The notes under the pieces: generated by a model
The model's database searches: none
What the model saw: the letters and a program-made list of their open reading frames with translations, nothing else
What the model was told of the DNA's origin: nothing
In this document: one piece after another, positions 1 through 458 of the stretch
Position numbering within the stretch: position 1 is the stretch's first letter
How the letters are laid out: each line of letters opens with the position of its first letter
Position numbers and translations under genes: made by a program
NCBI RefSeq assembly: GCF_003334255.1
Contig: NZ_QOWU01000236.1
Length of the DNA: 458 nt
Strand: one strand, 5' to 3'
DNA from: Escherichia coli
Lineage (GTDB): Bacteria > Pseudomonadota > Gammaproteobacteria > Enterobacterales > Enterobacteriaceae

Positions 1-458
1 CTTCCCAGCTGGCTGTCAGGTTTTGGTGTACCAAACGGCATGTTCTCCTGGTAAATCTGCGCCCCCATGAAGTTTTCGTTCATGGCAAGATTCGCAAACG
101 GACGCAGAATTGTCGGTGCTGCATTTTTCAGCAATGCCCCGGACAGCGTTTCCGACGTCTCACTGCCAATCGGGCTGAATGCCCCCAGGATACCACCGAC
201 AACATTACCGGCAGCACGGGACGCCGTCAGGTCACCAGCAGCCACACCTTCAGAGGTATGCCCGAGCAGGAAGAAAACGTTGTACCCGTAAGGCAGAGGA
301 ATACTCCAGTACTCTCCGGCCCTGCCCCCGAACATCGATTTCATAATGACGAGGTTACGCTCTTTCACATGATACGGCACCTTGTCGTACCAGTTAACCC
401 CGTCATCATCCTCACCCGCCACACTGCGGTTAAGCGAGCCAAGCAGATAACCCGCTCC
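1..458 (-). CDS. Internal fragment of a protein-coding gene (5' and 3' ends both outside the window); hypothetical protein of unassigned function
   Basis: Reverse-complement translation from + position 458 gives 152 sense codons with no stop (codons occupy + 458..3, plus 2 nt of the next codon at + 2..1): GAGYLLGSLNRSVAGEDDDGVNWYDKVPYHVKERNLVIMKSMFGGRAGEYWSIPLPYGYNVFFLLGHTSEGVAAGDLTASRAAGNVVGGILGAFSPIGSETSETLSGALLKNAAPTILRPFANLAMNENFMGAQIYQENMPFGTPKPDSQLG. Third positions are mostly C/G/T with few A-ending codons, and common enterobacterial codons dominate (CTG, GCG, CCG, AAC, GAC, GGT, TTC, TAC). Amino-acid composition is balanced and protein-like. The other two minus frames stop within about 30 codons (TGA and TAA), and + frames 1 and 2 contain several stops. 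The in-register + frame 3 is open but uses rare codons (CGG, CGA, AGG, AGA, ATA) and encodes a Cys/Arg/His-rich peptide, as expected of an antisense strand. No internal ATG has a convincing Shine-Dalgarno, so the true start is probably beyond + position 458. Function was not assigned because no search could be run. Confidence 0.8.

Follow-up and report, generated by a model that had tools for sequence, protein, structure and literature searches.

The 458-nt stretch of Escherichia coli DNA analyzed here (the window) lies inside one gene on the minus strand. Read from nt 458, this strand has 152 sense codons, no stop codon, and a frame that continues past both window ends, just as the sequence-only reading of the window had claimed. 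The peptide is part of WP_000331660.1, a protein of 2,783 aa that is encoded by a gene of 8,352 bp and carries the RefSeq name "LPD38 domain-containing protein." The expectation that the real gene would encode more than 152 aa was thus correct, and so was the claim that it runs opposite to the open reading frame (ORF) in the supplied track, 67..291, which lies within it. The features of the window are as follows.

1..458, minus strand (codons from nt 458 to nt 3): internal fragment of the gene for a giant polyvalent (proposed ejection) protein, residues 2445-2596 of WP_000331660.1
417..458, minus strand: C-terminal half of a conserved Gly/Ala-rich, moderately hydrophobic helix (residues ~2435-2458, ...IALAAVGAGYLLGSLNRSVA), predicted as helix 136-159 of the AlphaFold2 model
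399..416, minus strand: acidic motif GEDDDG, residues 2459-2464
15..395, minus strand: N-terminal ~60% of Pfam LPD38 (window peptide 22-148, model positions 2-112 of 189, E = 1.7e-27)
279..302, minus strand: motif IPLPYGYN, residues 2497-2504
67..291, plus strand: tracked 74-aa ORF, an antisense shadow ORF wholly within the conserved minus-strand gene and not a gene
3..458, plus strand: second stop-free frame, an antisense shadow aligned codon for codon with the real gene

At the DNA level, CEQ27_RS03065, a prophage gene of E. coli O104:H4 that other strains also carry, matches the window with 100% identity, as does phage PhiR5_2. Another 185 phage records, almost all of them Stx converting, are 90 to 96% identical, and Stx phages of the 933W, VT2-Sakai, and phi24B type match at ~96%. 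Matches were found in 426 of 5,426 complete E. coli genomes, where the gene is annotated as "LPD38 domain-containing protein." Extension of the locus, which the sequence-only reading had recommended, gave the full gene and, as its neighbors, a late phage operon: the giant gene comes last in the late (virion) operon, after the genes for the tail fiber and Lom and several small genes. Judged from its sequence, the window is almost certainly internal to the gene for the giant polyvalent protein of a short-tailed lambdoid phage of E. coli of the 933W/phi24B type (Sepvirinae).

The product had initially been left unassigned. In fact, it can be assigned, since Pfam LPD38 (PF18857) is matched and the RefSeq name follows this domain; a homology search with the 152-aa translation, which had also been recommended, returned LPD38 (E = 1.7e-27) together with PHROG 616 (E = 1.8e-102), a family of unknown function that matches the protein end to end. 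It had further been suggested, and flagged as speculation, that the gene encodes an uncharacterized or accessory protein carried as cargo by a phage or mobile element. The phage origin was confirmed, but the gene is not accessory cargo: it belongs to the late/virion operon, the Sp5 orthologue is essential for producing infectious particles (PMC5155283), and the phi24B orthologue is abundant in the virion (bioRxiv 10.64898/2026.04.10.717836). The gene is already known, being annotated in RefSeq and classified in Pfam, with orthologues that have been knocked out (Sp5) and found in virions (phi24B). Among the proteins of the Stx phages that matter most in medicine, its product is the largest, and the interest in the family is real and already recognized.

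O104:H4 genomes have two sites that match the window, a prophage on the ynfF side (100%) and the Stx2a phage copy (95.9%); the identical copy sits in a prophage different from the Stx2a phage of the strain. The prophage with the identical copy ends beside ynfF, and the junction bears a truncated gene for a 4Fe-4S protein, probably ynfG (locus 16144-20000, 19884-19967), which suggests that the prophage inserted into this gene. A few kilobases upstream of the giant gene (locus 7669-16020), the late operon carries two morons, the genes for a Hok/Gef toxin (4268-4408) and an Ail/Lom outer-membrane protein (3296-4033).

Coding strand and antisense frames

The remaining two minus-strand frames of the window contain 5 and 11 stops, respectively. 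Frame 3 of the plus strand (nt 3-458) has none, so that two of the six frames are fully open; the sequence-only reading had seen the minus frame correctly but had overlooked this second one. An open frame of 152 codons in any of the six frames occurred in 1.4% of mononucleotide shuffles and in 4.7% of first-order Markov sequences of 458 nt and 55% GC. Such a frame is thus only moderately unusual in a window of this size and composition, and openness alone is weak evidence, a point that applies to any stop-free frame in a window of ~450 nt. Therefore, the case for the minus frame rests on homology and on the substitution pattern.

The second claim about the frames, that the minus frame is missing from the ORF track and that 67..291 is the only ORF listed, was accurate. 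ORF 67..291 starts with ATG and is the sole long complete plus-strand ORF of the window. However, the track excludes ORFs that extend past the source ends, and the minus frame is absent because it does so. Its absence is an artifact of track construction and not an annotation gap. When a track leaves out ORFs truncated at the ends, the antisense shadow ORFs inside long genes will be systematically brought to the fore.

The coding potential of the two strands, whose comparison had been advised, was assessed from the substitution pattern in the window and seven phage homologues with 92.6 to 95.9% identity. Codon position 3 of the minus frame accounts for 39 of the 48 variable sites, and the pN/pS of this frame is 0.07. 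Stop codons in the minus frame had been named as one observation that would tell against it, but it is open in all eight sequences. The minus frame codes for protein and is subject to strong purifying selection.

The same comparison bears on the alternative that the plus strand codes, with ORF 67..291 or frame +3 specifying a real small protein that possibly overlaps the big gene. Frame +3 has no stop in the window, ORF 67..291 begins with ATG, and antisense ORFs of this kind are annotated in old GenBank records. Frame +3, however, has a pN/pS of 1.9 and is closed by a stop at codon 73 in four of the seven homologues, and its openness here solely reflects the absence of TTA, CTA, and TCA codons from the sense frame within the window; over the whole gene, the corresponding antisense frame has 36 stops. 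ORF 67..291 is interrupted by an internal stop in three of the seven homologues, and no Shine-Dalgarno sequence or other ribosome-binding site was found upstream of it. Its low pN/pS (0.10) is uninformative because the wobble positions of this ORF, in plus frame 1, coincide with those of the real gene. Moreover, neither plus-strand ORF is annotated in current RefSeq records. The stops in the homologues and the substitution pattern identify both plus-strand frames as shadow ORFs, and plus-strand coding is effectively refuted, the probability left to it being negligible.

Antisense frames of this gene have entered databases before. ORF-30c (BAC67677.1; AP004402 138-401, Stx2 converting phage I) is the +3 shadow frame read from the ATG at 258, and in phi24B (HM208303) the antisense "hypothetical proteins" vb_24B_50c, vb_24B_51c, and vb_24B_52c lie inside the giant gene (32192-32515, 34667-35047, and 35398-35769). 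All four look like over-annotations, and current RefSeq has dropped them. An Rfam search at a permissive E value returned no RNA element in the window, and neither direct nor inverted repeats were found there.

Architecture of the giant protein

Pfam recognizes four domains in the 2,783-aa protein: LPD5 (residues 1047-1190), LPD1 (1351-1430), MuF_C (1740-1829), and LPD38 (2466-2671), the last covering model positions 2-189 of 189 with an E value of 3.9e-46. In addition, the NCBIfam model for the zincin-like CLCA_X family matches residues 1172-1427 with 154.5 bits, which is below its curated cutoff of 260; this match spans HEWFH at residue 1274, one of two HExxH motifs in the protein, the other being HEIIH at residue 1541. 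None of the Pfam peptidase families matched the protein. Methyltransferase and helicase domains were absent from Pfam scans of all 2,783 residues and from the NCBIfam results. The AAA+ ATPase domain (COG1483) reported for Sp5 ORF80 (PMC5155283) was not recovered by Pfam or NCBIfam on the O104:H4 orthologue.

The domains LPD1 to LPD40 were defined as parts of "polyvalent proteins," which are delivered along with the DNA of phages and conjugative elements; LPD38 is among those restricted to phage-type proteins, and the functions of the LPDs were called elusive (Iyer et al. 2017, PMC5512222). The protein described here has the makeup of a polyvalent protein, with several distinct effector or LPD domains in one polypeptide, and its LPD38 occurs in a phage setting in every respect covered: the late operon context, the giant relatives, and the viral proteins that share its predicted fold.

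The direct orthologues of the gene are phi24B gp47/vb_24B_48, Sp5 (VT2-Sakai) ORF80/ECs1242, and the 933W equivalent, each the giant late protein of a Stx-converting member of the Sepvirinae. Like it, they close the late operon and have the LPD5-LPD1-MuF_C-LPD38 architecture. The phi24B gene vb_24B_48 is 95.6% identical to the window at the nucleotide level, and the full-length proteins are 89.6% identical; the protein studied here is slightly shorter (2,783 aa) than its orthologues in the Stx-converting Sepvirinae (2,793 to 2,811 aa).

The MuF_C match at residues 1740-1829 has no HExxH motif, whereas the phi24B preprint assigns metallopeptidase activity to "MuF-C." Iyer et al. classed MuF-C as an RNase-like PBECR domain (PMC5512222). 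In view of both points, the inference of peptidoglycan degradation in that preprint looks shaky.

A search with the window peptide (E ≤ 1e-3 among 1.84 billion) returned 2,992 cluster representatives, nearly all of them giants of 1,000 to 4,900 aa. The full protein was then compared by BLASTP with the top 142 matches, and the 106 relatives among them with a length of ≥1,500 aa were treated as full length. Residues ~1900-2783 are common to all 106, whereas when the N-terminal 1,900 residues are divided into bins of 100, each bin is common to only 2 to 37% of them. Furthermore, the equivalent of the window ends at a nearly constant distance from the C terminus in these 106 relatives (median, 186 aa; interquartile range, 185 to 187 aa). 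This pattern indicates that Pfam LPD38 covers just a portion of a constant module of ~880 C-terminal residues to which variable N-terminal domains are joined. The module, with LPD38 within it, is present at a fixed C-terminal distance in every full-length relative, and the N-terminal ~1,900 residues (here LPD5, the zincin-like HExxH region, LPD1, and MuF-C) vary.

The same layout is seen in other LPD38-bearing polyvalent proteins (Iyer, Burroughs, Anand, de Souza, and Aravind 2017), such as gp69 of the Bcep22-like phage JC1 and PTXU04_00025, in which LPD38 likewise lies near the C terminus of a giant multidomain phage protein encoded with the virion genes. The N-terminal sets differ, with a lytic transglycosylase, methylase, helicase, or RelA/SpoT domain in those proteins in place of the LPD5, zincin, LPD1, and MuF-C found here.

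Within the module, an alignment of 36 sequences that reached down to 28% identity revealed several conserved motifs. In the acidic GEDDDG motif, which recurs in the relatives, D2461 is invariant and D2463 nearly so; in IPLPYGYN, P2498 and P2500 are invariant and G2502 and N2504 nearly so. Further motifs with invariant or nearly invariant residues are VKERN, FSP, PTI, and NENF. The Gly/Ala-rich helix precedes the GEDDDG motif. Its highest Kyte-Doolittle value over 19 residues is 1.22 here, with a family median of 1.32, and in 46% of 125 relatives no other 19-mer of the protein is more hydrophobic; however, only 14% reach 1.6. The helix is thus below the usual transmembrane threshold in 86% of the relatives, and membrane insertion is unsupported.

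An AlphaFold2 model of residues 2300-2783 was of moderate quality (pLDDT, 78; pTM, 0.64). Helices dominate the predicted structure, and a small beta-hairpin (strands 180-184 and 194-199 of the model; pLDDT, ~90) lies just before IPLPYGYN. Foldseek found no relative of the model in the PDB (best match, E = 0.14), and PDB sequence searches with the single sequence and with a profile gave no match. In BFVD, the only fold matches were other LPD38-bearing viral polyvalent proteins. By these sequence and model comparisons, the C-terminal module appears to have no relative among solved structures.

Role of the giant protein

Two orthologues have been studied experimentally. Deletion of Sp5 ORF80/ECs1242 (2,793 aa) left excision, packaging, and heads normal, yet the mutant gave no plaques or lysogens and was not bound by a tail-fiber antibody (Mondal et al. 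2016, PMC5155283). In phi24B, gp47 (2,811 aa; LPD5, LPD1, LPD38, and MuF-C) is abundant in the virion proteome and absent from the symmetric cryo-EM map, and the authors proposed that it is an encapsidated ejection protein (bioRxiv 10.64898/2026.04.10.717836, 2026); they deduced this role from its being present in the proteome and absent from the map. The phi24B preparation also included ~36,000 empty particles. The giant gene is coding and conserved, and its product is an essential component of the virions of a short-tailed phage. The best explanation, which is very probably right, is that the window is a fragment of the gene for this giant polyvalent Stx phage protein and that the protein would act by an ejection mechanism.

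According to this mechanism, the giant protein would be packaged within the capsid and, at infection, expelled via the tail. Its constant C-terminal module would serve as a structural and translocation chassis that mediates incorporation into the virion, takes part in tail completion, and contributes to a conduit across the envelope, and the variable N-terminal domains would be the delivered effectors, possibly freed by the putative zincin-like metallopeptidase of the protein itself. We lean slightly toward such a division of labor, with the C-terminal module responsible for incorporation, the tail, and envelope crossing and the N-terminal enzymes acting as delivered effectors.

In its proposed working principle, the giant protein resembles the podovirus ejection proteins T7 gp14/15/16, P22 gp7/16/20, and the N4 virion RNA polymerase (vRNAP), which are packaged in the capsid, invisible in symmetric maps, and expelled to span the envelope, to function in the cell, or both; the likeness is one of proposed principle only, and no sequence or fold similarity to characterized ejection proteins of the T7 gp14-16 and P22 gp7, -16, and -20 type was detected here. 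The N4 vRNAP is likewise described as a giant ejected protein of ~3,500 aa (PMC12633501).

A purely morphogenetic function is another way to read the Sp5 phenotype, which the authors themselves took as a tail assembly defect (PMC5155283). The giant protein would then be a tail assembly or head completion factor, a scaffold or plug, that is inactive in the infected cell. The DNA-filled heads of the ORF80 deletion mutant, normal but unbound by the tail-fiber antibody (PMC5155283), would be expected from such a factor, and the gene does lie among tail genes. But the orthologue is abundant in mature phi24B virions and missing from the ordered tail and capsid density, which is typical of internal ejection proteins, and enzyme-like N-terminal domains (the zincin HExxH region and MuF-C/PBECR) make little sense for a pure assembly factor. 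Nor are the morphogenetic and ejection roles mutually exclusive. In the T7 and P22 systems, podovirus internal core proteins can also be required for stable tail attachment. We therefore consider an exclusively morphogenetic role unlikely.

Since polyvalent proteins were viewed as arrays of counterdefense effectors by Iyer et al. (2017, PMC5512222), the LPD38 region might itself be a delivered antidefense effector, for example, in antirestriction, rather than a structural or translocation module. Indeed, PHROG 10089, "DarB-like antirestriction," matches residues 2344-2671 with an E value of 1.6e-28, and DarB of phage P1 is likewise a giant antirestriction protein packaged in the virion. The match, however, falls at profile positions 4263-4538 of 4,647, which is the C-terminal LPD38 tail that the proteins have in common and lies outside the methylase and helicase parts of DarB, and unlike DarB, the protein described here has no methyltransferase or helicase domain. 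Furthermore, effector domains are variable in such proteins, whereas the LPD38 module is universal and positionally fixed, and the Sp5 orthologue is essential even on a laboratory host. Universality and essentiality fit a core mechanical role better than a host-specific antidefense function, and we regard an antidefense function of the LPD38 region as very unlikely. PADLOC was also run; it gave no match, and a reading of the protein as part of a defense system was rejected.

The ejection mechanism can be taken one step further. The ~880-residue module could act as a delivery chassis, universal and fixed in position, whose fold resembles no solved structure and that carries hypervariable N-terminal effector arrays through short tails, a phage counterpart of the polymorphic-toxin architecture in which the helix, GEDDDG, and IPLPYGYN would form the core that engages the envelope. 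We put this forward tentatively and think it rather doubtful as a whole: the data back a modular architecture without relatives among solved structures, but they do not support the mechanism itself. What mechanism and fold the LPD38 module has are questions for the entire family, and they have already been posed in the phi24B preprint. In another LPD38 protein, PTXU04_00025, CRISPRi-ART has revealed a requirement for efficient infection (bioRxiv 10.1101/2023.09.18.558157).

What the first reader, a model, noticed from the sequence alone, without database searches (positions are those of the whole stretch)
117..263. Gly/Ala/Ser/Thr-rich small-residue segment with GxxxG-type spacing in the encoded protein
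Minus-strand codons 66-114 encode GHTSEGVAAGDLTASRAAGNVVGGILGAFSPIGSETSETLSGALLKNAAP. This stretch is dominated by small residues and includes G-x-x-x-G spacing (GNVVG, GGILG). Such segments occur in flexible linkers, in helix-helix packing (glycine-zipper) motifs of membrane-inserting or channel-forming proteins, and in extended structural proteins such as phage tape-measure or ejection proteins. The sequence alone cannot tell which applies. Its GC-rich Gly/Ala codons also explain why the antisense + ORF 67..291 stays open across the same interval.
Basis: partly seen in the sequence, partly recalled or inferred. Interest (0 to 1): 0.35.

Follow-up and report, generated by a model that had tools for sequence, protein, structure and literature searches.

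The report
Small-residue helical hairpin inside phage LPD38 domain
The glycine/alanine-rich stretch is an ordinary, conserved, folded piece of the already catalogued LPD38 domain at the end of a giant virion protein of Shiga-toxin phages; its GxxxG spacing is a chance feature of this lineage, not a conserved glycine zipper.

Summary
The window is 100% identical to an E. coli O104:H4 prophage and to phage PhiR5_2. Its minus strand lies inside a 2783-aa gene annotated "LPD38 domain-containing protein". That protein is 90% identical to phi24B gp47, a virion protein proposed to be an ejection protein. The flagged stretch is residues 2510-2559, inside Pfam LPD38 (PF18857, residues 2466-2671).

The composition claim holds. 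The stretch is 56% G/A/S/T against 30% for the whole protein, the richest 50-aa window of 2734. Homologs share the bias (mean 45% against 28%).

The GxxxG claim does not hold up. Three GxxxG occur no more often than in shuffles (P=0.12). Their glycines are poorly conserved (G2515 7-9%, G2528 26-28%, G2532 8-11%), and 81 of 145 homologs have no GxxxG in the segment. The conserved positions are G2510, G2519, the motif G-[S/A]-F-S-P-[I/L/V]-G (2536-2542), S2546 and P2559.

AlphaFold2 (pLDDT 83.7) predicts helix, turn, helix, conserved loop, helix. Coevolution ties the segment to the rest of the domain. Hydropathy is far below transmembrane level.

So it is a core structural element of LPD38, not a linker or a membrane zipper. 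LPD38's own function is still unknown. A glycine zipper that is enriched across the family sits near residue 410, outside the window.

The parts
3..458 (-). Internal fragment (residues 2445-2596) of the 2783-aa giant virion protein WP_000331660.1, annotated 'LPD38 domain-containing protein'
   Evidence: The frame is open across the window. The window is 100% identical to NZ_CP027394.1 and lies inside the CDS at L001 9439-17790 (-). Substitutions against related phages are dominated by third codon positions.
15..395 (-). Part of the Pfam LPD38 (PF18857) match that falls in the window (residues 2466-2592; the full domain is 2466-2671)
   Evidence: Window peptide: E=1.7e-27, model positions 2-112 of 189. 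Longer fragment: E=4.7e-46, model positions 2-189 of 189.
114..263 (-). The flagged small-residue-rich segment, residues 2510-2559 (50 aa; the finding's 117-263 plus codon 115)
   Evidence: 56% G/A/S/T, the top window of the protein. The bias is shared by homologs: mean 0.447 against 0.280 for the rest of the domain, and 98.6% of homologs have segment > rest.
240..281 (-). Predicted amphipathic helix 1 (residues 2504-2517, NVFFLLGHTSEGVA) with near-invariant N2504, F2506 and G2510, and conserved E2514
   Evidence: AF2 helix 125-138; the two pLDDT blocks covering it average 82 and 91. G2510 is Gly in 96-97% of homologs and E2514 is Glu in 64%. Hydrophobic moment 1.46. Coevolving pairs: 2476-2511 (z=10.2), 2455-2514 and 2474-2514 (z=5.0).
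225..239 (-). Turn between the two helices (residues 2518-2522) with G2519
   Evidence: Non-helical in the AF2 model. G2519 is Gly in 72% and small in 89-94% of homologs.
177..224 (-). Predicted helix 2 (residues 2523-2538, ASRAAGNVVGGILGAF). It carries the GNVVG and GGILG motifs of this lineage. The family-wide stripe is small/apolar: A2526/A2527, L/V2530, [A/S/G]2533, [S/A]2537, F2538.
   Evidence: AF2 helix 144-159. Position 2533 is small in 86-99% of homologs but Gly in only 8%; 2537 is small in 97-99%. G2528 is Gly in 26-28% and G2532 in 8-11%. Pair 2508-2530 coevolves (z=5.5), consistent with the hairpin.
165..185 (-). Most conserved motif of the segment: G-[S/A]-F-S-P-[I/L/V]-G (residues 2536-2542)
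   Evidence: G2536 75-84%, F2538 95-98%, P2540 100%, G2542 77-84% among 145 and 216 homologs.
120..146 (-). Predicted short helix 3 (residues 2549-2557) with conserved K2555, followed by P2559 (window 114-116), which is invariant in the 145-homolog set and present in 215 of 216 in the larger set
   Evidence: AF2 helix 170-178, with lower confidence (block-mean pLDDT of 65-74 over the two blocks covering it). K2555 75% and P2559 about 100%. Coevolving pairs 2555-2572 and 2554-2566.
67..291 (+). Antisense ORF of 74 aa; incidental, not a gene
   Evidence: Listed mechanically. A stop codon interrupts it in L002 and L004, while the minus-frame protein is conserved.

Best explanation
The segment is a core structural element of the LPD38 domain (Pfam PF18857). 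LPD38 sits near the C-terminus of a 2783-aa virion-packaged polyvalent protein of 933W/phi24B-like Stx podophages.

The segment is predicted to fold as an antiparallel helix-turn-helix hairpin (residues 2504-2517 and 2523-2538). A conserved Gly/Pro loop follows (G-[S/A]-F-S-P-[I/L/V]-G, residues 2536-2542), then a short helix.

Inference: the small residues are there because the helices pack closely against each other and against the rest of the domain, and because the turns need Gly and Pro. The family keeps 'small' at a few positions (2510, 2519, 2533, 2536, 2537, 2542, 2546) but not Gly at i/i+4. The three GxxxG in this phage lineage are therefore a local accident of an unusually Gly-rich variant.

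The segment is not a linker, not a transmembrane glycine zipper and not a tape measure.

Further inference, not shown: LPD38 plus the helical bundle after it is the one module shared by giant phage proteins whose N-terminal parts differ widely. I think it most likely serves virion incorporation and/or ejection of the protein rather than a host-directed enzymatic activity.
For: Identity and annotation:
- 100% DNA match to annotated genes.
- Pfam LPD38 E=4.7e-46 over the full model.
- PHROG 616 over the full length.
- 90% identity to phi24B vb_24B_48/gp47, a virion protein by proteomics.

Family size and position:
- 5603 cluster representatives match at E<=1e-3.
- In the full-length proteins among the 150 best hits (up to about 4900 aa) the match ends a few tens of residues before the C-terminus; 133 of the hits leave a 40-90 aa tail.

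Conservation:
- Conserved: G2510 96-97%, F2538 95-98%, P2540 100%, P2559 about 100%, G2519/G2536/G2542 72-84%.
- Not conserved: the GxxxG glycines, at 7-28%.
- The small-residue bias is family-wide.

Structure:
- AF2 with 45 homologs gives pLDDT 83.7 and pTM 0.72, with a helix-turn-helix-loop-helix over the segment.
- BFVD models of the last fragments of other phage polyvalent proteins superpose with TMq 0.54-0.84 in most significant matches, down to about 14% identity.
- Mean-field DCA (Meff 169) recovers the predicted beta-hairpin contacts (for example 2480-2499 and 2475-2496). It links the segment to the rest of the domain through 2476-2511, 2508-2530, 2455-2514, 2527-2589, 2527-2600, 2544-2567 and 2555-2572.

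Not membrane-like:
- KD19 maximum 0.98, and summed dGapp +7.6 (homolog minimum +4.4).
- Only LPD38, and no glycine-zipper family, hit the window peptide in Pfam.

Functional inference:
- An LPD38 protein of phage PTXU04 is needed for efficient infection.
- In Stx, Vibrio and Burkholderia phages the giant gene closes the run of same-strand genes that, where annotated, encode virion proteins. It follows a 420-530 aa protein, which is annotated as a virion structural protein in BcepIL02.
Against: - I had no atomic coordinates. Burial and the actual helix-helix contacts of the small residues are inferred from secondary structure, amphipathicity and a low-depth DCA. They were not measured.
- Block-mean pLDDT falls to 65-74 over residues 2540-2559.
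- The packaging/ejection role of LPD38 is untested.
- The strongly conserved EDDDG, KERN and NEN polar motifs nearby could point to catalysis or metal binding instead.
- The segment's best 19-mer is the second least unfavourable for membrane insertion in the whole protein, so a latent membrane activity is not excluded.
Confidence: 0.78

Rival explanations
1. Latent membrane-active element. The small-residue hairpin, together with the uniformly apolar helix just upstream (residues 2439-2453), would be a buried hydrophobic core. After ejection it would refold and insert into the host inner membrane, as the buried hairpins of colicin or Bcl-2-type pore formers do. That would help form the DNA conduit.
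For: - The three least unfavourable 19-mers for membrane insertion in the whole 2783-aa protein are 2439-2457, 2521-2539 and 405-423.
- Helix 2439-2453 is apolar on all faces (family mean KD about 1.9, hydrophobic moment 0.53) and is flanked by conserved QK and NR.
- The protein is proposed to form or contribute to a transperiplasmic conduit.
- Ejection proteins are known to change conformation (review PMC8954989, listed; I did not read it in detail).
Against: - Absolute hydrophobicity is far from insertion level: +6.2 and +7.6 kcal/mol. Only 1 of 145 homologs reaches <=1 for the upstream helix and none does for the segment.
- Conserved charged residues sit inside the hairpin helices.
- The family-wide enriched glycine zipper lies in the N-terminal region, not here.
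Confidence: 0.1
2. Classical glycine zipper. Helix 2523-2538 would use G2528/G2532/G2536 (GxxxGxxxG) to pack helices in a membrane-inserted oligomer or channel.
For: The query has GNVVGGILG, a three-glycine zipper, in a predicted helix.
Against: - G2528 is Gly in 26-28% of homologs and G2532 in 8-11% (Leu is commonest there).
- The GNVVG and GGILG pairs occur in 3 and 9 of 145 homologs.
- A shuffle of the segment gives a GxxxGxxxG 15.5% of the time.
- Only LPD38 hit the window peptide in Pfam; no Gly-zipper family did.
- The stretch is not hydrophobic enough.
- None of 108 full-length homologs has a four-glycine zipper in the C-terminal 450 aa.
Confidence: 0.04
3. Flexible low-complexity linker between folded domains of the polyvalent protein.
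For: - The composition is biased to G/A/S/T and entropy is lowish (3.49 bits, rank 102 of 2734 windows).
- Block-mean pLDDT is only 65-74 across 2540-2559.
Against: - The segment lies in the middle of a Pfam domain.
- It aligns almost without gaps across 145-216 homologs and has an invariant and a near-invariant proline plus F2538.
- It is predicted helical, with block-mean pLDDT of 83-91 over most of the hairpin.
- It has coevolving long-range partners.
Confidence: 0.03
4. The + strand ORF 67..291 (74 aa) is a real overlapping gene, and the composition reflects dual coding.
For: - The ORF exists with an ATG start.
- One old GenBank record (AP004402) annotates a different antisense ORF in this region.
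Against: - A stop interrupts the ORF in two related phages.
- Substitutions follow the minus-frame codon pattern.
- RefSeq annotates nothing there.
Confidence: 0.01

Closest known systems
LPD38 (Pfam PF18857, 'Large polyvalent protein associated domain 38'; Iyer et al. 2017, PMC5512222)
   Same: - The segment lies inside a full-length, highly significant LPD38 match.
- The domain is in a phage polyvalent protein together with LPD5, LPD1 and MuF-C.
[quoted passage not shown]
   Different: Nothing differs at family level. This lineage is only the most Gly/Ala-rich variant of the segment (0.56, equal to the family maximum). The family's function is undescribed.
phi24B gp47 / 933W L0134 / PHROG 616: the giant virion protein of Stx-converting podophages (Sepvirinae)
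   Same: - 90% identical over the full length to phi24B vb_24B_48, and the LPD38 region (residues 2400-2720) is 96-97.5% identical to 933W and other Stx phages.
- Same domain set as reported for gp47.
- Same gene order.
   Different: It is an allele carried by an O104:H4 prophage and by phage PhiR5_2. The ejection role is proposed rather than demonstrated, and gp47 was not seen in the cryo-EM maps.
Bcep22/BcepIL02 'DarB-like antirestriction' giant proteins (PHROG 10089) and PTXU04_00025
   Same: - They share the C-terminal LPD38 module.
- In BcepIL02 the gene sits at the end of the virion gene block.
- The PTXU04 protein is required for efficient infection.
   Different: - The N-terminal effector domains are different (lytic transglycosylase, methylase, helicase in JC1).
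- Only about 24% identity in LPD38.
Glycine-zipper membrane motifs (Pfam Gly-zipper_YMGG, Gly-zipper_OmpA)
   Same: GxxxGxxxG occurs in a predicted helix of the query.
   Different: - The segment motif is not conserved, not hydrophobic enough, and draws no profile hit there.
- The only, and non-significant, Gly-zipper hits in this protein are at residues 406-433 (E about 1).
- That N-terminal region is where homologs show real enrichment: 31 observed against 4.8 expected.

Membership tests
LPD38 (PF18857) | Significant match to the Pfam profile over most of its length | tested here: met
   E=4.7e-46, model positions 2-189 of 189, residues 2466-2671. The window alone gives E=1.7e-27.
LPD38 (PF18857) | Occurs in large multidomain (polyvalent) proteins of phages, alongside other LPD or effector domains | tested here: met
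   The 2783-aa protein has LPD5, LPD1 and MuF_C and lies in a prophage or Stx phage. Iyer 2017 states that LPD38 is phage-type only.
LPD38 (PF18857) | Conserved sequence signature of the family across the flagged segment | tested here: met
   The query has the family-conserved G2510, G2519, G2536, F2538, P2540, G2542, S2546, K2555 and P2559.
Podophage ejection (internal virion) proteins | Physically present in purified virions | not testable with these tools
   Taken from the literature for the 90%-identical orthologue phi24B gp47 (proteomics). Not tested for this allele.
Podophage ejection (internal virion) proteins | Released with the DNA and forming or contributing to a trans-envelope conduit | not testable with these tools
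   Only proposed in the phi24B preprint. gp47 is absent from the maps.
Glycine-zipper helix-packing motif (membrane) | (G/A/S)xxxGxxxG pattern conserved among homologs | tested here: not met
   GNVVG occurs in 3/145 homologs and GGILG in 9/145. 81/145 have no GxxxG in the segment. Gly frequency is 7-28% at the motif positions.
Glycine-zipper helix-packing motif (membrane) | Motif embedded in a helix hydrophobic enough to span or insert into a membrane | tested here: not met
   KD19 maximum 0.98. Summed Hessa dGapp +7.6, homolog minimum +4.4. These are crude scales; TMHMM and DeepTMHMM were not available.
Glycine-zipper helix-packing motif (membrane) | Match to a Pfam glycine-zipper profile | tested here: not met
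   The window peptide matched only LPD38.
Phage tape measure protein | Encoded by a long-tailed phage in the tail module; long, mostly helical protein that sets tail length | tested here: not met
   The host phages are short-tailed Sepvirinae. The gene carries LPD5, LPD1, MuF_C and LPD38, with no tape-measure family hit.
Flexible interdomain linker | Poorly conserved, indel-rich, predicted disordered | tested here: not met
   Near gap-free alignment with an invariant and a near-invariant proline. Predicted helices with block-mean pLDDT of 65-91 across the segment. Coevolving contacts.

The most novel reading that the evidence does not exclude
LPD38 together with the C-terminal helical bundle may be the universal 'handle' of the giant polyvalent proteins found in podophages with genomes of roughly 56-66 kb (Stx, GP4-like Ralstonia, Bcep22-like, Vibrio). 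In this reading the all-apolar helix 2439-2453 and the small-residue hairpin 2504-2538 form a buried core that refolds after ejection and inserts into the inner membrane. This would be a soluble-to-membrane switch of a fold with no solved relative.
Probability: 0.1. Interest if true: 0.6.

Novelty: already known. Interest (0 to 1): 0.12.

Why it matters
As a finding it matters little. The gene is already annotated, the domain is already in Pfam, and the eye-catching GxxxG spacing is lineage-specific chance.

The context is of moderate interest:
- LPD38 is a very large family (5603 cluster representatives at 50% identity) with no known function and no solved structural relative.
- It is attached to giant proteins that are packaged in Shiga-toxin phage virions.
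- In one other phage, an LPD38 protein is needed for efficient infection.

Knowing which residues of the domain are actually conserved (G2510, F2538, P2540, P2559, and the EDDDG, KERN and NEN motifs) gives concrete targets for anyone who wants to test how these giant proteins enter and leave the capsid.

Tried and rejected
- PDB sequence searches with the single protein and with the profile found nothing relevant.
- Foldseek against the PDB found nothing at E<=1e-3.
- NCBIfam gave only a sub-threshold CLCA_X hit at residues 1171-1426, far from the segment.
- The first mean-field DCA run was dominated by gap artefacts and I discarded it. The rerun on low-gap columns with a zero-sum gauge gave usable pairs, but Meff is only 169, so individual pairs are suggestive only.
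- The supplementary files of Iyer 2017, which should describe LPD38, are not held.
- I did not use the second AlphaFold job, because the tool returns no coordinates. A larger model would not have shown burial.
- I considered and rejected these readings, for the reasons given in the rival explanations and membership tests: tape measure, flexible linker, transmembrane glycine zipper, and a real antisense gene.

Full report
**1. What the window is**

The 458-base window is 100% identical to a prophage of E. coli O104:H4 and other strains, and to Escherichia phage PhiR5_2. It is 92-96% identical to 185 other Stx-converting phage records (933W, VT2-Sakai, P13374, Stx2-86, Shigella phage 75/02 Stx and others).

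In RefSeq it lies inside an 8352-nt minus-strand CDS, WP_000331660.1, annotated "LPD38 domain-containing protein" (2783 aa). Window codon 1 of minus frame 1 is residue 2445. The flagged stretch is residues 2510-2558/9.

The minus frame is the coding frame. Against four related phages, 15-28 of 20-34 substitutions fall on its third codon position, and the few amino-acid changes are conservative.

**2. Check of the observation**

The quoted peptide is correct. It has 50 residues, whereas 117-263 holds 49 codons; the last Pro is codon 115 (window 114-116).

The small-residue bias is real:
- 28/50 G/A/S/T (56%) against 29.9% for the protein.
- Binomial P = 1e-4 for one window.
- It ties for the richest 50-aa window of 2734.

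The GxxxG spacing is not beyond chance. Three GxxxG are observed against 1.35 expected in shuffles of the same residues (P = 0.12). A GxxxGxxxG arises in 15.5% of shuffles.

The + ORF 67..291 exists, but a stop interrupts it in two related phages. It is a by-product of the composition of the sense strand.

**3. The protein and its family**

Pfam finds these domains:

| Domain | Residues | E-value |
|---|---|---|
| LPD5 | 1047-1190 | 1.2e-43 |
| LPD1 | 1351-1430 | 8e-23 |
| MuF_C | 1740-1829 | 9.7e-18 |
| LPD38 | 2466-2671 | 4.7e-46 (whole model) |

PHROG 616 covers the whole length. PHROG 10089 ("DarB-like antirestriction") matches the LPD38 region.

The protein is 90% identical over its full length to phi24B vb_24B_48. 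That is the roughly 2800-aa protein called gp47 in a 2026 preprint. The preprint found it abundant in purified virions by proteomics and absent from the cryo-EM maps, and proposed it as an encapsidated ejection protein.

Iyer et al. 2017 defined LPD38 and state two things. [quoted passage not shown] The functions of the LPD domains remain elusive, and LPD38 is not among those they flag as likely enzymes.

A CRISPRi study found that an LPD38-only annotated 2198-aa protein of phage PTXU04 is critical for efficient infection.

**4. Homologs and conservation**

A search of residues 2400-2720 against 1.84 billion cluster representatives found 5603 proteins at E<=1e-3 and 961 at E<=1e-30. Of the best 150, about 108 are full-length proteins of at least 1800 aa (up to about 4900 aa) in which the match ends a few tens of residues before the C-terminus; 133 of the hits leave a 40-90 aa tail after the match.

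I aligned 145 of them (36-73% identity) and then 216 non-redundant homologs (26-73% identity).

| Position | Conservation |
|---|---|
| G2510 | Gly 96-97% |
| G2519 | Gly 72% |
| position 2533 | small 86-99%, but Gly only 8% |
| G2536 | Gly 75-84% |
| position 2537 | S/A 97-99% |
| F2538 | 95-98% |
| P2540 | 100% |
| G2542 | Gly 77-84% |
| S2546 | Ser about 80% |
| K2555 | Lys about 65-75% |
| P2559 | about 100% |
| G2515 (GxxxG glycine) | Gly 7-9% |
| G2528 (GxxxG glycine) | Gly 26-28% |
| G2532 (GxxxG glycine) | Gly 8-11% |

The GNVVG pair occurs in 3 of 145 homologs and GGILG in 9 of 145. 81 of 145 have no GxxxG in the segment at all.

The small-residue bias itself is a family trait: mean 0.447 in the segment against 0.280 in the rest of the domain, with segment > rest in 98.6% of homologs. 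This phage lineage sits at the extreme (0.56, the family maximum).

**5. Predicted structure**

AlphaFold2 on residues 2380-2783 with 45 homologs gave mean pLDDT 83.7 and pTM 0.72. Over the segment it predicts:
- helix 2504-2517;
- a turn at G2519;
- helix 2523-2538;
- a loop, SPIGSETSET, that begins with the invariant P2540;
- helix 2549-2557;
- after P2559, helix 2560-2570.

Block-mean pLDDT is 83-91 over most of the hairpin, falling to 71 at the end of helix 2 and to 65-74 from the loop onward.

On family-averaged hydropathy the two hairpin helices are amphipathic (moments 1.46 and 0.95). They contain conserved polar residues (E2514, D/E2525, N/D2529).

No window of the segment approaches transmembrane hydrophobicity. 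The Kyte-Doolittle 19-aa maximum is 0.98. The summed Hessa dGapp is +7.6 kcal/mol, and never below +4.4 in 145 homologs. These are crude scales; TMHMM-type predictors were not available.

A mean-field DCA on 189 near-gap-free sequences (Meff 169) recovered the predicted beta-hairpin, which shows it carries signal (2480-2499, 2475-2496, 2471-2494, 2484-2495). Among its top pairs are:
- 2476-2511 (z = 10.2);
- 2508-2530 (helix 1 to helix 2, z = 5.5);
- 2455-2514 and 2474-2514 (conserved Arg/Glu);
- 2527-2589 and 2527-2600;
- 2544-2567;
- 2555-2572.

The segment is therefore woven into a compact domain. I could not obtain coordinates, so burial of the small residues is inferred, not measured.

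**6. Comparison with known structures**

- PDB sequence searches found nothing.
- Foldseek against the PDB found nothing at E<=1e-3.
- Against BFVD, the model matches the last fragments of many large phage proteins at E down to 3e-29, with TMq of 0.54-0.84 in most of them and identity down to about 14%. These include proteins that also carry LT_GEWL, RelA/SpoT or methylase domains, phage PTXU04, and Ralstonia phage Alix.

So the C-terminal module of about 400 aa is a conserved fold of phage polyvalent proteins with no solved relative.

**7. Context**

tblastn of the module finds it in Stx phages, about 100 Vibrio phages, Ralstonia, Burkholderia (Bcep22-like) and a Bacteroides phage. All listed records are 56-66 kb.

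In Stx phages, Vibrio phage D56 and BcepIL02, the giant gene is the last of a run of same-strand genes that, where annotated, encode virion proteins. It follows a 420-530 aa protein, which is annotated as a virion structural protein in BcepIL02.

**8. Interpretation**

Shown:
- The segment is part of LPD38.
- It carries the family's conserved Gly, Pro and Phe positions.
- Its GxxxG spacing is not conserved.
- It is not hydrophobic enough to be a transmembrane helix.

Predicted: it forms a helix-turn-helix hairpin plus a conserved loop.

Inferred: the small residues serve close helix packing and turns in a compact domain.

More loosely inferred: LPD38 plus the terminal helical bundle is the only module common to proteins with very different N-terminal cargo, and it always sits at the C-terminus. 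So it probably serves encapsidation and/or ejection. From my own memory, and not checked here, there is a parallel in phage N4, where the C-terminal domain of the virion RNA polymerase is needed for encapsidation.

An enzymatic or metal-binding role cannot be excluded. EDDDG (2460-2464), KERN (2476-2479) and NEN (2571-2573) are 73-99% conserved.

A latent membrane-active role also cannot be excluded. The segment and the all-apolar helix 2439-2453 are the two most membrane-compatible 19-mers of the whole protein, though both are far from the threshold.

**9. By-product**

The protein does contain a much better glycine zipper, but it is at residues 406-425 (IEGAALGAAMGAPFGAAAGY; G409/413/417/421), outside the window.

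Among 108 full-length homologs:
- 31 have GxxxGxxxGxxxG within the first 600 residues, against 4.8 expected from shuffles.
- The rest of the protein shows 6 against 7.4 expected.
- None has one in the C-terminal 450 residues.

If a glycine zipper matters for these ejection proteins, it is that one.

**10. Verdict**

This is an ordinary, conserved internal piece of a catalogued domain in an annotated gene. The composition is real and the motif is chance. Novelty: already known. Interest: low.

Noticed in passing
L001 16516-16575 (minus strand), residues 406-425 of the same protein; outside the window: There is a true glycine zipper here: IEGAALGAAMGAPFGAAAGY, with G409/413/417/421. Of 108 full-length homologs, 31 have GxxxGxxxGxxxG in their first 600 aa against 4.8 expected from shuffles. 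There is no enrichment elsewhere, and none in the C-terminal 450 aa. The only Pfam Gly-zipper hits are weak (E about 1). This is a candidate membrane-active element of these ejection proteins.
   Followed up: partly
window 417-458 (residues 2445-2458), continuing to L001 10476 (residue 2439): AF2 predicts one long helix (2435-2458, block-mean pLDDT of 84-94). Its 15-residue core, 2439-2453, is apolar on every face (family mean KD about 1.9, hydrophobic moment 0.53) and rich in small residues at i, i+4, i+7 and i+11. Conserved Q2437-K2438 and N2454-R2455 flank it. It is the most membrane-compatible 19-mer of the whole protein but still scores +6.2 kcal/mol. It may be a buried core helix or a latent membrane element; this is unresolved.
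   Followed up: partly
window 399-413 (residues 2460-2464), window 354-365 (KERN, 2476-2479), window 75-83 (NEN, 2571-2573): Polar motifs are strongly conserved: E-D-D-D-G (D2461 97%, D2463 99%, G2464 85%), K-E-R-N (75-97%) and N-E-N (80-98%). The acidic loop resembles a DxDxDG-type cation-binding loop, going by my own memory. Iyer 2017 did not list LPD38 among the likely enzymatic LPDs.
   Followed up: no
L001 9439-17790; residues 1274-1278 and 1541-1545: The protein has two HExxH motifs: HEWFH at 1274, inside a sub-threshold NCBIfam CLCA_X match at 1171-1426, and HEIIH at 1541. The phi24B preprint attributes metallopeptidase activity to the MuF-C domain. Iyer 2017 describes MuF-C as a PBECR, RNase-like domain. 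If there is a zincin-like peptidase, it more likely lies at these HExxH sites.
   Followed up: no
L003 258-458 (+), AP004402.1 26448-26711: An old GenBank record annotates an antisense 'ORF-30c' hypothetical protein overlapping the giant gene in this very region. phi24B likewise annotates several antisense ORFs inside the giant gene. These look like over-annotation of open antisense frames.
   Followed up: no
phage records; L001, L006, L007, L008: Every listed phage record with an LPD38 match is 56-66 kb (Stx, Vibrio, Ralstonia, Burkholderia, Bacteroides phages). In the three phage groups I inspected, the giant gene is the last of a run of same-strand genes that, where annotated, encode virion proteins, and it follows a 420-530 aa protein. 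This suggests linkage of LPD38 proteins to one virion type; the preprint links phi24B and GP4 tails.
   Followed up: partly
residues 2380-2410, L001 about 10561-10653 (upstream of the Pfam LPD38 boundary, outside the window): Conservation extends well N-terminal of the Pfam LPD38 model. [LM]TVNFNR.GE and YMFANASIQGT contain several invariant residues (T2, N4, F5, G9, F21, N23, A24, Q27 and G28 of alignment A1). AF2 confidence there is low (block-mean pLDDT of 40-59 over the first 30 residues). PHROG 14770 aligns from residue 1834. The conserved C-terminal module is therefore larger than the Pfam domain.
   Followed up: no

Follow-up and report, generated by a model that had tools for sequence, protein, structure and literature searches.

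The window analysed here is a whole stretch of 458 nucleotides of Escherichia coli DNA, and its minus strand is open from end to end, with a translation that matches the peptide quoted in the first-pass annotation. It lies inside a single gene (L001:4669-13020) for WP_000331660.1, a protein of 2783 residues. All 458 bases are identical (100%) to L001:12001-12458, to phage PhiR5_2 and to a prophage gene of 26 complete E. coli genomes, which include the O104:H4 outbreak lineage, while identity to the Stx-converting podoviruses P13374, TL-2011c, VT2-Sakai and Stx2-converting phage I is 94-96%. The protein belongs with those of the 933W/phi24B-like podoviruses of the Stx type. In RefSeq it carries the name 'LPD38 domain-containing protein'; the sequence is already annotated as a member of a described family, and there is nothing new in the finding as first stated.

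Comparison with two diverged copies bears on the reading frame. Against VT2-Sakai, 15 of 20 substitutions fall on the third codon position of the minus frame and 14 of 19 codon changes are synonymous; against E. coli AR-0427 the counts are 23 of 29 and 20 of 26. Because the substitutions are mostly third-position and synonymous in both comparisons, we take the minus frame to be expressed and under purifying selection. Two plus-strand open reading frames, at 67-291 (74 codons) and 179-346 (55 codons), are probably antisense by-products rather than genes, as the third-position pattern fits the minus frame.

The gene closes the late region and shares its strand with the upstream genes; its neighbours are annotated as hypothetical. 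Upstream in the same late region are genes for an Ail/Lom-family outer-membrane protein and a Hok/Gef toxin (L001:296-1408), cargo of the moron type. The end of the O104:H4 prophage (L001:13421-16967) adjoins ynfF, and beside it only 84 bp are left of a gene for a 4Fe-4S protein (probably ynfG), which suggests that the prophage integrated into that gene. The giant gene occurs twice in these O104:H4 genomes, presumably once in this prophage and once in the Stx2 phage, and in PhiR5_2 ibrA and ibrB lie downstream (L002:9784-11597).

Pfam places LPD5 at residues 1047-1190, LPD1 at ~1351-1430, MuF_C at ~1740-1829 and LPD38 at 2466-2671. A CLCA_X-like region at 1172-1427 scores under its curated cut-off, and this sub-threshold match, far upstream of the window's aromatic-rich block, was the only one in an NCBIfam scan. 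Two HExxH motifs, putatively of the zinc-peptidase type, occur at residues 1274-1278 (HEWFH, L001:8488-8502) and 1541-1545 (HEIIH, L001:9289-9303), the first of them in the LPD5/CLCA_X-like region. To judge from its sequence, the protein combines several unrelated domains, a putative metallopeptidase among them, which is the architecture described for polyvalent proteins (Iyer et al., 2017; PMC5512222). Metallopeptidase activity has been attributed to the MuF-C domain in a phi24B preprint (10.64898/2026.04.10.717836), whereas Iyer et al. (PMC5512222) describe MuF-C as an RNase-like (PBECR) domain. We also considered kinship with the DarB antirestriction protein of phage P1 and rejected it, as three Pfam scans covering residues 1-2783 gave no methylase or helicase domain. 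A Gly/Ala-rich stretch at residues 406-433 (L001:5884-5967) gave weak, non-significant glycine-zipper Pfam matches (E 1-2), and residues 150-450 are common to about seven to nine relatives.

Table 1. Features of the window, ordered by window position.
Feature	Protein residues	Window positions	Strand	Basis
Coding sequence, part of a 2783-residue giant virion-type protein	2445-2596	3..458	-	Identity to L001:12001-12458
Part of the Pfam LPD38 (PF18857) match		3..395	-	Pfam scan, E 6.5e-46
Conserved loop N-E-N-F-x-G-x-x-I-Y-x-E-N-x-P-F-G	2571-2587	30..80	-	Alignment; no regular secondary structure in model
Second predicted small-residue helix, ending in the G-[SA]-F-S-P motif	2523-2538	177..224	-	Model helix 644-659
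Predicted helix spanning the proposed boundary 2509/2510	2503-2517	240..284	-	Model helix 624-638; second model 77-90
Aromatic-rich block: predicted loop, short helix, beta-hairpin, Pro/aromatic turn and first two turns of a helix	2464-2509	264..401	-	Alignment and AlphaFold
Near-invariant motif P-L-P-Y-G-Y-N-x-F	2498-2506	273..299	-	129-sequence alignment
Predicted beta-hairpin, strands 2479-2483 and 2493-2498, length-variable tip 2486-2489	2479-2498	297..356	-	Both models; indels
Conserved acidic loop G-E-D-D-D-G	2459-2464	399..416	-	129-sequence alignment
C-terminal part of a predicted Ala/Gly-rich hydrophobic helix	2435-2458	417..458	-	AlphaFold model helix 556-579

Composition and conservation of the aromatic block

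The first-pass annotation had described an aromatic-rich block at codons 20-65 of the minus strand, preceded by an acidic EDDD run and followed by a sharp switch to small residues. As a description this is accurate: the peptide and its position are correct (the quoted string has 47 residues and runs one codon further, to 66), the acidic run lies within the G-E-D-D-D-G loop, and F, W and Y make up 10 of the 46 residues of the block against 6.7% across all 2783. The block ties for the most aromatic 46-residue window of the protein, and only 0.4% of such windows match its count. The switch is also real, since residues 2510-2554 hold 26 G, A, S or T in 45, the protein's maximum, so that its most aromatic and its most small-residue-rich windows adjoin each other. 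When the whole protein was shuffled 2000 times, however, 21% of the shuffles contained a window of at least 10 aromatics and 4.5% a window of at least 26 small residues. Composition alone is therefore weak evidence, and the aromatic enrichment is non-significant for a protein of this length.

LPD38, the large polyvalent protein-associated domain 38, was described by Iyer, Burroughs, Anand, de Souza and Aravind (2017; PMC5512222), who found it only in phages. The match here covers nearly the entire Pfam model (positions 2-189 of 189; i-E 6.5e-46, 157 bits), and WP_000331660.1 is itself a large phage protein, with its 2783 residues encoded in a prophage and in phages. PHROGs returned families without known function and a 'DarB-like' family; as the latter covers residues 2344-2671 only, we read it as reflecting the shared LPD38 region and nothing more. 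The papers on PhiXacm4-11 and PhiGT1 hold no content on the LPD38-type giant protein family.

A search with residues 2420-2700 against 1.84 billion cluster representatives (E ≤ 1e-3) found 5568 relatives, counted as representatives at 50% clustering. The best 150 of these are mostly proteins of 1000-5000 residues in which the match lies ~80-90 residues from the C-terminus. For conservation we aligned 128 relatives (34-73% identity) over the last 484 residues, so that motif counts refer to 129 sequences. The alignment passes the check on homologues proposed in the first-pass annotation, with seven of ten aromatic positions kept in the 128 relatives: W2467 (aromatic in 96%), Y2468 (100%), Y2494 (98%), W2495 (69%), Y2501 (99%), Y2503 (100%) and F2506 (95%). 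The other three, Y2473, F2487 and F2507, are not conserved. At residues 2473-2474 (window 369-374, minus strand) the query reads Y-H against a family consensus of D-Y; the family aromatic thus stands at 2474, where the query has His, and the other Stx phages VT2-Sakai and AR-0427 have Ser at 2473. By these residues, the aromatic appears to have shifted by one position in the query lineage.

The turn motif is close to invariant, with P2498 in 128 of the 129 sequences, P2500 in all 129, Y2501 in 127, G2502 in 125, Y2503 in 122, N2504 in 126 and F2506 in 122. Conservation is not confined to aromatics: K2470, P2472, K/R2476, E2477, R2478, N2479 and M2483 are also kept within the block, and N2454 and R2455 in the helix before it. 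Over the last 484 residues, column entropy is lowest at ~2460-2510 and at 2350-2415; within the LPD38 region no sequence island is better conserved than the block, which ranks among the two best in the aligned part.

The junction and the predicted fold of the C-terminal module

What the block had been taken to mean fared less well. It was first read as a folded aromatic core or binding surface that meets, near codons 65-66 (residues 2509/2510), either a linker or a helical region, and this implied a domain boundary. The conserved aromatic element, folded with good confidence in the models, and the predicted helical nature of the segment after it were upheld; the boundary and the linker were not. 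We predicted structure with AlphaFold2 for residues 1880-2783 (904 residues, from a 41-sequence alignment; mean pLDDT 83.8, pTM 0.80) and with AlphaFold for residues 2429-2783 alone (355 residues; pLDDT 81.6, pTM 0.63), and the two models agree on the secondary-structure elements. The predicted order is helix 2435-2458, acidic loop, helix 2473-2478, strands 2479-2483 and 2493-2498, PLPYG turn, and helices 2503-2517 and 2523-2538, with pLDDT of 81-90 over the block in the 904-residue model. In such a structure the acidic loop, the short helix, the two-stranded hairpin and the Pro/aromatic turn would lead straight into a helix, and hairpin and turn would be followed by a pair of small-residue helices, all within one fold.

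A boundary at 2509/2510, with a folded aromatic domain or binding surface on one side and a flexible linker rich in Gly and Ala on the other, would account for the real compositional switch, for the adjacency of the two extreme windows, for the greater variability of residues 2512-2535 (entropy ~2.5-2.7) and for the lower confidence at 2520-2550 (pLDDT 62-79 in the 904-residue model). We nevertheless regard it as very improbable. The first-pass annotation would have counted the boundary as refuted by a structure prediction that lacks one close to codons 65-66, and the models lack one there. A single Pfam model spans both sides, with the junction at about model position 44 of 189, and in both predictions one helix crosses it (2503-2517; 2505-2518 in the 355-residue model), with pLDDT of 81-87 in the blocks of that helix in the larger model. 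None of the 128 aligned relatives has an indel at 2509/2510, the nearest length-variable sites being the hairpin tip inside the block (2486-2489) and 2421-2428 upstream, and none of 131 relatives lacks either part.

Conservation, moreover, continues past the junction, which argues against a linker. G2510 is 96% conserved in the 128 relatives, and the G-[SA]-F-S-P motif at the end of the second helix is retained (G2536 in 110 of 129 sequences, S or A at 2537 in 128, F2538 in 126, P2540 in 129), so that G2510, G2536, F2538 and P2540 are conserved at 85-100%. The segment varies in sequence, yet small residues are kept at 2519, 2533, 2536 and 2537. The two predicted helices, 2503-2517 and 2523-2538, are the helical region that the first reading had offered as its other option. 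Their confidence (residues 2503-2538) falls to pLDDT 60-73 when they are modelled without the rest of the module, which suggests that they depend on it; the prediction is less certain for this part. On the models, the change from aromatic to small residues is a change of packing element within one fold, inside a helix, and we infer that the conserved aromatics and the small residues at G2510, G2519, 2533, 2536 and 2537 form complementary packing surfaces of one hydrophobic core.

The fold in question is considerably larger than LPD38. All 131 large relatives are colinear over ~1880-2783; no part upstream of it aligns in as many as 50 of them. This stretch (protein residues 1880-2783) corresponds to L001:10306-13017, and the window lies inside it. 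Foldseek against BFVD, a set of predicted viral structures, showed that C-terminal pieces of many giant proteins from phages share this fold, with superpositions of more than 900 columns and TM scores of 0.88 (40% identity) and 0.65-0.69 (13-16% identity). A protein of phage PTXU04 is among these matches, and the remaining parts of others are annotated as RelA/SpoT, lytic transglycosylase or methylase. Since colinear alignment and shared fold both extend over ~900 residues, the Pfam model (~190 residues) captures only the most conserved fifth of the module. The block, according to the model, is seated within this single, mostly alpha-helical C-terminal module of ~900 residues.

Solved structures gave no relative of the module: with the module model, Foldseek against the PDB reached a best E of 0.41 with TM of 0.10 or below, and PDB sequence searches (with residues 1835-2783 and with a 41-sequence profile) returned only chance or low-complexity helical matches at variable upstream columns. 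Among cultured phages, tblastn found the module in Stx, Vibrio, Ruegeria, Ralstonia (GP4-like) and Burkholderia (Bcep22-like) phages, and the module-bearing phage genomes among the matches listed are ~53-68 kb. On one metagenomic contig (L005:198-3017) a 939-residue protein is little more than the module; its gene begins 3 bases past an upstream open reading frame that is cut by the contig end, and it could be a stand-alone module or part of a split giant gene.

A proposed virion role for the module and its alternatives

Published work on homologues points to the virion. The phi24B protein gp47 is abundant in virions by mass spectrometry and invisible in cryo-EM reconstructions, and the authors propose it as an ejection protein (10.64898/2026.04.10.717836). 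JC1 gp69 is virion-associated and has LPD38 at 4195-4401 of its 4515 residues (PMC9144972), and knock-down of the LPD38 protein of PTXU04 impairs efficient infection (10.1101/2023.09.18.558157). We propose that the C-terminal module would act as an invariant 'chassis' for incorporation into the capsid, expulsion with the DNA, or both, and that the variable N-terminal effector domains (here LPD5 with its HExxH, LPD1 and MuF-C) would be its cargo. This role is favoured on the view that an invariant function should reside in the invariant part, and it is probably the correct one, given the conservation pattern, the proteomics published for virions of phages with homologues and the finding that one distant homologue is essential. 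Taken as a whole, a block within one LPD38 fold, a junction inside a helix and a module that packages or ejects the protein is the explanation we consider best and likely to hold.

The ejection proposal invites a different view of the small-residue helices, namely that after ejection the Ala/Gly-rich helices 2435-2458, 2503-2517 and 2523-2538 insert into the host membrane as a DNA conduit, with the block as an interfacial aromatic belt. The phi24B authors do propose that gp47 forms or contributes to a trans-periplasmic conduit (10.64898/2026.04.10.717836), the small-residue spacing of the helices resembles glycine-zipper packing, and only one 19-residue window of the protein is more hydrophobic than residues 2439-2457. 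Even so, helix 2435-2458 reaches a hydropathy of 1.22, under the transmembrane threshold of 1.6, and in a simple Kyte-Doolittle test (19-residue windows) no window of the protein attains that value. With a whole-protein maximum of 1.38, no membrane-spanning segment of the kind sought in podovirus ejection proteins was found. Across the family, helix 2435-2458 attains 1.6 in only 15% of relatives and the pair at 2503-2538 in 1%; the family median for the candidate helices is 0.8-1.3, and at the median they carry one or two charged residues. On grounds of hydropathy and charge we give the transmembrane reading little weight; the module is also predicted as one compact fold of the soluble type (pTM 0.80), and Foldseek matches to transporters were non-significant (E 0.4 or more). 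Membrane insertion is, in our estimate, unlikely.

More room is left for the idea that the conserved residues of the block do something beyond filling a core. Ahead of it, the loop [G/D/E]-[E/D]-D-[D/E]-D-G is a candidate metal site, possible on the strength of its sequence pattern: D2461 is present in 127 of 129 sequences and D2463 in 128, positions 3, 5 and 6 of DxDxDG are conserved at 98%, 99% and 84%, and the exact DxDxDG calcium-loop pattern occurs in 34 of the 129, the query departing from it at position 1 only, where it has Gly. That first position (2459) is Asp in 34 and Glu in 11 sequences (D or E in 45 of 129), but Gly in 64%, which weakens the case for metal. On a broader reading D2461, D2463, K2470, K2476, E2477, R2478, N2479, Y2501, Y2503 and N2504 would form a metal- or ligand-binding site, a catalytic site or a protein-protein interface (e.g. 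with the portal), and not only a core. The near-invariance of polar residues (D, K, E, R, N) at 34-73% identity argues for it, as does their place in an island that ranks among the two most conserved of the last 484 residues; on the other hand, structural turns too are typically built of conserved aromatics with Pro and Gly, and no Pfam, NCBIfam, PDB-sequence or fold match leads to an enzyme or binding family. We hold this reading to be a tentative one, with the odds against it. In the same speculative vein, and with a similarly small chance of being right, residues 2459-2510 might be the functional heart of the ~900-residue fold, a metal-dependent or portal/DNA-binding site for loading or firing a giant effector-carrying protein. 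If so, such a site would be needed by all podoviruses of the phi24B, GP4 and Bcep22 types and by thousands of metagenomic relatives.

The wider interest lies with the module. Nothing else stays constant across this very large family of phage giants (5568 clusters at 50% identity), and the questions it raises are its function and the fold of its 900 residues, where the block ranks among the two best-conserved islands. Stx-converting phages are drivers of EHEC emergence, and the phi24B preprint (10.64898/2026.04.10.717836) raises the matter of how a 2800-residue virion protein of these phages is packed and expelled. Residues D2461, D2463, K2470, K2476-N2479 and P2498-F2506 are targets for mutagenesis.

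Comparison with known phage proteins

As in other members of PF18857, LPD38 here is found close to the C-terminal end of a phage giant, and the block makes up the first ~44 positions of the Pfam model. The conserved unit is far larger in the present case (~900 residues, 1880-2783), and conservation extends upstream of the Pfam start to N2454, R2455, D2461 and D2463.

The closest named relatives are the orthologues phi24B gp47 (2811 residues) and those of 933W, VT2-Sakai (orf71) and P13374, with ~96% DNA and 97% protein identity over the region, the same LPD5-LPD1-MuF_C-LPD38 layout and the same position at the end of the late region. The copy in the window comes from a related prophage (E. coli O104:H4) and phage PhiR5_2, and differs from this group by five or six amino acids within the window, Y2473S included. 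Bcep22 gp75, JC1 gp69 and the 'DarB-like antirestriction' giants of GP4-like Ralstonia phages, virion-associated proteins of ~60-kb podoviruses, share the C-terminal LPD38 module at 24-26% identity (tblastn), and PHROG 10089 matches query residues 2344-2671. They have N-terminal methylase, helicase and lytic transglycosylase domains of their own, which are absent here, and the 'DarB-like' name refers to those N-terminal parts, not to LPD38.

Other podoviruses offer parallels of role. The internal virion proteins gp14, gp15 and gp16 of T7 and gp7, gp16 and gp20 of P22 leave the capsid at infection, as proposed for phi24B gp47; they gave no sequence or fold match to WP_000331660.1, and they are several small proteins, in contrast to one giant multidomain chain without a segment of transmembrane grade. 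The virion RNA polymerase of coliphage N4 was absent among the PDB and BFVD matches and has no detected similarity in sequence or fold, so that the analogy is one of function only: the N4 enzyme, several thousand residues long, travels inside a T=9 podovirus capsid and is ejected together with the DNA, and its terminal domains serve encapsidation and ejection, not the enzymatic cargo.

Follow-up and report, generated by a model that had tools for sequence, protein, structure and literature searches.

A stop-free antisense frame in a giant polyvalent-protein gene of Stx-type phages is probably a shadow of sense codon usage

Introduction

Antisense frame -1 hosts the longest spurious open reading frames (ORFs), and codon bias largely explains them, as Mir et al. 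(2012, PMC3454372) discuss with reference to Silke (1997) and Merino et al. (1994). Antisense overlapping genes, some of them in frame -1, have also been reported in E. coli O157:H7 (PMC9927249; bioRxiv 10.1101/2020.11.18.388249).

By definition, a polyvalent protein is a very large single polypeptide that combines between two and fifteen distinct conflict-related domains, and the LPD38 domain, to which no function was assigned, is confined to polyvalent proteins of the phage type (Iyer et al. 2017, PMC5512222). In phage phi24B, the LPD38 polyvalent protein gp47, which is the product of gene vb_24B_48, was detected in purified virions by LC-MS/MS. It is absent from the phi24B cryo-EM density, and the authors of that study propose that it is encapsidated and serves as an ejection protein (bioRxiv 10.64898/2026.04.10.717836).

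Here we describe a 458-nt stretch of E. coli DNA, referred to below in its full length as the window, in which a coding frame and its in-register antisense frame are both free of stop codons. We compare this locus with the systems above and argue that the minus strand carries the gene, while the plus-strand frame, with an 87-codon ORF inside it, is most probably a non-functional shadow of it.

Results

Two stop-free frames share their triplet boundaries

Six-frame translation of the window (458 nt, GC 55%) showed two frames of 152 codons, + frame 3 and − frame 1, to be free of stop codons, and placed 4, 6, 5 and 11 stops in the remaining four frames. The codons of + frame 3 run from 3-5 to 456-458 and those of − frame 1 from 458-456 to 5-3, so that the triplet boundaries coincide and the frames are in register. 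Both properties had been claimed in the original prediction, which was made from the letters of the window, and both were confirmed. The features within the window are as follows.

Positions 1..458, minus strand: internal fragment of a giant polyvalent virion protein gene (− frame 1, the real coding frame), codons 2445-2596 of 2,783.
Positions 15..395, minus strand: N-terminal ~60% of LPD38 (Pfam PF18857, model positions 2-112 of 189), residues 22-148 of the window, E = 1.7e-27.
Positions 3..458, plus strand: stop-free, in-register antisense frame (+ frame 3), read here as a non-coding shadow frame; piece of a 174-codon open run.
Positions 258..458, plus strand: 87-codon ORF with an ATG start, read here as a shadow ORF; its first 67 codons lie in the window and its end, at 521, lies outside.
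Product of the 87-codon ORF, plus strand: MPEQEENVVPVRQRN…

The open run around the window spans 174 codons (gene codons 2425-2598) and is limited by sense codons 2424 and 2599. Codon counts in the minus frame gave 15 Leu codons (CTG 9, CTT 3, CTC 2, TTG 1) and 11 Ser codons (TCG 3, AGT 3, TCC 2, AGC 2, TCT 1), which bears out the predicted absence of TTA, CTA and TCA. The description of + frame 3 as rich in Arg, His and Cys and in the codons CGG, CGA, AGG, AGA and ATA agrees with the counts as well: its translation holds 20 Arg, 9 His and 6 Cys residues, and it uses CGG 5, CGA 3, AGG 3, AGA 1 and ATA 2 times, with one AGG as the only member of this set in the minus frame. Neither strand had an Rfam match at E ≤ 1, and a structured-RNA explanation was therefore set aside.

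The minus strand encodes part of a giant polyvalent protein

The window is 100% identical to positions 12001-12458 of a locus in E. coli O104:H4 strain FDAARGOS_349 (L001), within a minus-strand CDS at 11439-19790 (8,352 nt, 2,783 aa; WP_000331660.1, 'LPD38 domain-containing protein'). The − frame 1 of the window lies exactly in frame with this CDS, and reading is uninterrupted over all 2,783 codons. The minus-frame peptide matches phrog_616 (E = 1.8e-102), whereas no NCBIfam family was matched by either frame of the window. Significant matches to the PF18857 model were obtained both for the minus frame of the window and for the parent protein, and a domain scan of the whole protein located four domains.

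Protein residues 1047-1190: LPD5.
Protein residues 1351-1430: LPD1.
Protein residues 1740-1829: MuF_C.
Protein residues 2466-2671: LPD38, complete (E = 4.7e-46, model positions 2-189).

With four conflict-related domains fused in a polypeptide of 2,783 aa, the parent protein falls within the definition of a phage-type polyvalent protein, and the prophage context, which includes antirepressor, Lom and Hok genes, is consistent with this class. The phi24B gene vb_24B_48 is its ortholog (95.6% nucleotide identity at the window and 89.6% amino acid identity over the full length), and since gp47 was found in phi24B virions, the minus-strand product has protein-level support in a close relative. The window product thus belongs to the LPD38 domain of a giant polyvalent protein of Stx phages, which probably has an ejection role; by analogy with the proposal for the phi24B ortholog, such a protein would travel inside the capsid and be ejected into the host. 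Residues 14-53 of the window's minus frame also have a weak match to phrog_26276 (E = 0.0022), an 84-aa family of unknown function, and this family may derive from a fragment of the giant gene, or a mis-called part of it, deposited as a separate small protein.

The window occurs with 100% identity in the E. coli O104:H4 prophage and in phage PhiR5_2, and copies at 90-99% identity are present in 426 of the 5,426 complete E. coli genomes and in 186 phage records, of which almost all belong to Stx-converting phages. Its carrier is a 933W-like, short-tailed, Stx-type temperate phage or prophage in which the giant gene is placed at the end of the late/structural gene block. O104:H4 genomes contain two copies of the locus, the second of which is 95.9% identical and matches Stx2a phage P13374. 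The prophage with the exact window adjoins a truncated 4Fe-4S protein gene just after ynfF (L001 7492-8013), and on this basis it appears to be integrated into ynfG. In three prophage contigs from IMG/VR, frameshifts or premature stops break the giant gene, and 4 and 28 in-frame stops follow downstream, with disruption at codon ~776 of the 839-codon C-terminal stretch in L007 and L008 and at codon ~14 in L025, which suggests that these copies belong to decaying prophages.

Substitutions are constrained in the minus frame

We collected 64 related IMG/VR loci, of which 51 close ones represent 27 distinct haplotypes over the window. The 72 variable sites among the close loci fall 10, 4 and 58 times at minus-frame codon positions 1, 2 and 3, and the Nei-Gojobori dN/dS over the window was 0.06 when the minus frame was read and 2.03 when + frame 3 was read. 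Antisense values above 1 are expected of a non-coding in-register frame, because position 3 of the sense codon is position 1 of the antisense codon. To provide a null, the same ratio (NG86) was taken in frameshift-free haplotypes from the rest of the C-terminal 839 codons of the gene, where the antisense frame is interrupted. Antisense dN/dS was 2.07 in the open run versus 1.97 in these interrupted parts, so that the open run shows the absence of purifying selection of its own that characterizes a shadow ORF.

Farther upstream, at sense codons ~264-480 before the window (locus positions ~790-1450 of L003-L053), antisense dN/dS reached 19-43 in 88-codon blocks, a consequence of antisense-synonymous differences being nearly absent there. 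Sense-synonymous diversity is highest (0.12-0.13) slightly upstream of these blocks, at locus positions ~400-800. The extreme blocks probably reflect small counts or mosaic recombination between phage alleles.

The 87-codon ORF as a candidate overlapping gene

The alternative that survives best, though we consider it very unlikely, is that the 87-codon plus-strand ORF (258 to 521; L001 12258..12521 in the ORF listing, 87 aa) is a genuine antisense overlapping gene, possibly expressed in the lysogen while the late genes are silent. The antisense genes reported from EHEC with the help of ribosome profiling offer a precedent for such a gene, although the three validated EHEC overlapping genes are stated to lie outside phage-derived regions (PMC9927249). 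The ORF has an ATG start, and an OLGenie-style conditional test gave a dNN/dNS for it that is nominally below 1, at 0.63 (bootstrap CI 0.18-4.1), with a dSN/dSS of 2.3, from 39 variable sites that provide limited power. For the whole open run, dNN/dNS was 0.52 (CI 0.23-1.59) and dSN/dSS was 1.27. Both dNN/dNS intervals include 1, and the test thus returned no significant antisense constraint for the ORF or for the open run. A dNN/dNS below 1 is expected even when antisense selection is absent, because second-position changes, which are the most damaging for the sense protein, are all counted as NN, and a dSN/dSS of 2.3 points in the wrong direction for selection on the ORF. The 839-codon control for this test took in a few frameshifted loci, and its dNN is inflated. 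Sense-synonymous diversity under the ORF is not depressed: among the gene's 88-codon windows it ranks at the 20th percentile, which gives no hint of a second constraint. Purifying selection on the plus frame was therefore found neither by dN/dS, which matched the null, nor by the conditional tests with their limited power.

Conservation of the antisense frame was followed among close and distant relatives. Two positions in the window carry sense-synonymous alleles that close the antisense frame.

Positions 219..221, minus strand: sense Ser codon TCC; synonymous TCA in 21 of 51 close relatives, giving TGA in + frame 3.
Positions 186..188, minus strand: sense Leu codon CTG; synonymous CTA in 2 of 51 close relatives, giving TAG in + frame 3.

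As a result, + frame 3 is open across the window in 28 of the 51 close loci and stopped by a sense-synonymous change in the other 23. Both stops lie upstream of the 87-codon ORF, which is intact in 51 of 51 close loci, with GTG in place of its start codon in nine of them. The intactness of the ORF speaks for a gene but carries little weight, because the close loci are at least 95% identical at the protein level. Distant homologs (31-58% identity) all keep the sense frame open, and many of them break the plus frame. Antisense stops number zero in four of these homologs, with GC3 of 0.68, 0.81, 0.78 and 0.81, three in L061 and L062 at GC3 0.70, and one to nine where GC3 is ≤0.60. Within the stretch equivalent to the 87-codon ORF, stops are found in L056 (53% identity), L058/59, L061/62 and L066, and L055 has no Met at the position equivalent to the start. 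A residual likeness between antisense peptides (ENVVPVRQRN versus ENIVAIRERD) is the mirror of a conserved sense motif, IPLPYGYNVFF. The openness of the antisense frame is thus not conserved among diverged homologs, as is typical of shadow ORFs.

Signals for expression were sought in L001 11400-12800. A consensus scan, which is a weak test, found no plus-strand sigma-70-like promoter in this interval; it returned one promoter-like site on the minus strand and one terminator-like site on the plus strand, as many as shuffled sequence would give. The only purine-rich stretch before the ORF, GAGG, ends 1 nt before the ATG. A spacing of 1 nt is too close for a canonical Shine-Dalgarno sequence, and by these scans, weak as such tests are, the ORF has neither a promoter nor a ribosome-binding site of its own. 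Its product would in addition be rich in Arg, His and Cys and encoded with rare codons. As annotated, phi24B has tRNA genes of its own (L069 1680-1931) for Ile reading AUA, Arg and Ser, which makes the rare-codon argument (ATA, Arg) against + frame 3 slightly weaker in this phage group, while the other evidence is decisive.

The ORF is also a deposited CDS in AP005153 and AP005154 and has a PHROG family of its own: residues 86-152 of + frame 3 match phrog_23924 (E = 3.3e-40), a family of 87 aa and unknown function. The original prediction had named database hits to a plus-strand product as evidence that would overturn it, and formally such a hit exists, yet it most likely reflects annotation practice and not biology. 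In a sample of 60 of the 186 phage records, a second feature at this locus is annotated only in AP005153 and AP005154, which carry an all-ORF annotation from 2003. AP005154 lists 205 features in 62.7 kb, among them an 'ORF c30' inside 'ORF C30' and ~18 nested ORFs on both strands within the giant gene, and it is a mechanical deposit of every ORF. Because the 87-codon ORF is annotated only in records of this kind, the match to phrog_23924 most likely represents annotation history and no independent gene, and we infer that AP005153 and AP005154 are the likely source of the family. The members of the family are apparently shadow ORFs on the strand opposite the giant gene, at window positions 258-458 (+) and at L068 8878-9264.

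The phi24B record (HM208303, L069) annotates three more antisense ORFs nested in the giant gene.

L069 32192-32515, antisense: vb_24B_50c.
L069 34667-35047, antisense: vb_24B_51c.
L069 35398-35769, antisense: vb_24B_52c.

Notes in the record claim similarity of these ORFs to metallophosphoesterase and ABC transporter. By analogy with the ORF described here, they are probably shadow ORFs from other long antisense-open runs.

A narrower version of the overlapping-gene reading, less probable again, is that the 87-codon ORF would be a young, clade-restricted (Stx-phage) antisense gene within the ejection-protein gene, perhaps lysogen-expressed. A young and clade-restricted gene would be expected to lack a deep conservation signal; the sequence evidence nonetheless appears to give the ORF no support in this role, and leaves such a role highly improbable. 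In their main text, the two EHEC studies report no overlapping gene at this locus (PMC9927249; bioRxiv 10.1101/2020.11.18.388249).

Codon usage and the length of the open antisense run

We built a host codon model from the 16,134 codons of 44 host genes in L067 and L001. Under this model the minus frame of the window scored +67 bits, as a log-likelihood ratio, over its in-register antisense. In 9,674 windows of 152 codons from the host genes the mean was 69 bits, the minimum was 16 and none fell below zero, which places the window at the median (50th percentile). A codon model from the rest of the giant gene favored the minus frame by +119 bits. The view of the gene as codon-adapted and GC3-biased goes too far, and the idea that this sets the gene apart was rejected: the window has a GC3 of 0.61 and the whole gene one of 0.56, versus 0.60 in the host sample, and with the window's codon score at the median the gene is average.

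An antisense stop would require TTA, CTA or TCA in the sense frame. These three codons make up 1.3% of the giant gene (36 of 2,784 codons) versus 2.4% of the host sample, and at this frequency antisense stops stand ~75 codons apart on average, so that stop-free stretches of 150-230 codons recur along the gene. An 8.3-kb gene gives many chances for long gaps between rare codons, and its antisense-open runs reach 227, 201, 196, 186 and 174 codons, the last of which, the fifth longest, is the run of the window. The in-register antisense frame is open in 262 of 2,632 windows of 152 codons in the giant gene (10.0%) and in 810 of 9,674 (8.4%) in the 44 ordinary E. coli genes. An independent-codon model with the window's 15 Leu and 11 Ser codons gave double-open probabilities of 0.019 under host usage and 0.071 under the gene's own usage. 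Calling the absence of the three codons mildly unusual was therefore fair, at about 1 in 10, and attributing the open antisense frame to the codon usage of the sense gene was correct. Two of the features by which such shadows are recognized, shared triplet boundaries and a length explained by the frequency of TTA, CTA and TCA, are both present here.

It could also be that avoidance of TTA, CTA and TCA is itself selected, either because it keeps the antisense frame open or because these codons are poorly decoded in the late phase of the phage, an explanation to which we give very little credence. The lower frequency of the three codons would fit, as would the share of TTA and CTA among Leu codons, which is 7.2% in the giant gene versus 16.5% in the host, and some long frame -1 ORFs have been argued to exceed the codon-usage expectation (Mir et al. 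2012, PMC3454372). However, TCA is not avoided in the giant gene (12.9% of Ser codons versus 10.6% in the host), and TCA and CTA alleles segregate freely among close relatives at window codons 80 and 91. Double-open windows are about as frequent in host genes as in the giant gene, and antisense openness in homologs broadly tracks GC3.

The converse assignment, in which the plus strand would carry the gene and the minus frame would be its shadow, finds a basis only in the isolated window, with its two stop-free frames of equal length, and was ruled out as next to impossible: stops break + frame 3 at 36 points along the gene, and the uninterrupted minus frame, Pfam and PHROG homology, the substitution pattern, the 67-119 bit codon preference and the frames kept by distant homologs all favor the minus strand.

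Discussion

The above analyses indicate, with a probability of about 95%, that the window is a piece of one minus-strand phage gene and that + frame 3, including the 87-codon ORF, is a non-functional shadow. The choice of the minus strand in the original prediction, made on codon usage and composition, is upheld by the annotated 8,352-nt CDS, the LPD38 and phrog_616 matches, a dN/dS of 0.06 and a codon score of +67 bits. Frame membership, domain identity, the selection pattern, codon statistics and the non-conservation of the antisense frame are established here. Annotation of the gene, its strand and its domain existed before, and antisense openness of this kind is a known side effect of codon usage.

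The biological weight of the observation is small, and its use is mainly as a caution. The concern that a naive ORF caller could pick the wrong strand applies to the isolated 458-nt fragment and does not extend to the genomic context, where the minus ORF extends over 2,783 codons and no + frame 3 ORF at this place exceeds 87 (ORF listing). Short fragments of this gene, such as reads and small contigs, are thus liable to wrong-strand calls. Moreover, a strong profile match to a family of unknown function, here phrog_23924 at E = 3e-40, is not evidence of a gene, and annotation of Stx-phage contigs against PHROGs could spread the spurious ORF.

Among known systems, the antisense overlapping genes of EHEC (oloz0137, in frame -1 to yadF, PMC9927249; pop, asa and ano) resemble the 87-codon ORF in being short, ATG-initiated and wholly embedded antisense to an annotated gene of a pathogenic E. 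coli, and oloz0137 has the same frame (-1) relation (PMC9927249). The EHEC candidates are backed by Ribo-seq, a transcription start site, a promoter and a phenotype, whereas the 87-codon ORF is known from sequence alone and, compared with them, fails the tests of selection, conservation and start signals.

On the sense strand, the closest relative is the LPD38 polyvalent protein gp47 of phi24B, which has the same LPD5, LPD1, MuF-C and LPD38 domains (bioRxiv 10.64898/2026.04.10.717836). Its gene vb_24B_48 occupies the same position at the end of the late/structural block and encodes a protein that is 89.6% identical. The copy described here is an allelic variant of 2,783 aa, versus 2,807-2,811 aa in phi24B, and the 100%-identical copy lies in the prophage at ynfF/ynfG of O104:H4. 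The Stx2a prophage of that strain is a different one, with 95.9% identity over the window.

On the antisense strand, the locus conforms to the shadow ORFs of frame -1 (Silke 1997, Gene 194:143; Merino et al. 1994; Mir et al. 2012, PMC3454372). The frame relation is the same, with position 1 opposite position 3, as are the cause, a scarcity of TTA, CTA and TCA in the sense gene, and the risk of wrong-strand or spurious ORF calls. That literature stresses highly expressed genes, whereas the giant gene has average host codon usage. As with the shadow ORFs described before, the antisense frame of this gene carries no signal of selection, and the length of its open run fits the codon frequencies of the sense gene.
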